From contig CAWDHY010000002.1 of NCBI GenBank assembly GCA_963802255.1, positions 183,480 to 247,479 on the forward strand: a stretch of DNA of 64,000 nt, read 5' to 3'. The translations under genes were made by a program, and so were the position numbers. How positions within the stretch are numbered: position 1 is the first letter of the stretch; each line of letters starts with the position of its first letter. Shown here piece by piece: positions 1 to 64,000 of the stretch. Below the pieces are notes generated by a model that was not told where the DNA came from, searched no databases, and saw only the letters and a list, made by a program, of their open reading frames with translations. The DNA is from Candidatus Magasanikiibacteriota bacterium. Its GTDB lineage: Bacteria; Patescibacteriota; Patescibacteriia; Magasanikbacterales; GWA2-37-8.

Positions 1-195
1 TTTCAATTTATCGGCCTGCGGATGCTTCTCCGCTTTCAGCACTTTTCCAACAACAACATTTTCCAGCAGTTCATCCTGCCGTATCATCCCTTCAACTTCA
101 ACCGTGGCCATTTTCAATTTTTCAGCAACTTCTTCAGCTGAAACTGAATCCGGCAAATTTACATACTGTTTCAACCAATTATATGAGAGTTTCAT
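1..195 (-). CDS. pheT: phenylalanine--tRNA ligase beta subunit, N-terminal fragment (continues beyond window start)
   Basis: Minus-strand ATG at 193-195 translates to MKLSYNWLKQYVNLPDSVSAEEVAEKLKMATVEVEG..., a classic PheT N-terminus; lies 1 nt downstream of the pheS stop. Confidence 0.7.
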   Translation of the reverse strand, partial: MKLSYNWLKQYVNLPDSVSAEEVAEKLKMATVEVEGMIRQDELLENVVVGKVLKAEKHPQADKLK

Positions 196-196
196 A

Positions 197-1258
197 CTAG
201 AACTGTTTAATAAATCTCAAATCCCCGCTTTCTAAAACACGGGTATCTTCAATGCCGTATTTAAGCATTACCAAACGGCTTAAGCCAAAACCAAAAGCAA
301 AACCTTGAAATTTTTCAGGATCAATTTCACCCTCTTTTAGCACATGCGGATGAATCATGCCGGCGCCGAATATTTCCATCCAGCCTGTATTTTTACACAC
401 CCGGCATCCTTTTCCATTGCACAAAAAACAAGTCACTTCGCCATTTACGCCCGGCTCGACAAACGGATAAAATTTTGGCCGCAGTCTCACTTTTGTTTCC
501 GGTCCATACAACTGTTTCGCTACTGCCTCAAGCACGCCCTTCATGTGAGCCATAGTAATATCTTTATTAATCACCAAACCTTCCAATTGGTAAAAAGTAT
601 GTTCATGCCGCGCGTCAGTCGCTTCATTCCGGTAACATTTACCCGGCATTATTACCCTTAACGGCACTCCATATTTTTGCATTGAACGTACTTGGAGCGA
701 TGATGTATGCGTTCGCATCACCCAATCAGGGTGGTCTTTAATATAAAAAGTGTCCTGTAAATCGCGGGCAGGATGCTCAGCCGGAATATTTATTGAAGAA
801 AAATTAAAATAGTCGCTCTCAAGTTCCGGACCGTCGGCAATAATAAATCCCATTGAAGAAAAAAATTCTTCCAGTTCTTTTTGCACAATCGAAGACGGAT
901 GCAAATGCCCCCGTTCACTTCTGGGAAGAACCGGCGCGGTCAGGTCAATTTTTTCAACGGCTAAGCTATTCGCCCAATCTTCTTCGCTCAGCTCATAATT
1001 TTTCTCAACAACGGCTTTTTCCACTTCTTGTTTTACTTCATTGGCCAGATGACCAATAATCTTTTTTTCTTCAGCCGATAAATCTTTGATGCTTTTCATC
1101 ATCTCGGTCAGCACACCGGATTTTCTGCCAAGATACTCATTTTCAATATCACGCAAAGAAGACCTGTCTTTTGCGGAACGGATTGCTTCAAGCGCTGTTT
1201 GCTTAATTTTTAAAATTTTGTCGTTCATATTTACCCGGCTAATAAAGAAGTGAATCAA
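197..1258 (-). CDS. pheS: phenylalanine--tRNA ligase alpha subunit (probable true start at MNDKIL, coordinate 1228)
   Basis: Class II aaRS motifs (FRNEATDARHEHTFYQLEG, GFAFGFGLSRL) and the C-terminal zinc-ribbon-like CxxC..CxxC; the ORF-track start overlaps the rseP stop. Confidence 0.9.
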   Translation of the reverse strand: MIHFFISRVNMNDKILKIKQTALEAIRSAKDRSSLRDIENEYLGRKSGVLTEMMKSIKDLSAEEKKIIGHLANEVKQEVEKAVVEKNYELSEEDWANSLAVEKIDLTAPVLPRSERGHLHPSSIVQKELEEFFSSMGFIIADGPELESDYFNFSSINIPAEHPARDLQDTFYIKDHPDWVMRTHTSSLQVRSMQKYGVPLRVIMPGKCYRNEATDARHEHTFYQLEGLVINKDITMAHMKGVLEAVAKQLYGPETKVRLRPKFYPFVEPGVNGEVTCFLCNGKGCRVCKNTGWMEIFGAGMIHPHVLKEGEIDPEKFQGFAFGFGLSRLVMLKYGIEDTRVLESGDLRFIKQF

Positions 1259-2550
1259 AAAATTCTTTTAAAGAATCCGATAAACACATCCCGAAAATTT
1301 CCAATATCCCTTATCGTTACCACCAATACCAAAAGCATAAGCAACATGAATCCGACAGCGTGCGCCGTCTGTTCATATTTTGCAAAATTTATTTTTTTGA
1401 ATTTGTTTAAAGCTAAAAACAACAACCGGCCTCCGTCCAGTGCGGGTATGGGTAAAATGTTTAACACCGCAAGGTTTAAGGATAAAATAGCCATAAACTG
1501 CAATAAATATATGGAACCCATTTTTGCCACCTGGCCGGTCATAACAGCGATTCCAATCGGCCCTGAAACACTGTCCGCCGCTCCACGGCCGGCGAATAAA
1601 CCGACTATCAAAAAGTAAAAAGCAATAAATATTTCCTTAAGATAAATGAAAGTATCAATAAAGCCACGCCAAATTGCCCTGTACCATGGGTACTTAACCA
1701 CTCCAAGCTCGGCAATACCTACGCCGATTCCGCCTTTGCCCGTCTCTTCATATATTATCGGCTGAATATTTTTAGTGATAATTTCCTCACCGCGCCTTAC
1801 GGTAATATTTATCTCTTCATTTTTATGGCTGTTAACATATTCCTGCATTTCGGACAAGCGCGGATTTTCCAAATCGCCGATTTTTACAATTACGTCCTCA
1901 CTTTTCAGTCCGGCCAATTCCGCCGGTTTATCCGGCAACACCTGCATGATCGTTAATGTGCGGTTTTTTACTTGGCTCACATCGCTCATATTATCCACCG
2001 TTGTCGGCAAACCAACCATATAACCGATAGAAAATAATACAGCCGCAAGAAGTACATTCATGGCAACGCCGGCGACGATCACAACAGCTTTCTTCCAAGT
2101 CTTTTGCGCCATAAAACTGTTTGATTCAAAACTCTCGCCATTCTCTCCTTTAATTTTAACAAACCCGCCGAGTGGCAGCCAATTTAGCGAATATACCGTG
2201 CCGAATTTTTCATCTTCCTCGTTCAGCTCCCTGTTGCCCCAGATGAAACGCCATTTTCTTTCCGCCTTTAAAACATCAATCTCTTTTTTTTCATCAACAA
2301 TTGTTTCCCTCATGATTTCATCCCCGGCTTCATTTTGGTCATGCTCGATTTGTACAGATACATTTTCTTGTTCAGAAATTTTTTCCAGCTTTATATTTTT
2401 TCTTATCTGAATACCAAAAATTCGCGGTGGAAAACCAAAGCCGAATTCCGGCGCGGCTATCCCGCTTTTTCTTGCGGCAATAAAATGACCAAGTTCATGA
2501 GTAATTACTAAAATAGCAAGAACGGCGATGAAAATAACAAGGGTCAACAT
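1255..2550 (-). CDS. rseP: RIP metalloprotease RseP (site-2 protease, M50) with PDZ domain
   Basis: N-terminal TM plus HELGHF zinc motif, central PDZ-like region, C-terminal TM helices including the LNILPIPALDGG motif. Confidence 0.85.
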   Translation of the reverse strand: MLTLVIFIAVLAILVITHELGHFIAARKSGIAAPEFGFGFPPRIFGIQIRKNIKLEKISEQENVSVQIEHDQNEAGDEIMRETIVDEKKEIDVLKAERKWRFIWGNRELNEEDEKFGTVYSLNWLPLGGFVKIKGENGESFESNSFMAQKTWKKAVVIVAGVAMNVLLAAVLFSIGYMVGLPTTVDNMSDVSQVKNRTLTIMQVLPDKPAELAGLKSEDVIVKIGDLENPRLSEMQEYVNSHKNEEINITVRRGEEIITKNIQPIIYEETGKGGIGVGIAELGVVKYPWYRAIWRGFIDTFIYLKEIFIAFYFLIVGLFAGRGAADSVSGPIGIAVMTGQVAKMGSIYLLQFMAILSLNLAVLNILPIPALDGGRLLFLALNKFKKINFAKYEQTAHAVGFMLLMLLVLVVTIRDIGNFRDVFIGFFKRIF

Positions 2551-2680
2551 AGTATATCTTTACTTTTTACACAAATAGGATAAAATATATAAGGTTTATC
2601 TGCTTCACTCAGTGAAACCAGTCCGCTTTTAGCGGTATCTAACAGAATTAATATTTATTAACCTTTAATTTACGCGATAT

Positions 2681-3247
2681 ATGGGTATATCTTACATTAT
2701 TCTCATTGTATTGGCAATAGTAGCCGTTTGGCTGATTGCCACATATAATGGCTTGGTTAAGGGCAAAAATCAAGTTGACGAAGCATACAGCGACATAGAC
2801 GTCCAGCTTAAACGCCGGTATGATCTAATTCCAAATTTGATGGAAACTGTGAAGGGTTACATGACCCACGAACAAGGCACGATGGTAAAAGTAACCGAAG
2901 CCCGGGTCGCGGCCATGGCAGTGCATGAAAACAAAAACGCAACTTTGGAACAACGCGGGCAGGCGGAGAATATGCTTTCCAACACATTGAAATCACTTTT
3001 TGCAGTAACAGAAAACTACCCGGATTTAAAGGCCAGTCAAAACTTTATGCAATTACAGGACGAACTTTCTGATACTGAAAACAAAATTCAAGCAGCCCGC
3101 CGGTTCTACAACGGCAATGTCCGGGACTTTAACACCAAAATTCAGGTGTTTCCAACCAACATGATCGCCGGTTGGCTCAAATTCACAAAATATGATTTTT
3201 TCCAAGCGGCCGAAGGTGAAAAACAAAATGTCCAAGTAAAATTCTAA
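2681..3247 (+). CDS. lemA: LemA family protein
   Basis: N-terminal TM followed by the LemA signature (NGLV...QVDEAYSDIDVQLKRRYDLIPNL...TENYPDLKA); typical pairing with the downstream M48 protease. Confidence 0.85.
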   Translation: MGISYIILIVLAIVAVWLIATYNGLVKGKNQVDEAYSDIDVQLKRRYDLIPNLMETVKGYMTHEQGTMVKVTEARVAAMAVHENKNATLEQRGQAENMLSNTLKSLFAVTENYPDLKASQNFMQLQDELSDTENKIQAARRFYNGNVRDFNTKIQVFPTNMIAGWLKFTKYDFFQAAEGEKQNVQVKF

Positions 3248-3291
3248 ATGAAAAAAACGGCCCCGATTACGGGGTCGTTTGATAATTATAT

Positions 3292-4197
3292 ATGTATTCT
3301 GAAATAGCATCCAACAAACGCAAATCCATTCTGCTGGCCATGCTTTTTATCGCGATGATTATTTTACTCGGCTGGATTTTCGACCAAGTCTATGGCGAAG
3401 GCAGAACATATACCGGCATTACAATCGCCATATTATTTTCACTCGGCATGACAGCCATCTCATATTTTTCAGGTGATAAAATTGCTTTGTCGGCTACCGG
3501 CGCCAAACCGATCTCTCATGACGAAAATAAATACGTATTTCACCTTGTGGAAAATCTTTGCATTTCCGCGGGTGTTCCTATGCCAAAAATATATTTAATT
3601 GAAGACCCGGCCATCAACGCTTTTGCCACAGGCCGAGACCCAAAAAATGCTTCCATTGCCGTCACTCGCGGCGCGGTTGAAAAATTATCTAACGAAGAAC
3701 TTGAGGGCGTGCTTGCTCATGAGCTGTCACATGTAAAAAATTACGATATCCGTTTTATGATGCTGGTCGCGGTGATGGTTGGTTCAATAACTATTCTGGC
3801 TAATTTTATGTTGCGTTCCGGAGGGCTAGTCCGTGGCGGAAAGAACAGCAACCGCGAAGGAGGCTCGCAACTTTTTGCAATTCTGATGATTGTCGGTATT
3901 GTCCTTGCCATTCTTTCGCCATTTATCGCCGAACTTATCAAATTGGCAATTTCCCGCAAACGCGAATATTTGGCCGACGCTTCCGCCGCTTTACTCACCC
4001 GCTACCCGGATGGCTTGGCAAATGCATTGGAAAAAATTGCGACGGAAAATATCCCAATGCGCAAAGCATCCACGGCTACTGCACATTTGTTTATTTCCAG
4101 TCCTTTCAATGGTGGCCGTAAAAAATTTGCTTCGTTTTTTTCCACTCACCCGCCGGTTGAAGATAGAATAAAAAAGTTAAGAACAATGGGGGTGTAG
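3292..4197 (+). CDS. htpX: M48 family zinc metalloprotease (HtpX-like)
   Basis: HELSHVKNYD HExxH motif, multiple TM segments, C-terminal FSTHPPVEDRI motif. Confidence 0.8.
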   Translation: MYSEIASNKRKSILLAMLFIAMIILLGWIFDQVYGEGRTYTGITIAILFSLGMTAISYFSGDKIALSATGAKPISHDENKYVFHLVENLCISAGVPMPKIYLIEDPAINAFATGRDPKNASIAVTRGAVEKLSNEELEGVLAHELSHVKNYDIRFMMLVAVMVGSITILANFMLRSGGLVRGGKNSNREGGSQLFAILMIVGIVLAILSPFIAELIKLAISRKREYLADASAALLTRYPDGLANALEKIATENIPMRKASTATAHLFISSPFNGGRKKFASFFSTHPPVEDRIKKLRTMGV

Positions 4198-4228
4198 GTA
4201 TAGAAATCAAAAGAAACTCAAAAAACAA

Positions 4229-4249
4229 GAGCCGCTCCGAGAGCGGCTC
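4229..4249. terminator. GC hairpin gagccgctc/gagcggctc between convergent htpX and the 4281-4508 gene
   Basis: Near-perfect inverted repeat between two converging transcription units; no strong T-tract. Confidence 0.45.
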
Positions 4250-4280
4250 ATAAGCTTAAAGAACAAATCCTTCTTGCATC

Positions 4281-4508
4281 TCATTTTCTCGATGAAATTT
4301 CATCCACCAGCCGGCGCTCTTCGGGGTTCAGCACCACTTCTTCTTGTTCGTGGCTAAAATCGTCTTCGAGCAAAAACTGCACTGCTTCCGGATGCCACGA
4401 ATCCCTAGCGCCTTCAACTCCTCCCCTTCTGCGGCTTCTCCCGCCATCTGACGAGATGCCGTCAAATCTTGGTTGGTAGAGATCCTCGCTTCTCGCCCTC
4501 TTTCTCAT
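4281..4508 (-). CDS. small Arg-rich hypothetical protein (75 aa) encoded in a GC-rich island
   Basis: ORF preceded by a strong SD (aaggagggaaaATG) and a TTGACA-N17-TAAAAT promoter at 4552-4580; local GC well above the genome background. Confidence 0.45.
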   Translation of the reverse strand: MRKRARSEDLYQPRFDGISSDGGRSRRRGGVEGARDSWHPEAVQFLLEDDFSHEQEEVVLNPEERRLVDEISSRK

Positions 4509-4551
4509 TTTCCCTCCTTTTTCCCCAATTCATTTTGGGAGTGAAAAAATA

Positions 4552-4580
4552 ATTTTATCATAAATACATAAATATGTCAA
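4552..4580 (-). promoter_or_regulatory. sigma70-type promoter (TTGACA N17 TAAAAT) for the GC-rich small gene
   Basis: Consensus -35 with 17-nt spacer and an AT-rich -10 on the minus strand. Confidence 0.5.
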
Positions 4581-4648
4581 TAAAAAACAGGCTTTTCCAG
4601 CCCGTTTTTTAATTTCTTATAAATCTATATTAGTACTTATAGTATCTC

Positions 4649-4981
4649 TCATCTCTTTCTACCACGCGTCACCGGTCCAAAAATCACGTCAAATACCCGT
4701 GCCTTTCGAACTTTTCCATTTTTTGATTTAAGCCATACACTGCCTTCTAAACGGTCTATCTTTGTAACAATGTATTCAAACATTCTCAAATCATCACCGA
4801 GCTTGGCTTTATAAACCATTTTTTCTTTTAGACCGGTATTTTTAAGCCGGTCGGAAATTTTTTGCTTTTTCTCATTTGCTAAGTCCTTTAAGCCCTCGCT
4901 GACTTTGCCAAAAGCATCTGCCCGACGTTTTTGCCACGAGCTGTCTTTATTCCCCGCGCGTAGATGTTTTTTTATTGACAT
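4649..4981 (-). CDS. hypothetical basic protein (110 aa)
   Basis: Intact ORF with native AT-rich composition, immediately downstream of the phosphohexomutase gene. Confidence 0.5.
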   Translation of the reverse strand: MSIKKHLRAGNKDSSWQKRRADAFGKVSEGLKDLANEKKQKISDRLKNTGLKEKMVYKAKLGDDLRMFEYIVTKIDRLEGSVWLKSKNGKVRKARVFDVIFGPVTRGRKR

Positions 4982-4985
4982 ATAA

Positions 4986-6350
4986 TTATAAATTAATTAC
5001 ACCGCTTATTTCTTTTGTTTTTTTCTCCATCAAATCTTTTGACCGCGCTTCCAAATTCAGACGCAACAATGATTCCGTGTTGCTTGCCCTGACATTAAAC
5101 CAAAAATCAGAATAAGTAAAAGTCAAGCCGTCCAACTCGTTCAATTTTGCGTCTGCATATTTCTTGCGTAACCTAACGAGCGCCGCTTCTTTATCTGAAA
5201 TCTTAAAATTAATTTCTCCGGAATGAAAATACCTTTTTAACGGCCGCGCGTAATCGGCTAAAGACAGTCCCGTTTCATCCAGCTCTAAAAGCAATTTTAA
5301 AATAACCAGCATCGGGGCTTCATAAACGCCGTGCGGAAACTTCACGAAAAAATGACCGGAAGATTCTCCGCCAAATACTGCCCCGACTTCCAGCATCTGT
5401 TTTTTTATCAGAGAATGCCCCACTCTTGTCACAGACGGCACACCGCCATTTTCCAGAATCATATCTTCAGTGATTTTACCCGGACGAATATCGTAGCAAA
5501 TTGTCGCCCCCGGATAATCACGCAGGAAAATTTTAGCCATAATACCCCGCAAAATAGCCGGTTCTAACAGTTCACCCTCATTATCAATAAAAAATATACG
5601 GTCGCCGTCACCGTCAGTGGCAATGCCTAAATCGGCATTTTCCTGAATTACGCGCTTTTTTAAATCAAAAATATTTTCTTCCTGAAAAGGATCCGCCTGA
5701 TGCGCCGGAAATGTGCCGTCAAGTTCAAAATTCATTTTTACAAGTTCAATTTGCGGCAAATCGGCGAATAATTTTTCCAAATATTGCGCCCCCATGGCAT
5801 TCGCCGGGTCAACGACAATTTTATATTTTAAAATTTTATTTAAATCAACGCCCCGTTCTTCATATTTTACCTGCTCATCCAAAATCCCCTCTTGTTTTTT
5901 CACGCTTCCCTTTACCGGCGCATCCGTAAAGTTGTTGTCTTCAACTAGTTGTTTAAGCTCTTCCATACCACTACCTGCTCCCAGCGACTTGGAATTTTCT
6001 CTCGTAATTTTTATGCCATTATACTCTTTGGGATTATGCGATGCCGAAACCATCAACCCTCCGTCAACACCGAGATGACAAACGGCGAAGTAAAAAGTTG
6101 GAGCTGAAACCAAACCTATATCAATTACGTCGGCCCCCTGATCGGTGAGGCCGCGTATCACGGCATCTTGAAGCGACGGCGAAGACACACGCATGTCCCG
6201 GCCGGCAACTATTATTAATTTTTCTTTTTTTTCTTCACTTTTTCTTAACACGACAAATGCCCGCGCAATTTTGTACGCTAAATCTTCGGTCAGTTCCGCG
6301 CCGTAAATTCCGCGCACGTCATAGGCCTTAAAAATATTCGGAATGCTCAT
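4986..6350 (-). CDS. phosphomannomutase/phosphoglucomutase (alpha-D-phosphohexomutase family)
   Basis: FKAYDVRGIYG N-terminus, active site SASHNPKEYNGIK, metal-binding loop GIATDGDGDR, sugar-binding GGESSGH. Confidence 0.85.
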   Translation of the reverse strand: MSIPNIFKAYDVRGIYGAELTEDLAYKIARAFVVLRKSEEKKEKLIIVAGRDMRVSSPSLQDAVIRGLTDQGADVIDIGLVSAPTFYFAVCHLGVDGGLMVSASHNPKEYNGIKITRENSKSLGAGSGMEELKQLVEDNNFTDAPVKGSVKKQEGILDEQVKYEERGVDLNKILKYKIVVDPANAMGAQYLEKLFADLPQIELVKMNFELDGTFPAHQADPFQEENIFDLKKRVIQENADLGIATDGDGDRIFFIDNEGELLEPAILRGIMAKIFLRDYPGATICYDIRPGKITEDMILENGGVPSVTRVGHSLIKKQMLEVGAVFGGESSGHFFVKFPHGVYEAPMLVILKLLLELDETGLSLADYARPLKRYFHSGEINFKISDKEAALVRLRKKYADAKLNELDGLTFTYSDFWFNVRASNTESLLRLNLEARSKDLMEKKTKEISGVINL

Positions 6351-6370
6351 AATTTAGAGAAAAATTAGCT

Positions 6371-6399
6371 TTGACTTCAAGTGCTATTCATTATATAAT
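6371..6399 (+). promoter_or_regulatory. sigma70 promoter TTGACT N17 TATAAT upstream of clpC
   Basis: Perfect spacing; the ORF-track TTG start at 6371 is actually the -35 hexamer. Confidence 0.6.
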
Positions 6400-6436
6400 A
6401 GCGAAAAATAAATATCAAATTCACCACCAATTTATT

Positions 6437-8965
6437 ATGAATATACTTGACCGTTTTTCCACTCATCTGAAAGAAATACTGGCCAAAGCGATGCAAATAG
6501 CGGCTGAATTAAAAAATCATGAAATCGAACCTCTCCATTTATTGTTTGCTTTGATAAACGAAAAGGGTTCGGTTGCAGCGGAAATTATCAACCGGGCGAA
6601 GCCGGATATTAAAGTTCTGGAACAGATGATATTCGCCGTACCGGCAGATCCTAATGCAAAAAAAGATTTCCAAGACATTTCAACCGCATCAGTTCAAATT
6701 CCTCCCCTTTCGGCGCTCTCAAAAATCGCTTTGGAAAAGGCCCTGATCGTCGCACAAAAAAATGGTCATAATTATCTTGGTTCCGAACACTTGCTGGCCG
6801 CCTTGTTAGATTTGGACGATGATAAATTGAAAGAATTTTTTAAAGTGAGCAATCTGAAAATTGAACCTATCTCAAAGGAAATTGATTCAACATTAGCAAA
6901 CGCTTCTCAATTTCCCGGTCTGAGCGAAGTAGCGGAAGCCGCTGAACATATCCAGGAAAATTTACTGGGACCATCCATGCCTCAGCCGTCCCGAAAACCA
7001 AGAAAAAATAAAAGAAAAAATGAAAAAAATTCCGACTCGGCGCTTGATTATTTTGCCGTCAATCTGACCGACCCTGCTAACCAAAAAAATATTGACCCAT
7101 TAATCGGCAGAGGGCGTGAAGTGGAAAGACTGATACAAATTTTATCCCGACGGACAAAAAATAATCCGATACTTCTTGGAGACCCGGGGGTGGGAAAAAC
7201 CGCAATCGTAGAGGGTTTGGCAAAAAAAATTATCGAAGGCGATGTTCCGGATAAATTACGCCGGAAAAAAATTTATTCCGTAGACCTGGGCCTGCTCGTA
7301 GCCGGCACCATATACCGCGGTGAATTTGAATCCCGCCTGAAAGACCTGATTGACGAAGCGATCTCCGACTCGGAAATTATTTTATTTATAGACGAAATTC
7401 ACAATATTGTTGGCGCCGGGTCGTCACAAGGATCAATGGACGCGGCCAATCTTCTTAAACCGGCGCTTGCGCGTGGTCAAATCCACTGCATCGGATCCAC
7501 CACACCGGCGGAATACAAGAAATTTTTTGAAAGTGATGCGGCTCTGGAACGCCGCTTTATGCCGATAATAGTACGCGAGCCGAATATTTCTGAAGCGGAA
7601 AAAATCCTACAAGGCATAAAAAAGAATTTTGAATTATTCCATCAGATTAAAATTGAAGACGCCGCCGCCAACGCCGCCGTCACATTATCAGCGCGCTATA
7701 TATCAGGAAAATTTTTACCTGATAAGGCAATTGATTTAATTGACGAAACCGCGGCCGCAAAAAGACTTTCCATAAAAAATTCTCCGGATGAAGAGCTATT
7801 ATTTACTTTGCATGACGAACTGAGAAAGGTTCAGACCGACAAGGAAACCGCCGCATTTGGCGACAAATTTGATGAAGCATTAAGACTTAAAGAACAGGAA
7901 ATTCATTTAGCCGCAAAAATTGAAAAAATTGAAAAATTAGCCGGTAAAAAAAACCAGACGGCGCTCGGTGTTGTTACGGCTCAGGATGTTTTGGCTCAAA
8001 TCGTTAAAATGACAGGCATAGAACCTTCGGAGTTATCCGCCAATAATGCCGATAAATTCGTCAAACTTTCCAAAAAAATCAAACAAAAAATTGTCGGCCA
8101 AGACGAAACTGTCGACCAAGTAGTCGGCTTAATCCGGCGCGCGGAACTGGGTCTTTCTAACCCGGAAAAGCCGGTCGCTTCATTTCTCTTTGTCGGCTCT
8201 TCAGGCGTAGGAAAAACTGAATTGGCGAAAACACTTTCTCAGGCACTCTATCCCGGACAAGATGCCTTAATCCGGCTAGATATGTCCGAATTCAGCGAAT
8301 CTCACGGCTCATCTAAACTACTCGGCTCTCCGGCCGGATATATCGGCTATAAAGAAGCCAACCAATTCACCGACCGACTTAAACTTCAACCCTATTCCGT
8401 AGTGCTTTTTGATGAAATTGACAAAGCCCATCCGGATATACAAAAACTGCTTTTACAGGTACTAGAGGATGGTAGTATTACCGACTCCACAGGCAAGAAA
8501 ATATCTCTAAAACATGCTATAATAGTATTAACTACGTCTTATGGTGCCGATGAGCTAAAAAAAGGCGTATTTGGGTTTTCATTGGACAGTCAGATGGCAA
8601 AAGAAAACCGTGCAAAAATTCACGATAAAATCAAAGAACGGTTCTCTCCCGAACTGATTAATCGTCTTGACTGCGTCTGTATTTTCAGCGAACTATCCTT
8701 AAATGATTTGGCAAGAATTGCCTTCTTAGAAATCGATTCACTAAATCATCAGCTAAAAAAATATCAGACAAAGATTTCCGCGGATAAATCAATTCTGCAG
8801 GAACTGGTAAAAGGACTGGAAGAAAAAAATATTAATGCCCGCGACATCCGGCAGAAAATTCGCGCAGAAATAGAAAAAATTATGGCGGAAATAATTTTAA
8901 ATAGTAAACCGAAAAAATCTTACGCGCTAATTGCCGAATCCGGAAACAAGATTAATTTGAAATAA
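6437..8965 (+). CDS. clpC: ATP-dependent Clp protease ATP-binding subunit (ClpC/ClpB-like AAA+ chaperone)
   Basis: Clp_N repeats (MNILDRFSTHLKEIL...), two AAA+ modules with Walker A GDPGVGKT and GSSGVGKT, sensor/arginine-finger region. Confidence 0.85.
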   Translation: MNILDRFSTHLKEILAKAMQIAAELKNHEIEPLHLLFALINEKGSVAAEIINRAKPDIKVLEQMIFAVPADPNAKKDFQDISTASVQIPPLSALSKIALEKALIVAQKNGHNYLGSEHLLAALLDLDDDKLKEFFKVSNLKIEPISKEIDSTLANASQFPGLSEVAEAAEHIQENLLGPSMPQPSRKPRKNKRKNEKNSDSALDYFAVNLTDPANQKNIDPLIGRGREVERLIQILSRRTKNNPILLGDPGVGKTAIVEGLAKKIIEGDVPDKLRRKKIYSVDLGLLVAGTIYRGEFESRLKDLIDEAISDSEIILFIDEIHNIVGAGSSQGSMDAANLLKPALARGQIHCIGSTTPAEYKKFFESDAALERRFMPIIVREPNISEAEKILQGIKKNFELFHQIKIEDAAANAAVTLSARYISGKFLPDKAIDLIDETAAAKRLSIKNSPDEELLFTLHDELRKVQTDKETAAFGDKFDEALRLKEQEIHLAAKIEKIEKLAGKKNQTALGVVTAQDVLAQIVKMTGIEPSELSANNADKFVKLSKKIKQKIVGQDETVDQVVGLIRRAELGLSNPEKPVASFLFVGSSGVGKTELAKTLSQALYPGQDALIRLDMSEFSESHGSSKLLGSPAGYIGYKEANQFTDRLKLQPYSVVLFDEIDKAHPDIQKLLLQVLEDGSITDSTGKKISLKHAIIVLTTSYGADELKKGVFGFSLDSQMAKENRAKIHDKIKERFSPELINRLDCVCIFSELSLNDLARIAFLEIDSLNHQLKKYQTKISADKSILQELVKGLEEKNINARDIRQKIRAEIEKIMAEIILNSKPKKSYALIAESGNKINLK

Positions 8966-8969
8966 ATCT

Positions 8970-9806
8970 ATGGCCAATCCAGCGCCACAAGATAACGAGG
9001 AATTAGACACCGGACTGTCTTTTGATAACGAGCCCAGCGATCTTGAAAAACGTGCCACTGAACTGCAAAGACAAAGGTCATTGTCCAGAAAAACACAAAA
9101 CGATTATCTGCAAAAACAAGATGAAGGACCAAAAACTGAATTCGCCGGCATGGAGCACCCGGAAATCGGCGAGCTGTCGGAAAAACCGGCGGAAGGAGAA
9201 TCTGAAGAGGAAGAAGAAGATAGTGAAGGATATGAGGAAGGAGAAAGTGGTGAAGAAGAACAAGAAATGCCAGACGAAGAACAGGCGGAAGGTCCCGCAA
9301 ACGCGAACCAGCCAAAAATTAACCAGCTACGAACGGCAAATTTAAAAATTACCAGACAAATTCAGGATATTCAAAAAGGAATTGAGAAAGGCCTTACTCC
9401 AATAAAAAGGCAGTTATCCGCATCAAAAATTGCTGACCGGTCTAAAAACGCGATGAGGGCAATAAGATACTGCGGCGCTGGTTTCGCTCTTTGGTATACC
9501 ATAATTTTACCGCTTCTTGCTCTGTTCGGTATTCTGGCAATTGCGCTGTTGTGGTTAGCCGGTTTCAATCTTGGCCCACCCTCTCCAAAAACAAGAACTT
9601 TGGAGCAACAATTAAAAAATACCAGAAAAATGCTGAAAAAGCAGATGGACCAGAGAATCCGCCCTCTTCGTCAACAACTCACGCAAATTAATAGACAGCT
9701 TAATTCATTACAAATGAGAGGCGCGCCTTCCGGAGGACGGTCTCCGGCTTGGGGAATGAGCGAAATGAGAAGAAATTATTCACCGCCAAAACAAAAAAAT
9801 ATTTAA
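8970..9806 (+). CDS. hypothetical membrane protein with highly acidic (poly-Glu) N-terminal region
   Basis: ORF starts 4 nt after clpC; E/D-rich low-complexity stretch encoded by GAA-rich DNA, then one TM helix (WYTIILPLLALFGILAIALLWLAGF). Confidence 0.5.
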   Translation: MANPAPQDNEELDTGLSFDNEPSDLEKRATELQRQRSLSRKTQNDYLQKQDEGPKTEFAGMEHPEIGELSEKPAEGESEEEEEDSEGYEEGESGEEEQEMPDEEQAEGPANANQPKINQLRTANLKITRQIQDIQKGIEKGLTPIKRQLSASKIADRSKNAMRAIRYCGAGFALWYTIILPLLALFGILAIALLWLAGFNLGPPSPKTRTLEQQLKNTRKMLKKQMDQRIRPLRQQLTQINRQLNSLQMRGAPSGGRSPAWGMSEMRRNYSPPKQKNI

Positions 9807-9839
9807 TCTTTCCAATAAAACAAATATTTAATACATAAT

Positions 9840-11066
9840 ATGTCGGACAGAACAAAAAGAATCTTACTAATTGCCGCACTTTTGGCTGTAACAGCGCTAT
9901 TAGCTTTTGCCCTATATTATTTATTCAAAAAAGCCGGCCCCTTGGCCGGTGTTATTCCAACCCCAACGGCCACACCAACTACACCGGGCGGATTGCCGTC
10001 AGCCGGCGGACGCGTTACTACTACTCTTCCGAGCGGAGAAGTTACCACGACTTTACCGGTCGCTGGATATATCCCCGGCGTTCAACCAAGCTATTACCGA
10101 GCGGAAGCTGTAACAAAAATTGCCGACACTCCGACCACCTACCCGTCACTGTCGGAAAGCGGCAATTACCGCTATTACGACGCGACCGACGGAAAATTTT
10201 ACCGCATAATGCCCGACGGTTCAATTACGGCATTAAGCGAACAAGTTTTTTATAATGTTAAAAATGTGACTTGGGCAAACAACGCCGACAAAGCCGTGCT
10301 GGAATATCCCGACAGTTCAAAGATTATCTATAATTTCGAAACACAAAAACAAGTCACCCTGCCAAAACACTGGGAAGAATTTTCTTTTTCTCCGGACAGC
10401 ACGGAAGTGGCCGCAAAAGCTATCGGATTATCTCCCGAAAACAGATGGCTTGTAACCATTAACGACGATGGTTCAGGAACAAAATTAGTTGAACCAATGG
10501 GAGAAAACGGTGATAAAGTAATTGTTGACTGGTCGCCAAGCAAGCAGGCGGTAGCATTCTCCCTTACGGCGCGGGGCTTGGGATTATACCGAAAAGAAAT
10601 TTTCTTAGTCGGCTTAAACGGTGAAAATTTTAAATCTACAATTGTGGAGGGTCTGGGTTTTGAGCCAAAGTGGTCGCCGACAGGACAAAAATTGGCTTAT
10701 AGCGTTTATAGTGACCGCAGTAATTTTAAGCCGGAACTCTGGGTCGTTAATTCATATGGACAAGAAATAGGGTCCGGACGGCAAAATCTTGGTCTGGCCA
10801 CATGGGCTGAAAAATGCACCTTTAGCGGTGATACTACAATGTACTGCGCCGTACCTCGCAATTTACCGCAGGGTGCCGGTATTAAACCGGAAATAGCATC
10901 CGGTTCAACCGATGATCTCTATAAAATCGATCTGACGACTGGATTAAAAACAACAATCAACACCGACGGAAATTATTCAATCAATAATCTTTCTTTTGAC
11001 GAAACTAACAATCGCCTCCTTTTCACCGATCCTGCACAAAGCGGAGTTTTTGAAGTTAAATTATAA
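9840..11066 (+). CDS. TolB-like beta-propeller (PD40/WD40-like repeat) protein with N-terminal membrane anchor and Pro/Thr-rich linker
   Basis: N-terminal TM, PT-rich linker, repeated DWSPSxxxxAFS and PKWSPTGQKLAYS motifs typical of PD40 repeats. Confidence 0.55.
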   Translation: MSDRTKRILLIAALLAVTALLAFALYYLFKKAGPLAGVIPTPTATPTTPGGLPSAGGRVTTTLPSGEVTTTLPVAGYIPGVQPSYYRAEAVTKIADTPTTYPSLSESGNYRYYDATDGKFYRIMPDGSITALSEQVFYNVKNVTWANNADKAVLEYPDSSKIIYNFETQKQVTLPKHWEEFSFSPDSTEVAAKAIGLSPENRWLVTINDDGSGTKLVEPMGENGDKVIVDWSPSKQAVAFSLTARGLGLYRKEIFLVGLNGENFKSTIVEGLGFEPKWSPTGQKLAYSVYSDRSNFKPELWVVNSYGQEIGSGRQNLGLATWAEKCTFSGDTTMYCAVPRNLPQGAGIKPEIASGSTDDLYKIDLTTGLKTTINTDGNYSINNLSFDETNNRLLFTDPAQSGVFEVKL

Positions 11067-11068
11067 TT

Positions 11069-11740
11069 ATGAAATCCGGCTCCAAAAAATTCATCATTCT
11101 ATTACTCATCGCGATAGTTGCAACCGCTCTCATGCTGGCCAGGCAACTCTCGATATTCAACAAAATATCTGTGGAAAAAAGCGAATTGCCATTGATTGAA
11201 ACGGCATCTGTAATGATACCTCTGGATTTGAACGACCCCCTGCTCGGCAATCAGGGATCAGCTATGACTATTATTGAATTTGTTGATATTAATTCTGCAG
11301 AAAGCCGGTTGGCGCATGAAAAATTAGCAAAATTTACCACAGAACACCCGACTGAAATCCGTTTAATATTTAAAGATTTCCCCAATAAAGGTTTTTTTAC
11401 ATCAAATAATTACCGTCCGCACTTTGCCGCATTTTGCGCGCAAAAACAGGATAAAAAGAAATTTTGGCCTTATCTGAATGAATTGATGAAATATAAAAAA
11501 GGGTTTAACGAAGACAGCGTACTGATTGCCGTCGCAGAAGCCGTTAATCTAAATACAACTACTTTAAAAACCTGTCTGGATTCGTCAGAGGCAAAATCAC
11601 GCATTGAATCATCGGTGTCGTTAGCTGAAGACCTCGGCCTGAAGAAAGCGCCGGAAATTTTTGTAAATAACAGAAAAATCAATTACGTAACAGAAATAAA
11701 TCTGGACGACTTCTTAACGGAGTTGATAAAAGAATATTAA
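11069..11740 (+). CDS. DsbA-like thioredoxin-fold protein with SxxS in place of the CxxC active site
   Basis: N-terminal TM anchor; IIEFVDINSAES aligns to the DsbA FxDxxCPxC motif with both Cys replaced by Ser. Confidence 0.5.
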   Translation: MKSGSKKFIILLLIAIVATALMLARQLSIFNKISVEKSELPLIETASVMIPLDLNDPLLGNQGSAMTIIEFVDINSAESRLAHEKLAKFTTEHPTEIRLIFKDFPNKGFFTSNNYRPHFAAFCAQKQDKKKFWPYLNELMKYKKGFNEDSVLIAVAEAVNLNTTTLKTCLDSSEAKSRIESSVSLAEDLGLKKAPEIFVNNRKINYVTEINLDDFLTELIKEY

Positions 11741-11745
11741 TTGAT

Positions 11746-13194
11746 ATGAAAAAGTTTCAGGTCATTTTAATAATTTCAGTTTCATTATTGATAAATTTTT
11801 TTTATTTATCATCTCCTGCTAAAGCGACAGACTACAAATCATGTTGTATGTGCCTGATCACGGACCCTTCCGGCATGGGAAACGATAGCTGGGTTTTGCC
11901 TATCGGCACTACAGATTTAATTACCGATGCTACTCAATGCACTAATAGCGGTGAATTTGGCGTCAGCTGTATGCTAATGCCAAATGAAAAGTGCGGAGAA
12001 GTGGTTAAAGAAATGACTAAGCTGGAAGATGAGTTTAAATTTAAGGATATTGTTTTGGGAGTAACCATCCCCAACCTGCAGTTCAGCCCGCCTCCGACCC
12101 AAGTTGACACGGAAGGAAACATCTATATCCCCTGGCTGGCGGAATATATCAAAGCCCTCTACAACTTTTTAGTTGTTGCCCTAAGCATTGTGGCTGTTGT
12201 CATGATCATTGTTGCCGGAACGCAAATAATTGCTTCTGCCGGCGGGCCGGCAAAAGCCGCGGGATATAAGCGAATTACTCAAGCCGTGATCGGCCTTCTT
12301 CTCGCTTGGGGCTCATATTTCATAATGTATACAATAAATCCAAATCTGACTTCTTTCCAACCTCTAAAAATTGCATTTGTCGAAAAGAAAGATATCACCG
12401 GTGTGGAAGAGGTCGGGCCGTCAATTTCAAAATCTGAAATACTGGCTATCATCGACCAAGTTTCGAGTGAATCAGGTGTAGACAAGTGTATTCTTGAAAC
12501 AATAGTGGCAAAAGAATCGGGTTATAAATCAAACCGAATCGGTCATGATGAAGATGTACCGCGTACCCAAGTGGGATCTCGAGTAAAATTTATTAAAAGC
12601 GGCGTAAAATATAACGGGGAAACTTTTACTCCTTCTCCCAATTTATATACTGACAAGTCGTTAAAGAATAATGACAGTTACAAACCGAATGAGCCACCAA
12701 ACTATGGTTTGGACCCCAGATTTACTCATGGTGGTGGATTAGGCCAATTTACGGTACTTATTGATAAATCAACCAAGGAGATGACCCGCTGTCCGGATGG
12801 AAATATCGGCCGGACCATCGCGGGTGAATGTTATACTTTTCCTGAATTAATGGAACCAAAAACGGCAGTCGAACTTTCTGCAAAATTAATTAAAAAAATC
12901 GGAACAACTAACGTAGAAAAATTATTCTATAGATATGCCGGCAAAGGTTGCAGCGCACGTGTTTCCCAGTGCCGAAAAATGAAAGCTTATGCTGAGTGCA
13001 AAGGAGATCCGGATATTGCGCGAAATGAAATTCCAGGCGATTGCAAAGCTTGGTTAAAAGAATCATTTGCAAACTGTTCCAACCCTTCATATAGAAATCC
13101 CATGTCTCAGCCAACGCCTGACGATAAAACGGCTGAAAAGGAAGCAGATCAAGCAATTGATGAAGAGCTCGGTCAGAGCATCCAAAATTATTAA
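11746..13194 (+). CDS. secreted Cys-rich protein with a TrbC/VirB2-like pilin hydrophobic segment fused to a lytic transglycosylase-like (SLT/VirB1-like) C-terminal domain
   Basis: Signal peptide, Cys-rich region, hydrophobic core LVVALSIVAVVMIIVAGTQIIASAGGPAKAAGYKRITQAVIGLLLAWGSYFI, then AKESGY...GGGLGQFT resembling the SLT E-S / GLMQ motifs. Confidence 0.45.
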   Translation: MKKFQVILIISVSLLINFFYLSSPAKATDYKSCCMCLITDPSGMGNDSWVLPIGTTDLITDATQCTNSGEFGVSCMLMPNEKCGEVVKEMTKLEDEFKFKDIVLGVTIPNLQFSPPPTQVDTEGNIYIPWLAEYIKALYNFLVVALSIVAVVMIIVAGTQIIASAGGPAKAAGYKRITQAVIGLLLAWGSYFIMYTINPNLTSFQPLKIAFVEKKDITGVEEVGPSISKSEILAIIDQVSSESGVDKCILETIVAKESGYKSNRIGHDEDVPRTQVGSRVKFIKSGVKYNGETFTPSPNLYTDKSLKNNDSYKPNEPPNYGLDPRFTHGGGLGQFTVLIDKSTKEMTRCPDGNIGRTIAGECYTFPELMEPKTAVELSAKLIKKIGTTNVEKLFYRYAGKGCSARVSQCRKMKAYAECKGDPDIARNEIPGDCKAWLKESFANCSNPSYRNPMSQPTPDDKTAEKEADQAIDEELGQSIQNY

Positions 13195-13324
13195 CATTCT
13201 CTGCCTTCAACCGACAATCTATTACTATGAAACAGAGCCAAATAATTTTTTCCTGCACTCACTACGGTGCTCAATTCCAAAAATGGGTCTGGCACCCCGC
13301 CATTTTTGTATATGCGAATAAAAT

Positions 13325-14668
13325 ATGAGCCGTAATAATACAGTATTTGTATGTTCGAATTGCGATGCCCAGTTTCAAAAATGGACGGGTAAATGTTTAG
13401 AATGCGGACAATGGGGCACGATTGATAAAAATCCTGTCAGCATCTCATCAAAAAATGAAAATAAACAAGAATTTGCGCCGGCTAAAATATCTGCACTTTC
13501 AGAAATAAAAAGTGAAAATATAGCACGAACGAAAACAAATATCGGCGAACTGGACCGCGTGCTCGGCGGCGGTCTTGTCCCCGGCTCTCTTATTCTTCTT
13601 GGTGGCGAGCCTGGTATCGGCAAATCAACACTGGCACTTCAACTCGCTGCCATTTTACCGCAGGCCCTTTATTTGTCCGGTGAAGAATCAGCCGAGCAAA
13701 TCAAACTGCGTTCCGATAGATTAAATATAAAATCGCAAAATCTCAAAATCGGCAATGAATCAAATATTGAAACGATTATCGCGACCATAAAAAAGGAACG
13801 GCCGGTTTTAACCGTCGTTGATTCCGTGCAAACCATCTACTCGAACGACTCCGAGGGCGAAGCAGGCAATCTCGCGCAGGTCCGCGCCTGTACCGTAAAA
13901 CTTATGGAACTGGCAAAAAGCGAACGGCTTACAATTGTTCTGGTCGGCCAGGTGACAAAAGAAGGCACGGTCGCCGGTCCAAAGACATTGGAACATCTGG
14001 TGGACACGGTTTTGTATCTTGAAGGCGACCGCTTTCATCAGTTCAGAATTCTGCGCGCCGCTAAAAATCGTTTCGGTTCAACCGATGAAGTCGGTGTTTT
14101 TTCTATGGAAGAAAATGGCTTGCAGGAAGTAAAAAATCCTTCGGCCGCATTTCTGGGCGAACGGGCGGAAAACGCCCCCGGTAATGTCGTGGCATGTTTA
14201 ATGGAAGGCTCGCGTCCCATCCTCTGTGAAGTGCAGGCACTGGTAAGTAAAACGTCTTTTGGCTATCCGGTGCGCAAATCAAGCGGCTTTGATTTAAACA
14301 GATTACATATGCTGGTTGCCGTACTTGAACGCCGTGCCGGATTAACACTTAGTCAATATGACATTCATTTAAATGTGGTCGGCGGACTTTCAGCCGATGA
14401 ACCGGCCGCAGATTTGGCAGCGGCACTGGCCATTGCCAGCGCATATAAAGACAAACCACTTGGTTCGGATATGGCCGCTTTTGGTGAAATTGGGTTATCA
14501 GGCGAAGTACGACCCGTTTCATTTACGGAAAAACGTCTTAAAGAATGTGAACAGCTTGGACTAAAACGGGCACTGACCAATTTGGGGAAAAAAAATGCCG
14601 GACTAAAAATGAAAGTGTTAAAAATAGTGGATATAAAAAATATCCAGGAAATCATAAAACATACATAA
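13325..14668 (+). CDS. radA: DNA repair protein RadA/Sms
   Basis: N-terminal C4 zinc finger (CSNCDAQF...CLECGQWG), Walker A GGEPGIGKST, KNRFG motif, Lon-like C-terminal domain. Confidence 0.9.
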   Translation: MSRNNTVFVCSNCDAQFQKWTGKCLECGQWGTIDKNPVSISSKNENKQEFAPAKISALSEIKSENIARTKTNIGELDRVLGGGLVPGSLILLGGEPGIGKSTLALQLAAILPQALYLSGEESAEQIKLRSDRLNIKSQNLKIGNESNIETIIATIKKERPVLTVVDSVQTIYSNDSEGEAGNLAQVRACTVKLMELAKSERLTIVLVGQVTKEGTVAGPKTLEHLVDTVLYLEGDRFHQFRILRAAKNRFGSTDEVGVFSMEENGLQEVKNPSAAFLGERAENAPGNVVACLMEGSRPILCEVQALVSKTSFGYPVRKSSGFDLNRLHMLVAVLERRAGLTLSQYDIHLNVVGGLSADEPAADLAAALAIASAYKDKPLGSDMAAFGEIGLSGEVRPVSFTEKRLKECEQLGLKRALTNLGKKNAGLKMKVLKIVDIKNIQEIIKHT

Positions 14669-14683
14669 ACATAAAAAAACAAA

Positions 14684-14717
14684 GCCGCCTTGGAATAAAT
14701 CCTTGGCGGCATTTTTT
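14684..14717. terminator. intrinsic terminator (gccgcc...ggcggc hairpin plus T-tract), usable by radA (+) and the convergent GC-rich gene (-)
   Basis: GC stem flanked by an A-tract upstream and TTTTTT downstream. Confidence 0.6.
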
Positions 14718-14744
14718 ATAAGAGGTTTTGGGAAGTTTTGTGGA

Positions 14745-15183
14745 TCAGTCGGCTGGAGTGGCGTGGTTTTCCGTGTCTGGCGTGAAGTCATCGACCTCGA
14801 TGCACGGATGCTTTATGACCATCAAGGCCAGGTCGTGCTTGAAAGAGTCAATGCCCGGAACGATGTGGTGGAAATCCGGCGATAAGTCGCGCTTCTTTTT
14901 GTTGCGCAACTGCAAAGCTTGGCACTCATATATCGCCTCCAGGTCGCTCAGTCTGCGAAAGACGATCCGCTCGAGTTCCACCTGCATGTCACGGCCGTTG
15001 CGTCCTGCCCTACCAAACGCCAAAACCGTTTTGCCGTTGAGCTTGAGCGGAGTGCAGCGCACCCACAGTGGTCTCATGTCTTGCCCGCCTTTGTGTTGCA
15101 CCATTGCAACCACAAAGTCATTCCCCGCAGGATCGAAAGCGTTCTCCTTTGGCGGTAAACCCGCCCATACTTGTCTGCCCATT
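14745..15183 (-). CDS. hypothetical protein (about 146 aa) in a GC-rich island; likely start MGRQVWAGL
   Basis: Strong SD (aaaggaggagagaagaATG) and promoter TTGACG N17 TATTCT at 15261-15289; the antisense plus-strand ORF is Ser-rich low complexity and was rejected. Confidence 0.5.
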
Positions 15184-15200
15184 CTTCTCTCCTCCTTTAA

Positions 15201-15212
15201 ATGAACGTTCAT
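15201..15212. promoter_or_regulatory. perfect 12-bp palindrome ATGAACGTTCAT between promoter and SD of the GC-rich gene (candidate operator)
   Basis: Self-complementary dodecamer in the 5-prime UTR. Confidence 0.3.
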
Positions 15213-15260
15213 GCTCCTGTCAGTGCAGTACATCCGCACCGACTTGAAAGCACAAAGGAG

Positions 15261-15289
15261 AGAATAGCATAAAAAAACATCGTCGTCAA
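15261..15289 (-). promoter_or_regulatory. sigma70-type promoter TTGACG N17 TATTCT
   Basis: Hexamers with 17-nt spacer on the minus strand, overlapping the 3-prime end of recG. Confidence 0.45.
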
Positions 15290-15296
15290 TACTTCA

Positions 15297-17390
15297 CTAT
15301 TCCAGATGGGTGGTTTCGCCCCATTTCGCTATCAAACGGCTAATTATCGGATATTTATCCAAATTTTTTGCGATATAAACAGCCGCTTCCCGTGTTTTCT
15401 TAATAATTTCTTTATCAGTAAGCTTGGCTAATCTCAAATTCATTAAGCCGCTCTGAACAGTTCCGTACACTTCTCCGGGCCCACGGGTCTCCAAATCTTT
15501 TTCCGCAAGTTTAAAACCATCAATATTTTTTTCAAAAAAAGATAGCCGGTCTCTGGTTTTGTCCGAATTTGATCCGGAAAACAGGAAACAATACGACTGA
15601 TAAATAGAACGACCAACACGACCGCGAAATTGATGAAGCTGAGCCAAGCCAAATCTTTCGGCTCCTTCTATCATCATCACGGAAGCATTTGGCACGTCAA
15701 CGCCAACCTCGACCACCGAAGTGGACACCAGAATATCAATTTCTTTTCCTTTAAACTTTTTCATCATCAGTTCTTTTTCAGCCGATTTTAATTTTCCGTG
15801 CAAAAAACCTACGCGTAAATCCGGAAAAATATTTTTTGATAATTTTTCATATTCATTCATCACACTTTTTTTCTCATACTGTGAAGCCGGAAAAAAATCA
15901 TAATTAACCGGCACAAAATCATCCGTCTGCGCGGTTTCAATTAAAGGACAAATCACAAATACCTGTCTTCCGCGCTTCACTTGGCCGCGAATAAATTCAT
16001 ACGCTTTCTCCCGGTTATTAGGATCTACCAATCGGGTGATGATCGGTTTTCGCCCGGCAGGCATTTCATTGATCATGGATAAATCAAGATCCCCGTAAAT
16101 CATTAAAGCCAATGAGCGTGGAATGGGAGTGGCAGTCATGCTTAAATAGTGGGCGGAAATATCAGCGGTCTTGTCCTTGATGGCTTTTCTTTGAGCAACA
16201 CCGAATCTATGCTGTTCATCAACTATTATTAAACCGACATCTTTAAACAAGATTTTTTCCGAAAGCAAAGCATGTGTTCCAATTATAATTTTTATTTTCC
16301 CGCTATTTATCAAATCAGTCATTTTTTTCTTTTTCACCTCTTCTTCCCCAAAAAAAATCTGTGATCTGGTAAAAAGGCCTGTTTTTATCTTAGAGCCTAA
16401 TATTTTTTTGATTGATTCAAAATGCTGACGGGCTAAAATTTCTGTCGGTGCCATTAGCACGGCCTGATACCCGTTCAGCACTGTATTTAGTATGGCGATT
16501 GCTCCCACGATTGTTTTACCCGAGCCAACGTCGCCTGAAAGCAGACGGTTCATTGGCGATTCACTGCCCAAATCTTTTAATATTTCCCAGGCCGAAACCT
16601 TTTGGCTTTTCGTTAGTTTAAACGGCAAATTTTCAACAAGATTTTTAACGGCGCTTTCTTTGAACTCCATGGCAGGCGCTTTGCTTAAAGACAATTCACT
16701 GCGCGTAAGTTCAGCCCTGATATGCAGACGAAATAATTCATTAAATTTCAAGCGGTCAGTGGACTGTTTTAAATCTATTTCATCTTTGGGGAAATGAATA
16801 CCGCGCAATGCGTCTTCAAGCGGAATAAGATCAAAATGATCTAACATCTCATCCGGTAAAAAATCCTTCATACCTTGGATTGCCGGCAATGATTGTGTAA
16901 TTAAAAATCTTAATTGCTTTTGAGTTACACCCTCGGTTGATGGATATATCGGAATAAGCCGCACAATATTAGCCGTCTCCGTATTATTAACTTTTTCATA
17001 CATCGGACTGACAAACTGCGGGCCAAGCATGTCAGCTTTCACTTTACCGGATAAAAAAAGCATGTCTCCAGGTTTTAAATTTTTTGCGATAAACGGCTGA
17101 TTAAACCAGACTACCCGCACACTGCCGCTGTCATCGGTTACCATGGCGTTAGTCACAATTTTTCTGCTGCGAAAACTGCGCCTATTCGCCACAAGTTCAA
17201 GACGTCCGCAGACTGTTATTGAATCACCTTCGCTTATTTTGCCAATCGGCACAATACGACGGTAATCTTCATAGCGGAAAGGATATAAATTCAATAAGTC
17301 ACCTGTATTTCTTATACCAAGACGTCCCAGCCGTCTGGCCAGGGTTGTTCCTACTCGATTGAGTTTTATAATCGGCGTTGATAAATCCAT
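15297..17390 (-). CDS. recG: ATP-dependent DNA helicase RecG
   Basis: Wedge domain, helicase motifs (GDVGSGKT, DEQHRFG, QLHQFRGRVGR), 697 aa. Confidence 0.9.
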   Translation of the reverse strand: MDLSTPIIKLNRVGTTLARRLGRLGIRNTGDLLNLYPFRYEDYRRIVPIGKISEGDSITVCGRLELVANRRSFRSRKIVTNAMVTDDSGSVRVVWFNQPFIAKNLKPGDMLFLSGKVKADMLGPQFVSPMYEKVNNTETANIVRLIPIYPSTEGVTQKQLRFLITQSLPAIQGMKDFLPDEMLDHFDLIPLEDALRGIHFPKDEIDLKQSTDRLKFNELFRLHIRAELTRSELSLSKAPAMEFKESAVKNLVENLPFKLTKSQKVSAWEILKDLGSESPMNRLLSGDVGSGKTIVGAIAILNTVLNGYQAVLMAPTEILARQHFESIKKILGSKIKTGLFTRSQIFFGEEEVKKKKMTDLINSGKIKIIIGTHALLSEKILFKDVGLIIVDEQHRFGVAQRKAIKDKTADISAHYLSMTATPIPRSLALMIYGDLDLSMINEMPAGRKPIITRLVDPNNREKAYEFIRGQVKRGRQVFVICPLIETAQTDDFVPVNYDFFPASQYEKKSVMNEYEKLSKNIFPDLRVGFLHGKLKSAEKELMMKKFKGKEIDILVSTSVVEVGVDVPNASVMMIEGAERFGLAQLHQFRGRVGRSIYQSYCFLFSGSNSDKTRDRLSFFEKNIDGFKLAEKDLETRGPGEVYGTVQSGLMNLRLAKLTDKEIIKKTREAAVYIAKNLDKYPIISRLIAKWGETTHLE

Positions 17391-17473
17391 ATTTATTAGC
17401 TTTTATCATTATATCATATCAAAAAATATATAGTCGGCTTTCATCCTTTTACGTCCGACTCCGGCACGGTCGC

Positions 17474-17500
17474 AAAACCACGCCTTTCGGCGTGGTTTTT
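17474..17500. terminator. bidirectional intrinsic terminator aaaaccacgcc-tttc-ggcgtggttttt
   Basis: Perfect 9-bp stem with A-tract and T-tract; lies just downstream (minus direction) of tRNA-Arg. Confidence 0.7.
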
Positions 17501-17501
17501 G

Positions 17502-17573
17502 TGCTCCCGCTAGGAGTCGAACCTAGATCTCCAGCTTCGCAGGCTAGTGTCCTATCCATTGAACGACGGGGGC
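17502..17573 (-). tRNA. tRNA-Arg (anticodon GCG)
   Basis: Cloverleaf on the minus strand: acceptor GCCCCCG/CGGGAGC with one C-A mismatch, D arm GTTC..GGAC, anticodon loop CU-GCG-AA, T arm CTAGG-TTCGACT-CCTAG; CCA not encoded. Confidence 0.75.
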
Positions 17574-17634
17574 TGTAATGAATTTTGGAAAAAAATATCT
17601 CACCCGCAGGTGAGACACGCGGCCTGTGCGGCAA

Positions 17635-18141
17635 TTACTGAATTTTTAACAAACGTCCCAGACGGTCACTCAACGGTTCTTCTTCCTTGTCTAAATCTTC
17701 AATTAAATATTGATTTAAAAAATCACGCAAAACAACCGGGTCTGAGTCCAATAATGGAATATGCAATCTGTGTTTAATCGCGGTCTTTGGCTCAAAATAT
17801 AATACTTTAACCAATGGTGGATTGTAAACAATCCAATATTTCTCAAGCTCATTAAACGGATAATATTTTGTACCCACCACAATACCGGTATCGGTAATGC
17901 CGAAGTCTAATTCAACGGGTTCATTAATTTCCTGTAAAAAAATTATTATGCCAAACAAAACAATAATAAGTGCAAAAAGATAATTGGCGGTAAAAACAGC
18001 GTAAGCAATTAACGCGGCGGCCAAGAGAGCCATTATCCAATACCAGCGCTTGCCACGGCTGAATTTTTCGTATTCCTTAAAAGACCAGCTATAAACGATA
18101 TTGCCAAAATTTACATCTTGCTTTAGCAAATCTTGAGGCAT
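17635..18141 (-). CDS. hypothetical membrane protein (two TM helices)
   Basis: Intact 168-aa ORF with two hydrophobic helices near the N-terminus. Confidence 0.5.
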   Translation of the reverse strand: MPQDLLKQDVNFGNIVYSWSFKEYEKFSRGKRWYWIMALLAAALIAYAVFTANYLFALIIVLFGIIIFLQEINEPVELDFGITDTGIVVGTKYYPFNELEKYWIVYNPPLVKVLYFEPKTAIKHRLHIPLLDSDPVVLRDFLNQYLIEDLDKEEEPLSDRLGRLLKIQ

Positions 18142-18165
18142 AAAATGGGTAATGAATTAACCCGG

Positions 18166-18239
18166 TGGCCACTACAGGATTCGAACCTGTGGCCTCTTCG
18201 ATGTGAACGAAGCGCTCTAACCAACTGAGCCAAGTGGCC
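18166..18239 (-). tRNA. tRNA-Val (anticodon CAC)
   Basis: Minus strand: acceptor GGCCACT/AGTGGCC, D loop AGTTGGTTA, anticodon stem CTTCG/CGAAG with loop TT-CAC-AT, T arm ACAGG-TTCGAAT-CCTGT. Confidence 0.8.
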
Positions 18240-18371
18240 GATTAACGGGGCCGATCCCTCAAAAACGGCCATTTTTATAAGGTTATTTTGAGTATAACAC
18301 GCAAATTACAAAAAATCAATACCCAGTTGAAAAGGGCATTTCACTATGATATAATCTACCTGTTGTAACTT

Positions 18372-19979
18372 ATGAAGGAACCGAAACCAGAAAAACCGTC
18401 AGTTGACTTTTTATCGCCAGGCAATGAAAAGAAATTATTGACGCCAAGTGATGCAATAAAGCCGGGAAAAAACAAACCCTGGCTGCTTTATTTTTTTATC
18501 GGTCTGTTTGCTTTCATGCTCATCCTTCTCGGAGCGCGCACCCTAATGATTCCTCCTCAAAGCGACCCGGACACATACGGCATGCTTAGTCCAAAAAAAA
18601 TTGGGTTTTTTCAGACTGTAAAAAATTTCCTCTTTTCGCAGGATAATCCGGTTATCGGCGAGGAAAATGACCGAATAAATATTTTGCTTCTTGGCATCGG
18701 CGGTCCCGGTCATGAAGGGCCATACTTAAGCGACACAAACATCATTTTAAGCGTTAAGCCGAGCACGAAAGAAGTGGCAATGATTTCAATACCGCGCGAT
18801 CTTAGTGTAAAAATTGAAAATTATGGCGTCTATCGCGTCAATTATGCCGACGCGCTCGGTGAGAGTAAAAACCCGGGTGAAGGCGGAGAATATGCCAGAA
18901 AAATCTTTTCTCAGACCTTTAGTTTAGATATCCCCTATTATGTACGCGTGAATTTTGATGCATTTGAACAGTTGATCAACGCCGTTGGCGGCGTGGATGT
19001 CAATGTCACAAAACCTTTTGTCGATTATTCTTTTCCAGGGCCAAACTATTCTTATCAAACAGTTTCATTTACATCCGGAACAGAACATATGGAAGGCGAA
19101 CGCGCCTTGCAGTATGCCCGCTCAAGACATGGCACAAACGGAGAAAATTCCGATTTTGCCCGTTCAAGGCGCCAACAACAAATAATCTCCGCTCTAAAAG
19201 ATAAAGTTTTTTCGTTTGGCACCATTACAAACCCCGCCACGCTCCAAAAAATTTGGAGCTCTTTAAGCAGCAATATCGCAACCAATCTTGAATTCAGCCA
19301 AATGCTTTATCTGGCTTCCCTGGCTAAAAATATTGATACGGAAAATATTAAAAATCTGGTATTAGACAGCGGGCCAAACGGCTATTTATACTCGTTTATC
19401 GCACCAAGCGGCGCTTTTATGCTCGCTCCCAAGGGCGGTGGTTTCAATGCGATTAACCTGGCAATAATAAATATTTTTGAGCCATCATTTGTTCCGTCAG
19501 TACCTGTAGAAACCGCGCTAGCAATTTCTGAAAAAAATACTATTTCTACCGCCTCTTCAACAGTTAGTGGCACTGCACAGAGCGCGCGCATACCAACCAG
19601 TTCAGAATTCACAAATTCCGACCAACGCCTGGATTTTGCTTCAGAAGCAAAAATTGAAATACAAAACGGTACCTGGCGGGCCGGATTAGCCAGCCGCCTA
19701 CAAAGTCGTCTATCCGACCAAGGCTTTAATATTATTACCATCGGCAACAGCATCAAGAGGCCAATCGCCACAACAACGATGTATCTGATCAATCAGTCAA
19801 TTTCAAATGAAATAGTAAATTATTTGACAAAACAAGTACGCGGAAAACTGGAAATGAATCTGCCCGATTGGCTTCATGACGATTTTGATGACTCAAAAAC
19901 AATAGAAAATGAAATGGGTGCAAAATTTAATCCTGAAACAGATATTTTAATAATCCTCGGAGCTGATTCCACCGAATAA
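18372..19979 (+). CDS. LytR-CpsA-Psr (LCP) family cell-envelope phosphotransferase with LytR_C domain
   Basis: N-terminal TM; NILLLGIGGPGHEGPYLSDTNIIL...ISIPRDL core typical of LCP. Confidence 0.8.
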   Translation: MKEPKPEKPSVDFLSPGNEKKLLTPSDAIKPGKNKPWLLYFFIGLFAFMLILLGARTLMIPPQSDPDTYGMLSPKKIGFFQTVKNFLFSQDNPVIGEENDRINILLLGIGGPGHEGPYLSDTNIILSVKPSTKEVAMISIPRDLSVKIENYGVYRVNYADALGESKNPGEGGEYARKIFSQTFSLDIPYYVRVNFDAFEQLINAVGGVDVNVTKPFVDYSFPGPNYSYQTVSFTSGTEHMEGERALQYARSRHGTNGENSDFARSRRQQQIISALKDKVFSFGTITNPATLQKIWSSLSSNIATNLEFSQMLYLASLAKNIDTENIKNLVLDSGPNGYLYSFIAPSGAFMLAPKGGGFNAINLAIINIFEPSFVPSVPVETALAISEKNTISTASSTVSGTAQSARIPTSSEFTNSDQRLDFASEAKIEIQNGTWRAGLASRLQSRLSDQGFNIITIGNSIKRPIATTTMYLINQSISNEIVNYLTKQVRGKLEMNLPDWLHDDFDDSKTIENEMGAKFNPETDILIILGADSTE

Positions 19980-19992
19980 CTTTAAAACATTT

Positions 19993-21366
19993 ATGTCAAC
20001 GCCAGCAAAAATAATTGAAACGAACTCCCCTGTAGCAGTGCTTGTCGGACGGGTTAATGTCGGCAAATCAACGCTCTTCAACCGTCTGACGGAAACTGCG
20101 CACGCTCTAGTTTCTGATATCCCCGGAACGACCCGCACCAGAAATATCGGTACGGTACACTGGCGCGGAAAATCATTCCAGCTTGTTGACACCGGCGGTT
20201 TAACTTTTGACGAAACTGTCCCGCTTGAGAAAGATATAATCGAACAAACTGAAATTGCCATAAAAAATGCGGATTTGATATTATTTGTCGTCGATCTTCA
20301 AGATAATCTTTTGCCGCAGGAAAAAGAATTAGCCAAAAAATTGCTGACAAAATATCGCGGAAAAAAACAAATCATTCTGATCGGCAACAAAGCCGATTCG
20401 ACCACGGAAAGACAATACATTTATAACACCGAATGGAAGAAACTCGGACTTGGCGAGCCCATGCCCGTATCCGCAACAAATGGCAGTAATATCGGAGACC
20501 TGCTGGATGTGATATATAAAAATCTTGGCAAGAGCAAAAAGCGTCCAAAAAAGATGATTGAAAAAAAAGCGCTAAAGGTTGCCATTATCGGAAAACCAAA
20601 TGTGGGAAAATCTTCACTCTTTAATAAGCTTATTGGTGAACCTCGCGTTATCGTTTCAGACATGCCACACACAACGCGTGAACCGCATGACACACTGATT
20701 GAAATAGACGGTTCATATATTATTTTTATTGACACCGCCGGAATAAGACGAAAAACTAAAGTGTCCGGAAATCTCGAAAAGCAAGGTATCGGCAAAAGTT
20801 TGGAAGCCATCAAGCGGGCAAACATTGTCCTTTTTGTAATCGATGCCGGAGAGCCGATCACTGATCAAGATAAACAACTTGGCGGCTTTCTGGAAGAACA
20901 TGCCAAGAGCGTCATTATCGTTGTAAACAAATGGGACCTGTCCGAAGATAATGAAGATAGTTTCCGCAATGATGTAAAAAAGAAAATTTACAAATATTTC
21001 CCTCACTTAAATTACGCTCCGATAGTTTTTGTCAGCGCAAAAACAGAATATCGTGTCCATCAAATTTTTCCCATTATTCAGCAAGCGGCCACGGAAAAAC
21101 AGATGGAAATTCCGGCTCACGAACTTAACGAATTTTTTAAGCATGTTATTGCATTGCACAAACCATCCAGAGGCAAAGGCGTCCGTCATCCAAAGATTAT
21201 TAGTTTTCAACAAATTGCCTCTGACCCGCCTGTATTTGAAGCGGTTATTAAACAAAAAACTTCACTTCACACATCATACATTCATTTTCTTAAGCACCGT
21301 TTACGCGAGCAATATGGTTTTTTTGCATCGCCAATAATCATTAAACTTAGAAAAGTAAGAAGATAG
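19993..21366 (+). CDS. der: ribosome biogenesis GTPase Der (EngA)
   Basis: Two tandem GTPase domains (GRVNVGKSTLFN, GKPNVGKSSLFN; DTGG/DTAG; NKAD/NKWD) plus KH-like C-terminus. Confidence 0.9.
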   Translation: MSTPAKIIETNSPVAVLVGRVNVGKSTLFNRLTETAHALVSDIPGTTRTRNIGTVHWRGKSFQLVDTGGLTFDETVPLEKDIIEQTEIAIKNADLILFVVDLQDNLLPQEKELAKKLLTKYRGKKQIILIGNKADSTTERQYIYNTEWKKLGLGEPMPVSATNGSNIGDLLDVIYKNLGKSKKRPKKMIEKKALKVAIIGKPNVGKSSLFNKLIGEPRVIVSDMPHTTREPHDTLIEIDGSYIIFIDTAGIRRKTKVSGNLEKQGIGKSLEAIKRANIVLFVIDAGEPITDQDKQLGGFLEEHAKSVIIVVNKWDLSEDNEDSFRNDVKKKIYKYFPHLNYAPIVFVSAKTEYRVHQIFPIIQQAATEKQMEIPAHELNEFFKHVIALHKPSRGKGVRHPKIISFQQIASDPPVFEAVIKQKTSLHTSYIHFLKHRLREQYGFFASPIIIKLRKVRR

Positions 21367-21367
21367 T

Positions 21368-21892
21368 ATGAAACTTATTGTCGGTTTAGGAAATCCTGGA
21401 TCTGAATATTCGGCGACACGCCACAATGCCGGCTTTTTAGCCGTTGAAGTATTAGCACAGAAATCTGGCGCAATTTTTAGTATGAATAAAAAATTTAGTG
21501 CGGAAATCGCTGAAATGAAAAAAGGCAGAAAAAAAATTATTCTCGCCAAACCTCAGACTTATATGAACGATTCGGGAATAAGCGTTAGAGTGATCGCCTT
21601 TTTTTACAAGATTAAACCGTCAGATATCATCGTATTACATGATGATAAGGATATTAACTTGGGAGAATATAAAATTCAGCTGAACAGATCAGCTGCCGGC
21701 CACAACGGAGTGCAGTCTATTATTAATCATTTGGGGACACAAAATTTTTACCGCCTCCGTATCGGTATCAAACCAAAAAAACAAATTTCCGATACTGCTG
21801 ATTTTGTGCTGGGGAAAATTTCAAAAACTGAGTCCGTTTTGCTGAATAAAATTGTTGAAGAGGCTACTGAAAAAATTTTTGAGACGCTATGA
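21368..21892 (+). CDS. pth: peptidyl-tRNA hydrolase
   Basis: MKLIVGLGNPGSEYSATRHNAGF N-terminal signature. Confidence 0.9.
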   Translation: MKLIVGLGNPGSEYSATRHNAGFLAVEVLAQKSGAIFSMNKKFSAEIAEMKKGRKKIILAKPQTYMNDSGISVRVIAFFYKIKPSDIIVLHDDKDINLGEYKIQLNRSAAGHNGVQSIINHLGTQNFYRLRIGIKPKKQISDTADFVLGKISKTESVLLNKIVEEATEKIFETL

Positions 21893-22971
21893 ATCCATTG
21901 GTTAGCTACTCATTTTTTTCAAAAATAAATAACCGCCGGTTAAAAAAGCTGGCGGATTATTTTTCTGATTATTCAAAAATCGGCAATGCGGAATTTACCG
22001 ATCTGGTTCAAGCCGGATGGGAAGAAGGCGTGGCGCATGAATTTGTCAGTTGGCGTGAAAATTTTTCCACTGATAAAATTGCCGCCATCCTTGATCAGGA
22101 AGGCATCTGGACGGTTTCAATAGATGAACCGTCTTACCCTGCTTTGCTTAAACATATTGCCGACCCTCCTTACACGCTATTTATACGCGGCACGCTGCCG
22201 GCAAATGACCTTCCAGCTCTTGGCGTAGTCGGTACCCGTAAAATTTCTTCATATGGCGCGGCCGCTTGCGCATCAATAATCCCGCCAATCGCAAAATCCG
22301 GGATGGTTATTGTCAGCGGGCTTGCTTTAGGCCTGGACGGATTGGCGCATGAAGAAACGTTAAAAGCAGGCGGAATCACTGTCGCAATTTTAGGCAGTGG
22401 TGTTGACCGCAATACCATATATCCGGCCGCCCACCATTCTCTTTCCGAGCGTATTATTAAATCCGGCGGGGCAATTATTTCGGAATATCCACCTGAATTC
22501 AAACCGACTAAATACTCATTCCCCGCACGTAATCGCATTATTGCCGGCCTGACTCTTGGCACTTTAGTTATTGAAGCTCCCGAAGGTTCCGGCGCTCTCA
22601 TCACTGCCCGCGCCGCCCTTGATTACAATCGTGAAGTTATGGCTGTCCCGCATCCGATAAACACGCTAAATGGCGAAGGAAATAACCGCCTGATAAAACA
22701 AGGCGCCCGGCTGGTGAGCGAAGCTGAAGATGTTATTGAAACATTAAATCTGTCTATCGTTTTTGAAAAAAAATCCGAGGAAAAAACCTGTTCCGGGCTT
22801 ACTCCTGATCAACTCGCAATCTATCAACTTTTGAGTTTTGAACCGAAGACCATTGATCAAATCGCATCTGAAATCAACAAGCCCAGCAGTTCCGTTAGTG
22901 GCGCACTGTCGATTCTTGAAATCAAGGGATTGGTGAAAGGTGCCGGTAATTCATGCTATATTAAGGTATAG
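21889..22971 (+). CDS. dprA: DNA processing protein DprA (Smf)
   Basis: Rossmann-like DprA core (GTRKISSYG...VSGLALGLDGLAHEETLKAGG...AILGSGVD); overlaps the pth stop by 4 nt. Confidence 0.85.
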   Translation: MNPLVSYSFFSKINNRRLKKLADYFSDYSKIGNAEFTDLVQAGWEEGVAHEFVSWRENFSTDKIAAILDQEGIWTVSIDEPSYPALLKHIADPPYTLFIRGTLPANDLPALGVVGTRKISSYGAAACASIIPPIAKSGMVIVSGLALGLDGLAHEETLKAGGITVAILGSGVDRNTIYPAAHHSLSERIIKSGGAIISEYPPEFKPTKYSFPARNRIIAGLTLGTLVIEAPEGSGALITARAALDYNREVMAVPHPINTLNGEGNNRLIKQGARLVSEAEDVIETLNLSIVFEKKSEEKTCSGLTPDQLAIYQLLSFEPKTIDQIASEINKPSSSVSGALSILEIKGLVKGAGNSCYIKV

Positions 22972-23121
22972 GGGTCAATTTGACATTATTTTAGCTCTCG
23001 GCTAATATAATTGGCATCAAATCACATATATATCTGTAATATAAACTATAGAGCCATTTACAAGCTCTTCCACTCGTAAATGCCCGCATTTGCAGGCATT
23101 CCCGTTCAACTGTATTCGCTT

Positions 23122-25368
23122 ATGAAAACACTTGTAATTGTAGAGTCCCCGGCAAAAGCCAAAACAATATCCAAATTCCTCGGTGGTAAATATGCGGTCA
23201 AATCTTCATTTGGCCATATTCGCGACCTACCAAAACGCGAGCTGGGTATTGATGTTGATAAAAATTTTGAACCCAAATATGTAGTCAGCCGGGACAAAGC
23301 AAAAATAGTCAAAGAATTAAAAACTGCAGCCGCAAAAGTCAAAGAAGTGCTATTTGCAACTGATGAAGACCGTGAAGGAGAAGCTATTTCCTGGCATCTG
23401 GCAAATGTCCTCAACATTGATCCAAATAAGGTCAGCCGCATAGCTTTTCACGAAATCACAAAAGAAGCGATTGAAAAAGCGTTGGAAAACCCGCGCAAGC
23501 TTGATATGAAATTAGTTGATGCCCAGCAAGGCCGTCGTATTCTTGACCGTTTAGTCGGATACAAACTATCCCCTTTTCTATGGCGAAAAGTAGCCAAAGG
23601 ATTATCTGCGGGTCGGGTACAATCGGTAGCTGTTCGTCTTATTGTTGAACGCGAACGCGAAATCAAAGATTTTAAACCGGAAGAGTACTGGTCTGTTGAA
23701 GGAAATTTTTCCGAGGGAAACAGCGATTCATTTATCGCCAAACTTACCACCACGCCCGACGGCAAACTTGATAAAATGGATTTGAAAAATCAATCAGCGG
23801 TTGACGGAATACTTTCAAATCTAAAAAGTGCCACCTATACGATTTCAAATACGGAAGAAAAATTGACTAACCGACAGCCTTCTCCCCCTTTTATTACTTC
23901 CACTCTTCAGCAGGAGGCCAATCATCGCTTGGGTTTTTCCGCCAAGCAAACAATGCGTATCGCTCAACAGTTATATGAAGGCGTAGAACTCGGGCCCGAA
24001 GGATCTGTGGGCTTAATCACCTACATGCGTACCGATTCTACAAACTTATCCGAAAAATTTTTACAAGATGCAAAAACCGCCATCACCGAAGGCTACGGAG
24101 CAAAATTTTATAACGGCGAACCACGGATTTTTAAAACAAAAAATAAAAATGCTCAGGAAGCGCATGAGGCAATCAGACCAACTGAAGCCTCCCGCAATCC
24201 AGATTCCATCGAGACATTTTTAGAGCGCAATCAATATAAATTATACGACTTGATTTGGCGCCGGGCGCTGTCATCGCAGATGGCCGCGGCGAAAGTAAAT
24301 AACGCCGTTATTGATATTGAATCAAACAATAAATATGTTTTCCGCGCAAACGGACAAAATCTTGTTTTTGAAGGATTTTTAAAATTATATCCGGAAAAAA
24401 CTAAAGAAAATTTATTGCCAAAAGTTGAAAATGGCGCTGTGGTAAAATGCGACGAACTTAAACCTGAACAGCATTTTACCGAACCACCGGGAAGATATTC
24501 CGACGCGACATTGGTCAAAGCACTGGAAGAATTCGGCATTGGCCGCCCATCTACTTATGCGCCAACAATCGCCACTATTGAAGACCGCGGCTATGTTATG
24601 CGCGATGAAAAGAAAAAACTTTTTCCACGCGATATCGCCTATTTGGTAAATGACCTGCTGGTCGCTCACTTTCCAAATATTGTCGATTTTAAATTTACGG
24701 CTCAAATGGAAGAAAATCTCGACCAGGTTGCCGAGGGTGAAAAAGAATGGCAACCTGTAATCGCCGAATTTTATGGCCCATTTAAGGATAATCTTGAGCA
24801 AAAAGACAAGGAACTGTCTAAAAAAGAATTAACTGAAGAAAAGACCGATGAAGTATGCGATAAATGTGGATCTCCTATGGTCATACGCGTTGGAAGATTC
24901 GGCAAATTTATGGCTTGTTCCGATTATCCCCAATGCAAAAATACTAAACCACTGCCGGGCGAAGAAGGCGCTGAATCAGCTTCAGTTATTGAAGCAACAA
25001 GTGAAGCATGCGAAAAATGCGGAGCGCCGATGGTAAGAAAAGTCGGGCGTTTTGGGCCGTTTATCAGCTGCAGTGCTTATCCGAAGTGCAAAAATATAAA
25101 AAGTATTGAAATTAAGATAAATCTAAAATGTCCAAAATGCTCCGAAGGGGATGTTATACAACGAAAGACTAAAAGAGGTAAAATATTCTTTGGTTGTAAC
25201 CGTTATCCAAAATGCGATTTTGCCCTTTGGGACAAACCGACCGGAGAAAAATGCCCGGCCTGCGATAGCCCTATGGTCCAAAACAAAAAAGAAGATACAA
25301 TTTGCAGTAACAAAGAATGTCCATCCTCCGGCTCAAAGAAAAAGAAGGATGTTAAAACCAAAAAATAA
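23122..25368 (+). CDS. topA: DNA topoisomerase I with C-terminal Cys4 zinc-ribbon repeats
   Basis: TOPRIM MKTLVIVESPAKAKTI, active-site region, several CxxC..CxxC zinc ribbons at the C-terminus; true start at MKTLVIV rather than the ORF-track 23080. Confidence 0.9.
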   Translation: MKTLVIVESPAKAKTISKFLGGKYAVKSSFGHIRDLPKRELGIDVDKNFEPKYVVSRDKAKIVKELKTAAAKVKEVLFATDEDREGEAISWHLANVLNIDPNKVSRIAFHEITKEAIEKALENPRKLDMKLVDAQQGRRILDRLVGYKLSPFLWRKVAKGLSAGRVQSVAVRLIVEREREIKDFKPEEYWSVEGNFSEGNSDSFIAKLTTTPDGKLDKMDLKNQSAVDGILSNLKSATYTISNTEEKLTNRQPSPPFITSTLQQEANHRLGFSAKQTMRIAQQLYEGVELGPEGSVGLITYMRTDSTNLSEKFLQDAKTAITEGYGAKFYNGEPRIFKTKNKNAQEAHEAIRPTEASRNPDSIETFLERNQYKLYDLIWRRALSSQMAAAKVNNAVIDIESNNKYVFRANGQNLVFEGFLKLYPEKTKENLLPKVENGAVVKCDELKPEQHFTEPPGRYSDATLVKALEEFGIGRPSTYAPTIATIEDRGYVMRDEKKKLFPRDIAYLVNDLLVAHFPNIVDFKFTAQMEENLDQVAEGEKEWQPVIAEFYGPFKDNLEQKDKELSKKELTEEKTDEVCDKCGSPMVIRVGRFGKFMACSDYPQCKNTKPLPGEEGAESASVIEATSEACEKCGAPMVRKVGRFGPFISCSAYPKCKNIKSIEIKINLKCPKCSEGDVIQRKTKRGKIFFGCNRYPKCDFALWDKPTGEKCPACDSPMVQNKKEDTICSNKECPSSGSKKKKDVKTKK

Positions 25369-25377
25369 TTATAAAAA

Positions 25378-25403
25378 CATCCGCTTGAGGGCGGATGTTT
25401 TTA
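25378..25403 (+). terminator. intrinsic terminator for topA (catccgc-ttgagg-gcggatg-ttttt)
   Basis: 7-bp stem followed by a T-tract. Confidence 0.7.
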
Positions 25404-25569
25404 TTGCAGGGGCGAAAGGCGAACCTTAATGCCTTTGGTGATGTTAAGGGCCGATCGCCTCCTGCAAATAATACCTTAGCATAAAAAACTAAAAATATCA
25501 ATGGGCGGCTCCCTCTCAACTACTTGTGTCAATCCTATATTTCGACGCCTAAATTTAAGAAATAAAAAA

Positions 25570-25805
25570 GGGGCCACTCCGAAAAACGATCGGAGGGGCC
25601 CCATACCTGTATCTTGCCGCTAATCTTGTCTGTGACACTGCCCGTCATGTTTTGACAACAACCTGGGAGGGTTTTGACGCGACACTGCCGCTAGCGGTCT
25701 TTTCCGGGCGATTTCTTCCATGACTTCTTCCACGGTCGCCCAGCGCACTCCAACAGGCATGGAGCGCCTTTGTAAAGGAGCGGTACTTGCTCTGACCTGC
25801 TGCAA
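25570..25805 (-). ncRNA. GC-rich transcription unit of about 235 nt bounded by promoter and terminator; candidate small ncRNA, or alternatively a 46-aa small ORF (MPVGVRWATV...)
   Basis: Minus-strand promoter TTGACG N17 TAGACT (25811-25839); terminator ggggccactccg...cggaggggcccc plus T-tract (25563-25604); internal hairpins and direct repeats of GGCAGTGTC and GTCAAAAC; no ORF starts downstream of the predicted transcription start with a good SD. Confidence 0.3.
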
Positions 25806-25810
25806 CAAAT

Positions 25811-25839
25811 AGTCTATCACAGAGCTTTTTTGTCGTCAA
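25811..25839 (-). promoter_or_regulatory. sigma70-type promoter TTGACG N17 TAGACT
   Basis: Hexamers with 17-nt spacing on the minus strand. Confidence 0.45.
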
Positions 25840-26008
25840 GAAAAGCTATAAAAAGCAAAAACCCCGTGTCCAGAGGGCACGGAGTTTTGCAGCACTAAGT
25901 TCTTAACATCACGAAAATACTATAGCACAAATTATCCATCTTGTCAAGTCCGGCAAATAGAGATAGAATAAAAAATGGGCCATATCAGGGCTTTTATTTT
26001 ACAGAACT

Positions 26009-27514
26009 ATGATAAGCCAGATAGTATTACCACAAAAAGTTACACTCGATTCTTTGGTTGATGAGCTAAAGAAATATTGCATAAAATCCGACCTTGAGAT
26101 GGTCCGGATGGCTTATGATTTTGCCGCTGAAGCCCACAAAGGCCAGGTACGCTTTAATGGAGAACCATACATCTCTCATCCGCTCACCGCCGCCTATATT
26201 CTTGCCATGATGCATATTGATATCAACATTATTATCGCGGCTCTTCTTCATGACGTTCCTGAGGATACCGACATTACTTTAGATGCTATTGAAAAAAAGT
26301 TCGGCCGTGACGTGGCCAATATGGCGAGAGGTATAACAAAATTAGGAAAATTGAAATACCGCGGAGTTGAACGCTACTTGGAAAATTTGCGAAAAATGTT
26401 TGTGGCTATGGCCGAAGATATCCGGGTGATGATTATAAAATTTGCCGACCGCATCCACAATCTTCTTACCCTTGAGGCTCAGCCACCTAACAAGCAATAT
26501 CGTATTGCATTGGAGAGCCTGGAGATTTATGCACCAATTGCCAACCGTCTCGGCATGGGAGAATTTAAAGGCATACTTGAGGATCTTTCTTTTCAATATG
26601 TTTTTCCGAAAGAATATGAACGCGTCAAAGAAATTAGCGATGAAACCATTGCCGAAGAAGAGCCTTATTTAGATCAGATAATGGTGGAATCAAAAAAAGA
26701 AATCAGGGATGCCGGCATAAAAATTATTGACATACATGGAAGAAAAAAACGGCTGTATAGCTTATTTCAAAAATTGAAACAAAAAGATTGGGACGTGGAT
26801 CAGATACACGATATTGTAGCCGTGCGTATTTTAGTCCCGGGTATAAGCGATTGCTATGCCGCTCTTGGAATTATTCATAAATTATGGCGCCCTCTTAAGG
26901 GAAGGATAAAGGATTATATTTCACAGCCGAAACCAAACGGATACAAGTCTTTGCATACGACGGTTTTTTGCGACGACGGAAAAGTGGTGGAATTTCAAAT
27001 CCGCACGCCTGAAATGCATGAGGCTGCTGAATTCGGTATTGCCGCGCATTGGCATTATGACGAAAAGAAAGGCCCGCCCCGCGCCATGGCTAAAGACGTT
27101 AGCTGGGCGAAAGAACTGGCGCGCATACAAAAGGAAGTTTTAAACAATCTTTCCGATCTGGATTCATTAAAAATTGATTTCTTTCAGAATCGAATTTTTG
27201 TTTTTACTCCGAATGGAGATGTCATAGACCTGCCGGAAAATGCCACTCCGGTTGATTTTGCATATCATATTCACACTGATATCGGTAACAAATGTAACGG
27301 CGCTCTGGTTAACGAACAGATGGTATCGCTCGACACCGCACTGCGAAGCGGAGACGTCGTTGAGGTGATTGTTGACAAAAACCGCAAGGGCCCAAGCCGC
27401 GATTGGCTAAAATTTGTTAAAACGCATGTGGCAAAATCCCGCATCAGACAATATCTTAATACGCAGAAAAAAAACTGGCTGGCGACAATTTTGCCGATGC
27501 CATTAAAAAAATAA
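26009..27514 (+). CDS. short RelA/SpoT homolog: bifunctional (p)ppGpp hydrolase/synthetase with TGS domain, no ACT/CC domains
   Basis: HD domain (HDVPEDT), synthetase core (RILVPG...YKSLHTTV), TGS segment; only 501 aa. Confidence 0.85.
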   Translation: MISQIVLPQKVTLDSLVDELKKYCIKSDLEMVRMAYDFAAEAHKGQVRFNGEPYISHPLTAAYILAMMHIDINIIIAALLHDVPEDTDITLDAIEKKFGRDVANMARGITKLGKLKYRGVERYLENLRKMFVAMAEDIRVMIIKFADRIHNLLTLEAQPPNKQYRIALESLEIYAPIANRLGMGEFKGILEDLSFQYVFPKEYERVKEISDETIAEEEPYLDQIMVESKKEIRDAGIKIIDIHGRKKRLYSLFQKLKQKDWDVDQIHDIVAVRILVPGISDCYAALGIIHKLWRPLKGRIKDYISQPKPNGYKSLHTTVFCDDGKVVEFQIRTPEMHEAAEFGIAAHWHYDEKKGPPRAMAKDVSWAKELARIQKEVLNNLSDLDSLKIDFFQNRIFVFTPNGDVIDLPENATPVDFAYHIHTDIGNKCNGALVNEQMVSLDTALRSGDVVEVIVDKNRKGPSRDWLKFVKTHVAKSRIRQYLNTQKKNWLATILPMPLKK

Positions 27515-27529
27515 TTTTTACGCCAAATA

Positions 27530-27560
27530 AAAAAGTCCCGGTTAGATCCGGGACTTTTTT
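27530..27560. terminator. bidirectional intrinsic terminator aaaaagtcccgg-ttagat-ccgggactttttt
   Basis: Perfect 9-bp stem with flanking A- and T-tracts between convergent rel and parB. Confidence 0.75.
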
Positions 27561-28425
27561 ATTCACCGATAATTTTTTTGACCACTCTGGCCAGTTCTTC
27601 TTTTGAGAAATAATTTATCGCCACTATTCCGCTTTCTCCTTTTTGAGTAATATTAACTTTTGTACCGAGTGCGGTCCTGAGTTTTTGCTCAATATACGCT
27701 AAATTAGGATCTCGGCGTGAAAAACCGCCTGGCTTCATTTTTTGCACAATTTTTTCCATCTCACGAACGGAAATCTTCTGACCCAGCATTGAAGAAAGTG
27801 CATCAAGCTGTTCCTTTTCATTTTTCAAAGATAGCAACGCCCGGGCTTGACCCATATTAATTCTCTTTTCTATCAGAGCCTTCTGGACTTCATCCGGCAG
27901 CTCAAGCAATCTTATAATATTGGCTACCGCCGGTCTGCTTTTTCCAAGCTTGTCAGCCACTTGTTGCTGAGTTAAATTAAATTCATCAATTAAACGTTTA
28001 TAGGCAAACGCTTCCTCAATCGGATCCAAATCGGCTCGCTGAATATTTTCTATTAAAGAAATCTCCAATTTCGCCAACTCAGGCAACTGCTTAACTAAAG
28101 CCGGGACTGACGGTAAACCAGCTAATTTCGCTGCTCGCCAACGCCTTTCTCCGGCAATCAGTTCATATCCCCCGTCGCGCTTTTCTGCCACCAATATAGG
28201 CTGTAATACTCCATGTTCCTTTATTGACACAGATAACTCCTGCAACGCTTCAGGGTCAAAGTGCTTTCGTGGCTGGTTGGCGTTAGGAAATATTTCAGAA
28301 ATCGGAATAATCCAAATTTTTGACGAATTTGTCGCTTCACCCGCCTTCGATCCTGTTTCATATTCTTTTTTTTGTCTGGATGTTGTCGGCGTAATTAACG
28401 CCCCCAATCCGCGTCCTAATGACAT
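27559..28425 (-). CDS. parB: chromosome partitioning protein ParB (Spo0J)
   Basis: ParB box GERRWRAAKLAGL, HTH region, C-terminal dimerization domain. Confidence 0.85.
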   Translation of the reverse strand: MSLGRGLGALITPTTSRQKKEYETGSKAGEATNSSKIWIIPISEIFPNANQPRKHFDPEALQELSVSIKEHGVLQPILVAEKRDGGYELIAGERRWRAAKLAGLPSVPALVKQLPELAKLEISLIENIQRADLDPIEEAFAYKRLIDEFNLTQQQVADKLGKSRPAVANIIRLLELPDEVQKALIEKRINMGQARALLSLKNEKEQLDALSSMLGQKISVREMEKIVQKMKPGGFSRRDPNLAYIEQKLRTALGTKVNITQKGESGIVAINYFSKEELARVVKKIIGE

Positions 28426-28460
28426 AAATTATTAAATCAAAATTCTATTAATATTTATTA

Positions 28461-29225
28461 TTATTCAAATCTATCTAAAAATTCCCGCGACAATCGTTCA
28501 TACGCTTTAGCCCCCTTGCCGCTTGATTCATAGTGAAATATACTCTGACCGTAACTTGGCGCCTCGGCCAGACGGACAGTCCGCGGTATTACGGTTCGAA
28601 ATATATTGTTGGGAAAAAATTTATATAGTTCATGTAGTACTTCTTCGGAAAGGCGATTGCGCGAATCAAACATGGTGAGCACAGCACCTAATACGTTTAA
28701 TTCGGGTTTGATATTGTCCCGCACTAGATCAATTGTTTTTAATAGCTGGCCCAGCCCTTCCAGGGCATAATATTCGGCTTGCACCGGAATAAGTACATGA
28801 TCGGCCGCGACAAGGCCATTCAAAGTCAACAGACCTAGCGATGGAGGGCAATCAATAATAATATAATCATAAGCATGCTTCGCTTCGCTCAATACATCTG
28901 ATAATTTTTTTTCACGACCCTCAATATTGACCAGTTCAACATTGGCACCTGCAAGATCCGGAGTGGCGGGAGCAACGCGCAAGCCTGTATGCGCCGTATT
29001 TCTGACAATATCATGAATGCGCGACGTGCCGATAATTGTATGATATAGGCCTTCAGCCACTTCGTCCGGCCTGATACCCAGCCCGGAAGTTGCATTGCCT
29101 TGCGGGTCTAAATCAACAAGCAAAACAAACTTACCGGCCTCAGACAGGCCAGCTGCAAGGTTTACGGCCGTAGTGGTCTTTCCCACCCCGCCTTTTTGAT
29201 TGACAATTGATATTACTGGAGGCAT
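28461..29225 (-). CDS. parA: chromosome partitioning ATPase ParA (Soj)
   Basis: Deviant Walker A KGGVGKTTTAVNLAAGL. Confidence 0.9.
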   Translation of the reverse strand: MPPVISIVNQKGGVGKTTTAVNLAAGLSEAGKFVLLVDLDPQGNATSGLGIRPDEVAEGLYHTIIGTSRIHDIVRNTAHTGLRVAPATPDLAGANVELVNIEGREKKLSDVLSEAKHAYDYIIIDCPPSLGLLTLNGLVAADHVLIPVQAEYYALEGLGQLLKTIDLVRDNIKPELNVLGAVLTMFDSRNRLSEEVLHELYKFFPNNIFRTVIPRTVRLAEAPSYGQSIFHYESSGKGAKAYERLSREFLDRFE

Positions 29226-29231
29226 AATTAG

Positions 29232-29261
29232 GTGTTATTGTACCATAAATAAATATTTTAT
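29232..29261 (-). promoter_or_regulatory. candidate parAB promoter TTGATA N16 TGgTACAAT
   Basis: Minus-strand hexamers with extended -10. Confidence 0.4.
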
Positions 29262-29287
29262 CAAAGAGAAAAGATTGTTGATATATT

Positions 29288-29316
29288 AGCCAATATTTGA
29301 CAAAAACCTGTAATTT
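29288..29316 (+). promoter_or_regulatory. consensus sigma70 promoter TTGACA N17 TATAAT driving tRNA-Leu
   Basis: Perfect consensus hexamers 24 nt upstream of the tRNA 5-prime end. Confidence 0.7.
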
Positions 29317-29339
29317 CAATATAATATTAGCACTATTTT

Positions 29340-29424
29340 GCCCGGGTGGCGGAATTGGTAGACGCGCACGACTCAAAATCGTGTTCCTTCGGGAGTGAGA
29401 GTTCGATTCTCTCCTCGGGCACCA
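29340..29424 (+). tRNA. tRNA-Leu (anticodon CAA), type II with long variable arm, CCA encoded
   Basis: GCCCGGGTGGCGGAATTGGTAGACGC...anticodon loop CT-CAA-AA...variable arm TTCCTTCGGGAGTGA...T arm GAGTTCGATTCTC...GGGCACCA. Confidence 0.85.
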
Positions 29425-29511
29425 AAAAAGTCAAAAAATTATTTATTAACCGTGAAACTTGACTTAATATCAATAATCTATTGATTTAGTTAATATTCAC
29501 ACAAAAAATCT

Positions 29512-29889
29512 ATGGAAAATGGATCAGAAATTAATAGAAGAGAGGGCCAAAAAGAAGAAGCACAGCGGAAAATCGATGCTCTGGTGGATCGGTTACCGAA
29601 CCTCGACTTCAGCAACCAAGAAGCCGTGCTCGACTGGATTTGTGAATTTCAAGACCCAAGCGATCACATCGGCGTCGTAAAGGATCAACAAAAGATACTC
29701 GAGACTTTTGCGGAGCATGGTTATCAGCCGAGCGTGAACACGGGCGAAGCTTTGGATAGAGAAAATAGCAACAATGTCGCTCGCTATATCATCGGCCAAG
29801 CACTCGATGGTTTGCAAGACGACGCTGGCGCCATTCGCCATGTCATTCACAAATTGACGGACGACTGGAAGAAAAAGTTCGCTTCCTAA
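29512..29889 (+). CDS. hypothetical protein (125 aa), moderately GC-enriched
   Basis: Intact ORF; palindrome ATCAATAatcTATTGAT 25 nt upstream; an imperfect hairpin plus T-tract follows. Confidence 0.4.
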   Translation: MENGSEINRREGQKEEAQRKIDALVDRLPNLDFSNQEAVLDWICEFQDPSDHIGVVKDQQKILETFAEHGYQPSVNTGEALDRENSNNVARYIIGQALDGLQDDAGAIRHVIHKLTDDWKKKFAS

Positions 29890-30039
29890 TCGCTTTGCCC
29901 CCAAAAGAGTTCTTCGCGGGCAATACGCGCAGGGCTCTTTTTTTGATTTTTTCTCCAATTTTTTATAGAATTTATTTGCATTAAATCTGCAAATGCTGAA
30001 TTGGATACCATTCCACCAAAGAAAAATTTGAAATTGTCA

Positions 30040-30167
30040 GCGGTGCGGCTCGGCCGCCTTTTCCAATTTTTGCTGGGGTGATCCGCCCACCGCCACAGGC
30101 GGCGAAATATATTCGGCCTAATTCAAAAGTACTGCGCATATTAAAAAACCGCGAAAGCGGGTTTTTT
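30040..30167 (+). promoter_or_regulatory. GC-rich multi-hairpin leader ending in an intrinsic terminator, upstream of the metallophosphoesterase gene (candidate riboswitch or attenuator)
   Basis: Hairpins gcggc-tcg-gccgc, ggtg...cacc, ccgcc-aca-ggcgg, then aaaaaaccgc-gaaa-gcggtttttt about 40 nt before the ATG. Confidence 0.25.
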
Positions 30168-30208
30168 CTTTTGCTTTTTTCATTATTATCAAGTAAAATA
30201 CGTCCATT

Positions 30209-31177
30209 ATGATTTTTCTATTAACAATTGTTTACGGCTATATTTTGGTGGCCGGATTAATGATTTTTTTTATCTATCGTGATTCACGCCGGCCGGAATT
30301 ATTTTTCGCTCGTCATAGATGTTTATCAATTTTTTGCGTTGCCATATTAGCGTTGGGCATACTTACCGGATTATATTCTACATTGATTGAACCGTTTATT
30401 TTACAGACAACATCTGTTGCTATCCATTCGGCAAATATTAAATCTGAAATTAAAATCGCTTTTGTTTCCGACATTCAGGTTGGGCAATGGAAAAAAGCTG
30501 GATGGGTAGAAAAAATTGTTGAACATATTGAAAATGCGAAGCCGGACATAATAATTCTTGGCGGCGATTTGATTGACAACGAAGGAACATTTGAGGATGA
30601 AAGCAAATATTTAGAACCTCTAAAAAAATTAGTTGGCCGTTATCCTATTCACTATGTACTGGGCAACCATGAATATGGTATTGGTGGAACAGTCCGGACA
30701 AAGCCGGAAAAATATACCGGCGACAGGTCTCAGTTGGTGATTGACCGGATGACGGCACTCGGCATTCCCCTGCTTCGTAATAATTTAATCTGTCTGACAA
30801 TTAAAGATCAGGACATCTGCATTTTTGGTATTGATGATATTTGGAAAAACAATCCAGATTTCACTGGTTTGCAAGATTGGGATAAAAAAATACCACTTAT
30901 ATATATCACACATAATCCGGATGGCATTTTGTATTATCCGACCAATCTACCGCCGCCATTTTTGGTTTTATGCGGTCACACTCACGGCGGACAAATTTGG
31001 CTTCCCTTTTGGGGACCTTTGGCGAGCGCACAAACAATCTTGGATAGACAATATTATCGGGGATTAAATTTTTTTAATAATATTCCGATATACACTTCGG
31101 TCGGCGCCGGTGAGTCCGGTGCACCATTACGACTTTTCGCCTGGCCCGAGATTGTGATAATTAATCTGGAAAAATAA
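30209..31177 (+). CDS. membrane-anchored metallophosphoesterase (calcineurin-like)
   Basis: N-terminal TM helices; phosphoesterase motifs GDLIDN, GNHEY, GHTHGG. Confidence 0.75.
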   Translation: MIFLLTIVYGYILVAGLMIFFIYRDSRRPELFFARHRCLSIFCVAILALGILTGLYSTLIEPFILQTTSVAIHSANIKSEIKIAFVSDIQVGQWKKAGWVEKIVEHIENAKPDIIILGGDLIDNEGTFEDESKYLEPLKKLVGRYPIHYVLGNHEYGIGGTVRTKPEKYTGDRSQLVIDRMTALGIPLLRNNLICLTIKDQDICIFGIDDIWKNNPDFTGLQDWDKKIPLIYITHNPDGILYYPTNLPPPFLVLCGHTHGGQIWLPFWGPLASAQTILDRQYYRGLNFFNNIPIYTSVGAGESGAPLRLFAWPEIVIINLEK

Positions 31178-31208
31178 AAAACCGCCGGATATTCCCAGCG
31201 GTTTTTTT
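31176..31208. terminator. bidirectional intrinsic terminator aaaaaccgc-cggatattcccag-cggttttttt
   Basis: Stem plus T-tract between convergent genes. Confidence 0.65.
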
Positions 31209-31210
31209 GG

Positions 31211-32605
31211 CTAAAACTCGGCATTCTTTGGTGTTCTGGGGAATGGTATTACATCGCGTATATTATCCATACCGGTCAAATACATGATTAACCTCTCAAA
31301 ACCGAGGCCAAACCCTGCGTGCGGTACGCCTCCATAACGGCGCAAATCCAAATACCACCAATAATCTTGAAGTTCAAGGTTCATTTCTTTCATTCTTGCC
31401 TCTAACCTATCCACCCGCTCTTCACGCTGACTGCCACCAATTATTTCGCCAATACCCGGCACAAGCAAATCCATAGCCGCCACAGTTTTTCCATCATCAT
31501 TTTGACGCATATAAAACGCCTTAAAATCTTTTGGATAGTCGGTCACAAAGACCGGCTTTTTATAGACCATCTCTGTCAGATATTTTTCATGTTCGGTTTG
31601 CAGTTCCTTGCCCCAGTCAACCGGAAATTCAAATTTCTGCCCTGATTTTTTCAAAATTTCCACTGCCTCAGTATAGGTTATATGTTCAAACGGCGTACCT
31701 GAAACAATATCCAATCTTTCAGATAAACCGGTATCTATAAACTTATTAAAAAATGTCATTTCCTCGGGCGCGTTCTCGCGCACATAAGAAATAATATATT
31801 TCACAAACTCCTCCGCAAGTGCTTTGTCATCATCCAAATCTGCAAAAGCAATTTCCGGTTCAATCATCCAAAACTCAGACGCATGACGCTTGGTATTAGA
31901 ATTCTCGGCGCGGAAAGTCGGACCAAAAGTATATACTTTGCGGAAGGCCATAGCGAACGATTCAGCTTCCAGCTGGCCACTAACAGTGAGACCAACTCGC
32001 TTGCCGAAAAAATCATCGGTGAAATTGATTTCGCCTTCATCTGTTTTAGGCGCACTTTTTAAATCTAAAGTTGTTACTTGAAACATCTCCCCTGCTCCTT
32101 CACAATCGGAACCGGAAATAATCGGCGAATGCGTATAAATAAAACCCCGTTCATTAAAAAATTTATGTATGGCAAATGCAGCTAATGACCTCACCCGAAA
32201 AACAGCGGAAAAAGTGTTTGACCGCGGACGCAAATGCGCAATCTCACGCAAAAATTCAAATGAATGTCTTTTTTTCTGCAAAGGATAATCAGGGTTCGAC
32301 TCACCAATTACTTCAATCAATATAGCCTTTAATTCAAATGGCTGCTCAGCACCGCTGGACTCAACCAGCTCGCCTTCGACTCTTACGGAAGCACCAATAC
32401 TTATTTTTTTTATGTTTTCTGAATTTGGTAAGTCATCATCAAACACTATCTGTAAATTCTTAAAAAACGTGCCATCGTTTAATTCAATAAACGAGGCATT
32501 TTTTGATTCACGGGTCGTTCTAACCCAGCCACTAACAGATATCTTTTTTCTTAAAAAATTTGCCTGATTGCTGAAAATGTCCTTAATTTCGAGCGTTTTC
32601 TTCAT
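31211..32605 (-). CDS. asnS: asparagine--tRNA ligase
   Basis: 464 aa class IIb aaRS with OB anticodon-binding N-terminus, motif 2 [21 protein letters not shown], motif 3 GFGLGFERL. Confidence 0.8.
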
Positions 32606-32632
32606 ATGATATGGATAATTTGTTTCCTAATT

Positions 32633-33355
32633 CTATAATATTTTGCTTATTATATCAAGTTTTTTATGACTATGATGCTTTACGAAAGATTGTACCGCAA
32701 TTTCAAGCGCTCTGGAACAGCTGTTCGGCCAGTTATCCACCTGATCATTCAAAAATACGCGCCAAATTTCCATATCATTTGCATTTAATTCTACGATCTT
32801 AACAATGGTATTATTTTGTCTGCACTCCGAACAGATAAGACCGCCATCAGAAGGAGAAAAAAAATAACGCGTATTATTTTTCTTTTCCGGAACAATTTTA
32901 CCGCAAAATATGCATTTCTCAATAGACGGAGCAAGCCCAAGAATCTTAAATAACCGCGTTATAAAACCAAAAAAATATCCGTTTTTAAAATCAATTTCTT
33001 CCAGGGTTTCCAGCCAATTCACAATAAATTTAAAAACAGGGGCATCGGCTTCATGTTCTTCAATAAGCTTATCCGCTAAAGCCATAATTCTTTGTGCCGC
33101 GATACTTTTTGACAGATCCATTCTAACTTTTTTAAAGCTGTTTAATCCGACGACTTTTGTAATATGTTTTACCTCCTTGCCTGGTATAATTTCTATCTCA
33201 ACCAAAAAAAACGGCTCTAAATAAGCCGAATTCTTGCTAACAATCTTCTTTACACCCCGAGCCAGAGCTGTGATTTTACCTTGTTCAGGTGTTAGAAGTG
33301 TAATTAGCTGATCATAATCTCTATAATCCACTCTCTTTAACACTAAAGCTAACAT
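32633..33355 (-). CDS. recO: DNA repair protein RecO
   Basis: N-terminal OB fold and C-terminal Cys4 zinc motif (CIFCGK...CSEC). Confidence 0.8.
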   Translation of the reverse strand: MLALVLKRVDYRDYDQLITLLTPEQGKITALARGVKKIVSKNSAYLEPFFLVEIEIIPGKEVKHITKVVGLNSFKKVRMDLSKSIAAQRIMALADKLIEEHEADAPVFKFIVNWLETLEEIDFKNGYFFGFITRLFKILGLAPSIEKCIFCGKIVPEKKNNTRYFFSPSDGGLICSECRQNNTIVKIVELNANDMEIWRVFLNDQVDNWPNSCSRALEIAVQSFVKHHSHKKLDIISKIL

Positions 33356-33358
33356 ATA

Positions 33359-33760
33359 TTATTTTCTATTTACACAAAGCCAATCCTCCAGAATAATCAT
33401 AGCTGATTTTTCATCCCGACTGACGCCACCCATCATTCTATCGGCTGCTTGCGAACTGAATCGTTCATCAAAAAATTCCACACCCACTCCGGTCTTCTCC
33501 TGAACTTCCCCGCCAAATTTTCTAATTCGTTCCGTATTCATATTTTCTCTTCCGTCTGTGCCGACCGGTAAGCCAATTATTATTTTATTAATTTTTTCGT
33601 CTGAAATTATTTTTATAACCTCGATAATATTTTTTGCAACGCCAAAAGGCAGGGGCGCGCCAATGCCGGTGTCGCACCATGCCAATCCAATATTTTTTGT
33701 TCCGTAATCAATTGCTAAAATATTCATAATCGATATGAGTAAGGGAAATAATGTGTTCAC
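33359..33760 (-). CDS. ruvX: Holliday junction resolvase-like protein RuvX/YqgF (pre-16S rRNA nuclease)
   Basis: ILAIDYGTKNIGLAWCD RNase H-like signature. Confidence 0.8.
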   Translation of the reverse strand: MNTLFPLLISIMNILAIDYGTKNIGLAWCDTGIGAPLPFGVAKNIIEVIKIISDEKINKIIIGLPVGTDGRENMNTERIRKFGGEVQEKTGVGVEFFDERFSSQAADRMMGGVSRDEKSAMIILEDWLCVNRK

Positions 33761-33813
33761 ATATTATTTCCGAGCAAATGAGGTTATGTCCTTTACACGG
33801 CAAAGGATATAGT

Positions 33814-34617
33814 TCATAGTTCTTCAGGTCTGCGGGTTATTACCTCACACCCTTTTGTTGTCACCACAACTGTATGCTCAAAATGCGCGCATAAAGAATT
33901 GTCAGTGGTTTTAATCGTCCAGCCATCCGGCGCCGTTATAATGTGCCAGCCCCCCATTGTTATCATCGGTTCAAGTGCCAGGACCATTCCTGGTTCCATA
34001 ATAAAGTCATCCAGTCGCTTATCATAATAATTTGGTATCCAGGGCTCCTCATGCACGGCATAACCGACCCCATGGCCCGATAAATCGCGGATAATACCAT
34101 ATTTTCCCTGTGATTTAACATATTTCTCTATTTCTCTTCCTATTTCAGAAACACCTATGCCTGGCCTTATTGCTTTGATACCCACCTCAAGTGCCTGTGC
34201 GGTTACGTTAAGCAACTCATATGAAGATTTTTTTACAGCCTTTCCCACAATTATTGTAATTGCTGTATCGGTAAACATACCTACTGTTCTCTTGCCAAAC
34301 GGATATTCCATACCGATATCAATACTAAACAAATCCCCTTTTTTTAACAGGGAATCCTTTTTCGGAATACCATGAACAATTTCATCATTAAAAGAAGCGC
34401 AAATAGTTGAAGGAAACGGCGGCTCGGTCGGATGGTTTTTAAAATACTTAAAAGCCGGTCGTCCTCCGGCCTTTACAATCATTTCCTCAGCCGCTCGGTC
34501 TATTTCCCAAGTGGAGACGCCCGGTTTACACATTTTTACTAAGTCCGACAAAATGCGGCCAAGAATTTTTCCGCCCTTCTTTAACGTTCTGATATCTTCC
34601 GGCTTCTTTATTAACAT
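33814..34617 (-). CDS. map: type I methionine aminopeptidase
   Basis: Metal-ligand context (FSIDIGM, GHGVG, EPMIT) for a pita-bread fold. Confidence 0.9.
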   Translation of the reverse strand: MLIKKPEDIRTLKKGGKILGRILSDLVKMCKPGVSTWEIDRAAEEMIVKAGGRPAFKYFKNHPTEPPFPSTICASFNDEIVHGIPKKDSLLKKGDLFSIDIGMEYPFGKRTVGMFTDTAITIIVGKAVKKSSYELLNVTAQALEVGIKAIRPGIGVSEIGREIEKYVKSQGKYGIIRDLSGHGVGYAVHEEPWIPNYYDKRLDDFIMEPGMVLALEPMITMGGWHIITAPDGWTIKTTDNSLCAHFEHTVVVTTKGCEVITRRPEEL

Positions 34618-34620
34618 AAA

Positions 34621-35292
34621 TTATTTTATCACGGCCTTTTCCACATCTCTCGCGACCTTTTCAATTTTTTGTTCACCATTAATAATCTTTAAAATACCGA
34701 GCTTAGAATAATAATCTAAAATTGGAGCCAAGGACCTATTTCCCTGTTCAATGATCCTTGCTTTAATTGTCTTTTCCTTGTCATCCGGCCGGTATTTTAA
34801 AGCTCCCCCGCATTTTGGACAAACTGTTAATTTCATCGTTTCTTTTATCCACGGTATTATTTCCCTGCATTCACCGCAAATACGCCTTTTTGTTAAACGA
34901 TTAAATGACTCATCGTCACTAATCACAATTGCCAATATCAGAGTATCGCGGTCCAAATCTTTTGTCTCCAAATATTGATTCACGCGCGCCGCTTGCTCTA
35001 TCGTGCGAATCGCTCCGTCAAAAACAATACCATGATAATTTCTTTCCTTGATAAATCTTTCAACCGCTCTGATAACAAGCCCGCAAATAAACCAGTCGGG
35101 CGCTAATTGGCCGGCAAAATTTACATCGTGCAATATTTGTTTTTCTTCCTTCGTCGCTTCCGGGTCAATCGCCATAGACCTGATTAAATCGCCGGTTGAT
35201 ACATGGCGATAGTGATATTTCTCGGCAATCTTCTTGGCCTGAGTCCCTTTACCTGATCCCGGAGGACCGACGAAGATTAATATTTTTTTCAT
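34621..35292 (-). CDS. adk: adenylate kinase with Cys4 zinc LID
   Basis: P-loop GPPGSGKGTQ; LID CGECREI...CPKCGG; the ORF-track N-terminal extension covers the promoter, so the true start is MKKILIF. Confidence 0.9.
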   Translation of the reverse strand: MKKILIFVGPPGSGKGTQAKKIAEKYHYRHVSTGDLIRSMAIDPEATKEEKQILHDVNFAGQLAPDWFICGLVIRAVERFIKERNYHGIVFDGAIRTIEQAARVNQYLETKDLDRDTLILAIVISDDESFNRLTKRRICGECREIIPWIKETMKLTVCPKCGGALKYRPDDKEKTIKARIIEQGNRSLAPILDYYSKLGILKIINGEQKIEKVARDVEKAVIK

Positions 35293-35332
35293 TGTTTTTA
35301 CCTTTAAAATTAGCCAAATTTTTGGCGTAATT

Positions 35333-35361
35333 ATTATAGCAAAAAAACTGGTAAATTTCAA
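35333..35361 (-). promoter_or_regulatory. sigma70 promoter TTGAAA N17 TATAAT for adk-map
   Basis: Consensus hexamers on the minus strand between the secY terminator and the adk start. Confidence 0.55.
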
Positions 35362-35391
35362 TGCTTTGTATTTTAGTGATACTTCTCATAC

Positions 35392-35426
35392 AAAAAAACT
35401 CCGGATTAACTTATCCGGAGTTTTTT
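35392..35426. terminator. intrinsic terminator after secY (ctccggat-taactt-atccggag plus T-tract)
   Basis: Perfect 8-bp stem with flanking A- and T-tracts. Confidence 0.7.
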
Positions 35427-35436
35427 AAATAATAAT

Positions 35437-36726
35437 TTATATATGATCGTATTCGTGCATAGTTAACTGAGCTTCAAGCTGTTTTGCCGTTTCAATAGCT
35501 ACAGATACAACGATAAGAAGCGATGTGCCGCCGATTGTTAATACTTGTGAACCGCTGACTGAACGAAGTAAGAGCGGTAATACGGCGATTAAGCCCAAAA
35601 AACTGGCGCCGATCAAATTGATACGGCTGACAATCGCCGAAAGATAACCCTCTGTTTCTTTTCCCGGTCTGATACCAGGAACAAATCCGCCGTTTTTCTG
35701 TAAATTCTCCGCAATTTTTTGCGGATGAAAAATGACCGAGGTGTAGAAAAAAGTAAAACCAAAAACCAAAAGGAAGTATGAAATACCGTAAAAAGCCTGA
35801 TTATTAAATAATCTGATTATAAACATGGCAAAATTTTTCAGCCATTCCGCGTTTGCTGATACAAAAAATTGCGCGATCATCGGCGGAATTACCACGAGTG
35901 AGATGGCGAAGATAATCGGGATAACTCCGGCCATATTAACACGGATGGGCAAATGTGTTGATCCGCCTCCAAAAATGCGCGAACCGCGCACTTGCTTGGC
36001 GTAATTGACCGGAATTTGACGCTGACCTTCGCTGATAAAAACCACGCCGACGACAGTCACAAGAGCGATTAAACCAAACATTACAAATGTATAAAAATCG
36101 GCCGCAGTATAGTTTGCAACTGCTTGCCCGATGGTAGACGGCAAGGAGGCCACGATACCGGAAAAGATTAACAATGAAATACCATTACCCACTTTTCTTT
36201 CAGAAATCAATTCACCAATCCAGACAAGAAACATGGTGCCTGCGGTAATACTGACCATTATGGTAAACATATCTAAACCGGTCAAACTTGCAGGAAGAAT
36301 ATCCCGTGATGAATTCGCCAAAAAACGAATCATAGCAAAGGACTGTAAAAACGCGAGCGGAACTGTAAGCCAGCGCGTATACATGTTTATTTTTGCCTGG
36401 CCAGACTCACCTTCTTTTTGCATTTCCTCCAGTTTCGGCACAATCATGGCTAGAAGCTGAAAAATAATTGACGAAGTAATGTATGGAGCAACGCCAAGCA
36501 TTATCAATGAAAAATTCTTTACAGTGCCCCCGGAAAAAACATCGAGCAATTGAAATACTTGCTGACCGGATAAAAATTCACGCAATGCTTGCACATTGAC
36601 GCCTGGCACAGGAATATGCGCCACTAAACGATAAATTACCAAAAGCCCGAGGACAATAAAAACATTTTTTCTTATATCCTTAATTTTCCAGACTTTTTGA
36701 ATTTTTTCCCACATATATTGTATCAA
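35437..36726 (-). CDS. secY: preprotein translocase subunit SecY
   Basis: Ten TM segments, 429 aa, position after rplO. Confidence 0.9.
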   Translation of the reverse strand: MIQYMWEKIQKVWKIKDIRKNVFIVLGLLVIYRLVAHIPVPGVNVQALREFLSGQQVFQLLDVFSGGTVKNFSLIMLGVAPYITSSIIFQLLAMIVPKLEEMQKEGESGQAKINMYTRWLTVPLAFLQSFAMIRFLANSSRDILPASLTGLDMFTIMVSITAGTMFLVWIGELISERKVGNGISLLIFSGIVASLPSTIGQAVANYTAADFYTFVMFGLIALVTVVGVVFISEGQRQIPVNYAKQVRGSRIFGGGSTHLPIRVNMAGVIPIIFAISLVVIPPMIAQFFVSANAEWLKNFAMFIIRLFNNQAFYGISYFLLVFGFTFFYTSVIFHPQKIAENLQKNGGFVPGIRPGKETEGYLSAIVSRINLIGASFLGLIAVLPLLLRSVSGSQVLTIGGTSLLIVVSVAIETAKQLEAQLTMHEYDHI

Positions 36727-36775
36727 GCTAATTTACCTCTTCGGTAATATACCAGGGACAAGATATTCAATCAAA

Positions 36776-37216
36776 TTATTTTATCTCTCCGCCGGCTTTC
36801 TCAATTGCTTCTTTTGCCGATTTTGTGCAGGCTACACCCTCAACAATCAGCTTCTTTGTCAGATCGCCTTTCAATAATATCTTAGCCGATAAATCTCTGG
36901 CGCCAATAATTTTCTTCTCTTTCAAACCGGACAAATTAATTACCGCACCATCATTAAAATGTTTTTCCAAATCAGAAAGATAGACCTCAGACGGTTTGTT
37001 AAAACGACTTTTAAAACCGCGTAATTTCGGAGTTGACTGCATCATACGCTTGAATGCTTTCAAACGCAAACGATGGCTACCGCCGGCGCGCGCTGTTTGG
37101 CCCTTTCCGCCTCGGGTTGAGTAAGTGCCATGACCGGATGCATTGCCTCGACCAATACGCTTAGGCGCATGTTTCGCCCCTTTTGCCGGTTTAATTGTAT
37201 GAACTGCTAATTTCAT
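36776..37216 (-). CDS. rplO: 50S ribosomal protein L15
   Basis: Gly/Arg-rich N-terminus and operon position. Confidence 0.9.
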   Translation of the reverse strand: MKLAVHTIKPAKGAKHAPKRIGRGNASGHGTYSTRGGKGQTARAGGSHRLRLKAFKRMMQSTPKLRGFKSRFNKPSEVYLSDLEKHFNDGAVINLSGLKEKKIIGARDLSAKILLKGDLTKKLIVEGVACTKSAKEAIEKAGGEIK

Positions 37217-37224
37217 ATAGTCTT

Positions 37225-37773
37225 TTATTTATTTTCTTCCAAAACAATCTGTTTTTCTTCAGCCGGTTTGACTGCCACCGAAACAGCCGCATTCTTTGAT
37301 TTTTTCATAAAACTCTGCAGGGCGGTAAATGTAGCTTTAACAATCACAATTTTATTTTTTGTTTTTGCCAAAATTTTTGCTGAAACATTTGGAATACCCG
37401 CGAGGTCTAATACTACGCGCACTGCGCCGCCGGCAATAATACCGGAACCAACCGGAGCCGGCTTAAGAAGCACTCTTGCCGCTTTAAATTTTGCCAGTAC
37501 AGCGTGCGGTATAGTTTCTTTTACAATTGGCACATGAATTATATTTTTCTTTGCCTGTCGGGCCGCTTTCTCAACGCCAATTTGGACATCTTTACCCTTA
37601 GCAACGCCAAAACCGACACGCCCAGCGCGATCCCCCAAAATTACACAAGCCCGGAAGCTAAGGTGCTTTCCGCCTTTTGTAACACGAGTGACTCGGGCAA
37701 GGTCAAGGATATATTGATCAAATTCCTTGCGCTCTTCCTTCGCTCTGTTGTCTTTTCTACGCATGGGCTTCAT
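37225..37773 (-). CDS. rpsE: 30S ribosomal protein S5 with C-terminal extension
   Basis: S5 dsRBD and C-terminal domain; followed 8 nt later by rplO, so no L30 gene. Confidence 0.9.
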   Translation of the reverse strand: MKPMRRKDNRAKEERKEFDQYILDLARVTRVTKGGKHLSFRACVILGDRAGRVGFGVAKGKDVQIGVEKAARQAKKNIIHVPIVKETIPHAVLAKFKAARVLLKPAPVGSGIIAGGAVRVVLDLAGIPNVSAKILAKTKNKIVIVKATFTALQSFMKKSKNAAVSVAVKPAEEKQIVLEENK

Positions 37774-37804
37774 ATTGCGATATGTTTATTCCAAATATTA
37801 TTAT

Positions 37805-38179
37805 TTAAAATGTAAGGCCGCCTTCACGGGCGCCGTCAGCCGCAGCCGCAACCCGACCATGATACCGATACCCTCCGCGGTCAAATACCGCGTGGCTAAT
37901 TTTTTTCTCTTTTGCTTTTTCTGCGAGTAATTTACCGGCCAAAAAAGATTCAGAAACTTTTCTGGTACGGCCCTCTGCTTTGCTTTTCTTTACTTCTCCT
38001 GTGGTTGATTGGCAAATTGTTTTGCCGGATACATCATCGATAAGCTGAAGGGTCATACTCTTCAAACCGCGGAACACAGACAAACGGGGCACTTCAGATG
38101 TGCCTTTTAATACCGCACGCACGCGATTGTGGCGAACTGCGCGACGCTCACCTTTGCTTTTATTAAACAATCTTTTCAT
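37805..38179 (-). CDS. rplR: 50S ribosomal protein L18
   Basis: Operon position and L18 length. Confidence 0.9.
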
Positions 38180-38206
38180 ATAATAAATACTTTTAACTAT
38201 GGGAAA

Positions 38207-38755
38207 TTATGCCGCTGCTTTAGATGCCGTTTTTCCGGCTTTTCGTCTGATCACTTCATCAATATATTTAATTCCTTTTCCCTTGTAAGGTTCAGGTTTT
38301 CTGATACTTCTGATCTGAGCCGCCGTTTCGCCGACAATCTGTTTGTCTGCGCCTTCAATACTAATAACATTTTTATCAACAGAAATTTTTATTCCCTGCG
38401 GAGCGTTATACTCAACCGAATGAGAATATCCCACTTCTAAAACGAGCGTTTCACCTTTCATGTTGACTTTAAAACCAACACCGTTAATTTCCAATTGTTT
38501 TTTAAAGCCTTCGGTAACACCCTCAATCATGTTGCCGGCGATAGAAGAAAAAGTGCCCCAAAGCGCGCGGTCTTTCTTTAAACTTTCATTGGCAACGGTG
38601 ATAACCAGTTCATTGTCATTTACGGCCACAGTAACACGCGGATGCAGCTTCAAGCGCAACTCGCCTTTTGGCCCTTTGACAACCAATTCTCCATTTATCA
38701 CTTCTGCGGTGACACCGTTCGGAATCAGTCGAATTTTTTTACCAATACGTGACAT
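38207..38755 (-). CDS. rplF: 50S ribosomal protein L6
   Basis: Two-domain L6, 182 aa. Confidence 0.9.
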   Translation of the reverse strand: MSRIGKKIRLIPNGVTAEVINGELVVKGPKGELRLKLHPRVTVAVNDNELVITVANESLKKDRALWGTFSSIAGNMIEGVTEGFKKQLEINGVGFKVNMKGETLVLEVGYSHSVEYNAPQGIKISVDKNVISIEGADKQIVGETAAQIRSIRKPEPYKGKGIKYIDEVIRRKAGKTASKAAA

Positions 38756-38780
38756 ACTATTTTATGGTTAATGTGGTTCA

Positions 38781-39170
38781 TTAATATATCTCGCACAAAA
38801 GCTCTCCGCCTATTTTTTCCTTCTTTGCTTCTGCGTCTGTCATCACTCCCTTTGGCGTAGATAAAATCGCAAAACCAAATCCATTTAAAACTCTGGCCAA
38901 TTCGTCATTTTTGACATACATCCGGTGTCCGGGCTTGCTGATTCTCTTGATAGAATGAATCGCCGGTTCGCGGTCGTCGTATTTAAGAGATAAGGCAATC
39001 TGAGGTTTTGTACCTTCAACCGGCTCAGCTTTAGACAGATACCCCTCACGAACCAAAATACCGGCGATTGCCATTTTTATTTTTGAAAATGGAACAATCA
39101 CCTCGCTCTTATGAACCATCGAGGCGTTGCGGATTCTGGTTAGCATGTCAGCAATAGGATCAGTCATCAT
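38781..39170 (-). CDS. rpsH: 30S ribosomal protein S8
   Basis: 129 aa, operon position. Confidence 0.9.
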   Translation of the reverse strand: MMTDPIADMLTRIRNASMVHKSEVIVPFSKIKMAIAGILVREGYLSKAEPVEGTKPQIALSLKYDDREPAIHSIKRISKPGHRMYVKNDELARVLNGFGFAILSTPKGVMTDAEAKKEKIGGELLCEIY

Positions 39171-39238
39171 AACGTAAGAAATTTATTTTTTATTTGTTAT
39201 TTTTATTGATTATTTTTTGTCTTTGAGCTCAGGATAAT

Positions 39239-39430
39239 TTACCAGCTTGATTTGCGGACTCCCGGAATCTTCCCGTCATTGGCCAATTCTCTGAAACAAA
39301 TTCTGCATAAACCGAACTTTCTAAAAAAACCGTGCTGACGTCCGCATTTCCAGCAGCGTCTGACAATTCTTGTAGAAAATTTCGGTACGCGTTTTGACTT
39401 GGCTATTTGTGATTGGGTGGCCATAAACAA
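39239..39430 (-). CDS. rpsZ: 30S ribosomal protein S14 type Z (zinc-binding)
   Basis: 61-63 aa with CWKCGR...CRIC. Confidence 0.9.
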
Positions 39431-39433
39431 TAA

Positions 39434-39976
39434 TTATTTTACAAAAGGAAAGCCCAATGTTTTAAGAAGCGCCTTTCCCTGTTCTAGATTTTTTGCGGTA
39501 GTGGAAATATTTATCTGCATACCATGGCTTTTATCCGCTTCACCGGCTTTGATTTCCGGAAAAGCGATATTTTCCTTGAACCCTAAACTATAGTTGCCAC
39601 GCCCGTCAAAGGCTTTATCTGAAATTCCTCGAAAGTCGCGCGTACGTGGCAGGGTAACATTCAACAATTTTTCCAAAAAGTAATACATTTTAGCGCCCCG
39701 TAATGTAACGACCACGCCGATATCCATATTTTCGCGTATTTTAAAATTTGAAATAGCCTTCTTTGATTTGGTGCGCACAGTTTTCTGCCCGGTTATTTTA
39801 GACAAGCTTTTTTCAACATTTTCAATATAATTCGGCTCTTTTAAAAATTTTCCAACTCCAACATTAATCACCACTTTGGTAATTCTTGGCACCTGCATCA
39901 CGTTCTTGAAACCGAACTCCTTTTTCAAGGCCGGTACCGCTTCCTTTTTGTAATAACTATATAAATTTGGAGTCAT
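39434..39976 (-). CDS. rplE: 50S ribosomal protein L5
   Basis: 180 aa, operon position. Confidence 0.9.
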   Translation of the reverse strand: MTPNLYSYYKKEAVPALKKEFGFKNVMQVPRITKVVINVGVGKFLKEPNYIENVEKSLSKITGQKTVRTKSKKAISNFKIRENMDIGVVVTLRGAKMYYFLEKLLNVTLPRTRDFRGISDKAFDGRGNYSLGFKENIAFPEIKAGEADKSHGMQINISTTAKNLEQGKALLKTLGFPFVK

Positions 39977-40038
39977 ATTTAGCCTGTTAAATAAAATTTT
40001 TCGTTACTGACATTATTCTTTAATATGATTTAACAATA

Positions 40039-40347
40039 TTATGCGATAAATTCTTTGCATTTTCTACAAATTCTTTTCTTCTTATCTCCGTCAAGCCGAT
40101 AACCGATCCTGGTCGGTTTTCCGCATTTTTCACAGATTACAAGGGCATTGGCGGCATAAAATGGGGCGGCTAATTCAATAATCTGGCCTTTTTCACCGCG
40201 GTTTTTCGGTCGCAAATGCTTCTTCATTATATTAAGCCCTTCAACTACAATCTTACCCGCAGACGGAAAAACCTGGATCACCTTTCCCTCCTTCCCCCGG
40301 TCCTTCCCGGCCACTATTTTAACTTTGTCATTGGTTTTTATTTTCAT
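40039..40347 (-). CDS. rplX: 50S ribosomal protein L24 (KOW) with C-terminal CxxC...CxxC zinc-ribbon-like tail
   Basis: KOW motif KVKIVAGKDRGKEG; tail CEKCGKPTRIGYRLDGDKKKRICRKCK. Confidence 0.85.
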   Translation of the reverse strand: MKIKTNDKVKIVAGKDRGKEGKVIQVFPSAGKIVVEGLNIMKKHLRPKNRGEKGQIIELAAPFYAANALVICEKCGKPTRIGYRLDGDKKKRICRKCKEFIA

Positions 40348-40379
40348 AATCGTATTATGTGAGCGAATGGAAATGTAAT

Positions 40380-40751
40380 TTACAACACCTCAGGCGCAAG
40401 AGAAATAATTTTCTGAAATCCCTTGGTGCGCAATTCACGCGCCACCGGTCCAAAAATGCGCGAACCGCGCGGCTCCTTGGTTTTTCTGTCTACAACCACC
40501 GCCGCATTTTCATCAAAACGGATATAAGTTCCATCTTTTCTGCGGGTTTCTTTTCTCTCGCGAACCAACACCGCATGAACAACTTCACCTTTCTTAACCA
40601 TGCCTCGCGGAGCGGCAATCTTTACAGAACAAGTGACAATATCACCAAGTCGGGCATATCTCTTTTTATAACCGCCAAGAACGCGCAAACATTGCAGGCG
40701 TTTTGCACCTGTATTGTCTGCCACACTTAGCATTGATCGATGTTGTATCAT
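40380..40751 (-). CDS. rplN: 50S ribosomal protein L14
   Basis: [17 protein letters not shown] signature. Confidence 0.9.
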
Positions 40752-40778
40752 ACAATTTTCTGATTACGCAAAGAGTAA

Positions 40779-41039
40779 TTAGCTCGCTACTTTAACCAAT
40801 CTCCAACGCTTTGTCTTTGATATCGGGCGACACTCAACAAACAAAACTTTCTCGCCAACTTTTGAAATACCCTTCTCATCATGAACGTGGTATTTCTTGC
40901 TCACCCTGTAATATTTTTTATACTTTGGGTGTAATTTGCGGCTTTCCACTTTTACGACAACCGTCTTATTCATGTTTGCGGAAACAACAGTTCCGGAAAA
41001 TTGGCGTTTAACCGTCTTTTTTTTATTTTCAGAATTCAT
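40779..41039 (-). CDS. rpsQ: 30S ribosomal protein S17
   Basis: 86 aa OB fold, operon position. Confidence 0.9.
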   Translation of the reverse strand: MNSENKKKTVKRQFSGTVVSANMNKTVVVKVESRKLHPKYKKYYRVSKKYHVHDEKGISKVGEKVLFVECRPISKTKRWRLVKVAS

Positions 41040-41051
41040 ATAATATATTGA

Positions 41052-41261
41052 TTATTCTACGCTATTTGGTTTTACAGCATTTCTTAACGCTGTCTTCAAC
41101 CTGGCAATCGTTTTCTTCGTGTCCTTCATTTTATGCATTGCTTTTAACTGCTGACTCTGTAATTTAAAACGCAGATCGCGCAGTTCTTCGCTCTTCTCCA
41201 GAACTAAATCTTTTATTTCTGCTGCATCCTTAGTTTTAATTTCTTGATAATCCATAATCAA
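41052..41261 (-). CDS. rpmC: 50S ribosomal protein L29
   Basis: 69 aa helical, operon position. Confidence 0.85.
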   Translation of the reverse strand: MIMDYQEIKTKDAAEIKDLVLEKSEELRDLRFKLQSQQLKAMHKMKDTKKTIARLKTALRNAVKPNSVE

Positions 41262-41672
41262 TTATCTAACAATAAATTTCATTTTAAGGCCAAATTTATA
41301 ACTGGCCAATTTCATCGCTTCAACTGCCGCTTCACGGGTAATACCGGCCATTTCAAATAACACAGTACCCGGCTTTACCACGGCCACAAAATGATCCGGT
41401 GCGCCTTTTCCACCACCCATCGGCTGTTCATTGCCTTTTCTCGTAACCGGCTTATCAGGAAATATACGAATCCAAATCTTACCGCCACGTCGAACATAAC
41501 GGGTTAAAACCCGACGGCCGGCTTCAATCTGCCGACTGGTCACCCATCCGTGCGTTTCCGTTTTCAAGCCAAACTCACCGAAAGCCAAGCTGTTGGCTCT
41601 GGTAGCAATACCCTTCTCGCGTCGGCGCCCTTTGTGCCATTTGCGATGTAATACTTTTTTTGGCAATAACAT
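41262..41672 (-). CDS. rplP: 50S ribosomal protein L16
   Basis: 136 aa, operon position. Confidence 0.9.
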
Positions 41673-41684
41673 ATCTGTCGGTTT

Positions 41685-42383
41685 TTAGTTTTGATAATTA
41701 TTTTTTCCGGTTTCTTTCTCACTTTTCTTTTCAAATTTATCACGACGCCCAAACGCTTCTCCGTGATAGACCCAAACCTTAACTCCAATTTTTCCATAAA
41801 TAGTCTGCGCTTCGGTAAAAGCATAATCAACATCACTACGCAGAGTAATCAAAGACATTTTTCCCGCAGATAAAACCTCACGACGGGCGATTTCTACACC
41901 GTTTAAGCGGCCGGACATTTTGATTTTAACTCCTTTTGCCCCGGCAGCCATAACCTTTTCTATTGATTGTTTCATTATCCGGCGGAAAGGCATGCGTTTT
42001 TCAATTTCCGCAGCGCAATTTGCCGCCACAATCGTGGCTGAAAGCGCCGGTTGCTTTACCGGCAAAATATTTAATTTAACTTTTTGCTTTTGTTCTAAAT
42101 ATTTTTTCTCAATATCTTTTCTGATAACGTCCAAACCCTGCCCGGAACGGCCGATTACAACACCGGGTTTTGCGGCCAGAATCGTAATTTGCATATCCTT
42201 CGGCGAACGCTCGATAGAAATGGCGTCAATGCCTGCGTCTTTAAGTTTTTTACCAAGATATTCGCGTATGCCAATTTCCTGCTTAAGATAAAGCGGGAGA
42301 TTTTCCTTTTTGGCAAACCACTTTGAATCCCAGGCAAAAATGTAGGGAGTGCGGTGTATTCTTGGATGTACTTTATGACCCAT
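41685..42383 (-). CDS. rpsC: 30S ribosomal protein S3
   Basis: KH domain, 232 aa. Confidence 0.9.
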   Translation of the reverse strand: MGHKVHPRIHRTPYIFAWDSKWFAKKENLPLYLKQEIGIREYLGKKLKDAGIDAISIERSPKDMQITILAAKPGVVIGRSGQGLDVIRKDIEKKYLEQKQKVKLNILPVKQPALSATIVAANCAAEIEKRMPFRRIMKQSIEKVMAAGAKGVKIKMSGRLNGVEIARREVLSAGKMSLITLRSDVDYAFTEAQTIYGKIGVKVWVYHGEAFGRRDKFEKKSEKETGKNNYQN

Positions 42384-42419
42384 ATTTATGAATTATTTTC
42401 TGGTAATATGCGTGCAAAC

Positions 42420-42821
42420 TTACTTTTTTGTCTCCTTCTTAGCTTTAATTGCTTTTTTTACTTTTTTCGCTTTTTCAATTTTTTCTTCGGAAATCAAAAC
42501 TATATTAATATGTGAAGTGCGCTGTCTGATCGGAGTGGCGCGTCCATGCGCTTTCGGCATCCAGCGTTTCACCACCGGTCCGCCATCCACAGTAATACTT
42601 TTTAAGCGGAGCGTATCCATCTCAAATTTAAAATTTGTTTTTGCATTGGCGACTGCCGATTTCAAAAGCTTAAGCAAAGGATATGCAGCCCGCTTATCTG
42701 AAAGAGGCAGGCGCTCCAAAAGTTTTATCACTTTGTGGCCACGCATGGTATCAGCAACAAGCCGGACCTTGCGGGGAGCCATTTTCAAAAAATTTAATTT
42801 TGCTTTTACTTCCTGTGACAT
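42420..42821 (-). CDS. rplV: 50S ribosomal protein L22 (start at MSQEVKAK; the ORF-track N-terminal extension overlaps rpsS)
   Basis: L22 core KLNFLKMAPRKVRLVADTMRG. Confidence 0.85.
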   Translation of the reverse strand: MSQEVKAKLNFLKMAPRKVRLVADTMRGHKVIKLLERLPLSDKRAAYPLLKLLKSAVANAKTNFKFEMDTLRLKSITVDGGPVVKRWMPKAHGRATPIRQRTSHINIVLISEEKIEKAKKVKKAIKAKKETKK

Positions 42822-42831
42822 ATTGTTATTA

Positions 42832-43167
42832 TTATTTCTTTTTTTCCGCCTTCGCCGCCGGAGCCGGAGCACCAGTTGCCGCCGTCTTGCTCTCCTGATC
42901 CTTAGCCATTTTGCCTCCGTGTCTCACGAATTTACGGGTTGAAGAAAATTCTCCAAGCCGGTGGCCGACCATATTTTCATCTACATATACGCTGATAAAA
43001 TCTTTTCCATTATGAACAAGAAATGTCATGCTGACCATCTCCGGTGAGATAACACAAGCACGCGACCAGGTTTTAATCGGCGATTTTTTTCCGCTTGCCT
43101 TCATTGCCAAAACTTTACTTAAAACTCTCGGATCAATATAAGGGCCTTTTTTCAAACTTCTGGACAT
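42832..43167 (-). CDS. rpsS: 30S ribosomal protein S19 with Ala/Lys-rich C-terminal tail
   Basis: [12 protein letters not shown]...[11 protein letters not shown] signature. Confidence 0.9.
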
Positions 43168-43183
43168 ATATTATAGTATGCGC

Positions 43184-44023
43184 TTACTTTTTACGGCGCG
43201 ACTTAATAATAAACTTATTACTCCATTTCTTGTTTCCGCGAGTGCGCACTCCCTGCGCCGTTTTTCCATAAACAGTCTGCGGGCCTCTCTTCTGACCAAT
43301 TGGCGAATGGCCTTCACCGCCCCCATGTGGATGGTCAACCGGATTCATATTTTTACCTTTAACAGTCGGTTTAATACCGCGATGGCGCATTCGTCCGGCT
43401 TTGCCCCAGCGTATCAGTCTGCGGTCCGCGTTTCCAAGCGCTCCAATTGAGGCGGCGCACTGCTTTCGCACTAAACGAATCTCGCCTGATGGTAGTTTTA
43501 TCTGGGCATATTCACCCTCAACACCTACCAGCTGAGCGCTGAGACCTGCTCCGCGAACCAGCTGTCCGCCTTTCCCGGCGGTTAATTCAATATTATGTAT
43601 AAATAAACCAATCGGCATGTGTTCAAGCGGTATTCTTACTCCCGGCTTCGCTTCAATCGCCTGATCCGAGGAAATAACCTTATCGCCCACCTTTAAACCT
43701 TCGGGACATAAAATATATGATTTTACTCCATCATTATACTGAATCAATGCGATCCTCGGACCGCGATTCGGATCATATTCAATTGCCAGAACTTCCGCTT
43801 CAACATTAAATTTTTGCTGTTTAAAATCAACCAACCGGTATAATTTTTTTGCTCCGCCTGATTTGTGGCGGACCGTGATTTTTCCCTGATTATTGCGACC
43901 GGATTTTGGCTTCAAAATTGTCACCAATGATTTTTCCGGTTCAAATTTTGTAAGATCGGAAAAAGCGTCGACACTTGAATTGCGGCGTCCCGGCGATGTT
44001 GGTTTGTAAACTTTAATTGGCAT
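43184..44023 (-). CDS. rplB: 50S ribosomal protein L2
   Basis: 279 aa, GGGEGHSPIG motif. Confidence 0.9.
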   Translation of the reverse strand: MPIKVYKPTSPGRRNSSVDAFSDLTKFEPEKSLVTILKPKSGRNNQGKITVRHKSGGAKKLYRLVDFKQQKFNVEAEVLAIEYDPNRGPRIALIQYNDGVKSYILCPEGLKVGDKVISSDQAIEAKPGVRIPLEHMPIGLFIHNIELTAGKGGQLVRGAGLSAQLVGVEGEYAQIKLPSGEIRLVRKQCAASIGALGNADRRLIRWGKAGRMRHRGIKPTVKGKNMNPVDHPHGGGEGHSPIGQKRGPQTVYGKTAQGVRTRGNKKWSNKFIIKSRRKK

Positions 44024-44044
44024 ATTCTTTTTTCAATACTCTTT

Positions 44045-44432
44045 TTACACGCCCTCGTGGATGGCGATGGTTTTGCCTTTTGGCAATGTAACAAACGCTT
44101 TTTTAAAATCTCCGCGGCGACCGGTATATTTTCCGTATCGACGCGCTTTGCCTTCCATGTGAATAACGTTTACTGATGCCGGCATTACTCCATAGATATC
44201 ATTTACAGCTTTCTTAATCTGTTCTTTTGTTGCATCACGACGCACTACAAAGGCATATTTGTTTAAGCTCTGCGCGACAGCCGCCTTTTCAGTTACCAAA
44301 GGTCTGATTATAACCTGGCTGGAAACAACCTTTGTCGCAGAGCTCTTTTTTATTTCAACTGGAGCTCTCAATCTTCTCAGCCTGAACAGCCGGTTTGTCT
44401 TCCTTAGTTTTCTTACGGTTAAGTAATCCCAT
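44045..44432 (-). CDS. rplW: 50S ribosomal protein L23 with apparent +1 frameshift near 44358-44372 (or alternative TTG start at 44371)
   Basis: ATG 14 nt after the rplD stop gives a Lys-rich MGLLNRKKTKEDKPAVQAEKIESSS then a stop; the L23 body (VVSSQVIIRPLVTEKA...) continues in the +1 frame. Confidence 0.7.
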
Positions 44433-44444
44433 ATATCTATGCAA

Positions 44445-45080
44445 TTAAGCCTTTTTTGATAATATATTTTCCAATTCCGCAATGCCGGATTTACTCGTTA
44501 TTATCGCCTGTTTGTTTAATACGGCTACTACGCTCGCATCGCGGGCTGAAATAGATTCAATCTTTTTCAAATTTTTTGTCATGCGGTAAACCTGCCCGTC
44601 CGCCTCGCCGGTTAAGATCAAGAATGACTTTTGTTCGATCGGCATTTTTTTCATAAAAGACGCAAAGATTTTTGTTTTCGGTTCGGCAAAATCAAAATTT
44701 TCCAACACCCACAAAGCGCCTGACTGGGCTTTATCGCTTAAACACATCTTTAGCGCGACACGTCGGGTTTTCTTATTGATTTTACTCTTATAATTGCGTG
44801 TGGAAAGTGGGCCAAAAGTCACGCCTCCGCCTACCCAAATCGGTGAACGGATAGAACCATGACGCGCCCTGCCTGTACCTTTCTGTCGCCAAGGTTTTTT
44901 ACCGCCGCCCCGCACTTCTCCTTTAGTCTTTGTGTCAGCCCACGGTTCACGGCTATTATTCATTTGAGCGACAAAAACTTCATGCACGACTTCCGGTTTA
45001 ATTTTCACGTCAAAAATCTTATCGTCTAAATTCATCTCTGACGATTCCTTGCCTTCTAAATTGTATACTTTAATTTTCAT
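44445..45080 (-). CDS. rplD: 50S ribosomal protein L4
   Basis: 211 aa, operon position. Confidence 0.9.
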   Translation of the reverse strand: MKIKVYNLEGKESSEMNLDDKIFDVKIKPEVVHEVFVAQMNNSREPWADTKTKGEVRGGGKKPWRQKGTGRARHGSIRSPIWVGGGVTFGPLSTRNYKSKINKKTRRVALKMCLSDKAQSGALWVLENFDFAEPKTKIFASFMKKMPIEQKSFLILTGEADGQVYRMTKNLKKIESISARDASVVAVLNKQAIITSKSGIAELENILSKKA

Positions 45081-45086
45081 ATATGA

Positions 45087-45806
45087 TTATGAAATGCTTT
45101 CCGGCACGGCTTCTGTCTGAGTCTCCGGCGCTACCATTTCCACTGCCGGCTCTTCTACCGGTTTAACTTCTTCTGCTATGGTAATAATCAATTCACCCGG
45201 ACAAGATATTTTTAAAATTCCATTTCTGGCACCTGGAACTGCACCCTTGATATAAAGTTCATTGGTTTCCGGATGTACTTCCATAATTTCCAGATTCTTT
45301 ACAGTTACCGGGGCACCGCCCATTCTTCCGGCCATTCGCATGCCTTTGAACACCCGCTGTACGCCACCCGCGCCGATTGAACCTGGGGCTCGCAAATCAT
45401 GCTTGTGGCCGTGCGTAGCCGGAGCACCTCGGAAATGATGCCGTTTAACAACACCGGCAAAACCTTTTCCTTTTGAGACACCCTCTACAGTAACGACATC
45501 ACCGGCTGAAAATACGGCCGCTGTAATTGTTGTTCCGCGATCAATACCCTCAATCTTATCTACAGTAAACGAACGCAATTCTCTGACCGGGGACAAACCT
45601 TTCAAATGACCTGCGCGAGGTTTATTTAAACGAAAATCCTTTGTTTCTCCAAAACCAATCTCAACTGACTGGGCATTATTTTTGTCCGTATTTTTAACTT
45701 GTACGACCTGACACGGTCCGGCTTGCACCCGGGTAACCGGAATCATTTCGCCCCCTGACGAAAATACTTGTGTCATGCCAATTTTTTTTCCTATTATAAA
45801 CTTCAT
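45087..45806 (-). CDS. rplC: 50S ribosomal protein L3 (start MKFIIGKKIGMTQVF)
   Basis: L3 N-terminal signature. Confidence 0.9.
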   Translation of the reverse strand: MKFIIGKKIGMTQVFSSGGEMIPVTRVQAGPCQVVQVKNTDKNNAQSVEIGFGETKDFRLNKPRAGHLKGLSPVRELRSFTVDKIEGIDRGTTITAAVFSAGDVVTVEGVSKGKGFAGVVKRHHFRGAPATHGHKHDLRAPGSIGAGGVQRVFKGMRMAGRMGGAPVTVKNLEIMEVHPETNELYIKGAVPGARNGILKISCPGELIITIAEEVKPVEEPAVEMVAPETQTEAVPESIS

Positions 45807-45865
45807 ATAATTCGCGTCATTGCTCCGCACCCATCCCATTTAGGCGGAGATAACCTGTTAATTTA

Positions 45866-45918
45866 ACAAAAAACTAGAAGCAATAACATTGAAATAAATT
45901 CAATTCTATTGCTTCTAG
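45866..45918 (-). terminator. long hairpin (12-bp perfect stem ctagaagcaata / tattgcttctag with nested palindromic loop) plus T-tract on the minus strand, between rpsJ and rplC
   Basis: On the rpsJ to rplC transcript direction the stem-loop is followed by TTTTTTG; sits in an unusual 300-nt rpsJ-rplC spacer. Confidence 0.5.
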
Positions 45919-46153
45919 CCATGAACAATCCGTCAAAAAACTGCGGATTAAAATGGCCTTTTTACTTGATTTTTCAATATTTATCTCCTTGTCGCTAAAA
46001 CTCGTTTAAATGTTTTTCATCCGCCTTGGGCGAAGAATCTTATTTACTTGAGTTTTTTCAACAAATTACTATGTGGCGATTTTACTAGAAATATTCTATC
46101 CTGTCAAGCCCCGACGGGAGCGACTACCGGCTCTACGCAAGGCAAACCAGTAT

Positions 46154-46495
46154 TTACATCTTAATCTCAATATCCACGCCAGAAGGCAAGCTCAAACTCA
46201 TAAGAGCATCCACGCATTTTGGCGAAGCGTTCATAATGTCAATCAAACGCTTGTGTACGCGCATTTCAAATTGCTCACGTGCATCCTTATGCACGAAAGT
46301 TGAGCGATTAACTGTAAATTTGCTTTTTTCCGTAGGAAGCGGTACTGGCCCGATTACTTTTGCATCATTTCTTTCCGCGGTTTCAATAATCATCCTAGTT
46401 GCCTGATCAATAATCTTGTTATCATACGCGCGAATTTTGATGCGAATTCTGGTTGCTTCAACCGCTTTCTTTACTGTCGCTGTTGCTGAAGTCAT
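46154..46495 (-). CDS. rpsJ: 30S ribosomal protein S10
   Basis: Conserved S10 core [16 protein letters not shown]... Confidence 0.9.
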
Positions 46496-46521
46496 GGTAA
46501 AGAACGTTATTCCACGACAAA

Positions 46522-46544
46522 GGGGGGTGATAATTTCACCCCCC
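46522..46544. promoter_or_regulatory. very stable hairpin ggggggtga-taatt-tcacccccc between tuf and rpsJ
   Basis: Perfect 9-bp stem with six G-C pairs in the 59-nt tuf-rpsJ spacer; no T-tract. Confidence 0.35.
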
Positions 46545-46554
46545 TCGTCAGGAT

Positions 46555-47745
46555 TTATTTAATAATTTTTGTTACCACGCCAGCGCCGACGGTTCTGCCG
46601 CCTTCGCGGATGGCGAATTTCATTTTTTCTTCAATGGCTACCGGTTTAATCAACTTCACGTTGAAATTGATAGTGTCACCCGGCATAACCATTTCTGTTC
46701 CTTCCGGCAAAATAACTTCACCGGTAACATCGGTAGTTCTGATATAGAACTGCGGTTTATAACCTTTGAAGAATGGTTTGTGCCGACCGCCTTCTTCTTT
46801 GGTCAACACAACGACCTGGGCCTCAAATTCAGTATGAGGATTGATAGTGCCCGGTTTGGCCAAAACCATACCGCGCTCTACTTCTTCTTTCTTGGTACCG
46901 CGAAGTAAAATGCCTGCGTTATCACCGGCCTGACCTTCTTTCAAGCTCTTATTAAACATTTCAATGCCGGTAACAACTGATTTCATTTTTTCTTCATTCA
47001 AGCCAACGATTTCAATTTCATCGTTGACATGAATAATACCGCGCTCAACGCGTCCGGTAACCACCGTTCCTCTACCTTCAATAGAAAAGACATCTTCTAC
47101 TGGCATAAGGAAAGGCTGGTCAACAGCGCGAACAGGTTCCGGGATATATTCATCAACAACTTTCATCAACTCCATAATCGGCTTAGTGGCCGCTTCATCG
47201 GTCGGATTCTGCAAAGCTTGCAGAGCTGAACCGCGGATAATCGGAGTGGTGTCGCCCGGAAAATCGTATTTTTTTAGTAAGTCGCGAATTTCCGCTTCAA
47301 CTAAATCAATCAGTTCCGGATCAGAAACTTGATCAACTTTATTTAAGAATACAACGATGTGCGGTACGCCCACTTGTCGGGCAAGCACAATGTGCTCCCG
47401 AGTCTGCGGCATCGGTCCGTCAGCAGCGGAAACAACTAAAATCGCGCCGTCCATTTGAGCCGCGCCGGTAATCATGTTCTTCACATAATCGGCATGACCG
47501 GGACAATCTACGTGCGCGTAGTGTCTCTTTTCCGTTTCATACTCAACATGGGCGGTGGAAATGGTAATGCCTCGAGCTTTTGACTCTGGCGCTTTATCCA
47601 AATCATCAACGCCTTTTGTTTGCGCGGTCATACCGCGCGCGCTTAAAACCGCCAAAATAGCAGCGGTAAGAGTTGTCTTACCGTGGTCAACATGGCCAAT
47701 AGTACCAATGTTGACATGTGGCTTGGTTCTTACAAACTCAGCCAT
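46555..47745 (-). CDS. tuf: elongation factor Tu
   Basis: [22 protein letters not shown] motifs. Confidence 0.95.
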
Positions 47746-47886
47746 ATGGTTCAATTTTTACGGCACTGCCGCCAAGTGGTTGGTGCAGATTTGTTAACCA
47801 GCCGCTTCACAAATATGTATATAAAATTAAATTGTTCAGATTCGGCACTAAAAACCTTAGAGCCGCCTGCTCCAATTTATTACGAG

Positions 47887-47914
47887 ATTATAGCAGATTT
47901 GAGGAATTTGGCAA
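47887..47914 (-). promoter_or_regulatory. tuf promoter TTGCCA N16 TGcTATAAT (extended -10)
   Basis: Minus-strand hexamers about 130 nt upstream of the tuf ATG. Confidence 0.5.
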
Positions 47915-47930
47915 GGGGGTGGATTGTGGA

Positions 47931-48467
47931 TTACTCAACCGGTTCCAAATAGAACCTTTCTTCTTCATGCGGAACAGTGGAAAGATTCTCTTCTTCTATC
48001 CATCCAACCCTTGGCTTGTCATCAAATTTTCTTTCCCGATACACTACGTCATTCAGCACATCGGCAACCCGGGGAATCATTGTCGCTTTTTTATCAGTCA
48101 CCAATTCTTTTTCTTCCACGGTTTTTTCCTTTTCATCTTCAGCAGTATCTTCAATTGTATTATTATCCTCCACCATATCATCCGCCTCCAATTCTTCCTC
48201 ATCCTTCTTTTGAAGACCTCGCCAATCAGCAATATCACGATTTATTTTTTCCAACATTTCCTGTTCCGATAAATCACTAATTTTTTGAAAATTATGATTT
48301 GGCAATTCTTCAGGGGTCCAATCAATTTGCCTCAACTGAGCCAAATTTTCATACTCGTCCAAAGACATTACAGCAAAGACCTCGTCTGATTCGCTATCTG
48401 CGATTACCAGTCTGTCTCCTGTTTCTCTTATTAAATTGAATAGGCGTTTTAATTGTTTTGAATTCAT
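47931..48467 (-). CDS. Phd/YefM antitoxin-like N-terminal domain fused to a long highly acidic C-terminal tail (178 aa)
   Basis: The N-terminus (RLVIADSESDEVFAVMSLDEYENLAQLRQ) resembles the Phd/YefM fold; the remainder is about 35% Asp/Glu; promoter-like TTGACA N16 TAACAT upstream. Confidence 0.45.
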   Translation of the reverse strand: MNSKQLKRLFNLIRETGDRLVIADSESDEVFAVMSLDEYENLAQLRQIDWTPEELPNHNFQKISDLSEQEMLEKINRDIADWRGLQKKDEEELEADDMVEDNNTIEDTAEDEKEKTVEEKELVTDKKATMIPRVADVLNDVVYRERKFDDKPRVGWIEEENLSTVPHEEERFYLEPVE

Positions 48468-48525
48468 AAAAAATATTGTATTGATGAGTGCCGTTATGTT
48501 ATCAATTTTTCAAGAAATGTCAAAC

Positions 48526-48564
48526 AGAAAAGAAAAACCCCTGTGCTTTGAAGAAACACAGGGG
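48526..48564 (-). terminator. intrinsic terminator for the coiled-coil gene (cccctgtg...cacagggg plus T-tract on the minus strand)
   Basis: Perfect 8-bp GC stem followed on the minus strand by TTTTTCTTTTCTGTTT. Confidence 0.65.
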
Positions 48565-48589
48565 CAAAATGTTTGAAGAAAAACTTTGG

Positions 48590-49828
48590 CTAGCTTGAGG
48601 GGGAATGTTGCTTGAGGGTGGACATGGCCGCCGCGATCTCGTCCTGTAGGGTCGTTTGCAAAGCCTCTTTCGCTTTGGCCATCCTGTTCCTGGCCTCAAC
48701 GATCGCCTTCTGCATGGCAGCGGTTTCCATATCACACTCGGCCACGACGGCCAGCTTTTCATCCTGCTTTTGTTTCAGAATGGACCGACGGGAAGAGAGG
48801 TCTGCGAAGAGACTGGAAAGCTCGGACTCGACGCTCCTGATGTCCTGCATGACTTTGGCATGCGATACGCGCAAGCCCGCGAGCTCCTTGCTTTTGTCAA
48901 CCAGGTCTTCGCGCACAGTCGCCAGCTCTCGCGTCTCGTAGGTCAGCCTGGAAATCACTCCCCGAAGCAGGTCGTTCACCAGCTGCCTCGCCACGATCAC
49001 CGCGTTGTTCTCGTTGACCTCATCGGCCATTACTGCAAGCGACTCGTTGTCGGGGAAAATGATACCCACTTCGGAAAGAGCCTGACTGATCAGGCGGCTG
49101 TCGCGCAAACGACCGCCTTCGGTCGCCGAATTGGCGACTACGATTCTTTCTTCGGCTGACTCCATCTGACGGAAAGCCGCCGCTTCTGCCGCTTCTGCTT
49201 CGCGCAGACGCGTTTCGGCTTGCTCTCTCCGCGCGGAAGCCGCCTCGAATTTCTCTTGAGAGAGAATCTCGGTCGCAATCGCGTCACGCTCGGCGTTTTC
49301 AATATCCGCCTTCAATTGGTCAATCTGATGATAGACTTCTTCGAGCTCGATACGCTTCTGTCCGATGGCCTGATGGCCCTGCATGATCTTGTTGGCCAGC
49401 ATGTCCAATTCCTGAACACGCTTGTCCATTTCTTCGAGCGCTTTCTCACGGCTTCTTTTGGAAGTCGATCCGGCCATCAGCCGTTCAACGGTTTCCTGAA
49501 GCGCCACGAACTCTTCCGATTCCTTGCCGATCTTGAGGATGAAAGCGACATACGAACAGACCTGGGGTGGCTTTACCAGCCGGACGTTCTTGGCGATGAA
49601 TTGCCGAATAACCCATATCGCATCATCTTTTTCCACCCGTTCGGGCTGAAAAATATGCGCGAACACCTCACAAAGGTTGTGCTCGAATTCCTTGTTGACA
49701 CTGCGTAGGAGGCCTAGCAAGCGGTCGGCGTCATCGTTCGTGGGCGGTCTGGGCATCTGAGCGAAGAGCATTACCAGCAAGCTGATAATCTCGTCTTTTG
49801 AGTACTCCGTTTCCCTGTTTTTTGCCAT
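48590..49828 (-). CDS. GC-rich (about 53-57% GC) 412-aa protein: about 110-aa N-terminal globular region followed by an about 300-aa coiled coil
   Basis: Single long ORF across the GC-rich island; SD aaagggtga 5 nt before the ATG; heptad-like E/A/R/L-rich sequence. Confidence 0.6.
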   Translation of the reverse strand: MAKNRETEYSKDEIISLLVMLFAQMPRPPTNDDADRLLGLLRSVNKEFEHNLCEVFAHIFQPERVEKDDAIWVIRQFIAKNVRLVKPPQVCSYVAFILKIGKESEEFVALQETVERLMAGSTSKRSREKALEEMDKRVQELDMLANKIMQGHQAIGQKRIELEEVYHQIDQLKADIENAERDAIATEILSQEKFEAASARREQAETRLREAEAAEAAAFRQMESAEERIVVANSATEGGRLRDSRLISQALSEVGIIFPDNESLAVMADEVNENNAVIVARQLVNDLLRGVISRLTYETRELATVREDLVDKSKELAGLRVSHAKVMQDIRSVESELSSLFADLSSRRSILKQKQDEKLAVVAECDMETAAMQKAIVEARNRMAKAKEALQTTLQDEIAAAMSTLKQHSPSS

Positions 49829-49898
49829 TGATTCACCCTTTCCGCAAGTTTTTCTTGCTTTGTTAAAAGATCATTTTCAGCCCTTTGCCGAACGCCTA

Positions 49899-49927
49899 AC
49901 CCTAACACAGCTGTGAATCATTGTCAA
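49899..49927 (-). promoter_or_regulatory. candidate promoter TTGACA N17 TAGGGT for the coiled-coil gene
   Basis: Good -35, weak -10. Confidence 0.3.
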
Positions 49928-49988
49928 TATCACAAAATCATATAGATAAAAAATGTAATAAATAGCTAACCTTAGCCAAATAACAAGG

Positions 49989-50017
49989 TTGACAAAAGTG
50001 CAAAAATGTGCTATAAT
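49989..50017 (+). promoter_or_regulatory. consensus sigma70 promoter TTGACA N17 TGcTATAAT
   Basis: Perfect hexamers with extended -10, 27 nt upstream of the 50045 ORF. Confidence 0.65.
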
Positions 50018-50044
50018 ATATATTGTCTTTAAATAATATTTAAT

Positions 50045-50443
50045 ATGCCAACACCTGAAAAAGGCGGCCATGACTGGTCAAATTGGAAGGCGAAAAAATC
50101 TGACACAACAGGACTAGATTTAGAACAGCAGGTTGCCAGAGCGACTGATGCAGCTGTTGTTGAAGGAGCGGAAGCTATTTTCCAAGATAACATCACCACC
50201 CGTAGCAGTATAGGCAGAAAAGAAATTTTAGATTACGATCCGAACGAAGAGGGAATCGCAATGCCGGACGAAAAAGCCATAAATATTAAAACAAAAACTT
50301 TTAAAGAAATACAAAATGAAAATATCAGCAATCTAAAACACAATGTTGATATGAGCGGAGCTGTGGAGCTTGGGGCGACCGGCACTGATGATGAACCATT
50401 TGAAATTGAACATGACCCGCAAATATATAAACAAGCGGGCTGA
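50045..50443 (+). CDS. hypothetical acidic protein (132 aa)
   Basis: ORF directly downstream of the consensus promoter; native AT-rich composition. Confidence 0.45.
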   Translation: MPTPEKGGHDWSNWKAKKSDTTGLDLEQQVARATDAAVVEGAEAIFQDNITTRSSIGRKEILDYDPNEEGIAMPDEKAINIKTKTFKEIQNENISNLKHNVDMSGAVELGATGTDDEPFEIEHDPQIYKQAG

Positions 50444-50471
50444 TAAATTAATAATTAATTTTAAAAATAAT

Positions 50472-50711
50472 ATGGAAAAAGAAAATTCTTTTTATAGTGG
50501 CAGTATGGAGGAAACAGGTGCTCATTTAATTGATATCCGAGAGTTTAGTCAATGGGACCCAATTCAAGAAATGCAAGAACAAATAAACCATGAAATTGAT
50601 GAAAATTTGGAAAAAGAGGCGCAATTGAGAGAATACAAAGAAGATAAAGCCAGATCAAAAAAATTATGGGAAGAAATAATGGCGAAAATCAAAAATGAAA
50701 AAGAAATCTAA
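50472..50711 (+). CDS. hypothetical small acidic protein (about 79 aa; start MEKENSFYSG)
   Basis: ORF-track 50370 start overlaps the previous gene in another frame; an internal ATG gives a non-overlapping gene. Confidence 0.35.
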   Translation: MEKENSFYSGSMEETGAHLIDIREFSQWDPIQEMQEQINHEIDENLEKEAQLREYKEDKARSKKLWEEIMAKIKNEKEI

Positions 50712-50756
50712 ATAGAGAAAATACCAGTTTGATAAAGCCATATAAAAACTAGAATT

Positions 50757-50785
50757 AAAAGAACCCCCGTTTCGGGGGTTCTTTT
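50757..50785. terminator. bidirectional intrinsic terminator gaacccccg-tttc-gggggttc with flanking A/T tracts
   Basis: Perfect stem; serves fusA (-) and the small ORFs (+). Confidence 0.75.
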
Positions 50786-50796
50786 AATATATCCGA

Positions 50797-52872
50797 TTAT
50801 TTCTTTTTACCCTCAATAATTTGTTGCGCTACATTGTTCGGCACATCGGCATAATGTGAAAATTCCATTGTTGAGCTCGCTCTGCCTTGCGTCATATTGC
50901 GCAAGGAAGTGACATAACCGAACATGCTCGCAAGCGGCACTTTGGCTTTCACCACTTTCATCTGTCCGCGGTCAAACATTTCTTCCACTTGGCCGCGTTT
51001 TGAATTTAAGTCGCCAATAACATCACCCATAAACTGTTCCGGGGTCAAAACTTCAACCTTCATCACCGGCTCCATAATCACCGGGTTGGCTTTTTTACAA
51101 GCCGTCTGGAAGGCCATTGAACCGGACATTTTAAAGGCAGCTTCAGACGAATCAACCTCATGATACGAACCGTCATAGCACGTCACCTTCACATCCACCA
51201 CCGGATAACCAGCCTGAACACCGCGAGTCAGAGATTCTTTTACACCCTTTTCCACTGCCGGAATATATTCACGGGGAATCACGCCACCCTTAATTTCATC
51301 AACAAACTCAAAACCCTTGCCCGATTCCTGCGGTTCAACACGCAACCAGCAATGACCATATTGACCGCGGCCTCCGGACTGCTTAACATATTTACCTTCA
51401 GCTTCGGCCGAGGTGCGGATGGTTTCTTTATACGCGACTTGTGGATTGCCGACATTGGCTTCCACTTTAAATTCGCGCTTCATGCGGTCCACAATAATGT
51501 CCAAATGCAATTCGCCCATGCCGGAAATAATTGTTTGCAGTGTCTCTTCATCGGTATGCACTTTAAATGTCGGGTCTTCTTCAGCCAACTTTTGCATGGC
51601 CATACCGATTTTTTCCTGATCGGCTTTCGTCTTCGGTTCAATAGCAATTGAGATGACCGGTTCAGGAAAAGTAATTTTCTCCAAAATTATCTGATGATTT
51701 TCATCGCAGAGAGTATCGCCGGTCACGGTCGCCTTCAAGCCAATGGCCGCGGCGATTTCACCGGCGAAGACTTCATCCACGTCTTCACGGTGATTGGCGT
51801 GCATGCGGACAATTCGTCCGATGCGTTCCTTCTCACAGCTGGTGGAATTATATATATATGAACCGGCGCTGACCTTGCCTGAATATACGCGGAAGAAAAT
51901 TAAACGGCCGACGAACGGATCGGTGGCAACTTTAAAAGCCAAAGCGGAAAAATGTTCATCATCATCAGCGCGCCTGGTAATTTCAGCGTTTGTGTCCGGA
52001 TCAATCCCCTGAATCGGAGGCAAATCAGTTGGAGCCGGCAAATACCAAACTACAGCATCAAGCATCAACTGTACGCCCATATTTGAAAGAGCCGAACCGC
52101 ACATTACCGGAAAGATATCTCCGCGCAAAATCATCTCACGGATGTTGTTTTTTATTTCATCAACAGATAATGTTTCGCCGTTCAAAAAATGATTCATCGT
52201 TTCATCATTTGCTTCAGCCACTTTTTCTAACATGATATTGCGAAATTTCTGAACTTTTTCCGTCAGGTCATCAGGAATAGAAATTTCCGTTACATTTTCG
52301 CCATTCTTACCTTCAAATTGAAACGCTTTATTTTCAATCAAATCAATAATGCCGGTATAGGATCCCTCTGCCCCAATCGGTAGCTGGATGGCTATGGCAT
52401 TTTTTGATAATCGTTCCTGAATGGAATCCAGACTCATATAAAAATCAGCTCCCATTTTGTCCATCTTATTGATGAAGGCAATACGCGGAACATCATATTT
52501 GTCAGCCTGATGCCAGACTGTTTCCGATTGCGGTTCCACGCCCTGTGAGCCGTCAAATACAGCCACAGCGCCATCAAGCACGCGCAAAGAGCGCTCCACC
52601 TCCACGGTAAAGTCAACATGGCCGGGAGTATCAATCAAATTTATACGGTGACCCTTCCAAAAACAGGTAGTCGCGGCTGAAGTAATAGTAATACCGCGCT
52701 CTCTTTCCTGCTCCATCCAATCCATCTCTGCCGCACCTTCGTGTACTTCACCGATTTTATGTTTTTTTCCGGTGTAAAAAAGCACGCGCTCGGAGATAGT
52801 GGTTTTACCGGCATCAATGTGGGCCATAATGCCGATATTTCTTGTCTTATCCAATGGATATTCACGAGGCAT
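50797..52872 (-). CDS. fusA: elongation factor G (start [25 protein letters not shown])
   Basis: GTPase motifs [21 protein letters not shown]; five-domain length. Confidence 0.95.
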
Positions 52873-52888
52873 ATATATGTGATTAATT

Positions 52889-53365
52889 TTATTTTGCGAA
52901 TCTTGCAAAGTGAGCGAAGGCCTTGTTGGCTTCAGCCATACGATGTACATCATCGCGCTTTTTTATGGCATCACCTAATCCTTGCGACGCTTCATTTAAT
53001 ACAGTAGCAAGCTTCTCCAGCATCGGCTGGCCTTTTTTGGCGCGTGCCGCATCAATAATCCAGCGGAAGGCAAGCGCGTTCTGTCGTTCGCCGCGCACCG
53101 GCAACGGCACCTGATAGTTGGCGCCACCGACGCGTTTGGAACGGACTTCCACTTGCGGGGCGACAGTGCGGATTGCTTCTTCAAAAATTTTCACCGCGTC
53201 CTTCTTGGTTTCCGCGGAGATTTTATCCAAAGCACCATAAACGATAGCTTGTGCAGTTGATTTTTTACCGCCAAGCATTACATAATTGATAAATTTTCCG
53301 AGCAAAGCGTTGCCGTATTTTGCATCCGGCTGTGGCAGTCGCTTTGGGGCTTTTTTTCCACGCAT
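52889..53365 (-). CDS. rpsG: 30S ribosomal protein S7
   Basis: 158 aa, S7 signature. Confidence 0.9.
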
Positions 53366-53386
53366 AGTATTATATGTTATGTATCA

Positions 53387-53816
53387 TTACGCTTTCTTCG
53401 CTTTCGGACGCTTGGTGCCGTAGACGCTTCGACCGCGTCGGCGCGATTCAATTCCTTGGGTATCATAAACACCGCGCACAATGTGATAGCGCACGCCCGG
53501 AAGATCTTTTACACGACCACCGCGCAAAAGCACAATTGAGTGCTCTTGAAGGTTGTGTCCTTCACCCGGAATATAGGCGATTACTTCCATGCCATTTACT
53601 CAAACGGACTTTGGCGACTTTACGAAGAGCCGAGTTCGGTTTTTTTGGAGTGGTGGTGTACACCTTGGTGCACACTCCGCGTTTAAAAGCCGAACCCTTA
53701 CTGAGCACGGTTTTCTTGCGGTGCAGATTATCGGTCATGAACTGCAAAGCCGGGGTCTTTGATTTGGTGACCTTGTCTTTACGGCCATGGCGCAACACTT
53801 GATTGATTGTTGGCAT
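53387..53816 (-). CDS. rpsL: 30S ribosomal protein S12, interrupted by a single-base frameshift near 53595-53597
   Basis: N-terminal part ([13 protein letters not shown]...KVRLS) and C-terminal part ([20 protein letters not shown]...) lie in different frames; removing one A from an AAA run restores the consensus [14 protein letters not shown] junction. Confidence 0.8.
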
Positions 53817-54028
53817 AGATAAATTTAAATAAAAAAGCTGACCTTTGTAAAAATCAGCCACGATTTTAAGCTAAAGGTTGCTTCCGCTTTGGTTTAGATA
53901 GACCAAAACGAAGTTGACGTTCTAGAAACAGGATATATGACAGCAAAAGATTTGTCAAGTCCAGCCTGCCATTCCTTATATAATAATATTTACAAAAAAT
54001 AATCATTAAGCTATTATATAAAAAATAT

Positions 54029-54397
54029 ATGAACAAAGAAAATTCCACATTTGAATATGAAAATCCGGAAGGGCAAATAAAGACCGGTGATGTTTTGCCC
54101 CCGGTCAAAGATTTGGATAGAATCCGGAATAATTTAATTTTAGAGGATGAAAAAATTGAAACGGAAAAACATGTTAATCTTTTGCATTTGAATAAAAACG
54201 GGGAAAGCGAAACTTATTTAATTCTTACTGACGTAAAAAATGATGCTATCCAGCGTTATCAAAAAATGTTTGGCGCCGCGCCGGACCCGGTGCCAATAGG
54301 CATATTTCTTGACCGGGTCTTTGAAAACAACGCCGTAAGCAAATTGCCGGAAAGTTTTAACGATAGCCGCAGCCAAATTTTCAAAATAGTTACATAA
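54029..54397 (+). CDS. hypothetical protein (122 aa)
   Basis: Intact ORF with upstream TTGTCA...TATATAAT promoter-like sequence and a perfect downstream terminator. Confidence 0.45.
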   Translation: MNKENSTFEYENPEGQIKTGDVLPPVKDLDRIRNNLILEDEKIETEKHVNLLHLNKNGESETYLILTDVKNDAIQRYQKMFGAAPDPVPIGIFLDRVFENNAVSKLPESFNDSRSQIFKIVT

Positions 54398-54402
54398 AAA
54401 AT

Positions 54403-54431
54403 AAAAACGGGCCAGAACGGCCCGTTTTTTT
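54403..54431. terminator. bidirectional intrinsic terminator aaaaacgggcc-agaa-cggcccgttttttt
   Basis: Perfect stem with flanking A- and T-tracts. Confidence 0.75.
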
Positions 54432-56637
54432 ATAAATCACCAACATCTCTTAAAAAACTTCCCGGACTTATTTTTATTTGCGAATCTTCGTCTATATATT
54501 CTACTTCGTCTGAATCATCGAGCGACAAACTCCGCCCATTGCCGAGAAGTGATTTATCGTCCAAAAGTTCACTGTCAATTTCTTCCAAAAATATACTTGG
54601 TCCTGGCAATGCGTCGCCCCAGCCCGAGGCTGGCCGGCCTTGGGCCGGGCCGTTCTCCATCGGATAAGTTAAAAATAAATTTTTCTTGGCGCGGGTGATA
54701 GCGACATAAAATAATCGCCGTTCTTCTTCAATCCCGCCCCGTTCACTTGCCGCCCTGCTATTTGGGAACGCTCCGCTCGCCAGGTTGATCATAAATACGG
54801 CCGACCATTCCAGCCCTTTCGCCTGATGCACGGTAGAAAGTACTATTTTTTTGTCTGTCGGCACTTTGTTATTTTGATTTTTTTGACCATAATCCTCCGT
54901 CAAATTCGCTTCAGCTAAAAACTCGGCTAAATCATTAAACTTCCCGGCATAAATCACCAATTGTTCAACATCGCCACGGCGGTCCCGGCTGTCAAAATAT
55001 TCAGCCTCCAGATAGTCATTATAGCCGGTCTCCAAAATCGTCCGCACCAGTTCAGCCGGGTGGCTGGTGCCGATACCAAGAAGCTCATCCCATATCCGCG
55101 TAAAATTTTGCCAGCCAACTTTTGCTTTTTCGCCCAACATATCAAGACCGATTGATTTGATTTCAGATACATTTGCCGCACCGCGAACCGCCTGATAAAT
55201 TTTTTGCGCCGCCACCGGCCCAATTCCTTCTTCTTTTAACAATATGCGCATCCACGCTGCTTCATCAGCCAGATTACTTAGCAAACGCAAATAAGCAAGC
55301 ACATCTTTCACGTGCGCCCGCTCAAAAAAGCGCACACCACCGCGATAGTCATAGGCAATGCCGGATTGCGCCAGTGCCATTTCCAATTGTTGAGAATGGT
55401 GTGAAGCACGAAACAAAACGGCGATTTCTTTAGGCGCGACACCTCCGTCTAAAATTTCAGAAATTTTTCTTACCACAAAATCCGCTTCTGCTGCCTGGTC
55501 TGCTTGCGGTCTTAACTCCGGTTTTACTCCGCTTTGAAAAATTGTTTTTAAATTTTTCTGATATTGATTTATGTTATTAGCGATGACATCGTTAGCTAGC
55601 GACAAAATCTCCTGGCTGGAACGATAATTTGTTTCCAGTTTAAAAATTTTAGCATCAGGATAATCTTTCCCAAAGCTCAAAATATTTTCAATGTCAGCGG
55701 CGCGAAAAGAATAGATGCTCTGCGCGTCGTCGCCTACCGCTAACAGGTTGCCGTGTATTGATGCCAATTTTTTAATAATGCTTGCCTGAAGGCGGTTGGT
55801 ATCCTGATATTCGTCAACTAAAATGTATTTGAATTGATTCGCGTATTTGGCCAAAATCATATTGTCATCCTGAACTTGTTTCAGGATCCTTTTTTCTGTT
55901 TTATCAGATGCTGAAATAAATTCAGCATGACCTGGACGCTGTAAAAGCAAAAGTAAATTCGCCAATAAATCATCAAAATCCATTGAATTCGACGCGCGCT
56001 TTCTTTTTTCATAATCACCGGCAATCTGTTTTATTTCTTCAGACCATCTGAACCAGCTCGGATATTTTATATCTAAAACATCTTCAATTGTTGTTTCAGC
56101 ATTACGGGCATAGCTTATTATGCCTTTTATCACGCCAGCCGAAGGAAATTTTTGTCCGCCTGTTTCCAAATTTAAATTTTTCAAGCTAAGTTTTACCAAC
56201 GCTTCGCTGTCATCGGCGTCTAAAATTGTAAAATTTTGTTGATAACCGATTACGCCGGAATATTTTCGTAAAATTTTGTAGGCAATATGATGAAAAGTTC
56301 CGGCCCAAGGCAAAACGTTCATCGTTTTGTCATTCCGACCGACCCGCCAGCTGGCGGGGAGCGGAGGAATCCCTTCGGAAACGCCGGAGGGATCCCTCGG
56401 CTTCGCTCGGGATGACAATTCGGCGACGCGTTTTATCATCTCCCCTGCCGCCTTGTTGGTAAATGTAACCAACAAAATATTTTCTGGGGATACGCCCTGC
56501 TCCAAAAGATAAGCCACGCGATAAGTGATAGTCCGCGTCTTGCCCGAGCCGGCGCCGGCCAATACTAAACAAGGGCCATCGCCTGTGAGGACGACGGCCA
56601 ATTGTTCCTGATTAAGTTCTGATGAAAAATCAGTCAT
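54430..56637 (-). CDS. UvrD/PcrA-type superfamily 1 DNA helicase carrying a 30-aa in-frame insertion from a palindromic repeat element
   Basis: Motifs AGAGSGKT, TFTNKAA, TFH, DEYQDTN, VGDDAQSIY; the GC-rich insert encodes RAKPRDPSGVSEGIPPLPASWRVGRNDKTM between motifs I and Ia. Confidence 0.85.
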   Translation of the reverse strand: MTDFSSELNQEQLAVVLTGDGPCLVLAGAGSGKTRTITYRVAYLLEQGVSPENILLVTFTNKAAGEMIKRVAELSSRAKPRDPSGVSEGIPPLPASWRVGRNDKTMNVLPWAGTFHHIAYKILRKYSGVIGYQQNFTILDADDSEALVKLSLKNLNLETGGQKFPSAGVIKGIISYARNAETTIEDVLDIKYPSWFRWSEEIKQIAGDYEKRKRASNSMDFDDLLANLLLLLQRPGHAEFISASDKTEKRILKQVQDDNMILAKYANQFKYILVDEYQDTNRLQASIIKKLASIHGNLLAVGDDAQSIYSFRAADIENILSFGKDYPDAKIFKLETNYRSSQEILSLANDVIANNINQYQKNLKTIFQSGVKPELRPQADQAAEADFVVRKISEILDGGVAPKEIAVLFRASHHSQQLEMALAQSGIAYDYRGGVRFFERAHVKDVLAYLRLLSNLADEAAWMRILLKEEGIGPVAAQKIYQAVRGAANVSEIKSIGLDMLGEKAKVGWQNFTRIWDELLGIGTSHPAELVRTILETGYNDYLEAEYFDSRDRRGDVEQLVIYAGKFNDLAEFLAEANLTEDYGQKNQNNKVPTDKKIVLSTVHQAKGLEWSAVFMINLASGAFPNSRAASERGGIEEERRLFYVAITRAKKNLFLTYPMENGPAQGRPASGWGDALPGPSIFLEEIDSELLDDKSLLGNGRSLSLDDSDEVEYIDEDSQIKISPGSFLRDVGDL
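56329..56418. repeat. GC-rich palindromic repeat element of about 90 bp (copy U) inserted in frame in uvrD/pcrA; RPE-like
   Basis: Terminal inverted repeats TTGTCATTC ... GGATGACAA; internal palindromes cccgccagctggcggg and gagggatccctc; about 75% identical to the copy in tgt. Confidence 0.6.
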
Positions 56638-56642
56638 AGTAA

Positions 56643-57275
56643 TTATTCGTCCATCCCGACCACCCGAAGCGGCGCATCAAGTTCATTTATTTTTTTCTCC
56701 AGCTTATCCACTATCTCCGAATACGACCCGATAAAATTGACTTTGTGCTTGCCATTTTTGTACAAATCATCCTCAAAAACCACAGACAACATAAATAATA
56801 AATCTTTTGTTTTAGATTTCATGGCGCGCACATTCCAGCCGAGAATTTTGCTTCTAAACCAAGGATCAGAGTCAAAATATTCCGATAAAATATTTTCCAG
56901 CGATCTCACATCTTTTACCTTTGGCCCTTCCTCGCGCATACCGGTCAATCGTCTGACAACTCTTTTATGGATTTCCTTTGTCACTTGTGATCCCCGGGTA
57001 AATTTCTCCCTCATACTCTGCTTAAACTCTTCTTCATTTTTGTATCTGGCTTTAATATATTTTCCATTTTCATCTTTGACAACATCAAGAAAACGCTCCA
57101 CCCTGCTCAGCCCTTCGTCGTCCGGCTCATGGGCATCCGCATTATATGGTTCATTGATATCACCAAACCACGGAACATGAAGTTCACCGTTTGGATCAAT
57201 GACGAACGGGTACTCTTTTTCACTTTTTTCCCGGTCTCCTCCCTCCAATATAACCGGCCTAAATTTTTCACTCAT
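56643..57275 (-). CDS. hypothetical protein (210 aa) co-directional with the helicase, 6 nt downstream
   Basis: Intact ORF; charged soluble protein. Confidence 0.45.
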   Translation of the reverse strand: MSEKFRPVILEGGDREKSEKEYPFVIDPNGELHVPWFGDINEPYNADAHEPDDEGLSRVERFLDVVKDENGKYIKARYKNEEEFKQSMREKFTRGSQVTKEIHKRVVRRLTGMREEGPKVKDVRSLENILSEYFDSDPWFRSKILGWNVRAMKSKTKDLLFMLSVVFEDDLYKNGKHKVNFIGSYSEIVDKLEKKINELDAPLRVVGMDE

Positions 57276-57308
57276 AATATTTACTTAGCGTCACTATCCT
57301 ATCAAATA

Positions 57309-57337
57309 TTGATTCACCGGTCAAAATGTGATATATA
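57309..57337 (+). promoter_or_regulatory. promoter TTGATT N17 TGaTATATA upstream of tgt
   Basis: Hexamers with extended -10, 30 nt before the ATG. Confidence 0.45.
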
Positions 57338-57366
57338 TGTCCCGTAAGGACATCTAACCAGCTATC

Positions 57367-58587
57367 ATGCCAGCATTTTTTGAACTAATTCACGAAGACA
57401 AAAAAACCGGCGCGCGCGCCGGAATTATACATACCGACCACGGGGACATACCAACCCCTTGTTTTATGCCGGTCGGAACTCAGGCGACTGTTAAAACTCT
57501 GGACCAAACCGATTTAGAAAAACTGGACGCGCCAATCATCCTCGGAAATACTTACCATCTTCATCTGCGCCCGGGTGAGGACCTCATCCATGAGCTCGGC
57601 GGACTGCATGAATTTATGAATTGGAAACATCCAATTCTAACTGACTCCGGAGGCTTCCAGGTTTTTAGCCTGGGATTGCAAAAAGAAGGAAAAGGACAAG
57701 GAGGACTAGTGGAAATTGATGAAGATGGCGTGGCTTTCAAATCGCATATCGACGGCTCCACGCATCGTTTCACTCCGGAATCAGCCATCCAAATTCAACA
57801 CAAACTCGGCGCGGATATAATTATGGCCTTTGATGAATGCACGCCTGACAGCGCGCCATACGAATATACAAAAGAAGCAATGGAGCGGACACATCGCTGG
57901 GCCGAGAGATGCTTGGCCGAACATGAAAAGCTCGGCCGTGTCATTCTGAATGGAGCGAAGCGAAGTGAAGAATCCCTTGCGGCTCGCAATAAGGGATCCT
58001 TCGCTAACGCTCAGGATGACAAACCGCATAACCAATTTCTTTTTGGCATCATTCAAGGCGCCAAACACAAAGATCTGCGCGAAGAGTCGGCCCGATATAT
58101 TTCTTCGCTTGATTTTGACGGCATCGCTATCGGCGGAGAATCAATCGGATATAATATGGAGGCGACCGCAGAAATAATGAACTGGTTAAAACCGATTTTG
58201 CCGAAAGACAAACCGCGCTACACAATGGGCGTCGGACTTTCCCCAAGTGATTTGCTGAAAGTAGTGTCAAATGGCGCGGATATGTTTGACTGTGTGGCGC
58301 CGACCCGCCTAGCCCGCCACGGTATGCTGTTTATCAAAAATGATGAAGAAAGAATAAATATTAATAACGCGCAATTTGCCAAAGATTCATCACCGATTGA
58401 TAAAAATTGCGATTGTCCGGTATGCGCAAAATATTCTCGCGCCTATATTCACCATCTATTCAATGCCGGGGAAATGACCGGCCAGCGTCTGGCAACAATT
58501 CACAACATTCACTTTATGCTGAATCTGATGCGTGAAGCGCGACGGGCTATTTTGGAAGACAAATTTGAAAAAATGATAAAATTATAA
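57367..58587 (+). CDS. tgt: queuine tRNA-ribosyltransferase (tRNA-guanine transglycosylase) with an about 28-aa in-frame insertion from the palindromic repeat element
   Basis: TIM-barrel motifs (DSGGFQ, zinc site CDCPVC...H); the GC-rich insert encodes GRVILNGAKRSEESLAARNKGSFANAQDDKPHN before the conserved QFLFGIIQG. Confidence 0.85.
   Translation: MPAFFELIHEDKKTGARAGIIHTDHGDIPTPCFMPVGTQATVKTLDQTDLEKLDAPIILGNTYHLHLRPGEDLIHELGGLHEFMNWKHPILTDSGGFQVFSLGLQKEGKGQGGLVEIDEDGVAFKSHIDGSTHRFTPESAIQIQHKLGADIIMAFDECTPDSAPYEYTKEAMERTHRWAERCLAEHEKLGRVILNGAKRSEESLAARNKGSFANAQDDKPHNQFLFGIIQGAKHKDLREESARYISSLDFDGIAIGGESIGYNMEATAEIMNWLKPILPKDKPRYTMGVGLSPSDLLKVVSNGADMFDCVAPTRLARHGMLFIKNDEERININNAQFAKDSSPIDKNCDCPVCAKYSRAYIHHLFNAGEMTGQRLATIHNIHFMLNLMREARRAILEDKFEKMIKL
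57940..58022. repeat. GC-rich palindromic repeat element of about 83 bp (copy T) inserted in frame in tgt; same family as the copy in uvrD
   Basis: Shares gtcattc..gaatccctt..agggatcc..cgctc.ggatgacaa blocks with copy U; internal stem gaatccctt / aagggatcc. Confidence 0.6.
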
Positions 58588-58592
58588 TTTTC

Positions 58593-58628
58593 AAAAAAAA
58601 TAGCGGCCCATGAAACAGGCCGCTTTTT
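58593..58628 (+). terminator. intrinsic terminator after tgt (agcggcc-catgaaaca-ggccgct plus T-tract)
   Basis: Perfect 7-bp stem plus TTTTTT. Confidence 0.7.
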
Positions 58629-58700
58629 TAATGCAAGAACAATGGACTCGCCAACCCTTTAATCGCAATATAGAGATCACGATGAGTTAACGACGGGTCG

Positions 58701-59021
58701 TTATAATCCAGGGAATGGCGGGTCGCTATAATCCGGCTCGTCGCCATATTTGCGGTATGATTGAACCGCCTTTTCAAAACGAGGATAAGCACTCGCAACC
58801 GCAAAAATAATTATCCGCCTAAACAAAAAACCGATCACAAAAATAGAAGGCACAATGATGAAAGCAAAATATTTCGAACCAGCAACCTCCGCCGCCAAAA
58901 TAATACCGGCAATAAAGGAAATCGCAAAAAGTAAAAAAACACCCCACCTAATGAAAAAAAATTCGTAGAGACCGGCGAGCACATCAACGGCGTCACTGCA
59001 GGATTCTTCATCTTTTGACAT
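58701..59021 (-). CDS. hypothetical small membrane protein (two TM helices)
   Basis: Intact 106-aa ORF with two hydrophobic segments. Confidence 0.4.
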   Translation of the reverse strand: MSKDEESCSDAVDVLAGLYEFFFIRWGVFLLFAISFIAGIILAAEVAGSKYFAFIIVPSIFVIGFLFRRIIIFAVASAYPRFEKAVQSYRKYGDEPDYSDPPFPGL

Positions 59022-59113
59022 TTTGTCCTCCTCGTTTTGTATTTAAAAAGTGCCATCTTTCATGGTATCATTCGGATCTGCGGCTGTCAAAAAATTTTAT
59101 TAAATAGAAAATA

Positions 59114-59521
59114 TTATTGCCCGATACAATCTCCCGCTTTAAACAAGTCCATAGCCGATGGGGTTGCTCCAGCAACCAATTCATTTGCCCGTTCCGGTCC
59201 GAGTTTTTCTACAAAACACATCTGCATCGCCGGAGTAATCTCTGTCGGAAGTTTGCTCACATCCACACCCAAGTTTTCCAACGTACTCTCCTGGTCAGAT
59301 GTCAGCAAAGGATTTTTATCAACAGTGGCACCACCGGTATCAGTCGTGGCCGGCGCGCTCTCTAACGGCGTATACCCTTCAATTTTCGCGCTTAAATAAC
59401 TGTTGATGATACCGCCGATCAATTTTGTTCTTAAATTAAAAGGGTTAAAAACTAAAACAATAATTAACACGAAAATAGCTGCTAAAATCGCTGTCGCCAA
59501 ACCCCAAAATATTTTTTTCAT
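59114..59521 (-). CDS. hypothetical membrane-anchored protein (135 aa)
   Basis: N-terminal TM helix, then soluble domain. Confidence 0.4.
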   Translation of the reverse strand: MKKIFWGLATAILAAIFVLIIVLVFNPFNLRTKLIGGIINSYLSAKIEGYTPLESAPATTDTGGATVDKNPLLTSDQESTLENLGVDVSKLPTEITPAMQMCFVEKLGPERANELVAGATPSAMDLFKAGDCIGQ

Positions 59522-59593
59522 AAAAAAATAATTAATAATTTACTATTGTTATTTAACCATAAAAAAAGTATAATTTCAATAAACAATAAGCAT

Positions 59594-60073
59594 ATGCTAC
59601 ATATTACCATAATTTGCTTGGGAAAACTCAAAGAAAAGTATTGGCGCTCAGCCGAGGCCGAATATTTGAAACGGCTCTCCCCTTTTGCCAAAATAGAAAT
59701 CAAAGAACTAAAAGAGGAATCATTTGGAGAAAAAGATGACCCAATTGAAATTAAAAGAAAAGAAGCGGAAAAAATAAAAAAGGCGTTAGTCGGGAAAGCC
59801 GACGGTTTTATCATTGCTCTTGATGAAAACGGCGAACCATTTTCCTCAATACGATTTGCCGATAAAATTAATTCGCTGGGTGAAAATAGAAAAACCGATA
59901 TTGTTGTTATTATCGGCGGACCGCTGGGTTTAAACGATTCAATATTAAATATCGCGGATATGACACTGTCCTTGTCTTCATTCACTTTCACTCATCAAAT
60001 GGCACGCGTAATATTACTCGAACAAATTTACCGGGCAATGATGATAAACAGCGGAAGAAAATATCATTATTGA
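59594..60073 (+). CDS. rlmH: 23S rRNA (pseudouridine1915-N3)-methyltransferase RlmH (SPOUT)
   Basis: MLHITIICLGKLKEKYW start and SPOUT knot motifs (IGGPLGL...FTHQMARVILLEQIYRA). Confidence 0.8.
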   Translation: MLHITIICLGKLKEKYWRSAEAEYLKRLSPFAKIEIKELKEESFGEKDDPIEIKRKEAEKIKKALVGKADGFIIALDENGEPFSSIRFADKINSLGENRKTDIVVIIGGPLGLNDSILNIADMTLSLSSFTFTHQMARVILLEQIYRAMMINSGRKYHY

Positions 60074-60146
60074 TCTAGCGCTATTTTTGACCTTTAACCG
60101 ATAATAAGCTAAAATACGAACCATAAATCATTCATCTAAACCCTTT

Positions 60147-61124
60147 ATGTCCCGCGTTTTTTCCGGCATCCAGCCGACAAACATTCTCCATATCGGCAAC
60201 TACCTTGGCGCCATAAAAAATTGGATTGAACTGCAAGATAAATACGATTGTGTTTTTTCGGTTGTTGATTTGCACGCCATGACCGTCAAAACCAACCCGA
60301 AAACATTCAACGATAATATATTAATGATGGCCAAAACATATCTGGCGTTTGGAATTGACCCAAATAAATCTTTAATATTTCGCCAGTCCGATGTGCCAGC
60401 CCATACAGAACTCACCTGGATATTGAATACCATTACTAAAATATCCGAGTTGGAAAGAATGACTCAATTCAAGGACAAGGCAAAACAACATAAAGAAAAC
60501 GTGAACGTGGGTTTATTCGGCTATCCGGTTCTAATGGCCGCCGATATCCTTCTTTACGACACCAATCTGGTGCCGGTGGGCGAAGATCAGGTTCAGCACA
60601 TTGAGCTCACCCGCACGCTGGCAGAAAGATTTAATAAATTATATGGCGAAACATTTGTTCTGCCCGAGCCGTTGGTTAAAAAACACGGGGCGCGTATTAT
60701 GGGGTTGGATGATCCAAGCAAAAAAATGAGTAAGTCATCATCAAATGCCGGCAGTTATATTGCCCTGCTTGATGACCCTGCCGTTGCCTCAAAAAAAATA
60801 ATGCGGGCAGTGACGGATTCGGGTAGTGAAATAAAATCAGGGGCTAGTAAGCCGGCGCTAACCAATTTGCTCACTATTTATTCCCTTCTTTCCAATCGTG
60901 AAATCAAAGATATTGAAAAAGAATATGCGAACAAAGGATATGCCGACTTCAAAAAAGGATTGGCTGAAACAGTTACAAATTTCCTTTCAGATTTTCAGAC
61001 AAAATTTAATGCCATAAAAAACAACGAAGTGCTTGATATTCTTCTGGACGGCGGAAAAAAAGCAAATGCAATTGCTGATAAAAAAATGCTGGATGTCAAA
61101 GCCAAGGTCGGCATAACTTTATAA
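60147..61124 (+). CDS. trpS: tryptophan--tRNA ligase
   Basis: Class I HIGN and KMSKS motifs, 325 aa. Confidence 0.9.
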   Translation: MSRVFSGIQPTNILHIGNYLGAIKNWIELQDKYDCVFSVVDLHAMTVKTNPKTFNDNILMMAKTYLAFGIDPNKSLIFRQSDVPAHTELTWILNTITKISELERMTQFKDKAKQHKENVNVGLFGYPVLMAADILLYDTNLVPVGEDQVQHIELTRTLAERFNKLYGETFVLPEPLVKKHGARIMGLDDPSKKMSKSSSNAGSYIALLDDPAVASKKIMRAVTDSGSEIKSGASKPALTNLLTIYSLLSNREIKDIEKEYANKGYADFKKGLAETVTNFLSDFQTKFNAIKNNEVLDILLDGGKKANAIADKKMLDVKAKVGITL

Positions 61125-61126
61125 AA

Positions 61127-61390
61127 ATGGAAAATGATTTAAACCCGGTGCCGCTAATGTTGCCCGAACCGGGACTCGGCCAAAAATTATTTAAACAGCT
61201 CATTATCCTTGGCGCCGCGTTAATTATTATCATAGCCGGTTGTATTTTTGTTTATTTAAAAAAACAACCCCCAAAAGAGGATGACCGCGCGCAGATAATT
61301 ATTCCCATACCTACAATTCCTATGATACTTGCATCTGAAGCGTTTCAAAACGAAGGATATATCCCAGGCAAGTTCACTTGTGACGGACTA
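61127..61390 (+). pseudogene. N-terminal fragment of a membrane-anchored PEBP/YbhB-like protein, truncated at the compositional junction
   Basis: TM helix then YIPGKFTCDG (PEBP signature start); the reading frame then runs into GC-rich DNA with non-protein-like translation. Confidence 0.35.
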
Positions 61391-61750
61391 AATATCAACT
61401 CCCACGGGCACAGACTCGGATGTTATCCTCAGTGGCGCTCCGACAGTGGATTCATCAATGCCAAGGTGATGCAGAACTTGTGTTTGCCCCTCAACATTGC
61501 CTCCGCCATGGCTTCCCATGGCTGCTACAATAAATGGCTGCGCTCCCATGGCATGCAGAGAATCGACAACTGTTTTCAATACAGACGGGATGCCCGTGAT
61601 TCCCCTGCTCCCGGCCGTAACAGCAACGCTCATGCCGGGATGCACGCTGGATGCAAATCTTTGCATCTGCTGCTCAATCACAGCGGCAACATTATCGATG
61701 CGCGGCCTTGGGAAATGCTGTCGTATTTTTGCAAGCGCCAACTGTTTCAT
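61388..61750 (-). pseudogene. N-terminal 120-aa fragment of a LarA-like (DUF2088, lactate racemase N-terminal domain) protein, truncated
   Basis: MKQLALAKIRQHFPRP...MSVAVTAGSRGITGIP...AAMGSHGG pattern like the LarA N-terminus; ends at the junction with AT-rich DNA. Confidence 0.3.
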
Positions 61751-61821
61751 CGCTATAGTTTGTCCTTATCATAGAGTCTTTGCAGGATTACCGTTCGGAA
61801 ATCCTGCAAATAATCGCTTCC

Positions 61822-62796
61822 TTACTTCAGCTTCATCAATTTTTCTTCAGATAGAAGCTGTTTTATCAGCTCCGTCTGCTCCTGCATATATTTCGTTGCC
61901 TGCGCCATGTTCATGGGGTTGGGCACAAAGCCAGCGTCTGTTAATTTGGCCTGGACTTCCTTGTCGGTAACAACTGCATAGAACGCTTTGTCAAGCTTCT
62001 GTTTGATATCCTCCGGAAGATTCTTCGGCGCAATTATGCCACGGTCAATACGCGGATAAATCTTGTACCCCATTTCAGCGAATGTGGGAACATCCGGCAA
62101 TTGTTTCATCCGCTGTTCCGTGCCTACCGCAAGAATTTCCACCCCGCTTCCTTGCATTTCAACTGCAGCAGGTGAGTTTGTAAACGCCGCATCGACGTGT
62201 CCACCCATGATTTGCGGTTTTACCTGTCCGGTCCCCTGCAGCGGGATATACGTCAGTTGAATGCCGGCCAGCTTCATGAACTGGAGCACATTCAGATGTG
62301 GCCCTGAAAATTTTCCTACGGCGGATATCGTTATTTTCCCCGGGTTTTTCTTTGCGTAGTCGATAAATTCTGTCAGCGTCTTTGCCGGAAACCCTTTCTT
62401 CACAACGAGCGTTGCCGGGGTGTTCTCAATCATCGTAAGATATGTGAAATCCTCTGTCTTGTACTGAACATCCTCCATCGTAAGCGGCTGCGTGATAACA
62501 TGCGGCGAATTGAAGCCCGCAAGCGTATATCCATCCGCCTTTGCATTCGCCAGGGTCTGCCATGCGAGCGCACCACCGGCAGCCGGCTTATAATCCGGAG
62601 CAAAACGGACGCCGAGCGCCTTTTCAAAATACGGTTGCATGGCCCGGAATTCGATATCCGACTCGCCCCCGGGATTGAATGCGATGATGTACGAGATTTC
62701 TTTTGCCGGATACGTTTCGCCTGCTGCCTGGACTGCGGTTACTGAAAAAACAAGAACAACTGACAGGATGATGCTGACAAAATGTTTTCTTTTCAT
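61822..62796 (-). CDS. tctC: tripartite tricarboxylate transporter substrate-binding protein (TctC/Bug family), GC-rich
   Basis: Signal peptide, 324 aa periplasmic binding protein typical of the Bug family. Confidence 0.7.
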   Translation of the reverse strand: MKRKHFVSIILSVVLVFSVTAVQAAGETYPAKEISYIIAFNPGGESDIEFRAMQPYFEKALGVRFAPDYKPAAGGALAWQTLANAKADGYTLAGFNSPHVITQPLTMEDVQYKTEDFTYLTMIENTPATLVVKKGFPAKTLTEFIDYAKKNPGKITISAVGKFSGPHLNVLQFMKLAGIQLTYIPLQGTGQVKPQIMGGHVDAAFTNSPAAVEMQGSGVEILAVGTEQRMKQLPDVPTFAEMGYKIYPRIDRGIIAPKNLPEDIKQKLDKAFYAVVTDKEVQAKLTDAGFVPNPMNMAQATKYMQEQTELIKQLLSEEKLMKLK

Positions 62797-62844
62797 TGCG
62801 ACTCCTTTCTCTTTAAGGTGAGGTTATTAAGAGGTCCTAACGTT

Positions 62845-64000
62845 TCATACATCATCATCGCCGATCTTTTCCTTGAGCTTTGACCTTCTGTTGCGGATCG
62901 ACGGAAGCATTGTCGACATGATCAGCAGGGCAGACACAGTCATGAATGTTGCTGAAATCGGTTTTGTTAAAAAAACGCTCGCGTCGCCCTGATTGATCAG
63001 CAGCGAGAGGCGGAGATTGCTTTCCATCATCGGTCCAAGAACAAGGGCGAGAATGAGTGGCGCCATCTCGAACTTGAACTTTCGCATCAGGTATCCAAGA
63101 ACTCCGAATCCGATCATCAGGCCTATTTCGACCTGACTGAAGTTCAGGCTGTAGACGCCGATGAGGCAGAAGATAAGGATGAGCGGGAACAAAATTGAAT
63201 AGGGAATTTTCAAAACCTTTATCCAAATGGGGATTAAAGGCAGATTCAGTACGAGCAGCATGGCGTTGCCTAGATACATGCTTATGATCGTTCCCCAGAA
63301 AATATCCGGATATTTTGAAATGAACATGGGTCCCGGCTGTAACCCATGTACCATGAATGCACCGAGAAGAACAGCAATAACCGAATTTGCCGGAATACCG
63401 AGCGTAAAGAGCGGAATCATGGCGCCGCTGGAGGCCGCATTGTTCGCAGCCTCCGGACCCGCGACTCCGGCGATGAAGCCGGTCCCGAATCTTTCAGGGG
63501 TTTTTGAAAGTTTCTTCTCCAATGCATAGGATGCGTAGGTGGAAATAACCGGCGAAGGGCCCGGCAGCACGCCGATCAGAAAACCGAGCCCGCTTCCGCG
63601 CAATATCGGCATAATGGCGTCTTTCCAGTCCTGAAGATTCGGGAAAAGGTTCTTCACCTTTTCCGTAACAAGCGTTGTTGGGATAATCCGTTCCACGTTC
63701 ATCAGGATTTCTGAGATGCCGAAGAGCCCCATCACCGCGGGGATAAAGCCGATTCCGTCAGCTAGCTCAAGAACTCCGAACGTAAGCCGCTGCGTTCCTG
63801 CGATGGTATCCATGCCGATGGTGCCGAGCAGCAGACCAAACACGGCGGTCATAAAATCTTTTAGAATCGTACCGGACGACATGTAAATGATGATGACAAT
63901 ACCCATCAGCAGCATCGAAAAATATTCAGGCGGACCGAAGGCGAGCGCAAACTCCGCCATGGGAGGCGCCAGAAGCACTATACCGACAATGCCCAACGTG
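62845..64000 (-). CDS. tctA: tripartite tricarboxylate transporter permease TctA, C-terminal about 383 aa (gene continues beyond window end)
   Basis: Multi-TM permease with TctA-type sequence; GC-rich composition continuous with tctC. Confidence 0.7.
   Translation of the reverse strand, partial: TLGIVGIVLLAPPMAEFALAFGPPEYFSMLLMGIVIIIYMSSGTILKDFMTAVFGLLLGTIGMDTIAGTQRLTFGVLELADGIGFIPAVMGLFGISEILMNVERIIPTTLVTEKVKNLFPNLQDWKDAIMPILRGSGLGFLIGVLPGPSPVISTYASYALEKKLSKTPERFGTGFIAGVAGPEAANNAASSGAMIPLFTLGIPANSVIAVLLGAFMVHGLQPGPMFISKYPDIFWGTIISMYLGNAMLLVLNLPLIPIWIKVLKIPYSILFPLILIFCLIGVYSLNFSQVEIGLMIGFGVLGYLMRKFKFEMAPLILALVLGPMMESNLRLSLLINQGDASVFLTKPISATFMTVSALLIMSTMLPSIRNRRSKLKEKIGDDDV

Follow-up and report, generated by a model that had tools for sequence, protein, structure and literature searches.

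Desulfatirhabdiaceae DNA joined to a Magasanikbacteria-like chromosome within one metagenome contig, very probably through an inter-genome misjoin

The window analysed here, a stretch of 64,000 nucleotides, consists of DNA of two origins that meet at an exact break, and the collective evidence is best understood as a cross-phylum misjoin within a 255-kb metagenome contig of the public record, a reading that we consider highly probable in preference to a biological event. The two genes interrupted at the break are intact in relatives, and the foreign block has the character of an ordinary donor strain. We infer that the two genomes were joined in silico or at the library stage, and not inside a cell. 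The preliminary description had left the choice between an assembly misjoin and a recent crude insertion; this alternative was correctly drawn, and the misjoin is favoured because both sides are colinear within their own lineages past the break, the foreign side is a selectively constrained donor strain at about 97.5% identity, and no insertion machinery is present. On this reading, the broken genes, the fused open reading frame at 61127–61774 and the 120-aa "LarA" product are by-products of the join and have no function.

The left side of the window (positions 1–61397) is Magasanikbacteria-like CPR DNA with a GC content of 42.3%, which makes the earlier characterization as AT-rich appropriate only in a moderate sense. 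The gene for tryptophanyl-tRNA synthetase (trpS; 60147–61124, plus strand; PF00579, E 4.4e-79) marks it as a Patescibacteria chromosome, the best matches of the protein being to a Ca. Magasanikbacteria MAG (88%) and to many Patescibacteria (67–83%). Immediately downstream lies a PEBP/YbhB-like gene (61127–61399, plus strand) reduced to its N-terminal 91 codons, comprising a signal or transmembrane segment and the start of the PBP domain and ending in ...FTCDGLNIN; in relatives, the gene has about 210 codons (200–224 aa). The truncation noticed earlier is borne out by alignment to the 200–224-aa orthologues found 3' of trpS in the CPR relatives L002, L003 and L005, which is good to codon 91 and then collapses. 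The remnant retains only some 13 domain residues and has no Pfam match even at E ≤ 10, so that its orthology to PF01161 proteins is drawn from alignment and synteny; the L002 orthologue itself matches PF01161 with E 2e-38. Among the five CPR relatives compared (L002–L006), TrpRS is 83–88% identical in L002–L005, and an intact PBP-domain gene of 200–224 aa follows trpS in all four of these, the gene in L006 running off its contig. In L005, further CPR genes are found 3' of it. In the window, the reading frame opened at 61127 crosses the junction and continues antisense to the Lar_N gene until it meets a stop codon at 61774.

The right side (61398–64000) has a GC content of 50.2%, ranging from 0.45 to 0.55 in 300-bp windows, which is lower than the 55–60% originally suggested. 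Its first gene, on the minus strand at 61388–61750, is a truncated Lar_N-domain (LarA-like/DUF2088) gene whose donor part extends from 61750 down to 61398 and keeps 117–118 N-terminal codons, the fragment already recognized in the preliminary description and meeting the PEBP gene at the same base. Precisely, 117 full codons and 2 nt of donor DNA are followed by V-D-I-stop contributed by CPR DNA. The full-length gene of 413 aa occurs in two contigs, L001 (2424–3665) and L007 (8038–9279). The name LarA-like is not confirmed: this full-length homologue matches Lar_N, but the match is weak (27.6 bits against a cut-off of 23.3, E 1.9e-6), its match to DUF362 falls below the cut-off and the window fragment alone gives no significant Pfam match; "Lar_N-domain protein" is the safer name. 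The spacer between tctC and the Lar_N gene contains a stem-loop (61774–61815) with 20-nt arms that are 85% complementary; it is part of the donor block, lying inside the stretch that is 97.4–97.7% identical to L001 and L007. The assignment of the next two genes to tctC and tctA holds. TctC, the substrate-binding protein of the tripartite tricarboxylate transporter, is complete at 324 aa (61822–62796, minus strand; PF03401, E 1.9e-49, 169 bits against a cut-off of 27). The TctA permease gene (62845–64000, minus strand; PF01970, E 3.2e-112, 375.7 bits against a cut-off of 28.9, profile positions 105–423) is represented by its C-terminal 384 of 505 codons, cut by the end of the window and not by the end of the contig.

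Both sides are found on a single public contig of 255,295 bp, which carries a foreign block of at least 6.2 kb. Proteins recorded there include one identical to the window TrpRS (P0001), the window TctC (P0121), the full 505-aa TctA at 100% identity (P0252), a TctB member (P0380) and, as a called gene, the 120-aa hybrid Lar_N product (P0251). The foreign genes of the contig include those for the TctABC transporter, a SuyAB-like dehydratase and an SDR, and a neighbouring gene encodes a GD_AH protein that an independent contig carries in identical form; neither a full-length Lar_N protein nor a Mem_trans gene from the contig appears in the 90% clusters. The part of the contig beyond 64000, to which the preliminary description had drawn attention, continues in donor DNA for at least 3.6 kb. 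Such continuation of the contig in donor DNA is in itself a point against a misjoin. One might suppose that no assembly contains the join, and that two contigs from one bin were strung together during construction of the record or the window, since a pair of genes cut at a single base without overlap does look like contigs set end to end. This explanation is hardly credible and we rejected it, given that P0001, P0251, P0121 and P0252 are each recorded on the one public contig, where the hybrid product, with its CPR-derived last residues and stop, is a called gene.

The step in composition is sharp, as first reported, and beyond chance. In 2.6-kb windows of the left side the GC content has a standard deviation of 1.8% and a maximum of 48.4%, placing the right side 4.4 standard deviations above; the tetranucleotide distance reaches its window maximum here, and GC3 is 0.51–0.62 on the right compared to 0.41 ± 0.055 on the left. 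The foreign block is unameliorated, with the GC and GC3 of the donor unchanged.

The junction at 61397–61400 is single, without intervening bases, and at most 2 nt (AC) are common to both sides. CPR homology reaches PEBP codon 91 (AAC, 61397–61399) and ends; homology to Desulfobacterota contigs begins at 61398 and, followed leftward, stops dead there. The PEBP gene on the plus strand and the Lar_N gene on the minus strand therefore converge on the same base, with one gene cut on each side. A small palindrome, GGAGT-G-ACTCC, adjoins the break position in the intact donor genes. A junction-spanning 24-mer had no match in JGI metagenomes and a donor-side 26-mer had none in JGI metagenomes and IMG/VR, giving neither an independent copy of the junction nor an alternative haplotype. 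Two technical causes were considered and set aside: ONT adapter sequence, expected if nanopore reads had been fused across an adapter, is not present, and of the HinfI- or MlyI-type restriction cut positions, checked by eye, none matches the break.

Over all 2.6 kb, the right side is 97.66% identical at the nucleotide level to L001, a 343-kb contig of a "delta proteobacterium" MAG, 97.43% to L007 and 95.75% to L008. The donor therefore belongs to the Desulfobacterota, in the family Desulfatirhabdiaceae, a relative of sulfate reducers, and is not the betaproteobacterium proposed at first; the contigs at 97.4–97.7% identity are those of Desulfobacterota. The 90% cluster of TctC contains the Desulfatirhabdiaceae protein MDO9109447.1 together with members on the contigs of 343,288 and 255,295 bp; the named top matches of TctA are all of the Desulfobacterota type. 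The donor gene order is TctB-TctA-TctC (seen in L007 and L008, the L001 tctB lying outside the stretch compared), followed in L001 and L007 by the intact 413-aa Lar_N gene and then Mem_trans; tctA, tctC and the Lar_N gene stand in this chromosomal order in the window. An intact Lar_N gene of 410–415 aa is present in L001, L007 and at least eight other cluster members. Pairwise identities are about equal (window–L001 97.66%, window–L007 97.46%, L001–L007 97.85%), allele sharing is mosaic, and coding changes private to the window are 16 synonymous against 4 non-synonymous. The foreign block is accordingly an ordinary strain, under selective constraint, of a free-living species of Desulfatirhabdiaceae.

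Signs of insertion were sought around the joint. Direct or inverted repeats flanking the junction do not exceed chance level, and there is no target duplication or terminal repeat; no integrase was found at the joint, and the nearest tRNA is 29.3 kb away. Origin of the right side from a mobile element, plasmid or phage was rejected on the lack of flanking repeats and of a nearby tRNA; its plasmid matches are confined to partial TctA alignments at about 64% identity. A join with 2 nt of microhomology is, on the other hand, also a product of illegitimate recombination, which weighs against the misjoin. The corresponding biological explanation is a very recent horizontal transfer, in which Desulfatirhabdiaceae chromosomal DNA of at least 6.2 kb, possibly from a host or neighbour, entered a Magasanikbacteria-like CPR cell, and illegitimate end-joining at the 2-nt microhomology destroyed the PEBP gene. 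The presence of both sides on one deposited contig, the clean joint and a second contig, L008, broken at the same donor base are what this explanation has to offer. We nevertheless regard it as very improbable. The block resembles living donor strains in its equal distances, mosaic alleles, 16:4 ratio and identical GD_AH protein, its named top TctA matches are all of the Desulfobacterota type, it has not ameliorated, and it is not present in any of the CPR relatives examined (L002–L006). Among the best 120 matches (at least 190 bits), no further PEBP piece comes from the 255,295-bp contig, where an interrupted gene should have left its C-terminal half; a short or uncalled fragment would escape this search. 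The proposal that an epibiotic CPR organism acquired the DNA from its host is likewise disfavoured, by the lack of amelioration, the lack of monophyly with L008 and the failure to detect a second PEBP half on the contig in that search.

The behaviour of L008 (ERZ25039527 contig_87065) merits separate consideration. This independent contig, 4% divergent, ends at exactly the break base, its donor sequence at the shared end reading '...GTGCCCGTGGGAGT'. That a divergent contig ends on the same base is an observation against the misjoin. L008 is not a noisy copy of the window strain, a possibility rejected because its differences are mostly synonymous (32 synonymous against 4 non-synonymous in TctC). 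Ten sites unite the window and L008 against L001 and L007, of which 7 fall in the 353 bp beside the break, while the remaining 2,250 bp contain 3. Overall, the window and L008 are not closest relatives (95.8% compared to 97.5–97.7% between the window and L001/L007), and a single ancestral insertion common to both is therefore rejected, which counts further against transfer. The shared end is not predicted by a random chimeric read by itself; it needs either co-assembly, in which a graph node arises across from the junction, or a breakpoint that truly recurs in the donor population. The latter refines the misjoin reading: a real boundary in the Lar_N gene, due to site-specific insertion, rearrangement or a DNA end, would recur among donor strains, and the CPR sequence would have been attached to it artefactually. 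The identical end despite 4% divergence, the clustering of 7 of the 10 agreement sites beside the break and the adjoining palindrome speak for this possibility, but sequence of an inserted element is visible on neither contig, the Lar_N gene is intact (410–415 aa) in L001, L007 and at least eight cluster members, and one common assembly graph would yield the same coincidence; we consider it unlikely. Combining both biological elements, such that the join is physical, a Magasanikbacteria-like CPR cell having very recently acquired Desulfatirhabdiaceae DNA of at least 6.2 kb, possibly that of its host, and the donor break is a recurrent site-specific DNA end that explains where L008 stops, gives a scenario to which we assign very little probability.

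Under the favoured misjoin, the sequence of events may be pictured as follows. The Magasanikbacteria-like Patescibacteria chromosome would be broken off within the PEBP gene and the Desulfatirhabdiaceae chromosome within the Lar_N gene, just downstream of the tctBAC cluster, the two ends being joined directly with 2 nt in common at most. A k-mer graph could not have made this join, since no repeat is common to both sides. The likely cause would be a long read of chimeric origin, or some comparable overlap error, by which the contig was extended beyond the end of its true path. For metaFlye, metaMDBG and hifiasm-meta, chimeric contigs that cross phyla and change abruptly in GC content and gene taxonomy are documented (bioRxiv 10.1101/2025.04.22.649783).

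If the junction is an artefact, its importance is practical, as contamination: a public 255-kb contig assigned to a CPR genome contains Desulfobacterota genes over at least 6 kb, which would falsely suggest horizontal transfer or a link to a host. Taken at face value, they would wrongly credit a Patescibacteria organism with uptake and catabolism of organic acids or sulfonates. If the join were real, it would document directly, as few cases do, that a CPR bacterium had very recently captured DNA from another phylum, and the donor DNA would point to the partner organism of that bacterium.

The right-side genes are ordinary members of the TctABC cluster of Desulfatirhabdiaceae/Desulfobacterales, in the order of L001, L007 and L008, the sole difference being the truncation within the Lar_N gene. 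With genomic islands formed by illegitimate recombination the window shares foreign composition, a disrupted resident gene and a 2-nt microhomology; unlike in an island, there is no integrase, tRNA target, direct repeat or amelioration, and the block is an arbitrary donor slice that ends mid-gene, is 97.5% identical to free-living donors, has no counterpart in related CPR genomes and shows only one boundary within the window. As in MAG mis-binning, genes of another phylum in a CPR record would inflate its metabolism (TTT transporter, dehydratase, SDR), but here the foreign DNA lies within a contig, so that contig-by-contig clean-up misses it. The long-read chimeric contigs described recently (bioRxiv 10.1101/2025.04.22.649783) show the same single-base switch of GC content and gene taxonomy in a long contig, the same lack of a repeat at the joint and the same colinearity of each side with its own lineage. 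They were diagnosed by 100% read clipping and a coverage step, the present case being argued from sequence, and they differ from it in one further respect, namely that here another contig stops at the corresponding base.

The window changes composition abruptly near its right-hand end, where GC content goes from 42.3% over the first 61,390 bases to 50.2% over the last 2,610, against a left-side mean of 42.4% (sd 1.8, maximum 48.4) in equal-sized windows. Tetranucleotide distance from the window bulk peaks in the last windows, and GC3 is 0.51–0.62 in the three right-hand genes compared to 0.41 ± 0.055 in the left ORFs (35 long ORFs as reference). The compositional step proposed in the preliminary description is thus borne out near the claimed point; the right side, given there as 55–60% GC, was measured at about 50%. 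The composition of the donor block is unameliorated.

The ORF map combined with Pfam places trpS at 60147–61124 (+ strand), followed from 61127 on the same strand by the start (first 91 residues of the ORF) of a PEBP/YbhB-like gene. Beyond it, on the − strand, lie a 120-aa ORF with a truncated Lar_N (61388–61750), a complete TctC (61822–62796) and a TctA (62845–64000) whose match spans profile positions 105–423, hence is truncated by the window end alone. PEBP homology persists in protein and DNA through codon 91 (AAC, 61397–61399) and then collapses. The CPR and donor homologies share at most 2 nt (AC, 61398–61399) with zero bases between them, and the Lar_N frame terminates in V-D-I-stop supplied by CPR DNA. 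The genes to the left are ordinary CPR housekeeping genes, those to the right are unremarkable constituents of a Desulfatirhabdiaceae catabolic cluster that includes tctBAC, and the feature itself is the seam joining the two sets.

On the CPR side, the window TrpRS has 88% identity to a protein of a Ca. Magasanikbacteria MAG, and all listed matches are from Patescibacteria. An intact 200–224-aa PBP-domain gene follows trpS in all four relatives with a complete gene (contigs L002–L005); in a fifth, L006, the gene runs off the contig. In the closest CPR relative (TrpRS 88% identical), a gene for a large serine recombinase with Resolvase/Recombinase/Zn_ribbon_recom domains comes straight after the intact PEBP gene (L002:9816–11238 and L003:7616–8647; − strand), and the region around PEBP may vary in structure between related CPR genomes. 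The S10 protein encoded by rpsJ (46154–46495) recurs identically on a 2.8-kb contig from run ERR12035938 (Logan), so that this CPR population, or one very close to it, is present in that run.

Compared with the orthologue in L005, uvrD (54430–56637, − strand) contains two additional insertions that keep the reading frame, 28 and 24 codons long (56329–56412 and 55861–55932), which explain why GC peaks locally at 0.58. Of these, the first is a palindromic, GC-rich element of 84 nt with termini TTGTCATTCCGA...TCGGGATGACAA and a folding energy of −62.6 kcal/mol; in L005, the orthologue has different insertions of similar flavour at other positions. Such insertions resemble miniature palindromic elements that reside in frame within CPR genes. 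In tgt (57367–58587, + strand), positions 57960–58060 hold a coding segment of similar palindromic, repeat-like character (…VILNGAKRSEESLAARNKGSFANAQDDKP…); the corresponding position of the L005 orthologue is occupied by a different one, also repeat-like. The strongest compositional outlier of the CPR part (tetranucleotide distance 0.30) is a coiled-coil-like ORF (412 aa, about 50% GC) rich in alanine and glutamate, located between tuf and fusA (48590–49828, − strand).

Among GTDB representative genomes, a right-side 26-mer matches a single contig, the 343-kb CAVPHN010000004.1 (L001) of 'uncultured delta proteobacterium MFD09964.bin.2.161'. Its alignment to window 64000..61398 has 97.66% identity, with 58 mismatches and 3 gaps, and stops exactly at 61398; the contig has the order TctA, TctC and then an intact 413-aa gene, on whose full-length product Lar_N scores weakly (27.6 bits, cut-off 23.3). 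Two further contigs found via TctA homologues, L007 (10.3 kb, MEGAHIT) and L008 (29 kb), carry the same block at 97.43% and 95.75% identity to the window. The order in L007 is ABC transporter, SDR, SAF/GD_AH dehydratase, TctB, TctA, TctC, Lar_N protein and Mem_trans. Where members of the protein clusters are named, they belong to Desulfatirhabdiaceae, Desulfobacterales, Syntrophales or 'Deltaproteobacteria'. Contig matches and cluster names together identify the donor as a member of the Desulfobacterota, not the betaproteobacterium suggested earlier. The donor locus is conserved in L007:276–10229 and L008:3794–12968; its ABC transporter is of sulfonate/nitrate type, and its SAF plus GD_AH dehydratase is annotated by JGI as a (2R)-sulfolactate sulfo-lyase subunit. 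The cluster probably serves the catabolism of organosulfonates or hydroxy acids in Desulfatirhabdiaceae. Frameshifts split tctC into two ORFs (L001:1533–2352; unbroken in the window) and apparently cysK in L001, and the GD_AH gene in L008, which would fit indel errors in the long-read assemblies concerned.

A single public 255,295-bp contig encodes the identical TrpRS (P0001), a TctC (P0121), the hybrid Lar_N product of 120 aa (P0251) and a full 505-aa TctA (P0252), which rules out concatenation during window construction and extends the contig past 64000. Cluster look-ups of donor neighbour genes place TctB, SDR and the GD_AH protein (identical to that of L007) on it as well, so that the foreign block measures at least 6.2 kb. 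No member from this contig turned up in the look-ups for the full Lar_N protein, for Mem_trans on its downstream side, or for an aldehyde:ferredoxin oxidoreductase located some 11 kb upstream. A search with the complete PEBP orthologue gave no second PEBP piece from the contig among matches of at least 190 bits.

Pairwise identities are 97.66% (window–L001), 97.46% (window–L007) and 97.85% (L001–L007), so that the block is as distant from either contig as these are from one another. The block's alleles form a mosaic common to L001, L007 and L008, as expected in a recombining population, and the 20 window-private coding changes comprise 16 synonymous and 4 conservative replacements. By this pattern, the foreign block behaves like a further living strain of the donor species. 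Neither insertion machinery nor a mobile origin is indicated: an integrase, a tRNA, a target duplication and a terminal repeat are all missing from the joint, the right side has no plasmid match beyond partial TctA hits (~64% identical), and the donor 26-mer has none in IMG/VR viral contigs. A nanopore adapter is likewise missing. In JGI metagenomes, the junction 24-mer has no match. We consider an inter-genome chimeric contig highly likely and a real, very recent capture most improbable. Because the joint shares only 2 nt, the two sides could not have been linked by a de Bruijn graph; the simplest cause would be extension with a chimeric long read. Cross-phylum chimeric contigs showing these very symptoms have been described for metaFlye, metaMDBG and hifiasm-meta (10.1101/2025.04.22.649783). 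Flye --meta on nanopore reads was used by the project behind the donor MAG (PMC12313526).

L008 (ENA ERZ25039527, contig_87065) terminates at the base homologous to window 61398 (L008:12968; record end 29096). It differs from the window by 4.2%, with 32 synonymous to 4 non-synonymous codon differences in TctC, and is a truly different strain. In the 353 bp beside the break it is the window's closest relative, sharing the local haplotype (8 differences, compared to 14 for L001 and 18 for L007), and 7 of the 10 sites at which both agree against L001 and L007 fall there. Over the whole block the two are not mutual nearest relatives, and a single ancestral insertion in a CPR lineage is therefore rejected. 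The shared end could arise if both contigs came from one assembly graph: judging from Flye's way of building repeat graphs, a chimeric path aligned to a second strain would create a node opposite the junction, where the second strain's contig ends. Alternatively, it could mark a recurrent structural boundary or DNA end in the donor population, and a misjoin would be more likely at such a free donor end.

The seam matters mainly as a contamination flag for the public genome. On every point testable from sequence it has the properties of an inter-genome chimeric contig. From the earlier alternative of misjoin or recent crude insertion, the chimera is retained; the speculation about host-derived DNA is not upheld. 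Compared with a genomic island, the foreign block lacks machinery, is absent in relatives and has undergone no amelioration, and thus differs from that class in each testable respect.
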